A stretch of 64,000 nucleotides of DNA from positions 544,001 through 608,000 of the forward strand of contig CAWFDF010000004.1 of assembly GCA_963814585.1 (NCBI GenBank). Reading direction: 5' to 3'. Under the pieces are notes generated by a model, which was not told where the DNA came from, did not search any database, and worked only from the letters and a program-made list of their open reading frames with translations. The position numbers and the translations under genes are program-made. The DNA comes from an uncultured delta proteobacterium (GTDB lineage: Bacteria; Myxococcota; Myxococcia; Myxococcales; Anaeromyxobacteraceae). Shown here in pieces: positions 1 to 64,000 of the stretch; position 1 is the first letter of the stretch, and every line of letters begins with the position of its first letter.

Positions 1-1140
1 GGGCGTGAGGCCGCGGACCCGCGCCACCACCAGGCCGAGGGTCACCAGCGCCGCGAACAGCACCAGGATGGCGCCCACCTGGCCGAGGGTCTCCCGCAGC
101 CCCTGCGTGAAGATGATCGCCAGGGTGAGCGCGCCCTGCACCAGGACGGCGGCGCGCGGTGGGTGGCCCTCGGGGCTGGCGCGAAGGAACCCGGGCAGGA
201 AGCCGTCGGCCGCCATGGCCGCGTAGACGCGCGGGCCCAGGAAGATCATGGCGCTCATGGCGGAGAGGAAGACCAGCACGGTGGCCGCCGACCAGGCGAC
301 GCCGGCGGCCGGCCCGAGCAGCCGGGCCATGACGGCATGGCCGAGCGTGCCGTTCTCGCTGGTGACGGTGAAGAAGGCGGTGGCCGGGTCGAGGTTGGCC
401 ACGAAGATCCAGTTGACCAGCAGGTAGAGGGCCGCCACCAGCAGCGTGCCGATGATCATGGACCGGGGCACGGTGCGGGAGGGGTTCTCGAACTCCTCGG
501 CGGCGTAGATGGCGGCGTTCCAGCCGGAGAAGGCCAGCGCGATGTAGAAGAGCGAGCTCGCGAACGGGCCGAACGGGAAGCCCGGATCGGCGTGAGGCGG
601 CGTCCAGGTGGGCCAGCTGCGGGATCCGAGCGCCAGGCCGACACCGACGAAGCCGGCCAGCAGGAGCGCCTTGACCAGGACCAGCAGGTTCTGCGTCCGG
701 GCGCTGGCGCGGAAGCCCACCGCGTGGAAGCCGGTGAGCAACACCACCATGGCAGCGCCCGCCCAGGTGGGGTGGAGCCCGGGGAAGATGGTGCTGGCGA
801 AGGCGCCGGCCGCCAGGGCGTCCATCGCCACCGGCGCCGAGAAGCCGACCAGGAGCGAGGCCCAGCCGCCCAGGTAGCCGACCGCCGGGTGGAGCAGCTC
901 CGAGAGGTAGCGGTACTCCCCGCCGGAGCGGGGCACCAGCCGGGCCACCGCCCCGTAGGCGGCGGCGCCGCAGAGGGCGAGGATGGCGCCGGCCACCCAC
1001 GCCAGCAGGATGTGACCGGGGCCCATGTCCTGGGCCATGAAGCCGGCGGAGAGGAACACGCCGGCGCCGATCATGTTGGCGGCGACCATGCCGACGCCGG
1101 AGGCGAGGTGCAGCTTGGGCAGGGCGGAGGCGGTACGCAC
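1..1140 (-). CDS. APC-family amino acid permease (3' end runs off the window)
   Basis: Manual minus-strand translation, absent from the ORF track because it is truncated: MRTASALPKLHLASGVGMVAANMIGAGVFLSAG...PRSGGEYRYL...AFSGWNAAIYAAEEFENPSRTVPRS, which are the APC TM1 and TM6 motifs. GTG at 1140; an in-frame ATG at 1155 is also possible. Confidence 0.9.
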   Translation of the reverse strand, partial: MRTASALPKLHLASGVGMVAANMIGAGVFLSAGFMAQDMGPGHILLAWVAGAILALCGAAAYGAVARLVPRSGGEYRYLSELLHPAVGYLGGWASLLVGFSAPVAMDALAAGAFASTIFPGLHPTWAGAAMVVLLTGFHAVGFRASARTQNLLVLVKALLLAGFVGVGLALGSRSWPTWTPPHADPGFPFGPFASSLFYIALAFSGWNAAIYAAEEFENPSRTVPRSMIIGTLLVAALYLLVNWIFVANLDPATAFFTVTSENGTLGHAVMARLLGPAAGVAWSAATVLVFLSAMSAMIFLGPRVYAAMAADGFLPGFLRASPEGHPPRAAVLVQGALTLAIIFTQGLRETLGQVGAILVLFAALVTLGLVVARVRGLTP

Positions 1141-1162
1141 CGCGGCATGGTACATGAGCGCC

Positions 1163-2356
1163 ATGACCGCCGCGCTCCCAACTTTGGTCGTCCTGGCGCT
1201 CGCTGCCACCACCCCGGAAGCCTCCGCCGGCGCCCCCGCCGACTTCGTCGCCGAGGCCCGGGCGCTCATGCGCACCGTCACCTGCCAGGGCGACGGGGCG
1301 CTGCCCCAGGGCCTCGACGAGGCCACCGTGGCGGCCTACTGCATGAAGCAGCTCAAGGCGATCGCCGCCTACCGCGACCGCTACCTGCCGGTGGCCGGCC
1401 CCTTCCTCGCCAGGCTGCGCCCGGCCGGCACGCCCACCACCGTGGTCTACCCGTTCGGCGGCGGAGACCTGGTCTCCGCCCTCACCACCTATCCCGACGC
1501 CCGCGACCTGACCACGCTGTCGCTGGAGCATGCCGGCGATCCGCGCCGGCTCTCGGCCATCAAGGGCGCGGCGCAGCTGGCCGACTCGCTGGAGCTGATC
1601 CGCGCCACCTCGGCCGGCCTGCTCTACTCCTCCGACTCCAAGACCGAGAACCTGATGAAGGGGCAGCGCGGCGAGCTCCCCGGCCAGCTGTCGTTCTTCC
1701 TCACCGCGCTGGCGATCCACGGCTACCAGCCGGTCAGCCTCAGGTTCTTCCGCGTCGAGAGGGACGGCAGGCTCCACTACTTCTCCGCGGCCGAGATCGC
1801 CGCGCTGGAGGGGCAGGAGGCCAAGCTGCTGCGGGGGAAGTGGACCGAGCCCGACTTCTCCATGGCCTTCTCCAACTCCGAGCTCACCTTCGTGAGGAAG
1901 GGCGAGGATCCGTCCACCGCGGCCCGCGTCCACCGCCACATCGCCTGGGACCTGTCGGACGCGGCCGTGGCCAGGACCGGGATCATCGCCCACCTCGAGG
2001 CCAAGGGGACCGTCGCGGCCATGACCAAGGCTGCCTCCTACCTGCTCTGGCGCGACGACTTCTCCCGCGTCCGCAAGTACCTGCTCGGCCACATGACCCT
2101 GATGATCTCCGACTCCACCGGCATCCCCCCGCGCTGGGCGGGGCCCGCCGGCTTCGTGCAGGAGACCTACGGCTCCTTCGAGGTCTCGTTTCTCGAGGCC
2201 AGCGAGGACTTCAACAGGGAGTTCCGCGAGCTGTGGGCCTCGCAGCCCGCGCGCAAGCTGCCGTTCCGGTACGGCTACATCGACGGGCTCAAGGACGGCG
2301 ACAAGGCCATCGGCCGCAACCACCTGCTGGTGACGCGGAAGGCGGGCGGGAAGTAG
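1163..2356 (+). CDS. Exported conserved hypothetical protein
   Basis: Signal peptide MTAALPTLVVLALAA; GC3-rich codons; motifs YPFGGGD, KAASYL, SDSTGIP, LPFRYGY. Function unknown. Confidence 0.75.
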   Translation: MTAALPTLVVLALAATTPEASAGAPADFVAEARALMRTVTCQGDGALPQGLDEATVAAYCMKQLKAIAAYRDRYLPVAGPFLARLRPAGTPTTVVYPFGGGDLVSALTTYPDARDLTTLSLEHAGDPRRLSAIKGAAQLADSLELIRATSAGLLYSSDSKTENLMKGQRGELPGQLSFFLTALAIHGYQPVSLRFFRVERDGRLHYFSAAEIAALEGQEAKLLRGKWTEPDFSMAFSNSELTFVRKGEDPSTAARVHRHIAWDLSDAAVARTGIIAHLEAKGTVAAMTKAASYLLWRDDFSRVRKYLLGHMTLMISDSTGIPPRWAGPAGFVQETYGSFEVSFLEASEDFNREFRELWASQPARKLPFRYGYIDGLKDGDKAIGRNHLLVTRKAGGK

Positions 2357-2362
2357 GGCGCC

Positions 2363-3322
2363 ATGGGCCGGGCCGGAGCGCTGCCAATCGCGCTGGCCGT
2401 CCTCGCCAGCGCCTGTGCCGGCCCGCAGGGGCCGGTCCCCTCCTCGCCGGCCCCGGACGGCTCGGCGCCGGCCCCGTCTGCCGCACCGGCACCGGCACCG
2501 GCGACCCTGGTCCCCCCCGGGACCCAGGCCCAGCCCAGCGCCGATCCCTTCGCCCCGCCCGACCGGACGCAGGCGCCCTGGTCGCAGACGCCGGCGTCGC
2601 TGCTCGGCATCGGCGAGGTCGTGGCCGGGGAGGCGGCCGGCGGGGCCAGCTGGCGGATCGGGACCGCGCGCGGGACGGTCTGGGCCTGGCGGCCGGCCGG
2701 CTACCGGGCCCGCGACGCCGGCACCTGCGTCTACCTGCACGGCTACTTCACCACCGTCGACCAGGCGGTGCTCGACCACCGGCTGGCCGAGCAGTTCGCC
2801 GCCTCCGGCCGCAACGCCCTCTTCATCGCCGCCGAGGCGCCGGCCTGGAACGGCGAGGAGGGCGTCTGGCCCGACCTCGACGTGCTGCTGGCCGAGACCT
2901 TCCGGCGCAGCGGCCTGAGGCCGCCCCCGGGTCCGCTGGTGGTGGTGGGTCACTCCGGCGCCTTCCGGCCCATCCTCACCTGGCTCGACCACCCCCGGCT
3001 GGAGGAGGTGGTGCTGCTCGACGGGCTCTACCGCGGCGAGGCCCAGTTCAAGGGGTGGCTGCAGGCGAACGGGGCGCCGCGTCCGCGCCGGCTGGTGCTG
3101 GTCTCCGAGGAGACCCTCGCCGCCGCCGAGGCCCTGGTCGCCGCCATCCCCGGCGCCGTCTCGCTCCCAGAGGTGCCGGCGCCGGAGCGCGGGCTGGACG
3201 GCTCGACCCGCTCGGCGCGACTCCTTCACCTGAAGTCACAGCACTCGCACACGGCGATGGTCGAGGGCGGCGAGGTGCTGCCGCTGCTGCTGGGCGCCTC
3301 CCGCCTGCCGCCGCTGCGCTGA
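2363..3322 (+). CDS. Lipoprotein with alpha/beta-hydrolase-like domain
   Basis: Lipobox LASAC, Pro/Ala linker, YLHG, VVGHSGA nucleophile-elbow-like motif, LLDGLY. Confidence 0.7.
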   Translation: MGRAGALPIALAVLASACAGPQGPVPSSPAPDGSAPAPSAAPAPAPATLVPPGTQAQPSADPFAPPDRTQAPWSQTPASLLGIGEVVAGEAAGGASWRIGTARGTVWAWRPAGYRARDAGTCVYLHGYFTTVDQAVLDHRLAEQFAASGRNALFIAAEAPAWNGEEGVWPDLDVLLAETFRRSGLRPPPGPLVVVGHSGAFRPILTWLDHPRLEEVVLLDGLYRGEAQFKGWLQANGAPRPRRLVLVSEETLAAAEALVAAIPGAVSLPEVPAPERGLDGSTRSARLLHLKSQHSHTAMVEGGEVLPLLLGASRLPPLR

Positions 3323-3331
3323 CCGGCCCCG

Positions 3332-4471
3332 ATGCCCCCTCCCTTCGGCGTCTACGTCCACTTCCCCTACTGCGCCCACCGCTGCCCGTACTGCGACTTC
3401 GCGGTGACCACCCGGCCGGTGCCGGCCGGCGGCCGGTACGCGCGCGCGGTGCTGGCCGAGCTGGCGCTGCGGGCGGCGCCCTTCGACGGCCTCGAGTGCG
3501 TCAGCCTCTACCTCGGCGGCGGCACGCCCTCGCGCTGGGCGACGGAGGAGGTGGCGGCGGTGGTGGCCGGCGTGCGCGACCGCTGCAGGCTCCGCGACGA
3601 CGCCGAGGTGACCATCGAGGCCAACCCGGAGTCCTGCGACCGGGCCCGGCTGCTGGCCTGGCGCGCCGCGGGCGTCAACCGGGTCTCCATCGGCGTCCAG
3701 TCGTTCGACCCCGGGGTGCTGGCGCAGCTGGGGCGGCGCCACGACGGCGAGTCGGCGGCCCGCGCCATCGCCACGGCCGCCGCCGTGATCCCCAGCGTCA
3801 GCGTGGATCTCATCCAGGCGTCGCGCCGCTCCTCGGTGGCCGTCGCCGCCGCCGACGCGGCCCGGGCGGTGGCCTGCGGCGCCGGCCACGTCTCGGCCTA
3901 CGGCCTCACCCTGGATCCCGCGGTGATGGCCGAGGAGGTGCCGCTGGCCCGCGCCGCCCGCACCGGCCGGCTCGACTTCCCCGGCGACGAGGAGGCGCTG
4001 GCCCAGGCCCGGGCCGCCCGCGGCGCGCTGCGGGCCGCCGGGCTGCGCCGCTACGAGGTCTCCAACTTCGCTCGCCCCGGGCGGGAGTCGCGCCACAACC
4101 TCCTCTACTGGGAGGGCGAGAGCTACCTCGGGATCGGGGCCGGCGCGGCCGGCTGCCGGCGCGGTCCCGACGGCGGCGTCCGCTGGCAGAACCTGCGCGA
4201 CGCCGACGCCTGGCTGGCCGCGGTCGAGGCGGGGCACCTGCCCACCGGCGAGGAGGACCGGTTCGACGCCGCCGCCGACCGCAACGAGCGGATCATGCTG
4301 GGCCTGCGTACCGTCCGCGGCATCCCGCTCGGGCTGATCGACCCGTCGAAGGCCGGCGAGGTGGCGGCGCTGCGCCGGCGGCGGCTGGCGGTGGTGCGAT
4401 GTGGACGGCTGGTGCTCACCAGCCGCGGGCTCGAGCTGCAGAGCGCGGTGGCGGAGCGGCTGTTCGCCTGA
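3332..4471 (+). CDS. hemW: Radical SAM heme chaperone HemW (HemN-like)
   Basis: YVHFPYCAHRCPYCDF (CxxxCxxC), GGGTPS, EANP, YEVSNF, HNLLYW; lacks the HemN N-terminal extension. Confidence 0.88.
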   Translation: MPPPFGVYVHFPYCAHRCPYCDFAVTTRPVPAGGRYARAVLAELALRAAPFDGLECVSLYLGGGTPSRWATEEVAAVVAGVRDRCRLRDDAEVTIEANPESCDRARLLAWRAAGVNRVSIGVQSFDPGVLAQLGRRHDGESAARAIATAAAVIPSVSVDLIQASRRSSVAVAAADAARAVACGAGHVSAYGLTLDPAVMAEEVPLARAARTGRLDFPGDEEALAQARAARGALRAAGLRRYEVSNFARPGRESRHNLLYWEGESYLGIGAGAAGCRRGPDGGVRWQNLRDADAWLAAVEAGHLPTGEEDRFDAAADRNERIMLGLRTVRGIPLGLIDPSKAGEVAALRRRRLAVVRCGRLVLTSRGLELQSAVAERLFA

Positions 4472-4490
4472 GTGCGGGGCCCGCGCCCCG

Positions 4491-4985
4491 TCAGGCCTTG
4501 CCGCGCTTGCCCATCTTCGAGTCGAGATACCAGATGCCGCCGCCCTGATCGCCCACCGCCCGGAGGTGGTCGACGACCTGGCTGACGGTCGCCTCCTCCT
4601 CCACCTGCTCGGTGACGTACCACTGGAGCGTGATCTCGCTCGCGTAGTCCTTCTCGTCCCGGGCCGTCGCGAAGAGCCCGCCGATCTTCCCCGTGATGCT
4701 CTTCTCGTGGGCCAGGGTCTGCTCGAAGACCTGCAGGATGCTCCCGAAGTCGGTCCGTGGAGCGGGGATCGGCTGGAGCTCGAGCCTCCCGCCCCGGTCG
4801 AGGAGGAAGTCGACGAGCTTCACGGCGTGGGCGGTCTCCTCGCCGGCCTGAACCCGGAGCCAGTGGGCGAAGCCCTTGAAGCTCTTCCCTTCGCAGTGGG
4901 CGCTCATCGCGAGGTAGAGCTGGGCCGAGTACTGCTCGGTGTTGATCTGGGCGTTCAGCGCGTCCTGCATCGTCTTGCTGATCAT
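4491..4985 (-). CDS. ftnA: Non-heme ferritin
   Basis: MISKTMQDALNAQINTEQYSAQLYLAMS...EETAHA...HEKSIT...LQWYVTEQVEEE ferroxidase-centre motifs. Confidence 0.92.
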   Translation of the reverse strand: MISKTMQDALNAQINTEQYSAQLYLAMSAHCEGKSFKGFAHWLRVQAGEETAHAVKLVDFLLDRGGRLELQPIPAPRTDFGSILQVFEQTLAHEKSITGKIGGLFATARDEKDYASEITLQWYVTEQVEEEATVSQVVDHLRAVGDQGGGIWYLDSKMGKRGKA

Positions 4986-5106
4986 GTCGGTGGTCCTCGC
5001 GTTCGAGATCTTGCGTTCGGGCAGGCTTCGCGACCCGCCGCCTGGATCCGATAACGTGGCGTTCGGCGGCGTCAACCTCCGGATGCGGCGCCCTCCGCCT
5101 CCCGGC

Positions 5107-8100
5107 CTACCTGGAGTGGGTGAACGTGTCGACCAGCTGCCAGCCGGCGTGGGAGTCGTTCTCCCATTCCTCGGCGGTGAGCGTCATCGAGACCGGGTCC
5201 ACCGCCAGGCGCAGGTAGGCCGCGCCGTCGTGGTCGGTGTAGCCGGGCGAGACGAACTGATCGTAGATGCTGGTCTGGATGATGTAGGCGATCCCGTTGG
5301 TGACCGACACGGCGTTGTCGTGCGCATGCCCGGCCACGGCGGCGATCACGCCGTACGGGGCGGCCTCGAGCACGGCCCGCACCTCGGCCTGGTTGTCGAT
5401 CCAGTCGTGGGACCGGGAGACCGGGTAGTCCGTGCCGAGCGTCTGGTGGCTGAAGACGACGGACGGCCTGGTGGTCGCGGCGAGGTCGGCCTGGAGCCAG
5501 GCGATCTCGGCCGGAGGGAGGTGGCCCCAGTTGTCGGGAAAGTTCCCGCCCATGGTGTCGATGCGGACGTCGGTGTCCGAGTGGTACTGGGCGTCGAGCA
5601 GGATGACGTGGAGCCCGCCGACGTCGAACGATCCGTAGCCCAGGCCGGCCTGCCACTTGCCGCGCACCGAGGCCGGCCACGCGGCGCGGGCCTCCGCGAA
5701 CGTCATGCTGTTCTCCGAGTCGTGGTTGCCGAAGGTGTAGGATCGCTCTCCGGTCACCGAGGCCAGCTGCGCCAGGTAGACGTCGTTGACGTTGACGGCG
5801 TACCCGGCCGCGTCGTCGTCGTCGAGGTCGCCGCAGCTCTGCACCAGGTCCGGCTGCCAGGAGGCGAGGTGCGCCGCGACGTCACCGAGGAGCCGAGGGT
5901 CGGAGGCCTCGAGGTGGACGTCGTTGATCACCGCGATGTTCACGGTCGTCGCGGCCCGCACGCCCAGGACCGCGCTGCCGCTCGCCGTCTGCCCGCCGAA
6001 GCCGTCGCTGACCACCACGTGGAAGACGGCGCCGGCATCCGCCAGCGTGACCGGCGGCGTCAGGTAGTCCGCCGCGACGGCGCCAGGCACCACGGCGCCG
6101 TCCCGGTGCCACTGGTAGGCGACCTGGCCCGTGCCCGTCGCCGTGACGTGGAAGCCAGCCGTCGCGCCCACGTCGACCACCAGCGAGGCCGGGCCGCTGA
6201 CGATCACGGGAGGCGGTGGTGCGACCACCCGGATGGAGACGCTGGCCTGGGTGCTGCCGCCGGTGTTCCCGGCGGTGACCGTGTAGGTGGAGGCCGCCGC
6301 CACCGCCGACGGCGTGCCGGCGATGGCGCCGGTGGAGCTGCTCAGGGAGAGCCCGGGGGGCAGGTCCGGCGACACGGCGTACCAGACCACCGCGCCGCCG
6401 GCGCTGCCGGGGCGGTTCGGCGCGATGGCCGACCCGCCGACGTAGACCACCGGCGTGGCGTAGGTGAGCGCGCTCGGGGCCAGGTCGTTGACGGTGACGT
6501 CCAGGATCGCGGTCGTCGCTCCCCCGGCGTTGGTGGCCGTGACGGTGTAGGAGCGGCGCGGAACGATGCCGGAAGGCGTCCCGCTCACCACGCCGGTCGC
6601 CGGGTCGAGGTCGAGCCCAGCGGGGAGCCCGGGGGACACCGAGTACCCGACGACGTGCCCACCCAGGTTGCTCGGCAGGTTGGGCGCGATCGCCACGCCT
6701 CTCGTGTAGACCGGCGCCATGCTGGAGTAGGTCAGGACCACCGGGGCCTGCGCCGGCGTGACGTGGTTCGATGGCGCGCTCAGCGGGCCGTCACCGACGG
6801 CGGTCGAGGCCAGCACCTGGAAGGAGTAGGTGGTCTCGTTCGTCAGGTCGGTGATGGTGGCCGAGGTCTCGGCGAACGCGATGAAGGCGGCCGGCGCGGG
6901 AGGCGTGACGGCGACCTCGTAGCGGGTCACGGGCCTGCCACCGGTGGAGGCGGGCGCCGTCCAGCTGAGGAAGGCGCTCCCGTCGGAGGCGACCGCCACC
7001 AGGCCAGTCGGGGCCCCGGGCAGGCCCGGGGTGGTGGCGGGCGCCGAGGGGAGCGAGGCCGGCCCGGGACCGATCGCGTTGGAGGCCCTCACCGTGAACG
7101 TGTAGGCGGTGCCGTTGGCGAGCCCCGACACGGTGGCGCTGGTGCCCGTCGCCGCCGCGGTGGCGCCGCCTGGGGACGCCGTCACCGTGTAGCCGGTGAT
7201 GGCGCTGCCGTTGTCGGGTGGCGCCGTCCAGCTCACCGTGGCGCTGCGGACGTCGGCGACCGCGGCCACGCCGGTCGGCGCGCCCGGCGTGGTGGCCGGC
7301 GTCACCGCGGCCGACGCCAGGGACTCCGGGCCGGTCCCGGCCGCGTTCACGGCTGCCACGGTGAAGGTGTAGCTGGTGCCGTTGGCGAGCCCTGCGAACG
7401 TGGTGCTGGTGCCGGCCGCCGGCCTGGTGGCGCCGCCGGGGCTGGCCGTGACGGTGTAGCCGGTGACCGGGCTGCCGCCGTCCGAGCCGGGCGCCGTCCA
7501 CGTCAGCATCACCGTGGCGTCGCCCGCGACGGCGACCGGCCGGCCGGGGGCGGTCGGAACCGTGTACGGCGTCACCGGTGGCGAGGCCGCGCTCACCGGG
7601 CCATCGCCGACCGCGCTGCTGGCGAAGACCCGGAAGACGTACGGGGTGCCGTTGGTGAGGCCGGAGACGGTGGCGCTGGTGCCCGTCACGGTCCTGGTGG
7701 CGCCGCCCGGAGAGACCGTCACCGTGTACCCGGTGATGGCGCTGCCGTTGCTCGCAGGGGCGTTCCAGCCGAGGGAGACGGTCCCGTCGGAGGGGACCGC
7801 GACCAGGCCGGACGGCGCCCCTGGCACGTCCGGGGTGGTGACGGCGCCGAGCGACGACGCCGAGGCCGGGCCGGTGCCGTTCGCGTTGGAGGCCCTCACC
7901 GTGAACGTGTAGGCGGTGCCGTTGGCGAGCCCGGACACGGTGGCGCTGGTGCCCATCGCCGCCGCGGTGACGCCGCCTGGGGACGCCGTCACCGTGTAGC
8001 CGGTGATGGCGCTGCCGTTGTCGGGTGGCGCCGTCCAGCTCACCGTGGCGCTGCGGACATCGGCGACCGCGGCCACGCCGGTCGGCGCGCCCGGCGTGGT

Positions 8101-10635
8101 CGCCGGCGTCACGGCAGCCGACGCCGGGGAGGCCGGCCCGGCCCCGGCGGCATTGCTGGCGGTGACCGTGAACGTGTAGCTGGTCCCGTTGGCGAGCCCC
8201 GCGAACGTGATCCCGGTCGTGGTCGCGGAGCGGGTGGCGCCGCCGGGGCTGGCCGTGACCGTGTACCCGGTGACCGGGCTGCCGCCGTCCGAGCCGGGCG
8301 CCGTCCACGTCAGCATCACCGTGGCGTCGCCCGCGACGGCGACCGGCCGGCCGGGGGCGGTCGGAACCGTGTACGGCGTCACCGGTGGCGAGGCAGCACT
8401 GGAAGGGCCATCGCCGACCGCGTTGCTGGCGAGGACCTGGAACGCGTACGCGGTGCCATTGGCGAGGCCGGAGACCACGGCGCCGGTTCCCGTGACGCTG
8501 AAGGTCGCCGAGGGCGCGGCCGGACTGACCAGCACCGTGTAGCCGGTGAGCGGGCGGCCGCCCGTGCTCGCGGGGGCGCTCCAGCTGAGGGACGCCGACT
8601 GGTCTCCCGGAGCGGCCACCAGGTTCCCCGGCGCCCCTGGCACGTCCGGGGTGGTGACCGCCAGCGACGCCGCCGAGGCCGGGCCGGTGCCGTTCGCGTT
8701 GGAGGCCCTCACCGTGAACGTGTAGGCGGTGCCGTTGGCGAGCCCCGACACGGTGGCGCTGGTGCCCATCGCCGCCGCGGTGACGCCGCCTGGGGACGCC
8801 GTCACCGTGTAGCCGGTGATGGCGCTCCCGCCGTCGCTGCCGGGCGCCGTCCAGCTCACCGTGGCGCTGCGGACGTCGGCGACCGCGGCCACGCCCGTCG
8901 GCGCGCCCGGCGTGGTCGCCGGCGTCACGGCAGCCGACGCCGGGGAGGCCGGCCCGGCCCCGGCGGCATTGCTGGCGGTGACCGTGAACGTGTAGCTGGT
9001 CCCGTTGGCGAGCCCCGCGAACGTGATCCCGGTCGTGGTCGCGGAGCGGGTGGCGCCGCCGGGGCTGGCCGTGACCGTGTACCCGGTGACCGGGCTGCCG
9101 CCGTCCGAGCCGGGCGCCGTCCACGTCAGCATCACCGTGGCGTCGCCCGCGACGGCGACCGGCCGGCCGGGGGCGGTCGGAACCGTGTACGGCGTCACCG
9201 GAGGCGAGGCCGCGCTCACCGGTCCATCGCCAACGGCAGAGGTAGCGTACACGCCGAAGGCGTAGGACGTCCCGTTGGCGAGGCCGGAGACCACGGCGCC
9301 GGTTCCCGTGACGCTGAAGGTCGCCGAGGGCGCGGCCGGACTGACCAGCACCGTGTAGCCGGTGAGCGGGCGGCCGCCCGTGCTCGCGGGGGCGCTCCAG
9401 CTGAGGGACGCCGACTGGTCTCCCGGAGCGGCCACCAGGTTCCCCGGCGCCCCTGGCACGTCCGGGGTGGTGACCGCCGGCGACGCCGCCGAGGCCGGGC
9501 CGGTGCCGTTCGCGTTGGAGGCCCTCACCGTGAACGTGTAGGCGGTGCCGTTGGCGAGCCCGCGACACGGTGGCGCTGGTGCCCGTCGCGGCCGCGGTGG
9601 CGCCGCCCGGGGACGACCGTCACCGTGTAGCCGGTGATGGCGCTCCCGCCGTCGCTGCCCGGCGCCGTCCAGCTCACCGTGGCGCTGCGGACGTCGGCGA
9701 CCGCGGCCACGCCGGTCGGCGCGCCCGGCATGGTCGCCGGCGTCACGGCAGCCGACGCCGGGGAGGCCGGCCCGGCCCCGGCGGCATTGCTGGCGGTGAC
9801 CGTGAACGTGTAGCTGGTCCCGTTGGCGAGCCCGGTGAAGGTGATCCCGGTGCTGGTCGCGGAGCGGGTGGCGCCGCCGGGGCTGGCCGTGACCGTGTAC
9901 CCGGTGACCGGGCTGCCGCCGTCCGAGCCGGGCGCGGTCCACGTCAGCATCACCGCGGCGTCGCCCGCGACCGCGACCGGCCGGCCGGGGGCGGTCGGAA
10001 CCGTGTACGGCGTCACCGGCAGCGAGGCCGCGCTGGCCGGCCCGTCGCCGACCGCGTTGCTGGCGAGGACCTGGAACGCGTACGCGGTGCCATTGGCGAG
10101 GCCGGAGACCACGGCGCCGGTTCCCGTGACGCTGAAGGTCGCCGAGGGCGCGGCCGGACTGACCAGCACCGTGTAGCCGGTGAGCGGGCGGCCGCCCGTG
10201 CTCGCGGGGGCGCTCCAGCTGAGCGACGCCGACTGGTCTCCCGGAGCGGCCACCAGGTTCCCCGGCGCCCCTGGCACGTCCGGGGTGGTGACCGCCGGCG
10301 ACGCCGCCGAGGCCGGGCCGGTGCCGTTCGCGTTGGAGGCCCTCACCGTGAACGTGTAGGCGGTGCCGTTGAGGAGGCCGGAGACGGTGGCGCTGGTGCC
10401 CGTCGCCGCCGCGGTGGCGCCGCCCGGGGACGACCGTCACCGTGTAGCCGGTGATGGCGCTCCCGCCGTCGCTGCCCGGCGCCGCCCAGCTCACCGTGGC
10501 GCTGCGGACGCCGGCGACCGCGGCCACGCCGGTCGGCGCGCCCGGCGCCGTGGCCGACGGAGTCGGATCGGCCCCTCCACACGCCGAGATCGCCGAGGCG
10601 ACCACCGCGACCGCGAGAGCGCGAAGCCCGGTCAA
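5107..10635 (-). CDS. Giant surface lipoprotein: ~14 FN3 domains, Ig-like domains and a C-terminal metallophosphoesterase; three +1 insertions put part of it out of frame
   Basis: Lipobox AISAC; repeated PGAPTGV...VSW..P..GGS.ITGYTVT...GL.NGT.YTF.V.A.N; two 'LPAGL.L...TG...GTP' putative Ig domains; calcineurin-like motifs INDVH, GDLDD, GNHD, GHAH. The true frame for ~9615-10430 is carried by ORF 9525..10346. Confidence 0.85.
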   Translation of the reverse strand: MTGLRALAVAVVASAISACGGADPTPSATAPGAPTGVAAVAGVRSATVSWAAPGSDGGSAITGYTVTVVPGRRHRGGDGHQRHRLRPPQRHRLHVHGEGLQRERHRPGLGGVAGGHHPGRARGAGEPGGRSGRPVGVAQLERPREHGRPPAHRLHGAGQSGRALGDLQRHGNRRRGLRPRQWHRVRVPGPRQQRGRRRAGQRGLAAGDAVHGSDRPRPAGRGRGRRRGDADVDRARLGRRQPGHRVHGHGQPRRRHPLRDQHRDHLHRARQRDQLHVHGHRQQCRRGRAGLPGVGCRDAGDHAGRADRRGRGRRRPQRHGELDGAGQRRRERHHRLHGDGRPRAAPPRPRRAPAPPCRGLANGTAYTFTVRASNANGTGPASAASPAVTTPDVPGAPGNLVAAPGDQSASLSWSAPASTGGRPLTGYTVLVSPAAPSATFSVTGTGAVVSGLANGTSYAFGVYATSAVGDGPVSAASPPVTPYTVPTAPGRPVAVAGDATVMLTWTAPGSDGGSPVTGYTVTASPGGATRSATTTGITFAGLANGTSYTFTVTASNAAGAGPASPASAAVTPATTPGAPTGVAAVADVRSATVSWTAPGSDGGSAITGYTVTASPGGVTAAAMGTSATVSGLANGTAYTFTVRASNANGTGPASAASLAVTTPDVPGAPGNLVAAPGDQSASLSWSAPASTGGRPLTGYTVLVSPAAPSATFSVTGTGAVVSGLANGTAYAFQVLASNAVGDGPSSAASPPVTPYTVPTAPGRPVAVAGDATVMLTWTAPGSDGGSPVTGYTVTASPGGATRSATTTGITFAGLANGTSYTFTVTASNAAGAGPASPASAAVTPATTPGAPTGVAAVADVRSATVSWTAPPDNGSAITGYTVTASPGGVTAAAMGTSATVSGLANGTAYTFTVRASNANGTGPASASSLGAVTTPDVPGAPSGLVAVPSDGTVSLGWNAPASNGSAITGYTVTVSPGGATRTVTGTSATVSGLTNGTPYVFRVFASSAVGDGPVSAASPPVTPYTVPTAPGRPVAVAGDATVMLTWTAPGSDGGSPVTGYTVTASPGGATRPAAGTSTTFAGLANGTSYTFTVAAVNAAGTGPESLASAAVTPATTPGAPTGVAAVADVRSATVSWTAPPDNGSAITGYTVTASPGGATAAATGTSATVSGLANGTAYTFTVRASNAIGPGPASLPSAPATTPGLPGAPTGLVAVASDGSAFLSWTAPASTGGRPVTRYEVAVTPPAPAAFIAFAETSATITDLTNETTYSFQVLASTAVGDGPLSAPSNHVTPAQAPVVLTYSSMAPVYTRGVAIAPNLPSNLGGHVVGYSVSPGLPAGLDLDPATGVVSGTPSGIVPRRSYTVTATNAGGATTAILDVTVNDLAPSALTYATPVVYVGGSAIAPNRPGSAGGAVVWYAVSPDLPPGLSLSSSTGAIAGTPSAVAAASTYTVTAGNTGGSTQASVSIRVVAPPPPVIVSGPASLVVDVGATAGFHVTATGTGQVAYQWHRDGAVVPGAVAADYLTPPVTLADAGAVFHVVVSDGFGGQTASGSAVLGVRAATTVNIAVINDVHLEASDPRLLGDVAAHLASWQPDLVQSCGDLDDDDAAGYAVNVNDVYLAQLASVTGERSYTFGNHDSENSMTFAEARAAWPASVRGKWQAGLGYGSFDVGGLHVILLDAQYHSDTDVRIDTMGGNFPDNWGHLPPAEIAWLQADLAATTRPSVVFSHQTLGTDYPVSRSHDWIDNQAEVRAVLEAAPYGVIAAVAGHAHDNAVSVTNGIAYIIQTSIYDQFVSPGYTDHDGAAYLRLAVDPVSMTLTAEEWENDSHAGWQLVDTFTHSR
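6770..10550. repeat. Near-identical intragenic tandem repeat, ~810-818 bp unit (three FN3 domains), about 4.7 copies
   Basis: Marker gtgaacgtgtaggcggtgccgtt recurs at ~7094, 7901, 8714, 9530 and 10348. Confidence 0.9.
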
Positions 10636-10947
10636 GAATCTCCCCCCACCCCGTGAAAGCTATTCGGCGATACCGGCAGCGCAACCCCGGGAAGCATACC
10701 CACAGGTGCCCACCTCATGAATCCGGTCCGTGCGTCCATCGATCAAGGGGCAAGCGGCCGGCCTGGGTCGAGGAGAGACCTGCCCTGCGCGAAGGCGCGC
10801 AGCCGGCCGGGAGCCGGAGTCGGTCCGCTGCCAGGGACCGATCGCGGCGCTGGCGCCGGCCACCTGGTCCAGGTTCGGCCTGCCGCCAGCTTCGGGGACG
10901 GGCGCCCCTCACCGGGCAAGCGGTGAGGGACGGTCGTCATCGGCAGA

Positions 10948-13900
10948 TCACGGCCGCCGCGCGGTCATCCCCTGGGGGGAGCGGCGGCGCCCCATCAGCG
11001 CCAGGAGCACGAGGGCGAGGAGCCCCACGGGGGCGCCCTGGCCGGAGGAGGTGCAGCCGCATCCGCCGGAGTCGGCCTTGGGCGCCGCGGGCGGGACGCA
11101 GAGGCCGTCGGCGCAGGTGTCGCCCGCGGCGCAGTCGGCCGGGACCTGGCAGACCTCGATGCGGCTGACGTCGACCTCGGTGGTGAAGCGGCTGGTGAGC
11201 CCGCCGGACGCGACCTCGCACGCGAAGGTGTCGAGCCCGACGAAGCGACTCTGCGGCATGTAGCTGACGGAGTCGCCGGCCACGGAGGCCTGGCCGGACT
11301 GGGCCGGGCTGGCCAGCGTCACGGTGATCGGGTCACCGTCCGGGTCGTACCCGGCCACGAAGGGTGCGAGGAGCCTCTCCTGCTTGGTGGCGCGCCGCTT
11401 CCAGGCGTCGGAGAGGATCCAGGTGGCGCCGCTGGGAGCCGTGAGGGTGGCCTCGAGGTGGCTCGGGGCGGCGTCGAAGAGCGCGGCACCGCTGCCCTCG
11501 TCGAAGCGCCACAGGCCGAGGAGGCCACTGGCGTCACCGGGAACCGGCTGGCGCGCCGAGGCGGCCAGCTCGCTGGCGGTGCGGGCGCTGGACCAGAGCC
11601 GGAGCTCGTCCACCGTCCCGGCGAACCGGTCGGTGGCGGCGCCGGCGGACGGCGCGGCGCCGACGACGACCGGCTGCTGGGTGCCGCTCCCGAAGCCACC
11701 GCTGAGGGCGGCGGCCTCGACGCCGTCGAGGAAGAGCACCGTGCCGCCGTCGGCGGCGACGAGCGCCAGGTGGTGCCAGCTGGTGCCGATGGTCGCGCTG
11801 AAGTGGACCGCCTCGGCGCCGCGGCGGACGATCAGGCTGCCCCGGTCGGCGGAGAGGCAGAGGCCGAAGCGCAGCCCCGCGCCCTCGCCCTGCTGGACCA
11901 GGCACGCCGTGCCGGTCCCGGGCTGGGCCTTGAACCAGAGCTCCACGGTCCTGGCGCCATCGAGGGCCCCACCGGCATCCTGGATGCGGGCGTCCTGGGT
12001 CTCGCCGTCGAAGGTCACGGCATGGCCGGAGCCGGCCACCGGCGGGGAATCGGGCACCACCTGGCCGCCGGTGAGCGTGCCCGACGACGCCAGGAACTGG
12101 GCGTCGCCGGAGTAGTCGGCGGTGATCGGGTGCGTGCCCCGGGTGAGCGAACGGACCGTGACCGAGGCGACGCCGCCGGACAGGGTCCCGGTGCCGATCG
12201 CGGTGGCCCCGTCCACGAACGTCACGGTGCCGGTCGGCGCTCCGGCGCCGACCGTGGCGGCGACCGTGGCGGTGAAGGTGACGGGCTGGTTGGAGGTCGC
12301 CCCGGGGCGGGAGGACGACAAGGCGACGGCGGTGGTGGACTTGCCCACCACGTAGGTGAGCGTGGCCGGCGCCGCGGCCAGCACGTTGGCGTCCCCGGCG
12401 TAGGTGGCCGAGAGGGCATGGCTGCCGACCAGGAGGCCGCCCGGGAGGGAGATGGTGGCGGTCCCGCCGGCCAGGGTGCCCGTGCCGAGGACGGCCGGGC
12501 CGTCGAGCAGCGACACGGAGCCGGTCGGGACGGCGCCCGGCGCGGTGACCTGGACGACGAAGGCCAGCGGCTGGCCCGAGACCGGCGACGCCACCGAGGG
12601 GATGACGGTGGCCAGGGTGGTGGCCCTGGAGACCGTGATGGTGGCCTGGCTGGAGGCGGCGTCGTAGTTGGCGGTGCCGGCCTGGCTGGCGGAGAGCACG
12701 ACGGCGCCGGCGCCGGTGAGGCTGAGGGTGGAGCCGGCCAGGGAGGCAGGGCCGCTCACCACGGCGAAGGTGACGGCGGTGCCCGAGGCGCCGCCGGTGG
12801 CGAAGGGGGCGAGGTCGAAGGCGGCGTCCCCGTAGGTCTTGGTCGCCGGAGGGTTGAAGGCCACCGACTGGGTCGCCCTGGCGATGGAGAGGGAGCCGCT
12901 GGCGGACCCCTGGTGGTTGGCGTCGCTCACCGTGGCGACCACGGCGTAGGTGCCGGCGCTGGTGGGGGCGGTGGCGGAGCCGGCGTAGGTGACGTTCACC
13001 GTGAGGCCGGCCGGCGCGGTGGTGACGGCGGCGGCCTTGGGGGTGCCGTCGTAGGTGGCGGAGAGCGAGGCGGCCACCAGGGTGACGGTGGCCGTGGCCT
13101 TGCCGACCGTGATGGACCTCGGCACGTCGGCGGCGGCAGTGTAGTCGGCGCTCGCCGCCTGGCTGGCCGTGACCACGACCGTTCCCGCGCCGGTGATGGT
13201 GAGGGTGGTGCCGGCCAGGCTGCCCGGACCGCTGGTCACGGCGAAGGTGACCGGGTTGCCCGAGGCGGTGCCGGTGGCGAAGGTGGCGAGGTCGATGGGC
13301 ACGTCACCGAAGGTCCGGGTGGCCGGAGGGTTGAAGGCGATCGACTGGGCGGCCTTGGCGACCGTGATGCTGGCCGGGGCGACGGCGTCCGCGTAGTTGG
13401 CGTCACCCGCCTGGTGGGCCGTGACCACGACCGTGCCGGCGCCGGTGAAGGTGAGGAGGGAGCCGGACACGCTGCCCGGGCCGCTGGTCACGGCGAAGGT
13501 GACCGGGTTGCCCGAGGCGCCGCCGGTGGCGAACGGGGCCAGGTCGAGCGCGGCGTCGCCGAAGGTGGCGGTGGCGGGGGGCGTGAAGGCGATGGACTGG
13601 GCGGCCTGGTCGACCAGGATGGTGGCCTGGACGGGGGCCGCTTCGGCGTGGTTGGCGTCGCCGGCCTGGCTGGCGGTGAGGACCACCGAACCCGCGCCGG
13701 TGATGGTGAGGACGGAGCCGGCGAGCGAGCCGGGGCCGCTGGTCACGACGAAGGTGACGGGGTTGCCGGAGGCGCCACCGATGGCGAAGGCGGCCAGATC
13801 CACCGGGGCGCCGCCGAAGCCCATGGTGGGCGGCGGCGCGAAGGTGACGGACTGGGCGGCCTTGGCGATGGTGAGGGTGCCGGAGGCGGTGCCCTGGTGG

Positions 13901-16900
13901 TTGGCGTCGTTCACCGTGGCGACGACGGCGTAGCCGCCGGCGCCGGTGGGGATGGTGGCGGAGCCGGCGTAGGTGAGGTTCACCGCCAGGCCCGCGGGGG
14001 TGGTGGTGGCGACGGCGGCCTTGGGGTTCCCGTCGTAGGTGGCCGAGAGGGACGAGGCCACCAGCGTCACCGCGGCGGCAGCCTTCCCCACCACGATGGA
14101 CTTCGCCACGTCGGGGGCGGCGAGGTGGTTGGCGCCACCGGCCTGGCTCGCCGTGACCACCACCGTGCCGGCGCCGGTGAGGGAGAGGATGGAGCCGGCC
14201 AGGCTGCCCGGGCCGCTCGTCACCGCGAAGCTGACGGCGTTGCCCGAGCCGCCGCCGGTGGCCAGCGGGGCGAGGTCGAAGGCAGGATCGCCGAAGGTCC
14301 TGGTGGCCGGAGGATTGAAGGCAATGGCCTGGGCGGCCTTGGCGATGGAGAGGGTGCCGGAGGCGGTGCCCTGGTGGTTGGCGTCGTTCACCGTGGCGAC
14401 CACGGCGTAGTCGCCGGCGCCGCTGGGGGCGGTGGCGGAGCCGGCGTAGGTGAAGCCGACCGTCAGGCCGGCGGGGATGGTGGTGGCGGTGGCGGACTTG
14501 GCCGTGCCGTCGTAGGTGGCGGTGAGCGAGGCGGGCGCAGCGTCACCGTGGCGGCGGCCTTGGAGATGGTGAGGGTGCCGGAGGCGGTGCCCTGGTGGTT
14601 GGCGTCGTTCACCGTGGCGACCACGGCGTAGTCGCCGGCGCCGGTGGGGGCGGTGGCGGAGCCGCCGTAGGTGAAGGCGACCGTCAGGCCTGCGGGGCTG
14701 GTGGTGGCGGCGGCCGCCTTGGAGGTGCCGTCGTAGGTCACGGAGAGCGAGGCCGGCACCAGCGTCACCGTGGCGGCGGCCTTGGAGATGGTGAGGGTGC
14801 CGGAGGCCGTGCCCTGGTGGTTGGCGTCGTTCACCGTGGCGACCACGGCATAGTCGCCGGCGCCGGTGGGGGCGGTGGCGGAGCCGGCGTAGGTGAAGCC
14901 GACCGTCAGGCCCGCGGGGCTGGTGGTGGCGGCGGCCGCCTTGGAGGTGCCGTCGTAGGTCACGGAGAGCGAGGCCGGCACCAGCGTCACCGTGGCGGCG
15001 GCCTTGGCGATGGTGAGGGTGCCGGAGGCGGTGCCCTGGTAATTGGCGTCGTTCACCGTGGCGACCACGGCGTAGTCGCCGGCGCCGCTGGGGGCGGTGG
15101 CCGAGCCCGTGTAGGTGACGTTGACCGCCAGTCCGGCGGGGATGGTGGTGACGACGGCGGCCTTCGGGGTGCCGTCATAGGTGGCGGAGAGCGAGCCTGG
15201 CACCAGCGTCACCGTGGCGGCGGCCTTGGCGATGGTGAGGGTGCCGGAGGCGGTGCCCTGGTAGTTGGCGTCGTTCACCGTGGCGACCACGGCGTAGCCG
15301 CCGGCGAGGGTGGGAGGGGAGGCGGAGCCGGCGTAGGTGAGGTCGACCGTGAGGCCGGCAGGGCTGGTGGTGGCGACGGCGGCCTTGGGGGTGCCGTCGT
15401 AGGCGGCGGAGAGCGAGGCCGGCACCAGCGTCACCGTGGCGGCAGCCTTGGCGATGGTGAGGGTGCCGGAGGCCGTGCCCTGGTAGTTGGCGTCGTTCAC
15501 CGTGGCGACCACGGCGTAGCCGCCGGCGCCGGTCGGGGCCGTGGCGGAGCCGGCGTAGGTGAAGGTGACCGCCAGGCCCGCCGGGATGGTGGTGGCGGAG
15601 GCGGCCTTGGGGGCGCCGTCATAGGTGGCGGAGAGCGAGCCTGGCACCAGCGTCACCGTGGCGGTGGCCTTGGCCACCTCCTGGGTGAGGGAGCCGGTCG
15701 ACGTGGCGTGCGCGGCGTCTCCGCTGTAGGTGGCCGTGACCGCGCTGGAGCCGGCGCCCAGGGTGGCCACGATGCAGTTCGCCTGGCCGGAGACCAGCGC
15801 CACCGCCGCGCACACGGTGGTGGCGCCCGCCTTGAAGGTGACCGTGCCGGTCGGCGCCGGGCCGCTGGACGAGACCGTGGCCGTGAAGGTCACCGCGTCA
15901 CCGTAGGTGGACGGGTTGAGCGAGGAGCCCAGCGCCGTGGTGCTCGCCAGGCCCAGGTTGGTCAGGTGGAAGGGGGCGACGGCGAGCCCGACCGCGCTGG
16001 CCTCCACGTCGTAGCTCCCGGTCAGCAGGTTGGCGGTGGCCGTGACCGAGGCCAGGCCGTAGAAGTTGGTGGTGGCCGTGGCCGCCGAGAGGCTGGCGCC
16101 GGCGCCGCTCACCGGGGCCGTGAAGGTGACCTCGACGCCGTCCACCGCCACGCCGTCGGCGTCGGTGACCTTGACGGTGAGCGGCAGGCCGAAGGCGGCC
16201 CCGTTCGTCGCCGCCTGCCCGCCGCCGGACTGGACGGCCATGGTGGTGGCCGCGCCGTGCAGCGGCCGATCGAGGTTGGTGAAGGGGACGTGGAAGTCCG
16301 CGGGGATAGGGTTGTACACGGTGGTGTCGGTGAGGACGTCGACCGTGTAGCTCCCCGGCCAGCTGTTGGCGGCGAGCGGGATGGAGACCTCTCCGTTGCC
16401 GTCGGTGGTGCCGGTGGCGGTGCCGAGGGTGGCGCCGGCCGCGAAGCCCCCGGTGTTGACGAAGGTGAGGACGGCGCCCGGCACCGGGGACCCGTTGAAG
16501 AAGCTCAGGCGCACCACCAGGGGCTGGTCGAAGGCGGTCCCGGTGAAGGCCGACTGGCCTCCGCCGCTCACCACCTGGAGGTAGCCGACCTTGGTAGGGT
16601 CGATGACGCTGGGGTACAGGACCTTGTCGGTGAAGGCGATTGGCGAGGAGCAGGTCACCGAGTACCAGCCCGGCAGGGCGCCGACGGCGGCGCTGATGTC
16701 GACCGAGGCGATCCCGGCGGCGTCGGTGATGGCCGAGGCGGCGGAGAGCACGATGTCGGCGGAGGACGCGGCGAAGGTCACGTTCCCACCCGAGATCGGG
16801 TTGAGCGAGGCGTCGACCAGCCGGATCATGGCCGGCCTCGTGAACGGCTGGCCCGGCGCGGCCCACATCTCGTTCCCGTCCACCCACTGCAGGAAGCTGT

Positions 16901-17372
16901 AGGCGGCGTCGTTGACCCAGAAGCCGACCGTCGTGGTGGCGCCCACGGTCTCCAGCAGCACGTCGAGCTGGCCCAGGCCGCCGGCCGTCACCGAGACCTG
17001 GCCCCGGCCACGCGCGTCGGTCACCACGCTGGCCGGAGCGATGGTGCCCGTGCCCACGCTGACCGTCGCCGTCACGGTGACGCCGGGCACGGGCTGGTCG
17101 GCGGCGTCGTCGACCTCGAAGACCAGTGGGCTGGCGAAGGGCTGCCCCGGCGTCGCGAACTGGTTCCCACCGCTGAGGACGCGGATCTGGGTGGGCGCGC
17201 CCGCCGCGTAGACCACCGCCAGCGGCGCGCCGCCGCCCTTGACCGTCGGGCGTGACGCTGAGTCCTTGGTGGAGGTGTTGCAGGCGGCCATGGCCAGCGT
17301 CGCGACCAGCGCCACGGCGAGGCGGGTGGAAAGGTGGCCGGCACCAGCGACGTGGCGTGACGATGCGTGCAT
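10948..17372 (-). CDS. Giant adhesin-like protein (Big_1/invasin-like Ig, Ig group 3, MBG repeats, LamG, Cys-rich, MYXO-CTERM); one -1 frameshift near 14535
   Basis: ORFs 14463..18086 and 10948..14403 continue the same repeat. Real start MHASSRH...LAMAAC at 17372 after a GGGGGA RBS. LamG motifs (VELWFK, WHHLALV, FAGTVDELRLW, LWRFDEGSG). C-terminus GGCGCTSS-TM-RRR. Confidence 0.85.
14330..15680. repeat. 222-bp tandem repeat x6 (MBG-like 74-aa domain)
   Basis: Marker ccctggt.gttggcgtcgttcaccgtggcgacc at ~14369, 14590, 14811, 15034, 15256 and 15478; dispersed copies at ~12910 and ~13890. Confidence 0.9.
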
Positions 17373-17640
17373 GTGTGAGTCCCCCTGGGGAGGTGACCCT
17401 ACACGACGACGCGGACGCGCGGAGCACCTCAGGTCAACGACAGGGGGCCTTCTCCCGTCATTCTGCGGGCTTCGAGCGCTGCGGCATGACGCCCCGTACC
17501 CTGGGTCCAGGACACGGCTGGCGCGGGGCGCTCGGCCCTCACCGCGATCTGGACCGGCCCCGGACCTGGCGAAGGCTCTTTCGGGCCTGCACGGTGATTC
17601 CCGCGCCACCTCGCGGCGGGCCGGCGTTACCGTGCGGGCC

Positions 17641-18792
17641 GTGAGCGCTCGGCACCACGTCCTCCTCGTCCCGGGGTTCTTCGGCTTCGCCAGCCTGAGC
17701 GACTTCACGTACTTCGGGCACGTCCGCGAGCTGCTCTCGGACCTCGGACCGGCGCTGGGGATCGAGGGGGAGGTGCTGGTGGTGTCCACCGAGCCGACCG
17801 CCTCGCTGCCCCGCCGCGCGGCGCTGCTGGGCGAGGCGGTGGCGGCGCTCCTCGATCGCTCGCCCGGCGAGGTGAGCCTGGTGGGCCACTCGAGCGGCGG
17901 CCTCGACGCCCGGCTCTTCATGACGCCGGGGGCGACCTTGCCGACGAGCGCCGACGTGGCGCGGTGCGCCGACGCCGTGCGATCGGTGGTGACGGTCTGC
18001 GCGCCGCACCGGGGGACGCCGCTCGCCTCGGCCTTCGTCGGCCTCATCGGCCAGCAGGCGCTGCGGCTCCTCTCGCTCGCCACCATGCACGCGCTCCGCT
18101 CCGGCCGGCTGCCGCTGTCCGCGGTGGTGAGGATGGCGCGGCTGCTGCGGCTCGGCCGGGCGCCGCCCTCGGGCGTGCTGGAGCAGCTCTCGCAGCAGCT
18201 CCTCGGCGACTACAGCGGGGAGCGACGCCGGGCCATGGAGCGCTACCTCGACGACGTCCGGTCGGACCAGGGGCTGGTCTCGCAGCTCGCCCCCGGGGGC
18301 ATGGAGCTCTTCAACGCCTCGGCGGTGGATCGCCCGGGAGTGGCCTACGGCTGCGTGGTGACCCAGGCGCGGCCGCCCAGCCTGCGATCGCTCGTCGCCG
18401 CGCGCTTCGATCCGTACGCCCAGGCCACCCACGCGCTCTTCGTGGCGCTCTGGCGGCTCGCCGGCCGGGCGCCCGGGGACCGGCTGCCACCCATCGACGA
18501 GCCCAGCGCGGCGGTGCTGCGGCGCGCCTTTGGCCGCATCCCCGGGCCGTCCGCCAACGACGGGATCGTGCCCACCCGCAGCCAGGTCCACGGCGCGGTG
18601 CTGCACGCCACCTGGGCCGACCACCACGACGTGCTGGGCCACTTCCACGGCCCGACGCACGTGCCGCCCCACTTCGACTGGCTCGCCTCCGGCTCCGGCT
18701 TCAACCGGCGCCACTTCGAGGCGCTGTGGGGGGACGTGGCCGGCTTCCTCGCCCGCCCCGGCGCCCCGGAGCGACCCCGGGGTGTCCACTGA
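17641..18792 (+). CDS. Alpha/beta-hydrolase, lipase/esterase family
   Basis: LLVPGFFGF oxyanion region, VGHSSGGLD, PHRGTPLA, NDGIVP, DHHDVLGHF. Start approximate. Confidence 0.85.
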   Translation: MSARHHVLLVPGFFGFASLSDFTYFGHVRELLSDLGPALGIEGEVLVVSTEPTASLPRRAALLGEAVAALLDRSPGEVSLVGHSSGGLDARLFMTPGATLPTSADVARCADAVRSVVTVCAPHRGTPLASAFVGLIGQQALRLLSLATMHALRSGRLPLSAVVRMARLLRLGRAPPSGVLEQLSQQLLGDYSGERRRAMERYLDDVRSDQGLVSQLAPGGMELFNASAVDRPGVAYGCVVTQARPPSLRSLVAARFDPYAQATHALFVALWRLAGRAPGDRLPPIDEPSAAVLRRAFGRIPGPSANDGIVPTRSQVHGAVLHATWADHHDVLGHFHGPTHVPPHFDWLASGSGFNRRHFEALWGDVAGFLARPGAPERPRGVH

Positions 18793-18872
18793 GCAGGAGC
18801 GGCGGGAGCGCCAGTTGGCCATCGATCTCGGCGCGCTCCTCCAGTATGAAGCCGGGGGAGGGAGCGAAGCTC

Positions 18873-19529
18873 ATGCCGCCCCAGGTGATCCTTGCCATGA
18901 CGCTGTGCCTCGGCCTGCTGGCTCCCGCCGTCGCGGCCGGGCAGGTCGAGGCGACCCAGCCGGCGACGGCCGCCGAATCGGCGGGCGCCGCCCCGCTGGC
19001 TGGTCCGCGCCACGCGCTCTCCGTGGGCTACGACGCCACCACCTTCTGGAGCAGGCGCCCGAGCCGGTACACCCTCCAGGCCTGGACGCTCGGCTACTCG
19101 GGTTCCTGGGGGCAGCAGGGGCTCTTCACCAGGATCACCGCCACCTGGCCCTGGGGGGCCAGCCAGGACGGGCGGAGCGTGGCCTTCGACGACGTCTACG
19201 CCTCCGCGTACGGCCTCGACGTGCTGGCCGGCTGGCAGTGGCGGTGGGCCTGGCGCGGCGCCGAGCTGGAGGCCGGCCCGGGGCTGCACCTCAACCTGCT
19301 CAGCCTGGGCGGCACGCCCGCCTACGTGAGCTTCAGCGCCGTGCAGCTGGGCGCTGGCGGGCAGGCCACCCTGCGCTGGCCGACGGGGTGGCGGCTCTTC
19401 GGGAGCCTCGTCGACCTCGGGGTCACGGCGGGGCTGGCCGTCGACCTGTGGGACCCGGTCCGCGACAACGACCTCCGCAACGGCTTCGCCCTCAACGTCG
19501 CCCTGCAGGCGACCGTGGGCCGGAGGTGA
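18873..19529 (+). CDS. Exported protein, probable small outer-membrane beta-barrel
   Basis: GGAGGGAG RBS; signal peptide; alternating aromatic/hydrophobic strands (LSVGYD, WTLGYSG, LAGWQWRW, FALNVALQATVG). Confidence 0.6.
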   Translation: MPPQVILAMTLCLGLLAPAVAAGQVEATQPATAAESAGAAPLAGPRHALSVGYDATTFWSRRPSRYTLQAWTLGYSGSWGQQGLFTRITATWPWGASQDGRSVAFDDVYASAYGLDVLAGWQWRWAWRGAELEAGPGLHLNLLSLGGTPAYVSFSAVQLGAGGQATLRWPTGWRLFGSLVDLGVTAGLAVDLWDPVRDNDLRNGFALNVALQATVGRR

Positions 19530-19531
19530 CC

Positions 19532-20509
19532 ATGCGCCGGCGAGCCGCCCTCCCCCTGACGCTCCTCCTCGCCGCAGGTTGCCTCGGCCCCTACCCCGAC
19601 CTGGGCGAGCCGCTCGACCAGGGAATCGGCGTGAGCGGCGCGGCCTACGTGGCCGGCGTCCCGGGCGGAGCGCTCCGGCTCCTCGGCCTCGGCGGGGCGC
19701 CCACCTCGACCGCGGCGATCCCGTTCTCGCTCACCATCGTCGACACCACGCACCTCGTCCAGCCGGTGCGGACGCTGCAGGGGAGCTGGGCAGCCGCCCC
19801 GGGCGGCGCCGCCGCCGAGGCCCACGCCACCGTGGAGTTCCTCATGCCGGACGAGAGCAGCGAGTCCGTCGCCACGCGCGCCGGCGCCACCCGCAGCGTC
19901 ATCGACCTGCGTCAGACCGTCACCGTCCAGCTCGCCCCCGACGGCCGGCTCACCCTCTCGGGCGGCGACGGCTCCTTCGGCGGCGTCTACCTCCCGCTGG
20001 CGCAGGCGCTCGGCCACCTGGGGCGGAGCGGCTCGCCGGAAGACGCCTCCTGCGCCTACCAGGTCGCCAACCTGACGGTCATCTCCTCCCAGGCCCGCAT
20101 CCCCGGGTTCGGAGGCATGGGGATGCTCGAGTACACCTCCACGGCCGCCTTCGCCGGCACCAGCTCCGGCGGGCTCACCGTCAAGCTGGAATCGCCGTTC
20201 GCGCCCAGGACCGACATCACCTTCACCGGCTTCGCCGACTTCGACGGCATGGTGGCCGATGGGCTGCAGGTCACCGACGTGAACCTCTCCGGAGACGGGA
20301 GGATGTCCGGCGTCCTCACCTTCCACCTGACGCCGGCGCCGGGGCCGCCGATGGCGGTGTCGCTGGACTACGGCAACGTCTCGCTCGCCAACGGCGTCCC
20401 CACGGGCGGCACCTACGGCGTCTCCGTCGACGCGCAGCCGGCCGTCCAGCTCTCGGCCACCGCCATGCCGCGCGTCCCGGCCACCGCGACCTGCCTCGGG
20501 CTTCCCTAG
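19532..20509 (+). CDS. Hypothetical lipoprotein
   Basis: GGAGG RBS, lipobox LAAGC, 2 bp after the upstream stop; beta-rich sequence. Confidence 0.75.
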   Translation: MRRRAALPLTLLLAAGCLGPYPDLGEPLDQGIGVSGAAYVAGVPGGALRLLGLGGAPTSTAAIPFSLTIVDTTHLVQPVRTLQGSWAAAPGGAAAEAHATVEFLMPDESSESVATRAGATRSVIDLRQTVTVQLAPDGRLTLSGGDGSFGGVYLPLAQALGHLGRSGSPEDASCAYQVANLTVISSQARIPGFGGMGMLEYTSTAAFAGTSSGGLTVKLESPFAPRTDITFTGFADFDGMVADGLQVTDVNLSGDGRMSGVLTFHLTPAPGPPMAVSLDYGNVSLANGVPTGGTYGVSVDAQPAVQLSATAMPRVPATATCLGLP

Positions 20510-20659
20510 AGGAACCGGTCGAGCGGGCCCGCCCCGCCCGGGGTCGGGTGATCGCCCGATGCCCACCCCCGGAATCAAAGGCGCCCGAACCGGGCACACG
20601 CCCAATGGCGGGCGGCGCCGCCAGGGGGCAATGTCCGATCACGAAAGGGGAACGACACC

Positions 20660-21067
20660 ATGACCTCGTACAACGGCAATTCGAAGGTGAAGAGCGGCTA
20701 CTACTTTTCGATGAGCACCCTGGCGGTCGAGGTGGTCGGCGAGGACGGCGGCACGCTGCCCGGCGCCTCCACCACCCGGTACTTCAGCGTCCCGTTCCCG
20801 CTCCTCTTCGCGGTGATTCCCGTGGTCGGGCTGGCCTTCCTGATGTTCCTCCCCTTCATCGGCTTCGCCCTGCTCGGCCTGGCCATCGCCAAGGCCGTCA
20901 CCAGCCGCCTCCACGAGCGGGCCGGCGCCTTCGCCGCCACCGTCGCGCCTCCGCACGCCACCGGCGCCGCCTACCTGGGCGGTCGCGAGGGGGAGAAGAA
21001 GAACGAGGCGGTCACGCCCGAGATCGAGAAGCTCGAGAAGGAAGTGGCCGAGAAGCGGAAGGTCTAG
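20660..21067 (+). CDS. Small membrane protein of unknown function
   Basis: AAAGGGG RBS; VKSGYY N-terminus, long central hydrophobic hairpin, charged C-terminus. Confidence 0.8.
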   Translation: MTSYNGNSKVKSGYYFSMSTLAVEVVGEDGGTLPGASTTRYFSVPFPLLFAVIPVVGLAFLMFLPFIGFALLGLAIAKAVTSRLHERAGAFAATVAPPHATGAAYLGGREGEKKNEAVTPEIEKLEKEVAEKRKV

Positions 21068-21123
21068 GGCCCAGGGCCCCGACCCAGAGCCCGCCGGTGG
21101 AGTCGAGGTAGACGGCGGGGGCG

Positions 21124-21173
21124 GACGACACGACGGCGCCACCGGTGTTCCCCACGGTGGCGCCGCTGTCGTC
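21124..21173 (+). terminator. GC-rich stem-loop after the small membrane protein gene
   Basis: gacgaca-cga-cggcgccaccg ... cggtggcgccg-c-tgtcgtc inverted repeat; only a short U tail. Confidence 0.5.
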
Positions 21174-21602
21174 TTCGAGACGGCGTGGAAGGCGGCCGGA
21201 TCGACGGCGGGCAAGGCAAGCCGCTCCGGGCTGGCGTCCAGCTGCGGCCCGGGCTCCCCCCCTTCCTCACGGGGCATCGGGCGAGGCTGGCTCCGTCACC
21301 GGATGGCCATGGAGCCGCCGCGCGGCCCGTCGCCGCAGGACTGGCCGGCGGAATGATCCTCGAGGTCGCTGCGCTCGCCTGACCCGGCGGGCGCTACCGG
21401 GCGGGGCGCTGCAGCTGCTGGGCGTCGCGTTCCACGACGCCGGGCCCATGACAGGCCGGACCAGTGGTGCGTGTCTCGCAGGCGCCGGGGTCGGTCCCGA
21501 ATGGGCTGTAGGCAACATTTTATTGGCCCGATCGAAGTATCCCTTTAGGGGCCAAGCCACCGATATCGCTCCGCTCCCACATCGACCTCCGTTTCGGCAC
21601 AC

Positions 21603-21668
21603 TGTCAATATTATGAATACCTTCAGGCACATAGCCGTATTGACGCCTTGCGCTACGGCAGCTACCAC
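21603..21668 (+). promoter_or_regulatory. AT-rich promoter region: candidate sigma70-type TTGACG-N17-TACCAC with an overlapping GTCAATA...TATTGAC inverted repeat
   Basis: Locally AT-rich patch in the ~760-bp intergenic region upstream of the cytochrome c lipoprotein; -35 at 21640-21645. Confidence 0.35.
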
Positions 21669-21832
21669 ACCGTCAAGTCTGTACCGTGATCATGTCTCAC
21701 CTGTTCATGGTTCAGGCCTGCGGTCCGGAGGCACGACGCGTCGCAGCAAGGCAACGGGACGCGTCGCGGGTGGGACCGATTGGCCCCACCCGGCCTCACG
21801 GAGCGCCAACCTGAAGCGCTGGAGGTGGACGC

Positions 21833-23147
21833 ATGACGAAGCAGAAGCAGAACTCCGATGGTGATGTGGCTGGGCGCCGCGGTGCTGGGCCTGGTGCTGG
21901 CGGCCTGCGGTCCGGGCGCGGTCGAGGGCTCGGCGGTGACCGGCGTGGCCCTCACCGACGGGCCGATCCTGGGGACCGTGTCGCTCAACGACTCGTCGGC
22001 CCAGATGAAGAGCCGCACCGTCTCGACACGCAGCGACGGGACCTTCTCCATCGACGTCGCCGACCTGGCCCCGCCTTACCTGCTCAAGGTCGAGTGGCAG
22101 GACGCCGCGGGGAGCAACCAGCTCTTCGCCGTCTCGGAGCGGAGCGACAACCTCGACGTCAACCCCATCACCGACGTGGCCTTCGACGTCGCCAGCGGCA
22201 CCAGCGACCCGGAGGAGGTGTTCAGCGAGTCCGGGCCGGCCAAGAACCGGAGCACGGCCACCAGGGCCCGCGCCCTGCTCACCACGCTGAGCTCGGTGCT
22301 GGCGCCGCTCTTCGAGCTCTACGGCATCGAGGATCCGATCACCGACAAGGCGGCCGTCCGCGGCCTCCTCGAGGACGTCAAGGTGACCAAGTCCGACGGC
22401 ATCGTCACCGTCACCAACAAGGAGACCGGCGCCGTCATCTTCCAGGGCCCCCTCGCCGACCTGGCGTCCGGGACCTTCCACGCCGATGCCATGCCCGACG
22501 GCCCCGGCACCACGACGCCACCGCCGACCCCGGCCACCTGCACCTCGTTCGGCTACTCGGCCTGGGGCACCTGCCAGTCCGACAACACCCAGACCCGCAC
22601 CGTGACCTCCTCGTCCCCGACCGGCTGCACCGGCGGCTCCCCGGTCACCACCCAGGCCTGCATCTACGTCCCCCCGGTCACCGCCTGCACCTCGTTCGGC
22701 TACTCGGCCTGGGGCACCTGCCAGTCCAGCAACACCCAGACCCGCACCGTGACCTCGTCCTCCCCGACCGGCTGCACCGGCGGCTCCCCGGTCACCACCC
22801 AGGCCTGCACCTACGTCCCCCCGGTCACCGCCTGCACCTCGTTCGGTTACTCGGCCTGGGGCACCTGCCAGTCCAGCAACACCCAGACCCGCACCGTGAC
22901 CTCGTCGTCCCCGACCGGCTGCACCGGCGGCTCACCGGTCACCACCCAGGCCTGCACCTACGTCCCGCCCATCGACGGCGCGGCGCTCTACACGCAGTAC
23001 TGCGCCGGCTGCCACGGCACCTCGAAGAAGGGGTCGTCGGCGACGGCGATCCAGGCCGCCATCGACAGCAACCGCGGCGGCATGGGCTCCGCGGAGCTCC
23101 GGGCGCTGACTCCCGCCCAGATAGCGGCCATCTCGGCCGCCAAGTAG
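21833..23147 (+). CDS. Lipoprotein cytochrome c with three TSP1-like Cys repeats (probable +1 error near 21855; in-frame ORF is 21858..23147)
   Basis: GGAGGT RBS before ATG 21833 (MTKQKQN); lipobox LAAC; 3 x 49-aa repeat; C-terminal GAALYTQYCAGCH...GGMG mono-heme domain. Confidence 0.85.
22539..22970 (+). repeat. 147-bp tandem repeat x3 (CTSFGYSAWGTCQS.NTQTRTVTSSSPTGCTGGSPVTTQAC)
   Basis: Copies start at 22539, 22686 and 22833 and are nearly identical. Confidence 0.95.
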
Positions 23148-23188
23148 CCGGGCCTCGCACCCCGGGCGCGACACTGAGCCCGGCCGAT

Positions 23189-23220
23189 CGCCCTGCCCCG
23201 CACCGTCGGGGTGGGGCGTT
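23189..23220 (+). terminator. Stem-loop downstream of the cytochrome gene
   Basis: cgccctgccccg-caccgt-cggggtggggcg-tt (includes G-U pairs). Confidence 0.45.
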
Positions 23221-23267
23221 CGCGTCGGGCCCGGGACGTGACACGGACCTCGGGCTGGAGAGGGCGG

Positions 23268-24509
23268 ATGCCTCCATCATCACGGCTCACCGTGGCGCTG
23301 CTGACGCTGGCCCTGGCCGGTCCCACCCTGGCCGCGCCGCGCATCGCCATCGCGCCGGTGAAGGGGGACCTGCGAGGCGACGTCGGCGCCCAGCTGGTTG
23401 GCGCCCTGTGCGCCGATCACCGCTGCGTTCCCGGCGCCCTGGCCGGCGACCGCCCTGACCTGGCACGCGCCCGGCGCCTGGGCGTCGAGGGCTCCCTCCT
23501 CAGCTCCATCTGGCGCGAGCGGGGCGGCCGCGTCCTCTCGCTCGCCCTCTTCACGGCCGGGCCGAGACCGGAGCGGAGCTGGGTGCTGCCGCTGGACGCC
23601 GCCGGGCTCCTCTCGACGGCCCGGCTCGAGCGGCTCGTCTCCGAGCTGGACGCCGCGCTCGGCGTCGCGCCACCCACCGCCGCTCCACCGCCATCGGCGC
23701 CACCTGCCGCGGCCGGCCGGACGCCATCTCCTTCCCCACGCGCGCCGGCGCTGGTCCTCTCCGCTCCGCCACCGTCCCCCTCTCGGTCGCTGGCCGCCAG
23801 CCCGTGGCTCGCGGTCGAGGCCGGGGTCGCGCCGGTCCACCTCGGGCTGCACTTCCCGGCCGGTGGCACGGCGCCGGTCGGGTATTCCGTCGCCCTGCCA
23901 GCCGCTCCGCGGCTGGGCCTCGAGCTCTACCCGCTCCGCCCGCTCGGCGGGAGGACCGCCGGCCTCGCCCTCTTCGGCGACGCGTCCTGGCAGGACGGCA
24001 TCGAGTTGCCGGCCGGCAGCCGCACCCTCCAGGCCAGCTACTCGCGCCTCCGCGCCGGCCTGCGCTGGCGGCTCGCCGTGGCGAGCTGGCTGGTGGTGGT
24101 GCCCGCCCTGGCCTGGGAGCGGGAGTCCTTCGTCGTCGCCGCCACCGACGGCGCCCGGCTTCCGGGCCTCCCCGACACCGAGCTGGCCGGTGGCTCGGCG
24201 GCCCTCGACGTCGAGCTGCCGCTGGGTGGCACGCGCTTCACCCTGCTGGCCGGCGGGCGCGCGACCCGGTGGACCGACGCCGGAGAGCTGGCCGGCGGTT
24301 CGAGCTTCTTCCCGGGAGGGAGCGCCTCGGCGCTGGAGGCCGAGGCCGGAGCCTCCGTGGCGCTGGTCGGGCCGCTCTCGCTGCGGGCGCTCGGCCGCCG
24401 TGCGTCCACGCGCTGGTCCCTCGACGTCGACCCGAGCGGCGCCTACTCGGTCCGCTCGGCGCTCGCCGAGAGCTGGGGCGGACGCGTCGTGCTGCGGCTG
24501 GAGCTGTAG
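23268..24509 (+). CDS. Exported protein: N-terminal alpha/beta domain, Pro linker, probable C-terminal beta-barrel
   Basis: Signal peptide ending TLA-A; Pro-rich linker; amphipathic strands ending WGGRVVLRLEL. Confidence 0.6.
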   Translation: MPPSSRLTVALLTLALAGPTLAAPRIAIAPVKGDLRGDVGAQLVGALCADHRCVPGALAGDRPDLARARRLGVEGSLLSSIWRERGGRVLSLALFTAGPRPERSWVLPLDAAGLLSTARLERLVSELDAALGVAPPTAAPPPSAPPAAAGRTPSPSPRAPALVLSAPPPSPSRSLAASPWLAVEAGVAPVHLGLHFPAGGTAPVGYSVALPAAPRLGLELYPLRPLGGRTAGLALFGDASWQDGIELPAGSRTLQASYSRLRAGLRWRLAVASWLVVVPALAWERESFVVAATDGARLPGLPDTELAGGSAALDVELPLGGTRFTLLAGGRATRWTDAGELAGGSSFFPGGSASALEAEAGASVALVGPLSLRALGRRASTRWSLDVDPSGAYSVRSALAESWGGRVVLRLEL

Positions 24510-24600
24510 GTCACCGCGCCGGGGACCGGCTGGTGCCTGGAGGTGACCCGGCCGAAGCCACCCGAGTTGCACTAGACTGCGGTGAGCGAGGAGATCCCCC

Positions 24601-25581
<981 letters not shown>

Positions 25582-25777
25582 GCCGCCAGGACTGGCGTCC
25601 CCTCGCGGGTCACGGCGGCGGGCTCGGCCACTGCGCGATCTGGTGCCGTGAGCCAGCTGGCTCGTGTTGTCTGACGGTCCACCCGGATACGCCCCGATCG
25701 GGGTGCGGCAGTTGTATCCATCGACCGCCCGTCGCCATACTTCGGCGGCTTCCCCACCTGCTCCCACGAGGTCCCAC

Positions 25778-28165
25778 ATGCCATACGCAAAGGCGCTCGC
25801 TGCTTGTCTGCTGGTGCTGACGGCGTCGGCCGCGCTCGCGGCCAAGCCTCATGCCTCGAAGCCGAAAGACACCAAGGTGACGATCATCCGTGACGAGTAC
25901 GGCGTGCCTCATCTCTATGCCGACACCCTGGCGCCGCTCTTCTACGGCGTCGGGTGGGCGCAGGGCCAGGACCGCCTCTGGCAGGCGGAGACCCTGCGGC
26001 GGGCCTCGACCGGGACGCTCGCCGAGTGGTTCGGCCCCGGATCGATCGCCAGCGACGTCCAGGCACGCACCATGTTCGGGCCGCCGAGCCGCCGGGCCGC
26101 CCTGCTCGACGGGGCGAGCCGCGACGTGAAGGTCATGTTCGAGTCGTTCGCGGCAGGGATGAACGGCTGGATCGCCGAGGCGACCGCGACCGGCCAGCTG
26201 CCGTACGAGTACGCGGCGTTCGGCGTGGCCCCGCGCCCCTGGACCGTGGACGACTCGCTGGCGGTCTACATGCTGCTGGGGAGCCGCTTCGGCTGGTTCG
26301 GATCCGACGAGCTCGACAACGCCATGGCCTATGGCGACCTGGTGGCCCGCCTGGGGCCGGAGGAGGCCGCCAGGGCCTTCGCCGACACCCACTGGCTCGA
26401 GGACCCGAGCGCCGTCACCACCGATCCGGCCGAGCGACGCCACGGCCACCATCGCGGCGACGGCCACGGCGAGGCGCGCCACTCCGACGACGCGGCCAGG
26501 GCCGGGCGCGACGCCCGCGAGCGCGAGGACGAGGTGGAGAAGGCCCGCTCCCAGGTCGGCCTCCGCCGGACCCACATGTCGAACGCCATCGTCCTCGGCC
26601 CGCGGATGTCGGCCGACGGGAAGCCGCTGCTGCTGGGCGGCCCGCAGATGGGCTACGGCGCCCCCCAGATCAACCACGAGATGGGGCTGCACGGCGCCGG
26701 CTTCGAGGTCACCGGCATGCAGATCGCCGGGTGGCCGCTCATCCCCATCGGCGTCGGCCGCGGCTACGCCTGGTCGCTCACCTCGGGCGGGTCGGACAAC
26801 TCGGACATCTTCGAGCTCGAGCTGAACCCCGCCAACCCCGGCCAGTACCGCTACCAGGGCGCCTGGCGGAACCTCGACTGCCGCGTGGAGGCGATCCCGG
26901 TGGCCGGCCAGGCGCCGGTGAGCCAGACCCTGTGCGCCTCGGTCCAGGGCCCGCTGATCGCCGCCGCGGGCGCCAAGGCCTACGCCTTCCGGAACACCAC
27001 CTTCGGCAACGAGATGACGACCTTCGAGGCCTGGAGCTCGCTCGGCCGGGTCCGCAACTTCGCCCAGTTCCGAAAGCAGCTCTCCCAGGTGGCCCACAAC
27101 TTCAACGTCATGTACGCCGACGACCAGGGGAACTTCGCCCACTTCCACATCGGCAGGATCCCGGTGCGCGCGCCCGGCGCCAACCCGTTCTTCCCGCAGC
27201 CCGGCGATGGCAGCTCGGACTGGCAGGGGACGATCCCCTTCGCGGACATGCCGCACTCGGTGAACCCGGAGAAGGGCTGGCTGACCAGCTGGAACAACAA
27301 GCCCGGCCCGGACTGGCCGAACTCGTCGGCGGGCTTCTGGGACTGGGGGCCGGTGCACCGGGTGAACACGCTGCGGCGGATCCTCGAGCAGCTCCCCCCC
27401 CACTCGGCGACGCTCGGCACGCTGGCCGCCATCAACCGCCAGGCCGGCTTCACCACCGACTCGCCGTCGGGCAGCGCCGACACGGTGATCGTCTCCACCA
27501 TGCTCGACCAGATGCTCGACGCGGTGGACGCCTCGGCGGACCCGCGGCTCCCCGGGGCCATCGCGCTGCTGCGTGGCTGGAACTGGCTCCAGGAGGACGA
27601 GGATGGCGACGGCCACTACGACAGCCCGGCGGTGGCCGTGTTCAACACCTGGTGGGACCAGGTCGTCTCCTCCGTGCTCCTGCCCAAGCTCGGGCCGGCC
27701 GCCGACTCCACCGTCTGCGGCAACCTGGTGTACCGGCTCCTCGAGGGCGACCGGGCGGCGCTGCCGGTGCAGGCCGACTACCTCGGCGCGCGGACCATCG
27801 GCGAGGCGCTCACCGGCGGCCTGCGGGACGCCCTCGACGCGCTGACGGCGCAGTACGGCACGGCCACCACGTCGGAGTGGCTGCAGGCACGGGCCGAGAT
27901 CCACTGGACTCCGGGCGGGATCGGCTCGGTCTCCAACACCATCTGGATGAACCGCGGGACCTATGGCCAGCTGGTCCACCTCGGCAAGAAGGACCACCTC
28001 CGCGCCGTGAACGTCATCGCGCCGGGGCAGAGCGGTGACTTCCGGAGCCCGCACTTCGACGACCAGCTCGACCTCTACGCCACCTGGACCTACAAGCCGA
28101 TGCGGCTCACCAGGAAGGCGCAGCTGGAGAACGCCGAGTCGGTCACCACCCTCTCGATGCCCTGA
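25778..28165 (+). CDS. Penicillin acylase family Ntn hydrolase (exported)
   Basis: Signal peptide; IIRDEYGVPHLY, GWAQGQDRLWQ, beta-chain start SNAIVLG, PQMG, WNNKP, PGQSG, HFDDQLDLY. Confidence 0.92.
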   Translation: MPYAKALAACLLVLTASAALAAKPHASKPKDTKVTIIRDEYGVPHLYADTLAPLFYGVGWAQGQDRLWQAETLRRASTGTLAEWFGPGSIASDVQARTMFGPPSRRAALLDGASRDVKVMFESFAAGMNGWIAEATATGQLPYEYAAFGVAPRPWTVDDSLAVYMLLGSRFGWFGSDELDNAMAYGDLVARLGPEEAARAFADTHWLEDPSAVTTDPAERRHGHHRGDGHGEARHSDDAARAGRDAREREDEVEKARSQVGLRRTHMSNAIVLGPRMSADGKPLLLGGPQMGYGAPQINHEMGLHGAGFEVTGMQIAGWPLIPIGVGRGYAWSLTSGGSDNSDIFELELNPANPGQYRYQGAWRNLDCRVEAIPVAGQAPVSQTLCASVQGPLIAAAGAKAYAFRNTTFGNEMTTFEAWSSLGRVRNFAQFRKQLSQVAHNFNVMYADDQGNFAHFHIGRIPVRAPGANPFFPQPGDGSSDWQGTIPFADMPHSVNPEKGWLTSWNNKPGPDWPNSSAGFWDWGPVHRVNTLRRILEQLPPHSATLGTLAAINRQAGFTTDSPSGSADTVIVSTMLDQMLDAVDASADPRLPGAIALLRGWNWLQEDEDGDGHYDSPAVAVFNTWWDQVVSSVLLPKLGPAADSTVCGNLVYRLLEGDRAALPVQADYLGARTIGEALTGGLRDALDALTAQYGTATTSEWLQARAEIHWTPGGIGSVSNTIWMNRGTYGQLVHLGKKDHLRAVNVIAPGQSGDFRSPHFDDQLDLYATWTYKPMRLTRKAQLENAESVTTLSMP

Positions 28166-28229
28166 GCGGGCCGGCGCGGCGCGTCCTCCGGGGCGCGCCG
28201 CGACCGGGCGCCCCTCGTTCGTGCCGCCA

Positions 28230-29444
28230 TCAACCCGCGGCGCCGCCGCGGGACGGCCTGGGCAGGAGCGCGCTCACCAGGATGGCGGCGGCGGCGAAGG
28301 CCGCCGCCATGAGGAAGCTGGAGGAGAAGCTGCCGCTTCGCTCGGCGAGGATCCCGGCCACCGCCGGCCCCGCCACCTGGCCGAGCCCGAAGAAGAAGGT
28401 GATGAAGCCGAAGGCGCCGAGGGCGCGCGCCGGCCCGACCTGGTCGGTGACCGCGGCGATCATGATGGTGGGGATGGACCAGGCGGCGAAGCCGAAGAGC
28501 CCGATGGACAGGTGCAGGAAGACCCTCGGCAGGTCGCCGGCGGCGAAGAGGTAGGCGATCAGCTGGACCGCGAAGACGGCCATCAGGCCGGCCCGCCGGC
28601 CGCGACGGTCGGAGAGGGCCCCGAAGACCGGGCCCGAGAGCAGCGACAGCAGCCCGACCCAGGACCAGAAGCGGCCCGCCTCCACCTCGGAGAAGCCTCG
28701 CTCGCGCACCAGCGAGGTCACGATGAAGGTCACGTAGATGGCATAGGTGTAGCCGAAGAGGGCGTAGGCCAGCCCGAGCAGCCAGATCGGCCTGCTCCTC
28801 GCCGTGGCCACCTGCGCCGCGGCGGGGCGGAGCGGCGCCCCGGCCGGCACGGCCGGGGCCGGTGGATCCCGCAGCAGCAGCGCGGCGATCACGGCGATGG
28901 CGCCCACCGCCCCGGCGAGCAGGAACCAGTTGGTGCGCCACCCGTCCGCGCCGTACCGCCCGTTCACCCAGGGGATGAGCGCCCCCGACGCGATGATGGC
29001 GAAGCCGCTGCCGATGGAGGCGAAGCCGGCGGCCCGGCCGCGCCCGCTGCTGTCGAACCAGCGCGCGATGAGCCCCATCACCGGGACGTTGGCGGAGCCG
29101 CTCCCGAAGCCGGTGACGGCATAGAGCGCCACCACGGCCGGAAAGGTGGCGGCCCGGCTCACCAGCAGCATCGAGGCGGCGATGGCCAGCAGGGCCAGGA
29201 CCACCAGGCGGCGCGCCCCGATGCGCGCGGCGAGCGGGCCGGCGGAGACCACGGCGGCCAGGTAGCCCAGGAAGTTGGCGGTGCCGATGGTGCCGCACTG
29301 GGTGTAAGAGAGCGAGAGCCCCGCCGCCATGGAGGGCAGCAGCATGCCGAGCGCGAAGCGGCCGAGGCCGAGGCAGGCGAAGATCGTCAGCGTGCCGGTG
29401 CCGACGATCACCCAGGCGTAGCGACGGGCCGGCCACGGAGCCAT
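28230..29444 (-). CDS. MFS transporter (YbfB/YjiJ-like)
   Basis: GLGRFALGMLLPSM, GTANFLGYL, GALSDRRGRR; about 12 hydrophobic segments. Confidence 0.88.
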   Translation of the reverse strand: MAPWPARRYAWVIVGTGTLTIFACLGLGRFALGMLLPSMAAGLSLSYTQCGTIGTANFLGYLAAVVSAGPLAARIGARRLVVLALLAIAASMLLVSRAATFPAVVALYAVTGFGSGSANVPVMGLIARWFDSSGRGRAAGFASIGSGFAIIASGALIPWVNGRYGADGWRTNWFLLAGAVGAIAVIAALLLRDPPAPAVPAGAPLRPAAAQVATARSRPIWLLGLAYALFGYTYAIYVTFIVTSLVRERGFSEVEAGRFWSWVGLLSLLSGPVFGALSDRRGRRAGLMAVFAVQLIAYLFAAGDLPRVFLHLSIGLFGFAAWSIPTIMIAAVTDQVGPARALGAFGFITFFFGLGQVAGPAVAGILAERSGSFSSSFLMAAAFAAAAILVSALLPRPSRGGAAG

Positions 29445-29479
29445 GCGCCGGCAGTGTACGGCTGGAGGCGCCGAAGATC

Positions 29480-30418
29480 CTAGGGATGCCGGGGTCGGGC
29501 TGCCCGCTCCTTCACCCTCAGGACCAGGACCGTCCCGGCCAGCACCAGCACCATCCCGGCCACGGCCGGCGGCGTCCACCGGTAGCCCTCGAAGAGCGTG
29601 GAGGCCAGCATGGCCACCACCGGGATGACGACCGTGGTGTAGCCGGCCCGCCCGGCGCCGATTCGCTGGAGGAGGGTGAGGTAGCTGACGAAGGCCACCA
29701 CCGAGCCGAGGATGGCCAGGTAGAGGAGCGAGAGGAGGTAGGGCGCCCGGGCGTCGAAGGCGAAGGGGACGCCTCGCAGGGCGCACCACCCCATGACCAG
29801 CAGCGCGGCATACCCCATGGCGAAGGCGGTGCCGGGCACCACGGCCACCCCGCGGCCGAAGAGCCGCTGGGAGTAGAGGTTGCCACCCGCCGCCACCAGG
29901 CTGCCGGCCACGGCGTAGGCGACTCCGACCAGCAGCCCGGCGTCGCCGCGCAGGCCGGCCAGCTCGGGCCAGAAGAGCAGGCCGACGCCAGAGACGCCCA
30001 GCACCGCGCCGACGACGACCGCGGCCGGCGCCGGCGCCCCGAAGAAGACCCGGGCGCCCAGCAGGTTCCAGAACACCATGAAGGCGAACAGAACCGCCAC
30101 CAGGCCCGAGGTCAGGGAGGCCTCGGCCCGGTAGACCAGGACGTAGTTGAGCCCGAAGAGCAGCAGGCCGAGGACCGCGAAGCCCAGGTGGTCGCGGCCG
30201 CCGTAGCGGAGCGGGATCCGGCGCAGCCCGCACCAGGCGAGCAGCAGCGCCGAGGCCACCGCGAAGCGCCAGGCCACCGAGACCTCGGGCTCGACCAGCC
30301 CGAGCTGGAACTTGATGACCAGCCAGGTGGTGCCCCAGATGAAGGACGGGATGGCGAAGAGCAGCAGGCCGCTGGCGCCGGGCGGGCGGGTGGTGCCGCT
30401 GGGCGGGGCGGGATTCAA
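29480..30418 (-). CDS. EamA/DMT family permease
   Basis: IWGTTWLVIK, WRF, YLAILGSVVAF; about 10 TM segments. TTG start uncertain. Confidence 0.88.
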   Translation of the reverse strand: MNPAPPSGTTRPPGASGLLLFAIPSFIWGTTWLVIKFQLGLVEPEVSVAWRFAVASALLLAWCGLRRIPLRYGGRDHLGFAVLGLLLFGLNYVLVYRAEASLTSGLVAVLFAFMVFWNLLGARVFFGAPAPAAVVVGAVLGVSGVGLLFWPELAGLRGDAGLLVGVAYAVAGSLVAAGGNLYSQRLFGRGVAVVPGTAFAMGYAALLVMGWCALRGVPFAFDARAPYLLSLLYLAILGSVVAFVSYLTLLQRIGAGRAGYTTVVIPVVAMLASTLFEGYRWTPPAVAGMVLVLAGTVLVLRVKERAARPRHP

Positions 30419-30656
30419 GTCGGGAGGCCTTCCGTGAGAGGGACCACATCGTAGCCCGGCTGGGGGACGCGGGTAGCTTCCCCCGTCCGGGTGTGGCTTC
30501 CTTCGGATGAACCGCACGGGGCGATCTCAAGGTGGCTTGGGACCGCTGCGGCCCAAGGTCGAGACGAAGACCCCGGGTCGTCGCGAGAGGTAATGTCACC
30601 ATGCGGTAGCGTGACAGCATGATCGGCGCTTCTTGACTCAACGAGGCTGACCCCAC

Positions 30657-31505
30657 ATGGCGAAGAAGCGTCACCACTTCTCGGTCCGGACACGTGGAGG
30701 AGCATCAGGACCCGAGGATGAACCTGCCTTCCTGCCAGAGGTTGGACCGCGTCCCGGCGCGCGGTTCTACCAGGCCGAGTACCTCACGGCGCGCAGGCAC
30801 CTCGACAATCACGGAGGGGTCAACCTGGTCAGCGTCCTGGAGCTGGGCCGTCAGGCGCAAGGCTGGCTGACAGGCGAGGTGGGGATGGTGTGGGACCGGC
30901 CCGAGGTGCCTCGCGTGGCGTGCCTGGAGGACTGCGCCTGGTGCTGTTCACTTGCGGTGTCGGCGTGGCCCCTGGAGCTGATCGCCCTTGCCTCCTGGCT
31001 CGAGGAGCGCCGCAGTCCCCACGAGCTCGCGGAACTGCGGGTCCGGCTTCGCGCCGCGGTGGTCGAAGGCGATCGGCAGCGGGCCGCGGCCCCCAGCCGG
31101 GCCCGACGCGTCGCTTGCCCACTTCTCGCAGGAGCGAAGTGTAGTGCCTACGAAATGCGGCCGGCGGCGTGTGTCGGCTGGAACTCGGCGAACGCCTCGA
31201 CATGCCAAGCCTACACGGAAGGCGACGATGAAGCTCACTGCACCGTGGAGCCGCTCCGCTTCTTCTCCGCGCGGGCCGTGTCGGAGGCGGCCGCCGCGGC
31301 CGTGGCAGACTGCGGGGGCCCGGCCTTCGACAGCTCCGGGAATGGCCCGGGCGGCCCGCTGGACCTGTCGTCCGGCCTCCTGGCCGTGCTCGAGCTCGGG
31401 TCGGTCGGGGCGGCCGAGGCGTGGCTGGCTGGCTCGCCATTCCTCGCCGCGGCGCGAGAGCGAATGGAGCGGCCGCCGCCGTTCACCCCACAAGATGCAG
31501 GGTAG
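30657..31505 (+). CDS. YkgJ/FliB-like Cys-cluster (CxxxCxxCC) protein
   Basis: ACLEDCAWCC ... CPLL...CSAYEMRPAAC. Confidence 0.75.
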   Translation: MAKKRHHFSVRTRGGASGPEDEPAFLPEVGPRPGARFYQAEYLTARRHLDNHGGVNLVSVLELGRQAQGWLTGEVGMVWDRPEVPRVACLEDCAWCCSLAVSAWPLELIALASWLEERRSPHELAELRVRLRAAVVEGDRQRAAAPSRARRVACPLLAGAKCSAYEMRPAACVGWNSANASTCQAYTEGDDEAHCTVEPLRFFSARAVSEAAAAAVADCGGPAFDSSGNGPGGPLDLSSGLLAVLELGSVGAAEAWLAGSPFLAAARERMERPPPFTPQDAG

Positions 31506-31562
31506 GTGGAAGACTGGTCGGGGATAGGATGGTGGCAGGCCCCTCGGGAGCGCCGCCGATCA

Positions 31563-33860
31563 TCACCCGTGCGTGACCCGCATGTAGAGCAGCGGCAGCT
31601 TCTCGGGGAGGCGACCGATGTGGTCGACGACCATGTAGTTCCTCTCTCCGAAGATCTGCTTCACGTAGTCGTCCGCCTTGGGGTCCAGCGTCATGCAGAA
31701 GGTGTGGACCCCTTGCCTGGCCAGGGACTGGACCGCCTTCCTGGTGTCAGCCCTCAGGTACCTGGGATCGCGAACGTCGATGTCAGACGGCTCGCCGTCG
31801 GTGATCAGCAGCACGAGCTTGCGCGCAGACCGCCTGAGCTTCAGGAACTGACCGGCGTGACGCAGCGCAGCGCCCATCCGGGTCGACAGCCTCCCGCGCA
31901 TGCCCGCGAGCCGCTCCTTGGCGGCGTCGTCGTAGGGCCGGTCGAAGTCCTTGAGCCGGAAGTACTCGACCTCGTGTCGCCCGTTCGAGGAGAAGCCATG
32001 GATGGCGAACGGATCGCCAATCTGGCTCATGGCGTCTGCCAGGAGCACGGTGGCTTCTCGCGAGAGGTCGAGCACGGAGGTGAACGTGCCTGGCACCCTG
32101 TCGTTGGTTGACTCGGACAGGTCGAGGAGGACCAGCACGGCGAGGTCACGCCCGCGCCGGCCCACCTTGACGTGGACTCGCGGATCAGGCGTCTGCTGGC
32201 TGCGGATGTCTATCAGTGCGACGATCGCTGCGTCGAGGTCGAGGTCGTCGCCGTCCTGCTGTCGGCGGCGCTTGATGGGCTTCTGAACCTGGACCGCTCG
32301 CACCATGCTCCGGACCTGTTCCACCAAGGCGTGCCGTCGCAGGAGGATGTCCTCGACGGACGCGAGGGGGGCGTGCGGTGACAGCTTCTCGATGACGGTG
32401 GACCATGCCGGACGCTCGGCAGCGATGAGGTAGTCCCACTCCGGGTACCTCACCGGCGGAGACAAGGACTCGACCTCCGGCTCCACCGCGACCAATGACC
32501 GCTGGTCCTGGCCTTCCGCGGAAGGCGTCGGCTCCGATGGCTGGCCGACATCGAGGTCCACTGCGGCGGCACCAATCTCCGGACGAACGGATTCGAGTTC
32601 CCCGTGCTCCTGCCGGATCTGCTCCCGGTCCTCTTCGGAGAACTCCCAGAGATAGCGATTGTCGTCCCGGTAGCTCGGTTCGACGACGTAGGTCTTCGAG
32701 TTGAAGCGGACGCGCATCTGTCCGACGTCGTTGCCCAGGACCGAGGCGATCTGGCGGATGGCCGCGTAGTCCTCGATACTGGAGAGGCTTTCCTGGAAGA
32801 GCGTCCGGCCCTTGTTGACCCAGTAGTTGTCGTCCTCGTAGGAGGGGTCGATCAACGCGCGGGCCAGGCGGCGAGCGAGGGACTCGAACCCCAGGTCCCT
32901 GCTGGGAACGGCGGTGTGGAGGCGGCTCCAGAGACGGCGGAGCCCAGGATACTCGCGAATCAGCAGGTGCTCGACCCGTGCGTCCTCGAGGAGCGAGACG
33001 ACCGCAATGGCCATGGGCTTGAGCCTGCCTACGGGCTGACGAGCGGGCGAGAACCGCAGGTGGGCAAGCCCGTGGGCCAGCGCGGCGCGGTACTGGTCAT
33101 CTCCCGACGCGCTCACCGTGGGCGGATAGGCATCGGGGACATGAAGGGTCCTGGCCTCGAGAAACGGCCTGGGCTCCTGTTCGAGCTGGTTCCTTCCGAC
33201 GGATGCCCTCACCTGGATTGCCTGGTTCGACAAGGCCCGCAGGTACAAGCCGAGCCGACGCTGGACGTTGGCGAACAACGTCCCGTCGCTCTCTGCACGA
33301 AGGGCCGCCGCGGCCTCCTCATTCTCGAGCTTGAAATACGAATGGCGACCTTCCAGATCGTCCGGGTAGACACGAAGGCCGCGAACCATCCACCTTCTCA
33401 GGCCCGCGATGGTGAGGCGTCCAAGCAGGGTGTCCAGGCGAGAGAGAAGCAGGGAGAGTGCGGTCACGTCGATGCGTGAGCCCTCACGAACGAGCTGGAG
33501 ATAGGCGGAGAAGAGCTGTGGATCCGTGAGTCTTCGCGCGGCCAGGCCGCTGGCCGAGATGACCTGCTCGATGAAGTCGGGCTCGAATCCCTCGCGGAGC
33601 GACTGGGTCAACGCCAGCAGGCCGGCGACCGACTGGGGGCCGCTCTCTTCTGCGATGTCCGGCGCGGTCCGGATGAAGGCCGCCAGCGGCCCCATCGCTC
33701 CTACGGACTCAGCCAGCGTTCGAATGCCCTGCAGGTAGACGTCGATTCCCGTCACCCCGAACGCCTTGCAGGCCTCCGGCCAGGACGCGCGCACCACCTC
33801 CAGCGCCGGCGGAGAGAGGCCGGTGAGCGCGATCGCGTGTTGCTCGAAGTCGAGGCTCAT
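31563..33860 (-). CDS. cbbO: CbbO/NorD-family VWA adaptor, CbbO-like
   Basis: 765 aa; EDARVE, YRDDNRYLW, YPEWDY, MIDAS DLSES, STRMGAALRH, TDGEPSDID, LDPKADDYVKQIFG. Confidence 0.85.
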   Translation of the reverse strand: MSLDFEQHAIALTGLSPPALEVVRASWPEACKAFGVTGIDVYLQGIRTLAESVGAMGPLAAFIRTAPDIAEESGPQSVAGLLALTQSLREGFEPDFIEQVISASGLAARRLTDPQLFSAYLQLVREGSRIDVTALSLLLSRLDTLLGRLTIAGLRRWMVRGLRVYPDDLEGRHSYFKLENEEAAAALRAESDGTLFANVQRRLGLYLRALSNQAIQVRASVGRNQLEQEPRPFLEARTLHVPDAYPPTVSASGDDQYRAALAHGLAHLRFSPARQPVGRLKPMAIAVVSLLEDARVEHLLIREYPGLRRLWSRLHTAVPSRDLGFESLARRLARALIDPSYEDDNYWVNKGRTLFQESLSSIEDYAAIRQIASVLGNDVGQMRVRFNSKTYVVEPSYRDDNRYLWEFSEEDREQIRQEHGELESVRPEIGAAAVDLDVGQPSEPTPSAEGQDQRSLVAVEPEVESLSPPVRYPEWDYLIAAERPAWSTVIEKLSPHAPLASVEDILLRRHALVEQVRSMVRAVQVQKPIKRRRQQDGDDLDLDAAIVALIDIRSQQTPDPRVHVKVGRRGRDLAVLVLLDLSESTNDRVPGTFTSVLDLSREATVLLADAMSQIGDPFAIHGFSSNGRHEVEYFRLKDFDRPYDDAAKERLAGMRGRLSTRMGAALRHAGQFLKLRRSARKLVLLITDGEPSDIDVRDPRYLRADTRKAVQSLARQGVHTFCMTLDPKADDYVKQIFGERNYMVVDHIGRLPEKLPLLYMRVTHG

Positions 33861-33926
33861 TGCTGATGGACCCCGAAGGGAACGTGCGAAGGCAGAGAAG
33901 CCGCAGGACTCGAGTCGCCGAGAGCC

Positions 33927-34730
33927 CTAGAAGAATGCCTTGACCACCCCATCGAGGGCGTCGCGAGTATCAGCGTCGTCCGTGATCGGCCTGACCAGGG
34001 CGACCCGGCAGGCCGCGTTGGGATCGATGCCCTGGCGCATCAGCGAGCCCGCGTAGATCAGCATGCGTGTCGAGATCCCCTCGTCGAGGCCGTGCCCCTT
34101 GAGGCGACGTGACCGGCCGGCGATGCCGACCAGCTTCGCGGCAACAGCAGCCTCGACTCCGCTCTCATGGGCGACGATCTCGGCCTCGATCTCGGGCCCT
34201 GGGTAGTCGAAGTCGATGGCACCGAAGCGCTGCTTGGTGGACTGCTTGAGGTCCTTGAGAACACTCTGGTAGCCAGGGTTGTAGGAGATGGCGAGCTGGA
34301 AGTCCGGGTGGGCGTGGACCAGCTCGGCCCGCTTGTCCAGCGGCAGGACGCGCCGAGCGTCCGTGAGCGGGTGAATCACCACCGTCGTGTCCTGGCGTGC
34401 CTCCACGACTTCATCGAGATAGCAGATGCCGCCGTGGCGAGCCGCCAGGGTCAGCGGTCCATCCTGCCAGTGCGTTCCCGTGGAATCGAGCAGGAACCTG
34501 CCGACGAGGTCCGACCCGGTCATGTCCTCGTTACATGCGAGCGTGATGAGTGGCCGGCCGAGCTTCCAGGCCATGTACTCCACGAAGCGCGTCTTGCCGC
34601 AGCCGGTGGGACCCTTGAGCATCATCGGCATGCGCACTGCGTAGGCCGCCTCGTAGAGCTCGACCTCCTGGCCAATCGGCCGGTAGTAGGGCTCGTCGCG
34701 GATGAGGTACTGCTTGATGACGTCTTCCAT
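33927..34730 (-). CDS. cbbQ: CbbQ/NirQ/NorQ MoxR AAA+ ATPase, CbbQ-like
   Basis: [61 protein letters not shown]. Confidence 0.9.
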
Positions 34731-34793
34731 GGCGGTTTGAGGGCCCAGCGTACCCTCCGGGACTGCGGTCCAGGGGTGCTCAACACGGGATGC

Positions 34794-34836
34794 GGGCCCC
34801 TGCGACCGGACCGGACCGGACCGGCGGCAGGGGCCC
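34794..34836. other. Stem-loop between amiE and cbbQ with a (GACCG)x4 loop
   Basis: Perfect 10-bp inverted repeat gggcccctgc / gcaggggccc flanking gaccggaccggaccggaccg. Confidence 0.55.
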
Positions 34837-34887
34837 CATCACGCCCGACGCGCCGAGCCCCGGAACTCGCGGCCCGGCTTCGGGCAA

Positions 34888-35925
34888 CTAGCGATGCTTG
34901 GTGGACTCGTTGGGAATGCCCTCGATGGGGCACTCCTCGGTGCCAACCGTCGGGCGGGTGATGGCCTCGACCATCTTCCGCGTTCCCTCCGGGTCCGTGA
35001 TCCACTTCTTGTAGAAGTCATAGGGGCAGGCGGCCACTCCGGTGTCCCCTTCGCCGGAATTGATCTTGCCGGTGAAGCCCCGGTGCAGGAGCTTGAAGAG
35101 GTGGTTCTCGGACTGGCCGTTCTTGCGGGCGTCGCGGATGAGACTCTTGGAAAGCTCCGCGTACTGGATGCCCATGTCCTCCTCGCCGCACTCACCGAGG
35201 GTACGACCGTCGAATCCGATGATGGCAGAGTGTCCGAAGTAGGAGTACACGCCATCGAACCCCGACGCGTTCGCCACCGCGACGTAGGTGTTGTTCATCC
35301 AGGCCATGGTCTTGGCGACCATCACCTGCTGGTCCTTGGCGGGATACATGTAGCCCTGGCAGCGGATGATCAGCTCGGCGCCTCGCATGGCGCAATCGCG
35401 CCAGATCTCTGGATAGTTCCCATCGTCACAGATGATGAGGCTGATCCTGAGCCCCTTGGGGCCGTCCGAGACATAGGTGCAGTTGCCGGGATACCAACCC
35501 TCGATGGGCACCCAGGGCATGATCTTGCGGTACTTCTGGACGATCTCGCCCTTGTTGTTCATGAGGATGAGCGTGTTGTACGGCGCCTTCTTGGGGTGCT
35601 CCTCGTGGCGCTCGCCGGTGAGCGAGAACACGCCCCACACGTTGGCCTTACGACAGGCCTCCGCGAAGATCTGGGTCTCCTCGCCGGGTACGGCCGCCGC
35701 CGTCTCGTACATCTCCTTCGAGTCGTACATGATCCCGTGCGTGCTGTATTCGGGGAAGATGGCCAGATCCATCCCCGGCAGGCCCGTCTTCATTCCGACC
35801 AGCATCTCCCCGATCTTCCTGGCGTTGTCGAGGACCTCCTTCTTGGTGTGCAGCCTGGGCATCTTGTAGTTCACGACAGCAACTCCGACACAGTCCTTGC
35901 TGCTGCTGATGTCACCATGCCTCAT
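34888..35925 (-). CDS. amiE: Aliphatic amidase (nitrilase superfamily)
   Basis: [53 protein letters not shown] (Glu-Lys-Cys triad); GGAG RBS; ends NESTKHR. Confidence 0.97.
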
Positions 35926-35956
35926 GGCGTCTCTCCTTGCTCCTAGTGAAACAGCC

Positions 35957-36646
35957 CTACACCTTCAGATATGCGCTGATCCGATCTCGATCGACGTTCT
36001 GCCGGACATCTTCATGCACGAACTCTCCTCTCTCGATGATCAAGAAGCGGTCCGCAACCTCCAGGGCGAAGCTGAGGACCTGCTCCGAGACCACCACCGT
36101 GAGATCTCGCTCGACCTTGAGCCGGTTGAGGGTCGCAGCGATCTCCTTGATGATGGACGGCTGCAGGCCCTCGGTCGGCTCGTCGAGGAGCAGAACCTTG
36201 GGATTCGTCACGAGGGCTCGGGCTATGGCCAGCATCTGCTGCTGGCCACCTGACAGGTTTCCTCCTCGACGACTGCCCATTTCCTTGAGGACCGGGAAGA
36301 ACTTGTAGACGTACTCGGGCACCTCCTTCTCCCCCGTGCATTCCAGGCCCGTGCGGACATTCTCCTCCACGGTCAAGAAGGGGAAGATCATGCGGCCCTG
36401 CGGTACGTACGCCAGGCCCTGCGCCACCCGCTCGTAGCTGGGAAGCCGAGTGATGTCCTTCCCGGCGAGCGTCACCGTCCCGCCGCGCGCAGGGAGAATC
36501 CCAATCAACGCCTTGAGCAGGGTGGTCTTTCCCATCCCGTTCCGGCCCATGATGGCCACGGTCTCGCCCTGGCGGACGTCGAAGCTCGCGCCGCGGATGG
36601 CCTGGCTCTGGCCATAGCTGACGATGAATTTGTCGACTCTGAGCAT
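35957..36646 (-). CDS. urtE: Urea/amide ABC transporter ATPase UrtE
   Basis: [35 protein letters not shown]. Confidence 0.9.
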
Positions 36647-36654
36647 GTTCGAGA

Positions 36655-37389
36655 TCAGTGCCCCAGATACACTTCGATGACTCGCTCGTCGGCCTGCACC
36701 TGCTCCATCGGCCCCTCGCTCAGCAGCTTGCCCTGGTGCAGGACGGTCACCTTTCGGGCAATCGCCTGCACGAACTCCATGTCGTGCTCGATGACCACGA
36801 GCGACCGCCCCTTCGCGATCCTCTTGAGAAGGTCTGCCGTCTTCTCCCGCTCGCGGATGCTCATCCCGGCCACAGGCTCGTCCAGCAGCAGGAGAGCCGG
36901 CTCCTGCATGAGCAGCATCCCGATCTCCAGCCACTGCTTCTGGCCGTGGCTCAGGACGCCGGCCTTGGTCTGGAGATGCTCCGACAGGTAGACCTCGGCT
37001 GCCACCTCCTCGATCCGGTCGGTGACCTTCGAGCCACGCTTGAAGAAGAGCGAGCCGAGGACCCCCCTTCCCTGGGGATATGAGATCTCCAGATTCTCGA
37101 GGACCGTCAGGTCCTCGTAGGTGGATGGCGTCTGGAACTTGCGCCCCACGCCGGCGCGCACGATCTCGTGCTCGCCGAGTCTGGTGATGTCGATGTCGTT
37201 GAACCGGATTCGGCCGTGCGCCGGCCTCGTCTTCCCGCAGATCATGTCCAGCAGGGTCGTCTTTCCCGCCCCGTTCGGCCCGATGACGACGCGCAGCTCG
37301 TCCTGGTCGACCGACAGGGTCAGCGAGTCGACGGCGAGGAAGCCGTCGAAGGAGACGCTCAGATCCTCGATGGAGAGTATCGGCGTCAC
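36655..37389 (-). CDS. urtD: Urea/amide ABC transporter ATPase UrtD
   Basis: GPNGAGKTT, GRKFQTP, LSHGQKQWLEIGM, LDEPVAGM, EHDM. Confidence 0.92.
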   Translation of the reverse strand: MTPILSIEDLSVSFDGFLAVDSLTLSVDQDELRVVIGPNGAGKTTLLDMICGKTRPAHGRIRFNDIDITRLGEHEIVRAGVGRKFQTPSTYEDLTVLENLEISYPQGRGVLGSLFFKRGSKVTDRIEEVAAEVYLSEHLQTKAGVLSHGQKQWLEIGMLLMQEPALLLLDEPVAGMSIREREKTADLLKRIAKGRSLVVIEHDMEFVQAIARKVTVLHQGKLLSEGPMEQVQADERVIEVYLGH

Positions 37390-38438
37390 GTGGCGGTCTC
37401 CGGCCTCCGCCTCGCCTTGAGCTGGCCGAGGACCCCCGCAAAGCCGTTGGGCATGACCAGCACCGCGAAGATGAAGAGCCCTCCGATGAAGAAGAGCCAC
37501 ACCTCGGCGAAGTTCTCCGAGATCAGCGACCGGGCGAAGCCGACCACCAGCGCACCGGCGACCGCGCCAACGACGGAGGTCCGGCCACCCACGGCGGCGT
37601 AGATGACCATCTCCACCGAGGCGACCACTCCGATGAGCGTCGGGGTGATGAGACCGACCTGCAGCGAGTAGATGGCCCCGCCCACGGAAGCGAACAGCGC
37701 CCCGACGGTGAACGCGAAGGCCTTGAACAGCGCGGTGTCGTAACCGGAGAAGCGGACTCGATCCTCCCGGTCCCGGATGGCCACCAGGACCTTTCCAAGC
37801 CGGCTGCGAACGATGAAGGTGCTCGCGCCCATGACGATGAACAGCAGTCCGACCTCGATGAAGTAGAGGATCAACCTGGCTCGTTCGTTGTTGATGTCCC
37901 ACCCGAGGAAGGTCTTGAAGTCGGTGATGCCATTGGCGCCGCCGGTGTAGCCCTGCTGCCCCACCACCATCACCGTCGCGGCCAGGGCGAGTGCCAGCGT
38001 GATGATTGCAAAGTAGACGCCCCCGACCCGCTTCCGGAACTGGGCATAGGCGAGCACGAAGGCGATGACGCAGGGGACGACGATGATGGAGACCAGCGTG
38101 ATCGGGAGTGAGTGGTAGAGGTCCCACCACCAGGGCAGGGTCTCGGTGCTGCTCCAGACCATGAAGTCCGGGAGCTCTGGCGCCGACGCCTCGAGCTTGA
38201 GGAACATGGCCATGAAGTAGCCGCCGATACCGAAGAAGAGGCCTTGGCCAAGGCTCAGGATGCCGCCATAGCCCCAGGCGAGGACCACGCCGACAGCCAC
38301 GAACGCGAAGGCCAGGTACTTGCTCACCAGGCCGAGACGGAAGTCGTCCAGCGCCATGGGAAAGACAACCAGCAGGATCACCGCGAGAGCCAGGTATCCC
38401 CGAAACTCCGAGTCCCTGGCGAGACCCCGGAGCTTCAC
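37386..38438 (-). CDS. urtC: Urea/amide ABC permease UrtC
   Basis: WGYGGILSLGQG, LPDFMVW, GVYFAII, AIRDREDRVRFSGY; 4-bp overlaps with both neighbours. Confidence 0.92.
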   Translation of the reverse strand: MKLRGLARDSEFRGYLALAVILLVVFPMALDDFRLGLVSKYLAFAFVAVGVVLAWGYGGILSLGQGLFFGIGGYFMAMFLKLEASAPELPDFMVWSSTETLPWWWDLYHSLPITLVSIIVVPCVIAFVLAYAQFRKRVGGVYFAIITLALALAATVMVVGQQGYTGGANGITDFKTFLGWDINNERARLILYFIEVGLLFIVMGASTFIVRSRLGKVLVAIRDREDRVRFSGYDTALFKAFAFTVGALFASVGGAIYSLQVGLITPTLIGVVASVEMVIYAAVGGRTSVVGAVAGALVVGFARSLISENFAEVWLFFIGGLFIFAVLVMPNGFAGVLGQLKARRRPETAT

Positions 38439-39343
38439 TGCCGCACCTTGGAAGCAAACAGGCCGTTGGGTCGGAAGTAGAGGACCGTGATCACCGCCAG
38501 CAGGATCGAGACCCTCGCCATGGAACCACTGAGGAGGAACTCGAGGAACGACTGTGCCGACGCGATGACGAATCCCGAAGCGAAGGTGCCCACCAGGCTC
38601 TGCACGCCTCCGAAGATGACGACGATGAAGGAGTCGACGATGTACAGCTGTCCCGTGAGCGGGTTCGTCGAGCCGATCATCGTGAATGCGCTCCCGGCGA
38701 TCCCCGCCAGCCCCGAGCCGAGGGCGAAGGTCATCGCGTCGACGCGACCGGTGTTGATGCCCACCGCCCCGCTCATGGCTCGATTCTGCGTCACCGCTCG
38801 AATGCGCAGTCCCCAGCGGGTCCGGAAGAGCAGGAAGTACACTCCTCCCGATACCAGGAGGGTCAGCCAGATGATGAACATCCGGTTGAGGGGCAGCTGG
38901 ATTCCGGCGATCGGCTCCCAGGCGCCCGTGAGCCAGGTCGTCATCGGAACGCTGACTTCCTGCGGACCGAAGCCGGAGCGGTAGGCCTGCTGAAGGACCA
39001 GGCTCAGGCCCCAGGTCGCGAGGAGCGTGTCCAGCGGTCGATTGTAGAGGAAGCGGATGAACCCTCGCTCGAGGAGATAGCCGACGGCGAATGTCACCAG
39101 GAACGCCAGGGCGATTCCGAAGAAGATGTACAGCCCCATCAGCGACGGCAGGTGCTTGTTGAAGAAGGTCGCCGTGAAGTAGGTGACGTAGGCCCCCAGC
39201 GCCATGAGTTCGCCGTGGGCCATGTTGATGACGCCCATGAGGCCGAACACGATGGCGAGTCCCAGGGCCATCAGCACCAGGATCGTGAACAGGCTGATGC
39301 CCGAGAAGACCTGCATCGCCGCCACGTCGATGTCGAAATTCAT
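38435..39343 (-). CDS. urtB: Urea/amide ABC permease UrtB
   Basis: ALGLAIVFGLMGVINMAHGE, RPLDTLLATWG, IRAVTQNR. Confidence 0.92.
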   Translation of the reverse strand: MNFDIDVAAMQVFSGISLFTILVLMALGLAIVFGLMGVINMAHGELMALGAYVTYFTATFFNKHLPSLMGLYIFFGIALAFLVTFAVGYLLERGFIRFLYNRPLDTLLATWGLSLVLQQAYRSGFGPQEVSVPMTTWLTGAWEPIAGIQLPLNRMFIIWLTLLVSGGVYFLLFRTRWGLRIRAVTQNRAMSGAVGINTGRVDAMTFALGSGLAGIAGSAFTMIGSTNPLTGQLYIVDSFIVVIFGGVQSLVGTFASGFVIASAQSFLEFLLSGSMARVSILLAVITVLYFRPNGLFASKVRQ

Positions 39344-39405
39344 GTCGAGTGTCCGCTCATGGAGTGCCGTCCTCTCCGTCGCCTGGAGCGCGCTGTCCTC
39401 GTAGG

Positions 39406-39443
39406 TCCGGCGGCACCGTTCTACTGGAAGCGGTGCCGCCGGA
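39406..39443. other. Intercistronic stem-loop after urtA (mRNA stabiliser or attenuator)
   Basis: 13-bp perfect inverted repeat tccggcggcaccg / cggtgccgccgga. Confidence 0.65.
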
Positions 39444-39485
39444 GTTCTTCATGCCTGGGCCCGGACTCGTGGACCGCGGAGGACC

Positions 39486-40676
39486 TCAGAGCTTCGGGAA
39501 CGGATTGGGCTCGATGAGCGGCGACTCGTAGAGGATGTCGAACTGCCCGTCGGCGCGGGCGACGCCGACGCGCGCGTGCTTCCAGGTGTGGTGGTTGCTG
39601 GCGTGCAGCTTGATCTTCCCCTCGGGCGCGTCGAGCTCCAGGTTGGAGGAGGCGGCGATGACCTTCTGCACGTCGAAGCTCTTGGCCTTCTCGACCGCGA
39701 GCCGCCAGAAGTGAACGGCGGTGTAGCCACACTCCATGGGGTCGCCGACCACGCGCTCCTGACCGTACTTGGCCTTGATGGCCTTGACGAACTTGTCGTT
39801 GGTCGGGTTCTGCTGGCTCTGGAAGTAGCCCATGCACGCCAGGTAGCCGACCGCGTTGTCCTTGCCGATCCCATCGATCTCGTTCTCCGAGACCACGGTC
39901 GAGAGCAGCGTCTGCTTGGCGCCGGAGAGTCCGGCCGCGTTGAGCTGCTTGAAGAACGCCACGTTGCTGCCCCCGACGACCGTGCTGTAGATGCAGTCGG
40001 GCTTCGCGGCCTTGATCTTGTTGATGATGGAGGAGAACTCCGTGTGGCCGAGGGGCGCGTACTCCTCGCCGAGCGTCTTGCCGCCGACTCGAGTGATGGT
40101 GGGCTTCGCGATCTTGTTGCAGGTTCTCGGGTAGATGTAGTCGGAGCCGACCAGGAAGAAGCTCTTGCCCCTGTTCTTCGCCATCCACTCGATGGAGGCG
40201 ATCACCGACTGCGTGGCCTCCTGCGCGGTGTACATGCAGTTCTTGGAGATCTCCTGCCCCTCGTAGTAGGTCGGGTAGTACAGGAGGCCCTTGTTCTGCT
40301 CGAAGACGGGCAGCACCGACTTGCGGGAGGCCGAGGTGTAGCAGCCGAACACGACGGGGACCTTGTCCCGAACCAGCAGCTTCTTCGCCTTCTCGGCGAA
40401 CGTCGGCCAGTCGCTGGCACCGTCTTCCACGATGGGCTCGATCTTTCGGCCCAGCACGCCGCCCATCGCATTGATCTCGTCGATCGCCAGCTTCTCGGCA
40501 TCGACGATGGCGGCCTCGGCCAAGGCGATGGTCCCTGTCAGGGAGTGCAGGATGCCGACCTTGATGACGTCTGCTGCGAGGCCGATCTTGGGAAAGAGAC
40601 CTGAGTACGAGACCGCCCCTGCGGCTACCAGCTTCCCGCCGATTTCCATGAAGCGACGTCGATTCATCTTGCCCAT
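39486..40676 (-). CDS. urtA: Urea/short-chain amide ABC substrate-binding protein UrtA, Tat-exported
   Basis: AAGGAG RBS; MNRRRFM twin-arginine signal; [41 protein letters not shown]. Confidence 0.92.
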   Translation of the reverse strand: MGKMNRRRFMEIGGKLVAAGAVSYSGLFPKIGLAADVIKVGILHSLTGTIALAEAAIVDAEKLAIDEINAMGGVLGRKIEPIVEDGASDWPTFAEKAKKLLVRDKVPVVFGCYTSASRKSVLPVFEQNKGLLYYPTYYEGQEISKNCMYTAQEATQSVIASIEWMAKNRGKSFFLVGSDYIYPRTCNKIAKPTITRVGGKTLGEEYAPLGHTEFSSIINKIKAAKPDCIYSTVVGGSNVAFFKQLNAAGLSGAKQTLLSTVVSENEIDGIGKDNAVGYLACMGYFQSQQNPTNDKFVKAIKAKYGQERVVGDPMECGYTAVHFWRLAVEKAKSFDVQKVIAASSNLELDAPEGKIKLHASNHHTWKHARVGVARADGQFDILYESPLIEPNPFPKL

Positions 40677-40755
40677 AGCCATCTCCTTGCCGTGGTTCAA
40701 CGGAGTGTCACCTGCCTGAGAGCATGCCTTGCTGCGCCGTGTGGCATTTCGTCGC

Positions 40756-40771
40756 TGCAAGACCGGGGCCG
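40756..40771 (-). promoter_or_regulatory. Candidate sigma54 promoter of the urt-amiE-cbbQO operon
   Basis: Minus strand CGGCCCCGGTCTTGCA = GG-N10-GC with TTGCA, 80 bp upstream of urtA and next to a sigma54 activator gene. Confidence 0.6.
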
Positions 40772-41035
40772 GGTAGGAGGACACCTGCTCGTCGGCACGG
40801 AAGAGTGCCGGAAAGCGACCTAAGTCACGGCCATTGGGCTGGCCAGTGCCGACCGCACTCACCGGAGCAGCGCTTGCCTTACGTGAGAGACACCGGGTCG
40901 TCCGGAGATGGATGACACACTTCTGTGTTGCGCCCCGGACGGGGGCCCTTGACTTCCGAAGCCCGGACTTTCAAGGTTTTGCTCCATGGTCAGTGTCCAG
41001 TAGGTGCTCAGCCCGGGGGGGAATGGAGCCTGCCG

Positions 41036-43213
41036 GTGAGCGGTCCAACACGCTTGGGTCTCCTGTATTCGTCGAGTGGCGCGACTGCCATCCCCGAGTC
41101 CGGCCTCCTCGAGGCCTCGCTCCTGGCGATCGATCGCTGCAACGTCGAAATGGGCACGGGATTCGAGCCCTTGGTCGCGGACATTCGTTCGGACCCAGCC
41201 ACCGCGGCGCATGCCGCTCATGAACTCAGGTCACAGGGCGCCAAGGTCCTGATTGGGTGTTACACCTCGGCGTGCCGTAAGGCGGTCATCCCGGTTCTCG
41301 AGGAATCGGGGGTTTCCCTCGTCTATCCGACCGTTTACGAGGGCGAAGAGGTGCATCCCCGTGTCTTCTACTTCGGCGCCGTACCCAACCAGACCGTGGA
41401 TCCCCTCCTCTCCTGGTCCGTCTCGCATCTGTCCAGGGATTTCCTCTTCGTCGGATCGGACTACATCTATCCGCGGTCGGTGAATCGGCAGGCCCGGGGC
41501 TTCGTCGAGGCGCTTGGGGGGCGGATCCTTCTCGACGAGTACTTTCCCCTCGGTTGCGAGGACTTCACCGCCTTCTTCCAGAGCGTGCGGATGCTGCGGA
41601 GCCGCCACCCGCCCGCGATCTTCTCCACCCTCGTCGGGAAGAGCATCCCGGCCTTCTACCGGCAACATCGCGAGCTGGGCCTGGGAAGCACCATCGTCAG
41701 TCCGATCACCTCCGAGGTCGAGTTCGGGTGCGTGGGGATCGACGCCGCCGCCGGCCACTACTTCGCGGACGGCCACCTGGAGAGCCCTGACGCGGCGCCT
41801 CGCGACGGCTTTGCCTCGCACTACCAGCGCCGGTTCGGCGACAGGCCGGTCAACGGGATGATGGCCGCCGTGTACGAGGCGATCATGCTTCTCGGCCGGT
41901 ACTTCCTCAATGCTCGAGCGAAGGGCTCGGCCGGCGCCAGGGCCCAGGGAAATCCGGTCGCTCATCTGCGCGCCCCTCACCACGAGACGCCGAGTGGTCG
42001 GGTCGTGCTCGATCCGCGGAGCCAGCACGCCTGGCTGTGGACGCGTGTCGCACGCGTCGGCCGCCGCGGCAAGATCGAGACCGTCTGGCGCTCGCCGGGG
42101 CCGACGCCACCGAGGCCGCTCGGGGACCGGCCCTGGGAGTCGGCGCCAGGGACAGTGCGGGTCCCCTCGGTAGGTGCACCCGACGACGATGCGTTCCGAG
42201 GGGTCCTGGGTCGCAGCGACGCCCTCGCACAGTGCGTGCGGACGGCTCGGATCGCCGCCCTCACATCGGCCCCGGTCCTGCTGACCGGAGAGACCGGCAC
42301 GGGGAAGGAGCTGTTCGCTCGCTCCATCCACCTCGCCAGTGACAGGAAGAAGGGTCCCTTCATCGCTGTGAACTGCGCTGCCATGCCCGCGCAGTTGATC
42401 GAGAGCGAGCTGTTCGGGTATGCGCCCGGCGCGTTCACTGGCGCTCGGCGCGAAGGAAGGAAGGGCAAGTTCGAGCTCGCCGCCCATGGAACGCTCTTCC
42501 TGGACGAGATCACGGAGATGCCCATCGAGTTTCAAGCCGTCCTGCTCAGGGCCCTCCAGGAGAAGACGATCGTGCAGGTGGGCGGCGGCCGCGAGATTGA
42601 AGTCGACGTCCGTGTGATCGCTGCGACCAACAGGGACATCGCCCCCGAACGAGAGGCGTCATCCGTGCTGAGGTCGGATCTCTACTTCCGCCTGAACGTC
42701 TTCCGGGTCGACATCCCTCCTCTCCGGCGTAGACCAGAGGACGTCCCGCTCTTCGTCGAGGCTGCCCTGTCCCGCTTCAACGCAAGGTACGGACGGTGCC
42801 TCTCCGTGACGCACGACGCCTTGGTCGCGCTCATGCGGTATGGATGGCCTGGCAATGTGCGTGAGTTGGAGAACCTGATCGAACGTGCGTTTCACCTGTG
42901 CACCGACGGGACGGAGATCGACCTTCACCACCTTCCAGCGGTGGTCGCCGCGGCGAGTTCGGTCGACACGTCCTCCACCGGTGCCGCCGCGCCGGGCGCC
43001 GTCGGGATCCACGCTCCGATGACGCGGGCCGAACCTGCCCTGCAAGTTGAAGCGGCCGCGACTCAGGAGAAGATCGAAATCTCACGGGCGATCGTGACGT
43101 CAGGGCACAACATGAGCCGCGCCTCACGCATGCTCGGGATCTCGCGGAGCAAGCTCTATCGCCGGCTGAAGGCCCTCAGTATCGCCGTTCCGGACCAGTT
43201 CGCGCCCAGGTAG
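41036..43213 (+). CDS. Sigma54-dependent activator with N-terminal AmiC-like amide-binding domain and C-terminal Fis HTH
   Basis: [32 protein letters not shown] with no signal peptide; [50 protein letters not shown] start inferred from a GGAG RBS. Confidence 0.92.
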
Positions 43214-43792
43214 CGGAAGTCGATCCCGAGGGCCCCTCGACCGGGCTTCGAATGCGATGGCACGGCCCCCTGGCCGATCTGGTGATCCCCCTGGCGGTGG
43301 CGATCGGACAGGGCCCTCTTCCGTGGCAGACGGAGGGATCTCGCATCGGTGGACGAGATCCGGGCGGTGGGGGATGCAGGTGCAGACCTCGGCTTGAGTG
43401 AGCCGCGCCAGCCAGGGTTCGCCTCGTCGAGCTTCTCCCGAAAGGGTGAGCGGGAGGCCTCTCGGCACCGGCACCTGTCCGGGCGGCGACACAGGACTGT
43501 CGCGCGCTGCTCCGCTCGAGCCGTATGAGGAGGGCCCGGGGCGTCCGACTCCCGTTGACCACGGCCGGGCGTTGGTCGGCGGACTGGCCGTGACTCCCAC
43601 CGTCCTTGGTGAGGTCGGGGAACCAGCAGCATGCTCCCGCCAGGGAACTGAAGAGGCGGACCGTTCCTGAGGGGTCTTCTTGATGGCGCGGTGCGTTGCC
43701 TGTTGCAGTGGAGGAATTCAACGGGGCTGGATTGGCTCCATTCCTGGCAGACCGGTCGGAGTCGCTTGCGCGCGATCGATTCGAAGCGCAGC

Positions 43793-44746
43793 ATGACAGC
43801 CCCAGTGGAGCCCACGGTCCTTCCTCGAGACAGCCCGATCTGGGCTGCGCGGGCGGTGTCTCCGACGCGCGCCGGACTCGCGGCAGGGGACCGGGCCTCG
43901 TCAGGCCCGCACCCCGCAGTCGGCGCCCAGGTTCTCCCCGCAGGTTCCGGGCGGCTCCGCTTCGCGAAGGTCGATGGGGCGTCCGCGCTCGTAGGGTGCC
44001 GCGCGGAGAGCCCGCTCAAGATCCTGGTGCCTCACCGCAGGGGCCGCTCGGCCTGGGCCTTCTTGACGACTCTCGGCGGCGGGCTGGTGGCCGGCGACCA
44101 TACGGAACTGCACGTGGAGGTGGGCGCCGGAGCGACGGCGCTCCTCGCCACCCAGGCCGAGACGAAGGTTTACCGCTCGCCCGGCGGGGCCGAGGCCAAG
44201 CAGGTGCTGCGGGCCCGGGTGGATCGCGGCGGAACGCTGGCGGTGATGCCCGATCCAGTCTCACCGTTCGCGGGAGCGCGCTATCGGCAGGAGCAGCGAT
44301 GTGAAATCGAGGATGGCGCCAGCCTGCTGCTCGTCGACGCGCTCGTGGCCGGCCGAACGGCGCGTGGCGAGCGCTGGGCATTCGAGAGCTACCGGAGTCG
44401 GACCGAGATCGCGACAGGGGGGACCCTGATCCTCGGTGAGGCCCTCTCGCTGGAGCCAAGGGTGGGGGCCTCCCTGGCCGATCAGATGGGACGCTACGAC
44501 GCGGTCGCCTTCGCCGCCGTCATCGGCCCCGCCTTCACCGCAGGCGCCTCCGCGCTGCTCGACCGATGGAGCCGGGCTCCCGTTGAGGTCGGCGCACCGC
44601 TCCTCTCCACGGTGAGCCCGCTCCGGGGTGGAGCGCTGATACGCGTCGCAGCGATCTCGGCGGAGCACCTCGCCCACTTCCTGCGGGGCGCTCTCTCCTT
44701 CGTGGCGGGGCCGCTCGGCGACGATCCCTTTCAGCGCAGATGGTGA
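43793..44746 (+). CDS. ureD: Urease accessory protein UreD
   Basis: [48 protein letters not shown]. Start uncertain. Confidence 0.88.
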
Positions 44747-44759
44747 ACGGAGGAAGCGA

Positions 44760-45521
44760 ATGCACCTCACACCTCGAGAGCTCGACAAGCTGACGCTCCA
44801 CCAGGCGGGTCACCTCGCTCAGAAGCGCCTCGCGCGCGGGCTGCGGCTCAACTACCCCGAGGCAGTCGCACTCCTGGCCACGCAGATCCTCGAGTTCATC
44901 CGCGATGGGCGCAGCGTGGCGGAGCTCATGGACGTCGGCCGGCACCTGCTCGGCCGACGCCAGGTCCTGCCCGGTGTTCCGGACCTGGTCACGGAGGTCC
45001 AGGTCGAGGGAACCTTCCCGGATGGTACGAAGCTGGTGACGGTCCACCACCCCATCGCGGCCGAGGACGGCGACCTGACGCTGGCGCTCTACGGTAGCTT
45101 CTTGCCCTCGCCGGATCTGGCCCGCTTTGGCGCCACCTCCGAGGACCTTCTGCCCGGGGCCATCGAGGCAGCACCTGGAGAGATCGAGCTCAACGAAGGG
45201 CGAGCGGCCATCTCCCTCCAGGTGACCAACACCGCCGACCGACCCATCCAGATCGGCAGTCATTACCACTTCATCGAGGCGAATCCATACTTGCGCTTCG
45301 ATCGCCGCAGGGCCTACGGACACCGCCTCGACATCCCGGCAGGCATGGCCGTACGCTTCGAACCCGGCGAGACCAGGACCGTCCAGCTCGTCCCCATCGC
45401 CGGGGATCAGGTCATTCGCGGCGGCAACGGCATCGCCACCGGGAAGGTCTCACCGGAGGGGCTGGAACGCGCCATGGAACGGGTTGGCTCAGGCAACTTC
45501 GCCCATGAGGAGGAGCGCTAG
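44760..45521 (+). CDS. ureA: Urease fused gamma-beta subunit
   Basis: [11 protein letters not shown]...RLNYPEA...[12 protein letters not shown] (gamma) followed by [12 protein letters not shown]...[14 protein letters not shown] (beta) in one ORF. Confidence 0.95.
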
Positions 45522-45523
45522 CC

Positions 45524-47239
<1,716 letters not shown>

Positions 47240-47246
47240 GGCCGGC

Positions 47247-47912
47247 ATGGAAGCCTCGCAGTTCCTGATCTGGCAAGTCGCCGACTCGGCCTTCCCCACC
47301 GGCGGCTTCGCGCACGCAAGCGGCCTTGAGGCTGCTGCGCAGCTTGGAGAGCTGCGCGGGCCGGAGGGACTTGCCCGCTTCGCAGAGGAAGCGCTCTGGA
47401 ACGCGGGGTCATTCGCCCTTCCCCTGGCCTCCGCTGCACACCGCGACGTCGCGGCGCTCACCGCTCTCGACGGTCGATGCGACGCCTATACGCCGTCGCA
47501 GGTCGCCAACCGGGCGAGTCGGGCGCAGGGACAGGCGCTCCTTCGCACGGCCGCTGCAGCCTTCGAAGGCCCCGCAAGGGACCTGGCCGAGCGCGTCCGG
47601 CGAGAGCAGCTCGCCGGGCATCTCGCTCCGATGACCGGCGCCGTGCTCCGGGTGCTCGGAATCCCGATCGCCGTGGCCCAGCGCCTGGTCCTGCACGTGG
47701 CGATGCGCGGCGTCCTGTCGGCAGGGGTTCGCCTCGGGCTGGCCGGTCCGCTGGAGGCCCAGCGCATCCAGTCACGTCTTGGAGCCAGGGCCGACGAGGT
47801 GATCGCGACGTTCGGGCTCCTCGGCGCGGAGGAGGCGGCGCAATCGACGCCGCTGCTCGACATCCTTCAGGGACATCAGGACAGGCTCTATTCCCGACTC
47901 TTCCAGAGCTGA
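47247..47912 (+). CDS. ureF: Urease accessory protein UreF
   Basis: [34 protein letters not shown]. Confidence 0.92.
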
Positions 47913-47928
47913 GCACTTGGTCTTCGAC

Positions 47929-48669
47929 ATGATGACACGCGAGGTGAACGCAGCATCGCCACCGGCCGACAGACAGGCTCACGGCGGGCACGATCAGCCC
48001 GCCTCGCCTGGGAGCTTCCGGGGGCGGGAGCCCCCGCTGCAGCGTGACCTGGCGCGGCGAGCCTTCACGGTCGGAGTGGGGGGGCCGGTGGGAAGCGGCA
48101 AGACAGCCCTGGTCCTCGCGCTGTGCCAGCGCCTTCGGGACGCGATGAGCCTGGCGGTGGTGACGAACGACATCTTCACCCGCGAGGACGCCGAGTTTCT
48201 CGTCCTCCACGATGCGCTCGATCCGTCCCGCATCCGCGCCGTCGAGACCGGCGGCTGCCCGCACACCGCCATCCGGGAGGACGCCTCGGCGAACCTGCTC
48301 GCGCTCGAAGTCCTGAACGAGCAGCATCGGCCCGACCTGCTGCTCATCGAGTCGGGTGGCGACAACCTGGCCGCGCACTTCAGCCGCGAACTCGCGGACT
48401 ACACGGTTTACGTGATCGATGTGGCCGGCGGCGACAAGGTCCCCCGCAAGGGAGGCCCAGGCATCACGCAGTCGGACCTCCTCGTCATCAACAAGACCGA
48501 CCTCGCGCCGGCGGTCGGCGCCGATCTTTCCATCATGGAGCGCGATGCGCGGCGGATGCGTGGGGATGGGCCCTTCGTCTTCGCTCAAGTGACCCGGGGA
48601 GTCGGCGTCGCGGAGATTGCGGCACATGTCCTCCACGCATGGCAGCACGCCGTGGGGCTCACTCACTGA
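47929..48669 (+). CDS. ureG: Urease accessory GTPase UreG
   Basis: [33 protein letters not shown]. Start uncertain (47917-47944). Confidence 0.95.
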
Positions 48670-48896
48670 GGTCCCTGACGCGCCAGGAACTGGCGCCAGG
48701 CGGGCGTGACGAGCCGCTGCGCGAGGGAGTCACGTCGGGAGGCCTGTCACGGGAGGATTTCATCGTAGCCCGGCTGGAGGTCGCCGGTAACGTCGGCCGG
48801 GGTGGCTTGACACGCCGAGGCTCCCGCCGGGAGGTTGATGGCCCCGGCCGCCCGTCCACGGTGGCGCCCACCGCCCGGCGACGTTACTCCTCCAGG

Positions 48897-50144
48897 ATGA
48901 TCCGTACCCCCGAATCGAACGAGCTCGTCGCCCCGGGACGGGCCCGGACCGTCACCTGGGCCTCGGCCTTGCTCCCGGCCCTGGTCATCGCTTGCGGGTC
49001 CGGCTCCTCGGAGGCCGCGCCGGTCCCGGCGCCTCCGTCAGGCCCCTTCGCCGTGGACGTCCGGGTCACCGCGCCTCCCCCGCCGGGCTCGGTCGCCGTC
49101 CGGCTGGTGCCCTTCGCCACCGGCCTGGCGGCACCCTGGGGAATGGCCTTCCTGCCCGACCGGAGGCTGCTGGTCACCGAGAAGGGCGGGTCCCTGCGGC
49201 TCGTCAGCGCCGACGGGAAGTCCGTCTCCACCGTGGGCGGCGTCCCGGCCGTGGCCGCGGCCGGCCAGGGCGGGCTCCTCGACGTGGCCCTCGACCCGCA
49301 GTTCTCCGTCAACCGCCGCGTCTACCTGTCCTACTCGGAGCCCGGCAGCGGCGCCGAGGCCGGACTCGCCGGAACGGCGGTCTACCGGGCCGAGCTGGAT
49401 GAGGCGGCCTCGGCGCTGGTGAGCGGCGCCGTGATCTTCCGGCAGCGCCCCAAGGTCAGCGGCAACGGGCACTACGGCTCACGCCTGGTCTTCCGGCGCG
49501 ACGGCACGCTGTTCGTCACCCTGGGCGAACGCCAGCTGGGCAGCCCCGCTCAGGACGTGACCGGCCAGCTGGGAAAGGTCGTCCGCATCGACACCGACGG
49601 GAACGCCGCCGCCGGCAATCCAGGCTTCGGCGCCGCCGCCTCGCCGCACCTCTGGACGATGGGTCACCGCAACCCGCAGGCTGCCGCGCTCCACCCGGAC
49701 ACCGGCGACCTGTGGGTCGCCGAGCACGGCCCGCAGGGTGGTGACGAGGTGAACATCGCCCTCCCGGGCCGCAACTTCGGGTGGCCCGACGTCTCGTACG
49801 GCTGCAGCTACGGGAGCCCCGTGGGAACCACCTGCCGCATCGCCGGAGGCGTCCATGCCCCCGGCTACGCCGAGCCCCAGGCCTACTGGTTCCCCATCTC
49901 CACGGCTCCTGGCGGCATGGCCTTCTACACGGGCGACCGGTTCCCGGAGTGGCGAGGCAACCTGTTCGTGGGCGGGCTGGCGGGAAGCACCCTCTGGCGG
50001 CTGCTGCTGGCTGGAACCACGGTCATCGGCCGCGAAGCGCTGCTCCCCGGGCTCCACGAGATCAGGGACCTGCGCCAGGGGCCTGACGGCCACCTCTACC
50101 TCGTCACGCGGGACACCAGCGAGATCCTGCGGGTGGAGCGCTGA
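48897..50144 (+). CDS. PQQ-dependent sugar (aldose) dehydrogenase, GSDH/YliI family lipoprotein
   Basis: LVIAC lipobox; PWGMAFLPD, GQGGLLDV, HYGSRL, GHRNPQ, EHGPQGGDEVN, GWP. Confidence 0.9.
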   Translation: MIRTPESNELVAPGRARTVTWASALLPALVIACGSGSSEAAPVPAPPSGPFAVDVRVTAPPPPGSVAVRLVPFATGLAAPWGMAFLPDRRLLVTEKGGSLRLVSADGKSVSTVGGVPAVAAAGQGGLLDVALDPQFSVNRRVYLSYSEPGSGAEAGLAGTAVYRAELDEAASALVSGAVIFRQRPKVSGNGHYGSRLVFRRDGTLFVTLGERQLGSPAQDVTGQLGKVVRIDTDGNAAAGNPGFGAAASPHLWTMGHRNPQAAALHPDTGDLWVAEHGPQGGDEVNIALPGRNFGWPDVSYGCSYGSPVGTTCRIAGGVHAPGYAEPQAYWFPISTAPGGMAFYTGDRFPEWRGNLFVGGLAGSTLWRLLLAGTTVIGREALLPGLHEIRDLRQGPDGHLYLVTRDTSEILRVER

Positions 50145-50211
50145 CGACGCACCGTCTGGGTCCCCTGGGCCGCCGGTCCGACCTGTCCACGGGCCGGGGG
50201 ATCGTGCCACG

Positions 50212-53139
50212 ATGGCCTCCGCGAACCGGGGGGGGACCGTGGGCGACCGGGACCGGAGCAGCCAGGCCGAGGAGACCGGCGGGACCGTCCAGCCCGGCGC
50301 GCTGACCGGGCTGCTGGCGCAGCTGGCCGCGGCGCCCGGCGAGCCCGCCGGGATCGGCCACCGGCCCGGCGACGTGGTGGGCCGGTTCGAGCTGGTGCGC
50401 GAGGTGGGGCGGGGCGGCTTCGGCGTGGTCTTCGAGGCTCGCGACCGGGAGCTGGGGCGGAGCGTGGCCTTCAAGGCCATCCGGCCGGGCCGGACCGACG
50501 CGCTGCGGGAGGAGCGGCTGGTGAAGGAGGCCGAGGCCGCGGCCAGGCTCTCCCACCCCAACATCGTCACCCTCTTCGACCTGGGCCGCTCCGAGCGCGG
50601 CCCGTACCTGGTCTTCGAGCTGCTCCGCGGCGAGGCGCTCTCGGCGCGGCTGGCACGCGGCCCGCTCCCGGTCGAGGAGGCGGTGCGGGTGGCCACCGAG
50701 GTGGCCCGGGCCCTGGCCTGCGCCCACGACCAGGGCGTGGTCCACCGCGACCTCAAGCCGGGCAACGTCTTCCTCTGCAGCGACGGCCCGGTGAAGGTGC
50801 TCGACTTCGGCCTGGCCCATGCCTTCGGCCGCCGCCGCGAATCGGGCGGCACGCCGGCGTACATGGCGCCAGAGCAGTGGCGGGGCGCCCCGGAGGACGA
50901 GCGGACCGACGTCTTCGCCCTGGGCGTCCTGCTCTTCGAGCTTCTCTCCGGGACCCTTCCCTTCCCAGGCGACGACGGCGGGCGGGCCGCCACCTCGTCG
51001 CGGGCCGCGCCCGGGCTCGACGTGCCCGGCCGGCCGGAGCTGGGCGACCTCCTGGCCCGCATGCTGGCCAAGGACCCGGTGGAGCGCCCGCGTGACGGCG
51101 CCGAGGTGCTGGCGGCGCTGCAGGCGCTGGCAGGTGGCGCGCCGGCGCCGGCCGGCCCCGCCGGATCCAGGCGTCCAGTGAGGCGGCGGCGTCCCTGGAC
51201 CCGCCTGCTCGCGGTGTCGATCGTCGGCCTGGCCCTGGGCGCCGTCGCGGCGCTGCTCGTCGGTCGCTGGCTCGCCCCGGGCCAATCCGGGGGCCGTCCG
51301 CTGGTCGCGGTCGCCGACATGGTCAACGCCACTGGGGACGGGGAGCTGGACGCGCTCTCCGGCCTGCTGGTCACGTCGCTGGAGCAGTCGCGGCGGATCG
51401 CCGTGCTGACGCGGAGCCGCCTGGCCGACCTGGCCGCCCAGGAGGGGAAGCCTGCCGACACGCGCATCGACGAGCGCCTGGGGCGTGAGCTGGGCCGGCA
51501 GGCCGGCGTCAAGGCGGTCCTGGTGGCGGCCGTGCACCGGCTGGGCGAGCTCTACACGGTGGAGCTGCGGGCGGTGGCGCCGGAGCGGGACGACTACCTC
51601 TTCACGCTCTCCGAGCGCGCCACCGGCAAGTCGGCGCTGCCGGAGCTGGTCGACCGGCTGGCCGGGCGGGCCCGGCTGGAGCTGGACGAGGGCGAGTCCG
51701 AGATCGCCAGCCACCGGATCCAGGTGGGCCAGGCGGTGACCGGGAGCCTGGAGGCCTACCAGCACTACTTCCGCGGCGTGGAGCTCTTCGAGGCCCACGA
51801 CTTCGACGGCGCCCTGGCCGCCTTCCGCCGCGCCCTGGCTGTCGACCCCGGCATGGCGCTGGCCCACGTCTGGCTGGCCTTCATGGCCAACTTCCACACG
51901 GCCGGCGGCGAGCAGGCCGGACCCCACCTCGAGGTGGCGGCGCGAGCGGCCAGCTCGCTCCCCGCCAAGGAGCGACGCTTCGTGGAGGCGCTGGTGGCGG
52001 GGGAGTCCGGCCACGATGCGGAGGCCGAGGTCGCGGTGCGACGCCTGGCCACCGACTTCCCGCAGGACAAGGTGGTCCTCTGGTTCGCCGGCCACTTCAC
52101 CGTGGGTGCCGAGAAGGAGGCCTTCTACCGGCGGGCCCTGGCGCTCGACCCCGCCTATCCCTGGCCGCTCTACCAGCTCCTCTACGTGCTGCCGAGGTCG
52201 GGGCGGGCGGCGGAGGCGCTGGTGCTGGCCGAGCGGGCGGTGGCCCTCCGCCCCGGCTTCCCCACCTGGTTCAACCTGGGGCTGGCGCGCGGCCATGCCG
52301 GCGACCTCGAGGGGGCGCTGGCGGCGGCGCGGAAGGCGCAGAGCCTGGGCCCGCCTCGCTTCCAGGCCGCCGTCCTGGAGGCGCTCGCGCTCGCCTGCCT
52401 CGGACGACCGGAGGCGGCGCTGGCGGTCATCGTTCCCTGGACGCGTGCCGAGGTACCGGAGTCGAGCCGCCACCCGGCCCTCACGGCGCGCGGCGTGGTC
52501 GAAGCGCTGGTCGGGCGCCGGGTCGAGGCCCAGCGGACGTTCGCCGCGGCCAACGCCATCCGCGGCGACGACTGGGGCCGCACCTTCCTGGTCCACGCCG
52601 CCGAGGTGGGAGGCGACACGGCCCGGGCGCGGCGCGCCGCCGAGGCGTGGCGCGACCCGTGGCGCAGCGAGGCCGGGTGGCTCGAGGGGCTCGGCCTGTC
52701 GGAGCGGGCGGCGGCGCTGGCCGCGAAGCTCCCCCCCGGCTCGGAGCCGGCGGTCTGGTACCGGGCGGCGGTGGCCGGGCGGGCCGGGCGGCGCGAGGAG
52801 GCCATCCGGCTGATGAAGGAGGCGCTGGCGCCGGCGCCCGAGGTCTCCGAGGCCTTCCTGCTCGGCAAGGCGCTGGCCGAGGACGGCCGCTGCCCGGAGG
52901 CGCTGCCCCAGCTGGACCGGGTGGCGCGGCAGTTCCCCTGGCCGTGGGCCCAGCAGACGGTCCTCGCCGTGCGCGTGCCGCTCTCGCACCTCGAGGCGGC
53001 CAGGTGCCTGGAGCGGCTGGGGCGGCCGGAGGAGGCCCGGGAGCGGCTGGCGCGGCTGCGGCGGCTCTGGGTCCACGCCGACGCCGACCTGCCCGCCCTG
53101 GCCGAGGTGTCGGCGCTCGAGGCCCGGCTGCGCCGCTGA
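50212..53139 (+). CDS. Membrane Ser/Thr protein kinase with extracytoplasmic TPR region
   Basis: GRGGFG, VAFK, HRDLKPGN, DFG, GTPAYMAPE; TM segment; TPR-like helices. Confidence 0.92.
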   Translation: MASANRGGTVGDRDRSSQAEETGGTVQPGALTGLLAQLAAAPGEPAGIGHRPGDVVGRFELVREVGRGGFGVVFEARDRELGRSVAFKAIRPGRTDALREERLVKEAEAAARLSHPNIVTLFDLGRSERGPYLVFELLRGEALSARLARGPLPVEEAVRVATEVARALACAHDQGVVHRDLKPGNVFLCSDGPVKVLDFGLAHAFGRRRESGGTPAYMAPEQWRGAPEDERTDVFALGVLLFELLSGTLPFPGDDGGRAATSSRAAPGLDVPGRPELGDLLARMLAKDPVERPRDGAEVLAALQALAGGAPAPAGPAGSRRPVRRRRPWTRLLAVSIVGLALGAVAALLVGRWLAPGQSGGRPLVAVADMVNATGDGELDALSGLLVTSLEQSRRIAVLTRSRLADLAAQEGKPADTRIDERLGRELGRQAGVKAVLVAAVHRLGELYTVELRAVAPERDDYLFTLSERATGKSALPELVDRLAGRARLELDEGESEIASHRIQVGQAVTGSLEAYQHYFRGVELFEAHDFDGALAAFRRALAVDPGMALAHVWLAFMANFHTAGGEQAGPHLEVAARAASSLPAKERRFVEALVAGESGHDAEAEVAVRRLATDFPQDKVVLWFAGHFTVGAEKEAFYRRALALDPAYPWPLYQLLYVLPRSGRAAEALVLAERAVALRPGFPTWFNLGLARGHAGDLEGALAAARKAQSLGPPRFQAAVLEALALACLGRPEAALAVIVPWTRAEVPESSRHPALTARGVVEALVGRRVEAQRTFAAANAIRGDDWGRTFLVHAAEVGGDTARARRAAEAWRDPWRSEAGWLEGLGLSERAAALAAKLPPGSEPAVWYRAAVAGRAGRREEAIRLMKEALAPAPEVSEAFLLGKALAEDGRCPEALPQLDRVARQFPWPWAQQTVLAVRVPLSHLEAARCLERLGRPEEARERLARLRRLWVHADADLPALAEVSALEARLRR

Positions 53140-53171
53140 CGCCCCGGCTGGCGCCGCGGCGGTCCGCCCGA

Positions 53172-56100
53172 TCAGGGCGATGGCGCCGGCGCCAGCACCA
53201 CGCTCCGGGCCTGCGCCGCGTCCACCTCGGCGGCGAAGGAGGCGAAGGCCGGGAAGTCGGCCGGGGGGATGCGCGCCAGCGGGACGTCCAGCCGCTCCTC
53301 ACAGCGAAGCGCCCCGCCCTCGCTCCACTCGCGGCGCTGGTAGCGGCCGAACGGCGCGTCGATCCGCACGGGCGGGCCCGCGACCACGGCGAACCCCGCC
53401 GGCGGGATCAGCGTGAGCGAGATCCGCTGCTCGATCTGCTCGTCGACGAGGAGCGGCGAGGTGCGGGAGGAGACCGTGGCGAACTGCCGGGCCAGCAGGG
53501 CCGGCGGCCCGAGCCACTCCAGCCGCAGCCCCGCGCCGGTGCCCCGCGCCACCGCCGGCGCCCGGCCCCGCCAGCGGACGGCGAGCGGCTGGTCGGGCGA
53601 GTCCATGCCCTCGAGCTCCACGGCGCCGATCGAGAGCCCGGTCAGCGAGCCGGCGTGGAGCATCTCGATGGCCTGCAGCCGCTGGGCGCCGTCGATGCGC
53701 TCGAACAGCTCCTTGGCGGCGGCGCCGACCACGCCCGCGAATCGCTCCACCCCGGTGAGCTCGGCCGAGCCGTCGGCGGCGAGCCGGATCAGGTACTCGC
53801 TCTCCCGCCCCTCCGGGATGGGCACCGAGGCGGGCGTGCGGGCGCGGGTCGGGTGCTCTCCCGGCCGCGGCAGGATCAGCGCCTCGCGATCGCGGAACCG
53901 CTCCTGCAGCGCGCCGAACGGGACCAGCCGGCTGGTGCCCTCCAGCCAGGCCGGACCGCCCGGGAGCGCGACCCGCAGCAGCAGCGCCGTCCAGCTCTCC
54001 TCCCGGCCGAAGCGGTACGGCTCCTGGTTGGCGTCGAAGGGGCTCACCAGGGCGAAGCGTGCTGGAACCCCCAGCTCCTCGAGCAGCGCCGCGGCGAGCA
54101 CCAGGCGGCTCCCCCGGCCTCGCGAGAGGATGACGCTGGCCGGGGCGAGGTTCCGGTCGCCCGCGCTGGAGAGCCTTAGCCGGGTCTCCTCCCAGGCCGC
54201 CCGTGCCAGGACCTCCGGCGTGGCGCCGGCGCCGCAGCGGGCGCGGAGCCCGGCCGCCACCGCGCGCAGCTCGCCGGTCGAGCGGAGCAGTGCGGCCAGC
54301 GCGTCGGCCTGGCGCAGCTGCATCGCCTCGGTGCCCTCGCCCACGCCGGCCTGGACGAAGGGGAGCAGCTCGGGCGCGGGCGGCGAGTGCGGCTCGGCCT
54401 GCACCCGCGGCACGTTCCGCCGCTCCACCCGGAGCAGCTCCTGGCCGCCCGCCGTCACCACCGCCGGCGGCGGCACCAGCCGGTGCCCGTCGGCCTCGAG
54501 GCCGAAGCCGGCGGGCGCTCGGACCACGTAGCTCCCGAAGAAGACCCGCTCCCCGGGGACGGCCAGGTAGAACGGTGCGGCCGCGACCGGCGGGACCGGG
54601 CGCGGAGGCCGGTTGGACCGCAGGTACTCCAGCTCGAAGAGGTCGCCGGGCTCGATGCTGGAGAGCGAGTGGCTTCCCTTGGCGTCGCCGAGGTCGGGCT
54701 CCACCACGCGGCCGTCGGCCTTGATGGTCCGGAGCCGGAGCAGCTGCGCGTCGTCGGGCGGCACCACCTCGCCGTAGCGGTCCACCGCCTGCTGATCGAG
54801 GAGCCGGACCACCTGGTGGACCCGCTCGGTGGAGGCGCCGCCAGCGTGGAACTCCACCGCCGCGGCGTCGAGGACCAGCACCGCCGAGCCGGTCTCCTTC
54901 GGCGACGCCGCCCAGTACTCCCGGAGCACCGCCCCGGCATCGATGGCCAGGTCGTCGAGCACCTCGCGGCCGTCCTCGAGCGCCAGCAGGCGCCGCGTCA
55001 CCAGGTCGGCGCCGTCGAGCCGGAGCGCCTCCTCGCGGGCCTTCCGGGCGCCGGCCCGGTCGCCTTCGAGGTCACCCAGGTCGGCCACCGCCCTGGCCAG
55101 CGACCCATCCGACGGCCAGGCCACGCGGAGGGCCTCGAGGATCGCCAGGGCGCCGGGCGCATCGCCGGCAGCCCGTCGCGCCTGCGCCAGCCGCCTCCCG
55201 ATCCGGGCCTCGGTGGGACGCGCCCTGAAGAGCGGCTCCAGCAGGTCGCGGGCCCCGGCCGCGTCGCCGCGCCAGAGCCGGTGCTGCGCCAGCCGCTCAC
55301 TTCCGCCCGGACAGGCCTGTCCCGTCGCCACCAGCTGGTCGACGCGCGCCACCTCGTCGCGCCGGGTGGCGAGCTCGAGCAGCAGGGGGACGGCGCCGCA
55401 CCGCGCCCCGGCCTCCAGCGCCCGCCCGGCGAGCACCTCGGCCACCTCGGCCTGGCCCCTCGCCTGGGCGACGCGGGCCCCGAGCGCCAGGGCCGGCCAC
55501 CGCGCTCGCAGCGGCTCCGGGAGGCCGGCCAGCGCCCTCTCGGCGTCGTCGGCCCGCTCCATGGTGAGCAGCAGCCTGGCCAGCTCGAGCCGGGCCGGAC
55601 CATCGCCCGGATCGGCGGCCAGCGCGAGCCGCAGCGCCTCCTCGGCCCGGCCGCGCCGCACCTGCTCGTCGAGCGTGGCGTCGGCGGCGTGGAGCCGGCC
55701 GCGGAGCGCCAGCAGCGGCGCCGAGCGCGGCGCCAGCGCCAGCCCGTCCTCGGCGAGCGCCTTGGCCACCTCGACGTCGTTGGTGGCGTCGCGGGCGGCC
55801 AGCTCGAACGCCCGGGGCTGGCCTCCGTCGGCGAGGGCGCCGGCCAGCTCGGCCGGCGACCATGCCGCGGCCGGGAATGGCCCGGGGCCGGCCGGGAGGA
55901 GCGCCCCGGGCGGACGTGGGCGGGCCAGCAGCCGCGCCGGCCGGCCGTCGGCCCGGGCCAGGCCCAGCATGAAGGTGGGCCCTCCGCCGTCGCGCACCAC
56001 CTTGACCAGGAGCTGGTGGGGCCCCGGCGCCAGCGTCACCGCCACGAAGCGCTGCCCGGCCTCGGTCCCGATCCAGCTCCGCCGCTCGGCCAGCGGGGCA

Positions 56101-56792
56101 CCGTCGAGCCAGGCCCGCACCGATCCCCCGGAGCGGACCATGGCGAGGTGGGGGCCGCCCTCCAGCACCTCCAGGTCGGCGGCCAGGTAGAGGCAGGCTC
56201 CATCGAGGGGCTCACCGTCCAGCGAGACCTCGCCGGTGGGCGCCTCCAGCGGGCGGGTCGGCCGCGGCGGGCCCAGCAGCGGCCCGGGCACCGATCCAGG
56301 CAGCTCCCCCTGCTCGGGTGGGAAGGGGCGCTCGAAGTCGATGGCGGCGAGGGCCCCGAACGGCCCGGCCACCGACCAGCTGGTGACCGCGCCGTTCTCG
56401 GCGCGGAGCGTCACCAGCCGCTCCGCCTCGCCCAGCGACTCGGCGGCGGCGATCCTCGCCACCCGGGCCCGGTAGGCGGCCAGCCCCTCGAGCGGCGCAC
56501 GCGGCCGCAGCCCGGCCAGCGCCGCCTCGACCAGCGGCGCCAGCTCCCCCGACTCGTGGGCCAGGCGCCCCAGCTCGCGCAGCGCCACCAGCGCCAGCGG
56601 GTGATCCGGGGCGGCCTCCACCAGCGCCGCCAGGTGCTCCACCGCCCGCTCCGGCTGCAGCGCCCGCTCGGCCTCCATGGCCGCCTCGAGCCGGTCCCAG
56701 GGCTGATCGGAGCGCCCCGCCCCGGCCAGGCCGGCCGGCCCGGCACAGGCGGCGAGCAGGAGCAGCGCGGGCGCGAGCTCTCGGGAGGTCAT
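53172..56792 (-). CDS. TPR/DUF3857 transglutaminase-like lipoprotein, catalytic Cys absent
   Basis: Lipobox LLAAC; WSVAGPF domain; TPRs; LRTIKADGRVVEP and PGDLFELEY (DUF3857-like); RGRGSR where the neighbour has FGDCKD. Confidence 0.75.
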   Translation of the reverse strand: MTSRELAPALLLLAACAGPAGLAGAGRSDQPWDRLEAAMEAERALQPERAVEHLAALVEAAPDHPLALVALRELGRLAHESGELAPLVEAALAGLRPRAPLEGLAAYRARVARIAAAESLGEAERLVTLRAENGAVTSWSVAGPFGALAAIDFERPFPPEQGELPGSVPGPLLGPPRPTRPLEAPTGEVSLDGEPLDGACLYLAADLEVLEGGPHLAMVRSGGSVRAWLDGAPLAERRSWIGTEAGQRFVAVTLAPGPHQLLVKVVRDGGGPTFMLGLARADGRPARLLARPRPPGALLPAGPGPFPAAAWSPAELAGALADGGQPRAFELAARDATNDVEVAKALAEDGLALAPRSAPLLALRGRLHAADATLDEQVRRGRAEEALRLALAADPGDGPARLELARLLLTMERADDAERALAGLPEPLRARWPALALGARVAQARGQAEVAEVLAGRALEAGARCGAVPLLLELATRRDEVARVDQLVATGQACPGGSERLAQHRLWRGDAAGARDLLEPLFRARPTEARIGRRLAQARRAAGDAPGALAILEALRVAWPSDGSLARAVADLGDLEGDRAGARKAREEALRLDGADLVTRRLLALEDGREVLDDLAIDAGAVLREYWAASPKETGSAVLVLDAAAVEFHAGGASTERVHQVVRLLDQQAVDRYGEVVPPDDAQLLRLRTIKADGRVVEPDLGDAKGSHSLSSIEPGDLFELEYLRSNRPPRPVPPVAAAPFYLAVPGERVFFGSYVVRAPAGFGLEADGHRLVPPPAVVTAGGQELLRVERRNVPRVQAEPHSPPAPELLPFVQAGVGEGTEAMQLRQADALAALLRSTGELRAVAAGLRARCGAGATPEVLARAAWEETRLRLSSAGDRNLAPASVILSRGRGSRLVLAAALLEELGVPARFALVSPFDANQEPYRFGREESWTALLLRVALPGGPAWLEGTSRLVPFGALQERFRDREALILPRPGEHPTRARTPASVPIPEGRESEYLIRLAADGSAELTGVERFAGVVGAAAKELFERIDGAQRLQAIEMLHAGSLTGLSIGAVELEGMDSPDQPLAVRWRGRAPAVARGTGAGLRLEWLGPPALLARQFATVSSRTSPLLVDEQIEQRISLTLIPPAGFAVVAGPPVRIDAPFGRYQRREWSEGGALRCEERLDVPLARIPPADFPAFASFAAEVDAAQARSVVLAPAPSP

Positions 56793-59700
56793 GGCTTTCC
56801 TCCCCTGGCGACACCCGGCGGGAGCCGGACCGTCACCCGCCGCGCCACCGCCCGATCCAGCGCGATGAGCTGGTCGCGGAAGACCGGGTAGTCCTCCGTC
56901 GGGACGGTGGCGCTCTTCCAGGTCACGTCGAGCTCCGAGATCACCGCGCCGGCCTCGGCCCGGTGGCGCAGCGACCAGGCCAGGTGGGGGCCGTCGGAGG
57001 CGGCAGGAGGGGGCAGCTCCAGCGCCTCGGCGCGCGGTGGCAGGGTGACGCGGTAGGCGGCGCGGCTGGTGGAGGGTTCCTCCAGCTGGAGCGGGTGACG
57101 CCGGACCGAGAGGGTCGCCCACCCGTTGCTCATGCTGCGCGGCTCGCCGAACGGGCTGAAGGAGAGCGCGTCCCCCTCGAGGCGGGCGAAGCGCGGGATG
57201 CTGGCGGCGTAGCGCTGCCGGACCGGCTCCTCGAGCCGGGCCAGGTCCTCGAAGGCCACCTGATCGACCCGGAGCCCCGGGTAGAGCTGCCCCAGCGAGC
57301 GCTCCAGCGACGGCTTGCGGTCGGCCTCGGACTGGAAGGCGCGGCGCAGCGCCGCCGCCCGCGAGCCGGCCTGCAGGTAGGTGGCCTCCACCGTGGCCGA
57401 GCCGTCCGGCGCCAGCTGGAAGGCCATGGCCGACTCGGAGCGGTTCTCCTCCGGGCGGGCCAGCGGCAGCCGGCCGAAGGTGGGCGGCCCGGCCGGCTCG
57501 ATGACCAGCACCGTGGCGCCGCGGTCCGGGCCGGGGATCTCGCCGGTGCCGGCGTGGTCGGCGGTGCCGTCGAGCCAGAGGCCCAGCGAGGGAACCCGGA
57601 GGATGGCGTGGTTGAAGACGGCCAGCGACGCGGGCGCCTCGGGGACGGCGCCGAGCTGGCTCATCCGCAGCAGCACCAGCCGCGAGTCGATGCCGACCGA
57701 GGCCAGCAGCGCGAGGGCGAGCGAGGCCTTGTCCTTGCAGTCGCCGAAGCGGCGCTCCAGGACCTGGTCCACGGCGTACGGCTTGTAGCCGTGGATGCCG
57801 AACTCGAGGGCCACGTAGCGGACCTGGGTGACCACGAAGGCGTGGATGGCGGCCACCACGGCGCGCCGCGCCCCCGGCTCGAGCGCCTCGCCACCGCCCG
57901 GCGGCAGCTCCGGCGGGAGGCCGCGCGCCCGCAGCGCCTCGGCGGCCAGGCCCCGCGCCAGCGCCTGGAGCTCCGCGCCGGCCCGCAGCTGGTCCTTCAC
58001 CAGGCCCCAGTAGGTGCGGTTCACCTCGTCCCAGCTCGCGAAGGTGGAGACGTGGAGGTAGCGGAAGAGCTCGGCCCAGCCCGGCAGGCGCGGCTCGCCG
58101 GCGAAGCGGGGAATGCCGGTGGCGGTCCAGCGGTGCTCGGTGAGCCCCCCGGGGAGCGACCGCGCGGCGTGGGCCACGCCGCGCGGCTGGTTGGCGTGGA
58201 CGGCCCGTCCCGCCGGCATGAGCAGCACGTAGTCGAGGCGGCGCCGCGCCGGACCGCCGTCGATGGGCGCGAGGTCGTTGAAGGAGTCGCCGAGCAGGTT
58301 GGCCTCGGCCACGTCGTCGAGCCGCCAGGCCACCTCCAGGACGTCGCCGGGCTGGAGCCCGGTGAAGGTGAGCGTGCGGACGTGGGTGTCGTAGTACATC
58401 CGGTACCAGGGCTCGCTGGCGCTGGTCTCGCGGTCCTCCCAGGTCTCGATCACCGTCCCGTCGGGCTTGTGGATCCGCCCACGCTCGACCTTCAGCTCCT
58501 GCCGGCCGGGCGCGTAGGCGAGCGACTGCCGGCGCGCCTCGTCGACGCCGCGCGAGGTCACCACCTTGATGACGGTCTGCTGGAAGCGCGAGGAGAGGCC
58601 GCTCGGCTGCACCCGGACCACCTCCAGGTCGGCCAGCACCACCATATCGTCGCCCGGCTCGGCCTTCACCGGCTGGCGCGCCAGGGCCGCGGCGTCGGCG
58701 GCGTAGGGCGCCTCGAACGGCTCGCGAGCCGGCTCCAGGCCCCGCACCAGCTCCTTGAGCGCCGGCTGCTGGGGGCGCAGCTCGAGCGACCGGCGCAGGT
58801 CGGCCAGCGCCTCGCCGCGCCGCCCGGCCCGCAGCCGCGCCCGCCCTCGCCGCTCCCAGGCCTCGGCGTCCTCTCCGCAGATCCTCAGGGCCGTCCCGAA
58901 CTGCGCCTCGGCCTCGGCGGCGCGCCCGTTGGCCGCCAGCAGGTCGGCCAGCCGCAGCCGCAGCTCCATGTCCCCGGGGTCGAGCCGGAGCGCCTCCTGG
59001 AGCAGCGTCGCCGCGCCCGCCGCGTCACCCAGCTGAAGGAGCAGGGCGGTGAGCTGGGCGCGTGGCGCCGGCAGGTCGAAGGCCAGCGCCACGGCCGACC
59101 GCAGCAGCCCCGCTGCCCGGCCCGGCTGGCCGTCCTCGCGCGCCGCCGAGGCCGCCGCCTCCAGCGCCGGCGCCGTGGCCGGCACCTGCTCGGCCAGCGC
59201 CAGCCGCTCCACCCGGGCGAGCGCCGTCTGCCCGGCCCGCTCGCGCGCGGCCGCCAGCGTGAGGCGCGCCTCCACCCAGCCGGGCGCCGCCGCCACCGCC
59301 CGCGCCCCCACCCGGACGGCCTCGTGGGGCCGATCCAGCCGCAGCAGCTCCTCGGCCAGCAGCCGCTGCACGCGCGGCTCGCCCGGCTCCAGGGCCTCGG
59401 CGGCGCGCAGCTGCGCCAGGCGGCGATTCCGGTCCTCCTCCTGGGCCGCCGCCGTGAGCCGGCCCTCCAGCCAGCGCGGCGCGACCTCCACCATCCGGCG
59501 AGCGAGCACCGCCGGCTCCAGCGAGCGCGGGTCGAAGGCACGCCGCAGGGCAAGCGCCGCCACCTCGGCGCGCAGCGCCTCGGCGTGCGCTCGGCGTGAC
59601 GCCTGGCCGGCCCCTCCTGCCGACGCCGCCGCCAGCCGCGCCAGCCGCTCCACCAGCCCGGGGAGCGGGCGCGGGGCCGCGCCGGGCGGGGGCAGCCGCG

Positions 59701-60556
59701 GCAGCGACTGCTGCACCGCCACCGGCGCTCTCACCAGGAGCGGGAGCCCGTCGCCGCGCGCGTCGGCGAGGCGCAGCGCGAAGCCCATCCACCCGGTGTC
59801 GTGAGCCACCTTCACCAGCAACCGGTTGGGCCCGGCCTTCAGCGACACCAGCGCGCCGTGCTGGTCGAGGCGGGCCGGGTGATCGAGCCGGTCCTCGAGG
59901 GCCAGCACGCCGTTCACCCAGACCTTGCTGCGCCCGCTGGCCCCGAACCAGAGCCGGGCCGGCTGGTCGCGCGGGCTGTCGACCACGGCCAGCGCGTAGG
60001 CCGCCACCTGCTCGGCGGGGCGCAGCACGGCCCCCAGCGCCACCTCGCCGTCCACCACCGCCTCGGCGGGGAGTGGACGCCAGCCCACCTCGCGCCCCTT
60101 CCCAGGGACCAGCGCCGCGAGATCGAGCTCCCGCTCGGGTGGATCGGCGCGATCGAGCGCGCTCTTCCCCTCGTCGTCGAACGGCCCGATCACCAGCCAG
60201 CCCGTCACGGCTCCGAGCTTGCCGACCTGGGCCGCTGCCCGGTTCAGGTTGCCGCGGGCGCGCTCCTCCCTCGCCAGGCGGAGCCGCGCCAGCGACCGGA
60301 TCTCGGCGTCCGCCCTGGGATCGTCGAGCAGCCTCGCCAGCGCCTGGAGGCCCCGGGTCCGGTCGGGGACCTGGTCGGCCAGCTCGCGAAGCTCGCCCAG
60401 CGCCACCACGGCGCGGGGTCCGTGATCGCGGTCGAGCGCCGCGATGGCGGCGGCGTGGCGCTCGGCGGCGAGGTCGCGCCCCCGCGGCGCCGGGCCCTGG
60501 CCGGACGGCGTGGGCGCCGCGAGCAGGGCGGCGAGCGCGAGCGCTGGGGCGATCAT
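56789..60556 (-). CDS. TPR/DUF3857 transglutaminase-family protein
   Basis: Signal peptide; WLVIGPF; TPRs; VRYVALEFG, GDCKDK, FNHAI, WLDGT (Cys-His-Asp triad); 4-bp overlap with the downstream gene. Confidence 0.85.
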   Translation of the reverse strand: MIAPALALAALLAAPTPSGQGPAPRGRDLAAERHAAAIAALDRDHGPRAVVALGELRELADQVPDRTRGLQALARLLDDPRADAEIRSLARLRLAREERARGNLNRAAAQVGKLGAVTGWLVIGPFDDEGKSALDRADPPERELDLAALVPGKGREVGWRPLPAEAVVDGEVALGAVLRPAEQVAAYALAVVDSPRDQPARLWFGASGRSKVWVNGVLALEDRLDHPARLDQHGALVSLKAGPNRLLVKVAHDTGWMGFALRLADARGDGLPLLVRAPVAVQQSLPRLPPPGAAPRPLPGLVERLARLAAASAGGAGQASRRAHAEALRAEVAALALRRAFDPRSLEPAVLARRMVEVAPRWLEGRLTAAAQEEDRNRRLAQLRAAEALEPGEPRVQRLLAEELLRLDRPHEAVRVGARAVAAAPGWVEARLTLAAARERAGQTALARVERLALAEQVPATAPALEAAASAAREDGQPGRAAGLLRSAVALAFDLPAPRAQLTALLLQLGDAAGAATLLQEALRLDPGDMELRLRLADLLAANGRAAEAEAQFGTALRICGEDAEAWERRGRARLRAGRRGEALADLRRSLELRPQQPALKELVRGLEPAREPFEAPYAADAAALARQPVKAEPGDDMVVLADLEVVRVQPSGLSSRFQQTVIKVVTSRGVDEARRQSLAYAPGRQELKVERGRIHKPDGTVIETWEDRETSASEPWYRMYYDTHVRTLTFTGLQPGDVLEVAWRLDDVAEANLLGDSFNDLAPIDGGPARRRLDYVLLMPAGRAVHANQPRGVAHAARSLPGGLTEHRWTATGIPRFAGEPRLPGWAELFRYLHVSTFASWDEVNRTYWGLVKDQLRAGAELQALARGLAAEALRARGLPPELPPGGGEALEPGARRAVVAAIHAFVVTQVRYVALEFGIHGYKPYAVDQVLERRFGDCKDKASLALALLASVGIDSRLVLLRMSQLGAVPEAPASLAVFNHAILRVPSLGLWLDGTADHAGTGEIPGPDRGATVLVIEPAGPPTFGRLPLARPEENRSESAMAFQLAPDGSATVEATYLQAGSRAAALRRAFQSEADRKPSLERSLGQLYPGLRVDQVAFEDLARLEEPVRQRYAASIPRFARLEGDALSFSPFGEPRSMSNGWATLSVRRHPLQLEEPSTSRAAYRVTLPPRAEALELPPPAASDGPHLAWSLRHRAEAGAVISELDVTWKSATVPTEDYPVFRDQLIALDRAVARRVTVRLPPGVARGGKP

Positions 60557-60590
60557 CCTGCGCCTGGGACGGGCGCCGGGGGGCGCGGCA

Positions 60591-60878
60591 CTAGGGCTTC
60601 AGCTCGGCCTTGATGAAGGCGGCCACGGCCTTGATCTCCTCGGCCGACAGCTGCGCCTTGAAGGAGGGCATCTTGGCCCGGCCGTTGGCGATCACCTGCT
60701 CCATCTCCGCCGCGGTGAGCTTGGAGGTGACCATGCTGGGCGTGCTGAAGATGGCCTTGCCCCGGCCATCGGCCCCGTGGCACCGGGTGCACTTGCCGTG
60801 AAAGACCACCAGCCCCGACTCGCCGGCCAGGGCGGCCAGCGGGGCGGAGAGGGCGAGGACCAGGGCGACGCGCTTCAT
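60591..60878 (-). CDS. Small periplasmic class I cytochrome c
   Basis: Signal peptide, CTRCH, KMPSF axial Met, LSAEEIKAVAAFI. Confidence 0.9.
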   Translation of the reverse strand: MKRVALVLALSAPLAALAGESGLVVFHGKCTRCHGADGRGKAIFSTPSMVTSKLTAAEMEQVIANGRAKMPSFKAQLSAEEIKAVAAFIKAELKP

Positions 60879-60985
60879 CGTTCTTCTCCGGGCTCCAGGG
60901 CCCGCGACGCGCGGGCCGGGCAGGAGTAGACCACTTCTCCGGCCGGGGGTCACGGGGCGTGGCCTGCGGCGACCAGGCCGCGCCG

Positions 60986-61663
60986 TCAGTCGGCGCGGGC
61001 CAGCGCCACCACCGTCACCCCTCGCGCTCCCGCCGCCAGGAGCGCGCGCGCGGCGGCGTCGGCGGTGGCGCCGGTCGTCACCACGTCGTCCACCAGCACC
61101 AGTGCGCGGCCGGCCACCCGCCGCGGCTCGGCGACGAAGGCACCGGCCACGTTGGCGGCGCGCGCCGCGCGCGTGCGGCCCACCTGCGGGGGCGTCTCGC
61201 GGACCCGCCGCAGCGCCCCCACCAGCAGGGCGGCGCCGGCGGCGCGGGCCAGGTGCTCGGCCAGGCGGCCGGCCTGGTCGTAGCCCCGGGTCAGCCGGCG
61301 CCGCCGTCCCAGCGGGACCGCCACCACCAGGGCGCCGGGCGGCAGGGAGACGCTCGCCGCCAGCCAGCGCCCCAGCGGCCGCGCCAGCGCCGGCCGGTCG
61401 CCGTACTTGAGGGCGTGGATGGCGTCGGCCAGCGGGCCCCCGAAGAGGCCGGCGGCCTGGAGCGCGTCGAAGGCCGGCGGACGGGCCAGGCAGGCGCCGC
61501 AGGCCGTGGCGCGACCGGGGAGTCCGCAGCGCGGACACCCCTCGGCGGGCGGGACGATGGCGTCGGCGCAGGTGCCGCAGAACGGCTCCCCCGCCTCACC
61601 GCAGGCGGCGCACCGGGGAGGGTAGAGCAGGTCGAGGAGCGCGGAGGCGAGGGAGCGGAGCAC
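60986..61663 (-). CDS. comF: ComF family protein (zinc ribbon + PRTase)
   Basis: LLYPPRCAAC, CPRC, LKY, RGYDQA, LVDDVVTTGAT. Start 61663 or 61714. Confidence 0.9.
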   Translation of the reverse strand: MLRSLASALLDLLYPPRCAACGEAGEPFCGTCADAIVPPAEGCPRCGLPGRATACGACLARPPAFDALQAAGLFGGPLADAIHALKYGDRPALARPLGRWLAASVSLPPGALVVAVPLGRRRRLTRGYDQAGRLAEHLARAAGAALLVGALRRVRETPPQVGRTRAARAANVAGAFVAEPRRVAGRALVLVDDVVTTGATADAAARALLAAGARGVTVVALARAD

Positions 61664-61779
61664 GCTGCGGGGCAGAGCAGGGAGCGTGCCGAAGGTGACC
61701 ACGACATGGCCCATGCCCCCCGGTGCCTTCTCGTCGTGACCGGGACCCGGACCGCAGCCTCGACCCCGATCGCGGCTCC

Positions 61780-63330
61780 CTACTTCTGCACCAGCCCCAG
61801 CCCCTTCATCTCCTTGGGCTGGGGCAGCCCCATCACCTGCAGCGCGGTGGGCGCGACGTCGGCCAGGACGCCCTTCGGTCGGAGCTTCGCCCCTCGGTAG
61901 TCGGGATCGGCGAGGATGAAGGGAACCGGGTTGAGGGTGTGGGCCGTGTGCGGCTGGCCGGTGGCCGGATCGGTCATCATCTCGCAGTTGCCGTGGTCGG
62001 CGGTGACCAGCATCGCCATCCCCTGCTGGCGCGCCACGGCGGCGAGACGGCCAACGCACTCGTCCACCACGCGCACCGCCTTCACCGCCGCCTCCATGAT
62101 GCCGGTGTGGCCCACCATGTCGGGGTTGGCGAAGTTGACGAGCGCGAAGCCGTACTGGCCGGTGCCGAGCGCGGCGCAGAGCTTGTCGGTGACCTCCCGG
62201 GCGCTCATCTCCGGCCTCTGGTCGTAGGTCTTCACGTCGCGCGGGCTGGGCACCAGGATCCGCTCCTCGCCCGGGAAGACGGTCTCCCGCCCGCCGTTGA
62301 AGAAGAAGGTGACGTGGGCGTACTTCTCGGTCTCGGCGCAGCGGAGCTGCCTGAGGCCGGCCTTGCTCACCAGCTCCGGGAAGATCTGCTCCAGGCTCTG
62401 GGGCGGGAAGGCCACCGGCCAGGTGAAGGTCTCGTCGTACTGGGTCATGCAGACGTAGGCCGAGAGCTTCGGGACCACCGGCCGCTCGAACTCCTTGAAG
62501 GCCGGATCGGCCAGCGCCCGGGTCAGCTCGCGCGCCCGGTCGGAGCGGAAGTTGAAGAAGAGGACCGCGTCGCCGTCCTGGATGGAGCCGACCGGCCTGC
62601 CGTCGGCGTCGACGATCACCGTCGGCTTGACGAACTCGTCGGTCACGTCCTGGGCGTGGGAGGCCTCGACGGCCGCCAGCCCCGAGCCGGCGCGGTACCC
62701 CTCGCCACGGACCATGGCGGCCCAGGCCTGCGCCACCCGGTCCCACCGCTTGTCCCGGTCCATGGCGTAGTAGCGGCCGTGGACCGTGGCGACCCGGCCG
62801 GTGCCGGTGGTCTGGAGCCGCTGCTCCAGCTGCCGCATGAAGCCGGCGCCGGAGCGGGGCGGCGTGTCGCGGCCGTCCATGAAGGCGTGGACGAAGCAGC
62901 GCGCCACGCCCTCGCGCCGGGCCAGCTCGAGGCAGGCGTGGAGGTGGTCCAGGCTGGAGTGGACCCCGCCGTCGGAGACCAACCCCAGCAGGTGGAGCGC
63001 GCCGCCGTGGGCCCGGGCCCGGCGGCAGGCCTGCACCAGCGCGTCGTTCTGGAAGAAGGAGCCGTCCTCGACGGCGCGGTTGATGCGGACCAGGTCCTGG
63101 TAGACGATCCGGCCGCAGCCGAGGTTGGTGTGCCCCACCTCGGAGTTGCCCATCTGCCCCTCGGGCAGGCCCACCGACAGCCCGCTGGTCTCGAGCTGCG
63201 TCCAGGGAAACTCGCGCATGAGCGCGTCCATGCTGGGCGTGCCGGCGGCGGCGATGGCGTTGGCCTCGGTCTGGGCGCGCAGCCCCCAGCCATCGAGGAC
63301 CACCAGCAGGACGGGCTTCACCTTGGACAC
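61780..63330 (-). CDS. gpmI: 2,3-bisphosphoglycerate-independent phosphoglycerate mutase
   Basis: LDGWG, GQMGNSEVGH, SDGGVHS, DGRD, AETEKYAHVTFF, NPDMVGHTG, TADHGN; GGAGG RBS. Confidence 0.97.
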   Translation of the reverse strand: MSKVKPVLLVVLDGWGLRAQTEANAIAAAGTPSMDALMREFPWTQLETSGLSVGLPEGQMGNSEVGHTNLGCGRIVYQDLVRINRAVEDGSFFQNDALVQACRRARAHGGALHLLGLVSDGGVHSSLDHLHACLELARREGVARCFVHAFMDGRDTPPRSGAGFMRQLEQRLQTTGTGRVATVHGRYYAMDRDKRWDRVAQAWAAMVRGEGYRAGSGLAAVEASHAQDVTDEFVKPTVIVDADGRPVGSIQDGDAVLFFNFRSDRARELTRALADPAFKEFERPVVPKLSAYVCMTQYDETFTWPVAFPPQSLEQIFPELVSKAGLRQLRCAETEKYAHVTFFFNGGRETVFPGEERILVPSPRDVKTYDQRPEMSAREVTDKLCAALGTGQYGFALVNFANPDMVGHTGIMEAAVKAVRVVDECVGRLAAVARQQGMAMLVTADHGNCEMMTDPATGQPHTAHTLNPVPFILADPDYRGAKLRPKGVLADVAPTALQVMGLPQPKEMKGLGLVQK

Positions 63331-63474
63331 GCGGAACCTCCCCGGAGCGCCGAAGAGCGCGGTGCAAGGATACCAGGACCGCGAGGCGCAGGCCTCCGGA
63401 GGGCGGGAAGCCGCGGCGAGGCCTCGGTCGCATCGCCTTGCCTGCGCCCTGGCGCTGGTCCACCATGCGGCGCC

Positions 63475-64000
63475 ATGGACGCCCTCCTCGTCGCCGCCTT
63501 TCCACCGGAGCTGGCCGGGCTCGACGCCGCGCCGCCGCCCGGCTGGCGCGTCGCGGTCACCGGCATCGGCGCGCTCTCCGCCGCCGCGGTGACGGCCCGG
63601 CTGGTCGCCGAGCGGCGCCCGTCCAGGGTGCTCTTCGCCGGCACCTGCGGCGCCTACGACGATCGCCTCTCGGTGGGCGACCTGCTCTCGGCCTCCGCCG
63701 CCGTCGCCATCTCCCTCGACGTGCTGGAGGGGCGGGCCTACCAGCCCGAGCTCGAGGTCACCCGCTGGGCGGCGGGCTGGGCGCTTCCCTTCCCCCCGCA
63801 CCTGGTGGCGGTTCCGCCAGGCGTCACCTGCACCGCCGACGGTGCGCGCCGGCTCGCGGCGGTGGCCGCCGCCGAGCACCTCGAGCTGACCGGGGTCTTC
63901 GCCGCCTGCCACGCCGCCGGCGTCCCGGTGGCCGGCGCCCTGGCCGTCGCCAACCGGGTCGGCCCCGCCGCCCACGCGGAGTGGATGGCCCACCACGCCC
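63475..64000 (+). CDS. Purine/MTA nucleosidase-phosphorylase family protein (partial)
   Basis: Manual translation MDALLVAAFPPELAGL...TGIGALSAA...FAGTCGAY...EHLELTGVFAAC...AVANRVG; runs off the window. Confidence 0.75.
   Translation, partial: MDALLVAAFPPELAGLDAAPPPGWRVAVTGIGALSAAAVTARLVAERRPSRVLFAGTCGAYDDRLSVGDLLSASAAVAISLDVLEGRAYQPELEVTRWAAGWALPFPPHLVAVPPGVTCTADGARRLAAVAAAEHLELTGVFAACHAAGVPVAGALAVANRVGPAAHAEWMAHHA

Follow-up and report, generated by a model that had tools for sequence, protein, structure and literature searches.

The aliphatic amidase gene amiE is followed in this genome by genes for a CbbQ-type AAA+ ATPase (Q) and a CbbO-type adaptor (O), and the encoded amidase AmiE ends in His-Arg. 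This arrangement of amiE-cbbQ-cbbO with an HR tail is confirmed. In a comparison of AmiE loci, the Q/O pair and the H[KR] tail were present together and missing together. Since CbbQO-type genes lie behind amiE and the amidase carries a Rubisco-like two-residue tail, amiE-Q-O is probably a system that repairs or activates a second enzyme, one unrelated to Rubisco. To our knowledge, CbbQO has so far been known only as a Rubisco activase.

The amiE-cbbQ-cbbO locus and its gene products

The original prediction had placed amiE, cbbQ and cbbO consecutively and co-oriented behind urt genes, and the corresponding ORFs were found in this arrangement on the minus strand. The gene order is amiE, Q, O, with Q starting 157 nt past the amiE stop codon. 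The following features were annotated in the window, i.e., the whole stretch of 64,000 nt that was analyzed:

31563..33860, minus strand: cbbO-type adaptor, 765 aa, whose VWA domain is C-terminal and whose MIDAS is intact (VWA domain, MIDAS, CbbO alignment)
33927..34730, minus strand: cbbQ-type MoxR AAA+ ATPase, 267 aa, the putative motor (AAA_5 and CbbQ_C)
34731..34887, minus strand: amiE-cbbQ spacer, 157 nt, with a strong G+C-rich hairpin (RNA fold)
34888..35925, minus strand: amiE, the proposed client, an aliphatic amidase from the nitrilase superfamily with 345 aa (NF009802, CN_hydrolase)
34891..34896, minus strand: C-terminal His-Arg codons of AmiE, the proposed recognition tag (CAT CGC TAG read directly)
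35957..40862, minus strand: urt-like amide/urea ABC transporter with a binding protein and two each of ATPases and permeases (Peripla_BP_5/6 and two matches each to ABC_tran and BPD_transp_2)
40925..43213, plus strand: divergent regulator in which an AmiC-like binding domain is joined to a sigma-54 activator AAA+ and HTH (Peripla_BP_5, Sigma54_activat, AAA_lid_14, HTH_8)
43691..48669, plus strand: urease genes ureD, ureAB (fused), ureC, ureF and ureG (Pfam matches)

AmiE matches the equivalog model NF009802 (NCBIfam aliphatic amidase model) over its full length with 719 bits at a cut-off of 427, contains a CN_hydrolase domain (Pfam) and matches the PDB entries 2plq (657 bits) and 2uxy (638 bits). 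Its Cys-Glu-Lys triad (E59, K134, C166) is invariant across 20 relatives. The predicted H-R ending was read from the codons, where 34894-34896 encodes histidine, 34891-34893 arginine and 34888-34890 the stop, giving KHR-stop. No protein of the island besides AmiE was found to end in H[KR]. Among 93 distinct H[KR] AmiE sequences, the tail is hypervariable at positions -3 to -7, and 6 to 10 residues make up the linker that follows G[IL]P. The AmiE of this genome is up to 91% identical to AmiE from Burkholderiales MAGs.

Q is matched by AAA_5 and CbbQ_C (Pfam, 104 and 117 bits), and its translation contains GPTGCGKT as an intact Walker A motif and LDEV as an intact Walker B motif, as well as the two CbbQ-style signatures expected, EYMAWKL and ACNEDMT. 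Compared with CbbQ structures in the PDB it scores 449 (5c3c) and 421 bits (6l1q), compared with NorQ 313 (9qh4) and 303 bits (9qhd). With 20 Rubisco-linked Q it shares 69-76% identity. With 37 other CbbQ_C proteins that are linked neither to Rubisco nor to AmiE, one of which (L152) is located in a norC-norB cluster, the identity is 49-61%.

The adaptor O has the CbbO-like length, the YRDDNR motif and the intact MIDAS that had been ascribed to it. The VWA domain spans residues 575-741, and its MIDAS (DxSxS...T...D) is formed by D580, S582, S584, T660 and D688, which vary little or not at all among 20 AmiE-linked relatives and are conserved in 18 Rubisco-linked O. In tblastn alignments, residues 1-763 of O align with most of 20 Rubisco-linked CbbO at 33-44% identity, the N-terminal region of about 550 residues being homologous to that of CbbO, whereas NorD-like proteins align only with the VWA part, from about residue 472 or 596. 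AmiE-linked O has 109 conserved positions, 64 of which are identical in Rubisco-linked O, and the motifs AHxxAH, EDARVE, YRDD and the MIDAS are common to both. By these sequence comparisons, Q and O belong with Rubisco CbbQ/CbbO and not with NorQ/NorD, and are classified as CbbQO-type rather than NorQD-type.

The absence of Rubisco and NO reductase, claimed for the 64 kb of the window, was borne out and extends to the whole assembly (4.34 Mb, 91.7% complete). No match to RuBisCO_large was found anywhere in it, and NorB is absent, as two of its three COX1 homologues were identified as CtaD and the third as CcoN. The assembly contains one CbbQ_C gene and one O homologue, with no second copy of either. 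The assembled genome therefore offers Q/O no other client of the known kinds.

The urt-like genes are located upstream of amiE in the same orientation, with approximate ORF starts due to overlapping high-GC ORFs, and plasmid annotations repeat the order urtA-E, amiE, Q, O. The urease genes were assigned by the Pfam domains UreD, Urease_gamma and beta, Urease_alpha with Amidohydro_1, UreF and cobW/UreG. They lie inside a segment with a GC content of 64-69% (32-48 kb of the window), compared with 73-78% in the flanks.

Co-occurrence of the H[KR] tail with Q/O

Rubisco large subunits encoded together with cbbQO end in HK/R, a motif required for CbbQO action (PMC4660213). This was part of the original prediction, and all 20 Q-linked RbcL found here end in H[KR]. 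Removal of one or two residues or the addition of one alanine abolishes activation; the penultimate histidine is critical, while the last residue is replaceable (PMC4660213, PMC8718961).

For AmiE, the comparison covered 126 informative loci, taken from this genome and from alpha-, beta- and gammaproteobacteria. The H[KR] clade is over-sampled among them because most loci were gathered by similarity to this AmiE. The synteny recurs, with Q and/or O near amiE at 94 of them. The tail was proposed to be commoner where cbbQO is adjacent, and Q/O was indeed found near 92 of the 93 H[KR]-ended AmiE and near 2 of the 33 with other tails, leaving one H[KR] and 31 other-tail AmiE without the pair; these raw counts overstate independence, as the loci are related. 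In an evenly drawn sample of the phylum, AmiE was detected in 24 of 401 genomes, 23 of which were usable. Here, Q is adjacent to all six H[KR] AmiE and to 2 of the 17 others (Fisher p 2.8e-4). AmiE would be a client of CbbQO in about a third of the AmiE-bearing Pseudomonadota of this sample.

At one exceptional locus (L010) AmiE has the H[KR] tail and no Q/O within 6 kb, a CbbQ-type pair being present on another contig of the same MAG. The two exceptions with other tails both fit the rule: in L016, AmiE ends in H-A, so that the critical histidine is retained, and Q/O are present, and in G339 Q/O come after an rbcL gene whose product ends in SHR. In two genomes with NY-tailed AmiE that were searched as a whole, no CbbQ-type gene was found. 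Plasmids point the same way. Of 31 records that encode a Q with an identity of 62% or more, 27 place amiE no further than about 8.5 kb from it, and the remaining 4 belong to Rubisco or carboxysome clusters.

The best AmiE tree contains six groups without Q/O, each with a sister that has H[KR] and Q/O and each having lost the tail. No group runs in the opposite direction, and L010 alone retains its tail. These six concordant pairs are the reading of a quick tree, of a kind whose supports turned out to be unreliable for Q. On well-supported branches only, 3-4 independent pairs remain (p 0.25), too few to give the paired test much power.

Proposed action and competing explanations

By analogy with Rubisco CbbQO, a CbbQ hexamer with one CbbO adaptor (Q6O1, taken from the Rubisco system) would engage the AmiE hexamer. 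This engagement would require the extreme C-terminal His-Arg of AmiE, the MIDAS of CbbO would probably bind an acidic surface residue of the amidase, and ATP hydrolysis would loosen AmiE, freeing a blocked or dead-end active site. The block might be a slowly hydrolyzed acyl or carbamoyl adduct on Cys166 or, as another guess, a tight-binding amide analogue imported by the neighboring transporter. Pseudomonas amidase is inactivated by urea in a time-dependent way.

The original idea that CbbQO serves a nitrilase-fold amidase through its tail is supported by every comparative test that had been suggested along with it. It seems quite likely that AmiE is the client and is recognized through its tail. 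Taken as a whole, the explanation that Q/O would be a dedicated remodeller of AmiE is likely by analogy, while reactivation of inhibited AmiE, as opposed to assembly or control, is a plausible job for Q/O that we hold with somewhat less than even confidence. We know of no need of AmiE for an activase. Many lineages possess AmiE without Q/O, with or without the Clp-like ATPase AmiB, and that such AmiE works without Q/O counts against a requirement for an activase.

AmiE could also be the client of an assembly or maturation chaperone, which would build the interlocked hexamer or exchange its subunits without repairing inhibited enzyme. All tail and synteny evidence is equally compatible with this. 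Moreover, NorQD, another MoxR/VWA pair, serves maturation by inserting iron into cytochrome c NO reductase (PMC13036017), and a 2026 paper on a Pseudomonas plasmid guessed at "assembly/activation" (PMC13209695). However, AmiE uses a Cys-Glu-Lys triad without a metal cofactor needing insertion, and the Rubisco repair machine is closer to Q and O than NorQD. AmiE from Q/O-less lineages was crystallized as a hexamer (PDB 2plq, 2uxy), which suggests that assembly generally proceeds without help. Such a chaperone role is rather unlikely. That Q/O serves the transporter or the urease, a nickel enzyme needing maturation, and that the AmiE tail is a functionless lineage marker, appears improbable. VWA/MoxR pairs often serve metal insertion, ureD-AB-C-F-G lie within the same lower-GC segment, and two loci (L098, L077) have urease genes between amiE and a convergent O-Q pair, but UreC occurs at only 22 of 80 Q/O-positive loci, amiE adjoins the close plasmid relatives of Q in 27 of 31 records, and the urease and transporter proteins here all lack an H[KR] ending. 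The tail is gone in each Q/O-less group, and H[KR] is kept at the terminus despite the hypervariable positions before it and the variable linker, which is unlike a neutral marker.

AAA+ machines that recognize their substrate by a tail are typically found in degradation systems, and other lineages have the Clp-like AmiB in the position of Q/O. Both would suit negative control of AmiE or its marking for turnover, for instance with disassembly of the hexamer or handover to a protease once amides are exhausted. This is likewise improbable, as CbbQ has no protease partner in the loci examined and Q/O would be co-transcribed with the very enzyme to be destroyed. Least of all is it to be expected that Q/O travels as a passenger on a mobile urea/amide island, idle for AmiE in this host. 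The deviating GC content of the segment and the high identity of AmiE to that of Burkholderiales MAGs agree with mobility, but the Q and O ORFs are intact, their Walker motifs and MIDAS are kept, and the arrangement is preserved across classes.

Relation to known systems and wider significance

The remodelling of AmiE by Q/O would most closely resemble the CbbQO Rubisco activases of Acidithiobacillus ferrooxidans (Q1O1/Q2O2) and Halothiobacillus (CsoCbbQ/O; PDB 5c3c, 6l1q). The two proteins are the same, the order client, Q, O is shared and both clients end in H-K/R. The client there is Rubisco (form IA or II), whereas here it would be a nitrilase-fold thiol amidase in a genome without Rubisco. 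In addition, residues of about 377-386 in O (NDxGQxR..F) are conserved in AmiE-linked and variable in Rubisco-linked proteins. NorQ/NorD (PDB 9qh4, 9qhd) shares the superfamily and the architecture of a CbbQ_C-type AAA+ ring with a VWA protein, but not the degree of similarity to Q or the match to O beyond its VWA part. Together with the missing NorB and the lack of norCB linkage, the lower similarity of Q led to the rejection of a NorQD identity.

The amiEBCRS operon of Pseudomonas aeruginosa, which includes the gene for the ATPase AmiB, was reportedly described by Wilson et al. in 1995. This AAA+ ATPase beside amiE has hypothetically been assigned the role of a chaperone (PMC12591593). An ATPase adjoins amiE in both systems, but AmiB-type neighbors, found at 14 of the loci examined, consist of AAA_2 and ClpB_D2-small, measure 350-377 aa and lack a VWA partner. 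An AmiB-type system was rejected for the present locus, as its ATPase carries AAA_5 and CbbQ_C instead. AmiB thus occupies the same place but is another kind of machine. An H[KR] ending is absent from all 14 AmiB-linked AmiE, in loci that come from genera other than Pseudomonas; the original prediction had named Pseudomonas AmiE, paired with AmiB, as lacking this ending.

No characterized example of such a system was found in the literature searched, in agreement with the original prediction. One 2026 paper mentions, for a Pseudomonas plasmid, amiE followed by an AAA_5 and CbbQ_C protein and a "NorD-like" protein (Microorganisms 2026, PMC13209695), evidently the same system. Its passage on this operon says nothing about the AmiE tail, about a closer relationship to the Rubisco activase than to Nor, or about a survey.

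The broader proposal is that CbbQO is a general enzyme-rescue machine acting through a C-terminal H-K/R tag, with AmiE as a second and widespread client. This we put forward tentatively, considering it less likely than its opposite. If true, a two-residue tag on an unrelated fold would make tail-addressed enzyme repair a principle of MoxR/VWA machines in general, and AmiE, like Rubisco, would have recruited unrelated AAA+ helpers by lineage, either CbbQO with the HR tag or the Clp-like AmiB with a tail of its own. Aliphatic amidases have industrial uses and have long served as model enzymes. A general rescue machine with AmiE as client would imply undescribed dead-end states of these enzymes in vivo and would suggest that they suffer an unrecognized self-inhibition. 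AmiE would also be a simple, soluble and easily assayed handle on the MoxR/VWA mechanism, and the function of AmiB, a question dating from 1995, would become approachable for the first time.

Finally, the amiE-cbbQ spacer lacks a T-tract terminator on the gene strand. Its hairpin has a folding energy of -97.4 kcal/mol (z -3.28; none of 200 shuffles as stable) and is possibly an attenuator or a transcript-stability element.

The amiE-cbbQ-cbbO locus

The genes for the aliphatic amidase AmiE, a CbbQ-type AAA+ ATPase (Q) and a CbbO-type VWA protein (O) were found consecutively on the minus strand, where the original prediction had located them, and all sequence strings quoted in it were found in the translations.

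34888-35925, minus strand: amiE, 345 aa, first of the three consecutive genes amiE, Q and O
33927-34730, minus strand: Q ATPase gene, 267 aa, with AAA_5 and CbbQ_C domains
31563-33860, minus strand: O gene, 765 aa, with a C-terminal VWA domain

AmiE reaches 719 bits against the NCBIfam aliphatic-amidase equivalog (cut-off 427) and retains the Glu59-Lys134-Cys166 triad; its last two residues are His-Arg. The amiE-cbbQ-cbbO arrangement is a real, recurrent module whose amidase bears the CbbQO client tag, a C-terminal His-Lys or His-Arg (H[KR]), and the reading that suits it best is that of a dedicated CbbQO-type remodeller of aliphatic amidase.

The tag was described for Rubisco. Passages of Tsai et al. 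(2015; PMC4660213) assign a C-terminal HK/R to the large subunits encoded with cbbQ/cbbO and report other Rubiscos to be without it, a rule restated in a passage of PMC8718961. They further state that activation and ATPase stimulation are lost once the Rubisco tail is shortened by one or two residues or extended by a single alanine, and that the penultimate His of the tail is critical whereas its final residue tolerates replacement. According to them, the MIDAS of CbbO is also needed, and an acidic residue on the Rubisco surface is engaged (PMC4660213). As a positive control, all Q-linked Rubisco large subunits (RbcL) compared here ended in H[KR] (20/20).

Q matched the solved structures of CbbQ with 449 bits (5c3c) and 421 bits (6l1q), and those of NorQ, from the NO reductase maturation pair NorQ/NorD, with 313 and 303 bits. 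In a sample of 201 genomes of one proteobacterial class, CbbQ_C genes were present in 85, and Rubisco was found in 73 of the 80 of these that were searched again. Sixty CbbQ_C neighbourhoods were compared, 20 of them adjacent to rbcL, 37 without rbcL or amiE nearby and three linked to amiE. The 20 rbcL-adjacent ATPases share 69-76% identity with the Q of the window, the 37 others 49-61%. The O proteins beside the rbcL-linked Q aligned in most cases over residues 1-763 of the window O (33-44% identity), and for the VWA partners of the 37 others the alignment was confined to the VWA part. An NCBIfam scan of the neighbours of these others was mostly blank; the only Nor-linked label among the 37 is a gene within a norC-norB cluster (L152, by Pfam).

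In the O proteins linked to AmiE (20 sequences), 109 positions are at least 90% conserved; of these, 64 have an identical residue in 90% or more of the 18 Rubisco-linked O compared. Both groups have in common the motifs AHxxAH (259-267), EDARVE (292-297) and YRDD (397-400) as well as the MIDAS residues D580, S582, S584, T660 and D688. Because of the Q bit scores, the identity ranges, the O alignments and the conserved O positions, the pair is classified by sequence as CbbQO-type and not as NorQD-type, in line with the predicted kinship to CbbQ/CbbO rather than to the Nor proteins.

The spacer between amiE and cbbQ (34731-34887, minus strand, 157 nt) folds as a long hairpin rich in G+C (-97.4 kcal/mol, z -3.28) that has no T-tract, and a terminator scan of the minus strand between the amiE, Q and O genes returned no site. 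The effect of the hairpin might be a lower output of Q/O than of AmiE, or a more stable amiE transcript. An AlphaFold2 model of AmiE, built on a shallow alignment of 20 rows, has a mean pLDDT of 53.9, with residues 315-345 below 50, too poor for any reading of tail exposure. The complex prediction for O residues 121-765 with full AmiE, run with 20-row alignments for each and without controls, gave scores of 0.01 and 0.00 (mark 0.32), which weigh neither for nor against a contact.

Co-occurrence of the tail and Q/O in amidase loci

Amidase loci were collected as (a) the best 80 of more than 594 matching genome stretches, at 84-91% identity to the window AmiE, (b) 24 plasmid loci spanning 69-85% identity, taken from 66 AmiE plasmid records, and 3 more, (c) three loci from the one-class sample and (d) an even draw of 401 genomes of the phylum, drawn around one AmiE-bearing genome, itself counted. 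AmiE was found in 24 of these 401 genomes, in which Q was searched genome-wide and the tails were read. The matches listed in a further protein search with the window AmiE were all at least 82% identical. L198 and L141 were left out because they duplicate L016 and L056, and L207 on account of an in-frame TGA in amiE; L005, L019, L046, L058, L059 and L103, which have short flanks and no Q/O, were set aside.

Among the 126 informative rows, the window counted, Q/O lies nearby in 94, so that the predicted synteny does recur in other genomes. The expected enrichment of H[KR] beside Q/O was likewise observed: 92 rows with this ending have Q/O nearby and one does not, and for other tails the counts are 2 with and 31 without Q/O (92/93 versus 2/33). 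In set (d) alone, Q is adjacent in 6/6 of the H[KR] amidases versus 2/17 of the others (Fisher p 2.8e-4). The lone H[KR] row without nearby Q/O is L010, whose MAG encodes a CbbQ-type Q/O pair on a different contig. The locus L077, with O-Q about 9-11 kb off on the same contig and past the urease genes, was counted as Q/O-positive. The two rows with another tail and Q/O are L016, where AmiE ends in EHA and keeps the critical His, and the genome G339, where Q/O follow an rbcL ending in SHR and AmiE adjoins the Clp-like ATPase AmiB. In two genomes with an AmiE ending in NY, no CbbQ-type gene was found anywhere. The 93 distinct H[KR] AmiE sequences are hypervariable at positions -3 to -7 and have a linker of 6 to 10 residues after G[IL]P, and H[KR] is always terminal.

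The comparison rows are kin, and the raw counts therefore overstate the case. A quick AmiE tree was computed with the last 12 alignment columns removed; on it, Q/O requires a minimum of 8-9 changes and the tail a minimum of 8. Read by eye, the best AmiE tree contains six groups without Q/O, each with a sister carrying H[KR] and Q/O, and in all six the H[KR] tail has been lost.

Contrasts on the AmiE tree (group without Q/O versus its sister)
1: AmiB/Bacillus clade versus L088
2: L108 versus L099
3: L190 versus L146
4: AAK/ADH/DPR group versus L203
5: NY clade versus Bradyrhizobium-type group
6: L090 + L102 versus L180

No contrast runs in the opposite direction, and L010 is a tie. Six of six contrasts give 0.03 in a two-sided sign test on this quick tree, of a kind whose branch support proved unreliable for Q. 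Counted with treekit on starred branches only, the first set had 5 independent pairs, of which 4 ran in the same direction, none in the opposite one and 1 showed no change (p 0.125); the enlarged set had 3-4 (p 0.25). The paired evidence is thus consistent with a link between tail and Q/O, but underpowered. The branch stars of the quick trees are distrusted because, in the quick Q tree, the Rubisco Q clade was nested inside the AmiE-linked Q with a support of 98, and yet a single group of AmiE-linked Q was not rejected by an AU test, its constrained tree being 2.0 log-likelihood units better (p-AU 0.51). A descent of the Rubisco Q from an amidase Q was dropped on this result.

The original prediction that CbbQO serves AmiE through a Rubisco-like tail is supported by the co-occurrence of tail and Q/O and by the kinship of the pair. 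The link between tail and machine is well supported by the comparison of amidase loci, and we infer the remodelling of AmiE, including repair itself, by analogy with Rubisco. A full-text search, thin on subscription journals, returned one relevant paper (PMC13209695, 2026), which remarks on the adjacency of such genes on a Pseudomonas plasmid and suggests assembly/activation as their role; the passage concerned makes no mention of the tail or of a Rubisco activase link.

Several individual loci deviate in structure. On an Acidithiobacillus caldus megaplasmid (L088:8001-12035), AmiE ends in CRHK and is followed by an apparently split O gene (226 + 338 aa) flanked by IS elements, with no Q detected; this looks like a decaying module in which the tail is still kept. 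In L006, L008 and L012, AmiE is 88-89% identical to that of the window and the adjacent Q just 52-53%; in the Q tree, this Q stands on a branch of 1.44, which is very long, and the O proteins aligned in part only. By these sequence measures, this sub-lineage evolves unusually fast. Besides amiE-Q-O, the Brucella anthropi plasmid p3 (96 kb) has another Q/'NorD' pair 4.5 kb upstream of that module (L089:1-3464), with a gene for a hypothetical protein of 382 aa behind it, which makes two CbbQ-family systems on this plasmid.

Alternative clients and roles

The assembly (4.34 Mb, 18 contigs, 91.7% complete) was searched for a Rubisco or NO reductase client that could explain the pair. There is no RuBisCO_large match in it, and the COX1 homologues, three in number, proved to be CtaD (two) and CcoN (one), none of them NorB; about 8% of the genome may be missing in both searches. 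This 91.7%-complete assembly contains a single CbbQ_C gene and a single VWA-protein homologue. Starting from Q, 257 plasmid records matched at E <= 1e-60, 31 of them listed with at least 62% identity. In 27 of these 31, amiE lies no more than about 8.5 kb away (25 by coordinates, one by annotation, one by tblastn), and the other four belong to Rubisco/carboxysome clusters, those of Nitrobacter and one Cereibacter being verified and two more Cereibacter assigned by listing alone.

Urease genes lie in the same island as Q/O, which could make urease the protein served. However, of the 80 loci positive for Q/O, just 22 include UreC, and AmiE is the sole protein of the island with an H[KR] ending. 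With AmiE as the preferred client, Q/O might act in its assembly and not in its repair, two roles that sequence alone cannot separate. Fourteen loci of other lineages have an AmiB-like ATPase (AAA_2 + ClpB_D2-small) beside AmiE instead, and not one of these amidases ends in H[KR]. A passage of PMC12591593 calls AmiB 'poorly described' and 'hypothesized to function as a chaperone'. Two unrelated ATPases, CbbQ-type and AmiB, occupy the same position beside amiE, which suggests that the need for help lies with the amidase itself.

Near the C-terminus of AmiB-linked AmiE, a G-[KQ]-E-[KR] motif was noted in L188, L193, L195, L197, L204, L205, L103 and L091 (tails such as GKEKSAGA, PGKERQLG and GKEKEASV), which may be the recognition tail of AmiB. 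In amiE loci of Rhodococcus plasmids (L086:11103-14738, L093:9248-12828, L094:11127-14707), amiE, a gene for an AmiC-like protein and marR are closely followed by a pair of large tubulin-like genes that enclose a small one; the Pfam Tubulin and Tubulin_2 matches of the pair are weak.

Further CbbQ_C genes were observed in other surroundings. An orphan CbbQO-type pair in G339 (L210:6801-10849, G339:C1) has a Q 71% identical to that of the window and an O of 738 aa; its neighbour is a divergent LysR-type ORF, and neither rbcL nor amiE was found in the 16 kb covered. In L140 and L151, from genomes resembling those of sulfur oxidisers, CbbQ_C genes that belong to the 'other' clade adjoin aprBA (adenylyl-sulfate reductase) and HdrA/Qmo-like genes, with no O detectable in some cases; these neighbours may be further clients of the family.

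The surrounding urea/amide island

Upstream of amiE and in the same orientation lie urt-like ABC transporter genes. A divergent regulator gene (40925-43213, plus strand) encodes an AmiC-like periplasmic-binding-protein fold, a sigma-54 activator AAA+ domain and an HTH in one protein, and is followed by ureD-AB-C-F-G. The sigma-54 promoter consensus gave 16 matches versus 18 expected, none convincing upstream of the operons and with no clear -24/-12 elements. No tRNA was found in the window. The block at about 31.5-48.7 kb, with O, Q, amiE, urt, the regulator and the urease genes, has 64-69% GC versus 73-78% in the genome. With this GC difference and an AmiE up to 91% identical to proteins of Burkholderiales MAGs, the island was probably acquired horizontally. 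In proteobacterial amiE loci, the AmiC-like and ANTAR (AmiR-like) proteins are separate, whereas the regulator of the window is a fusion.
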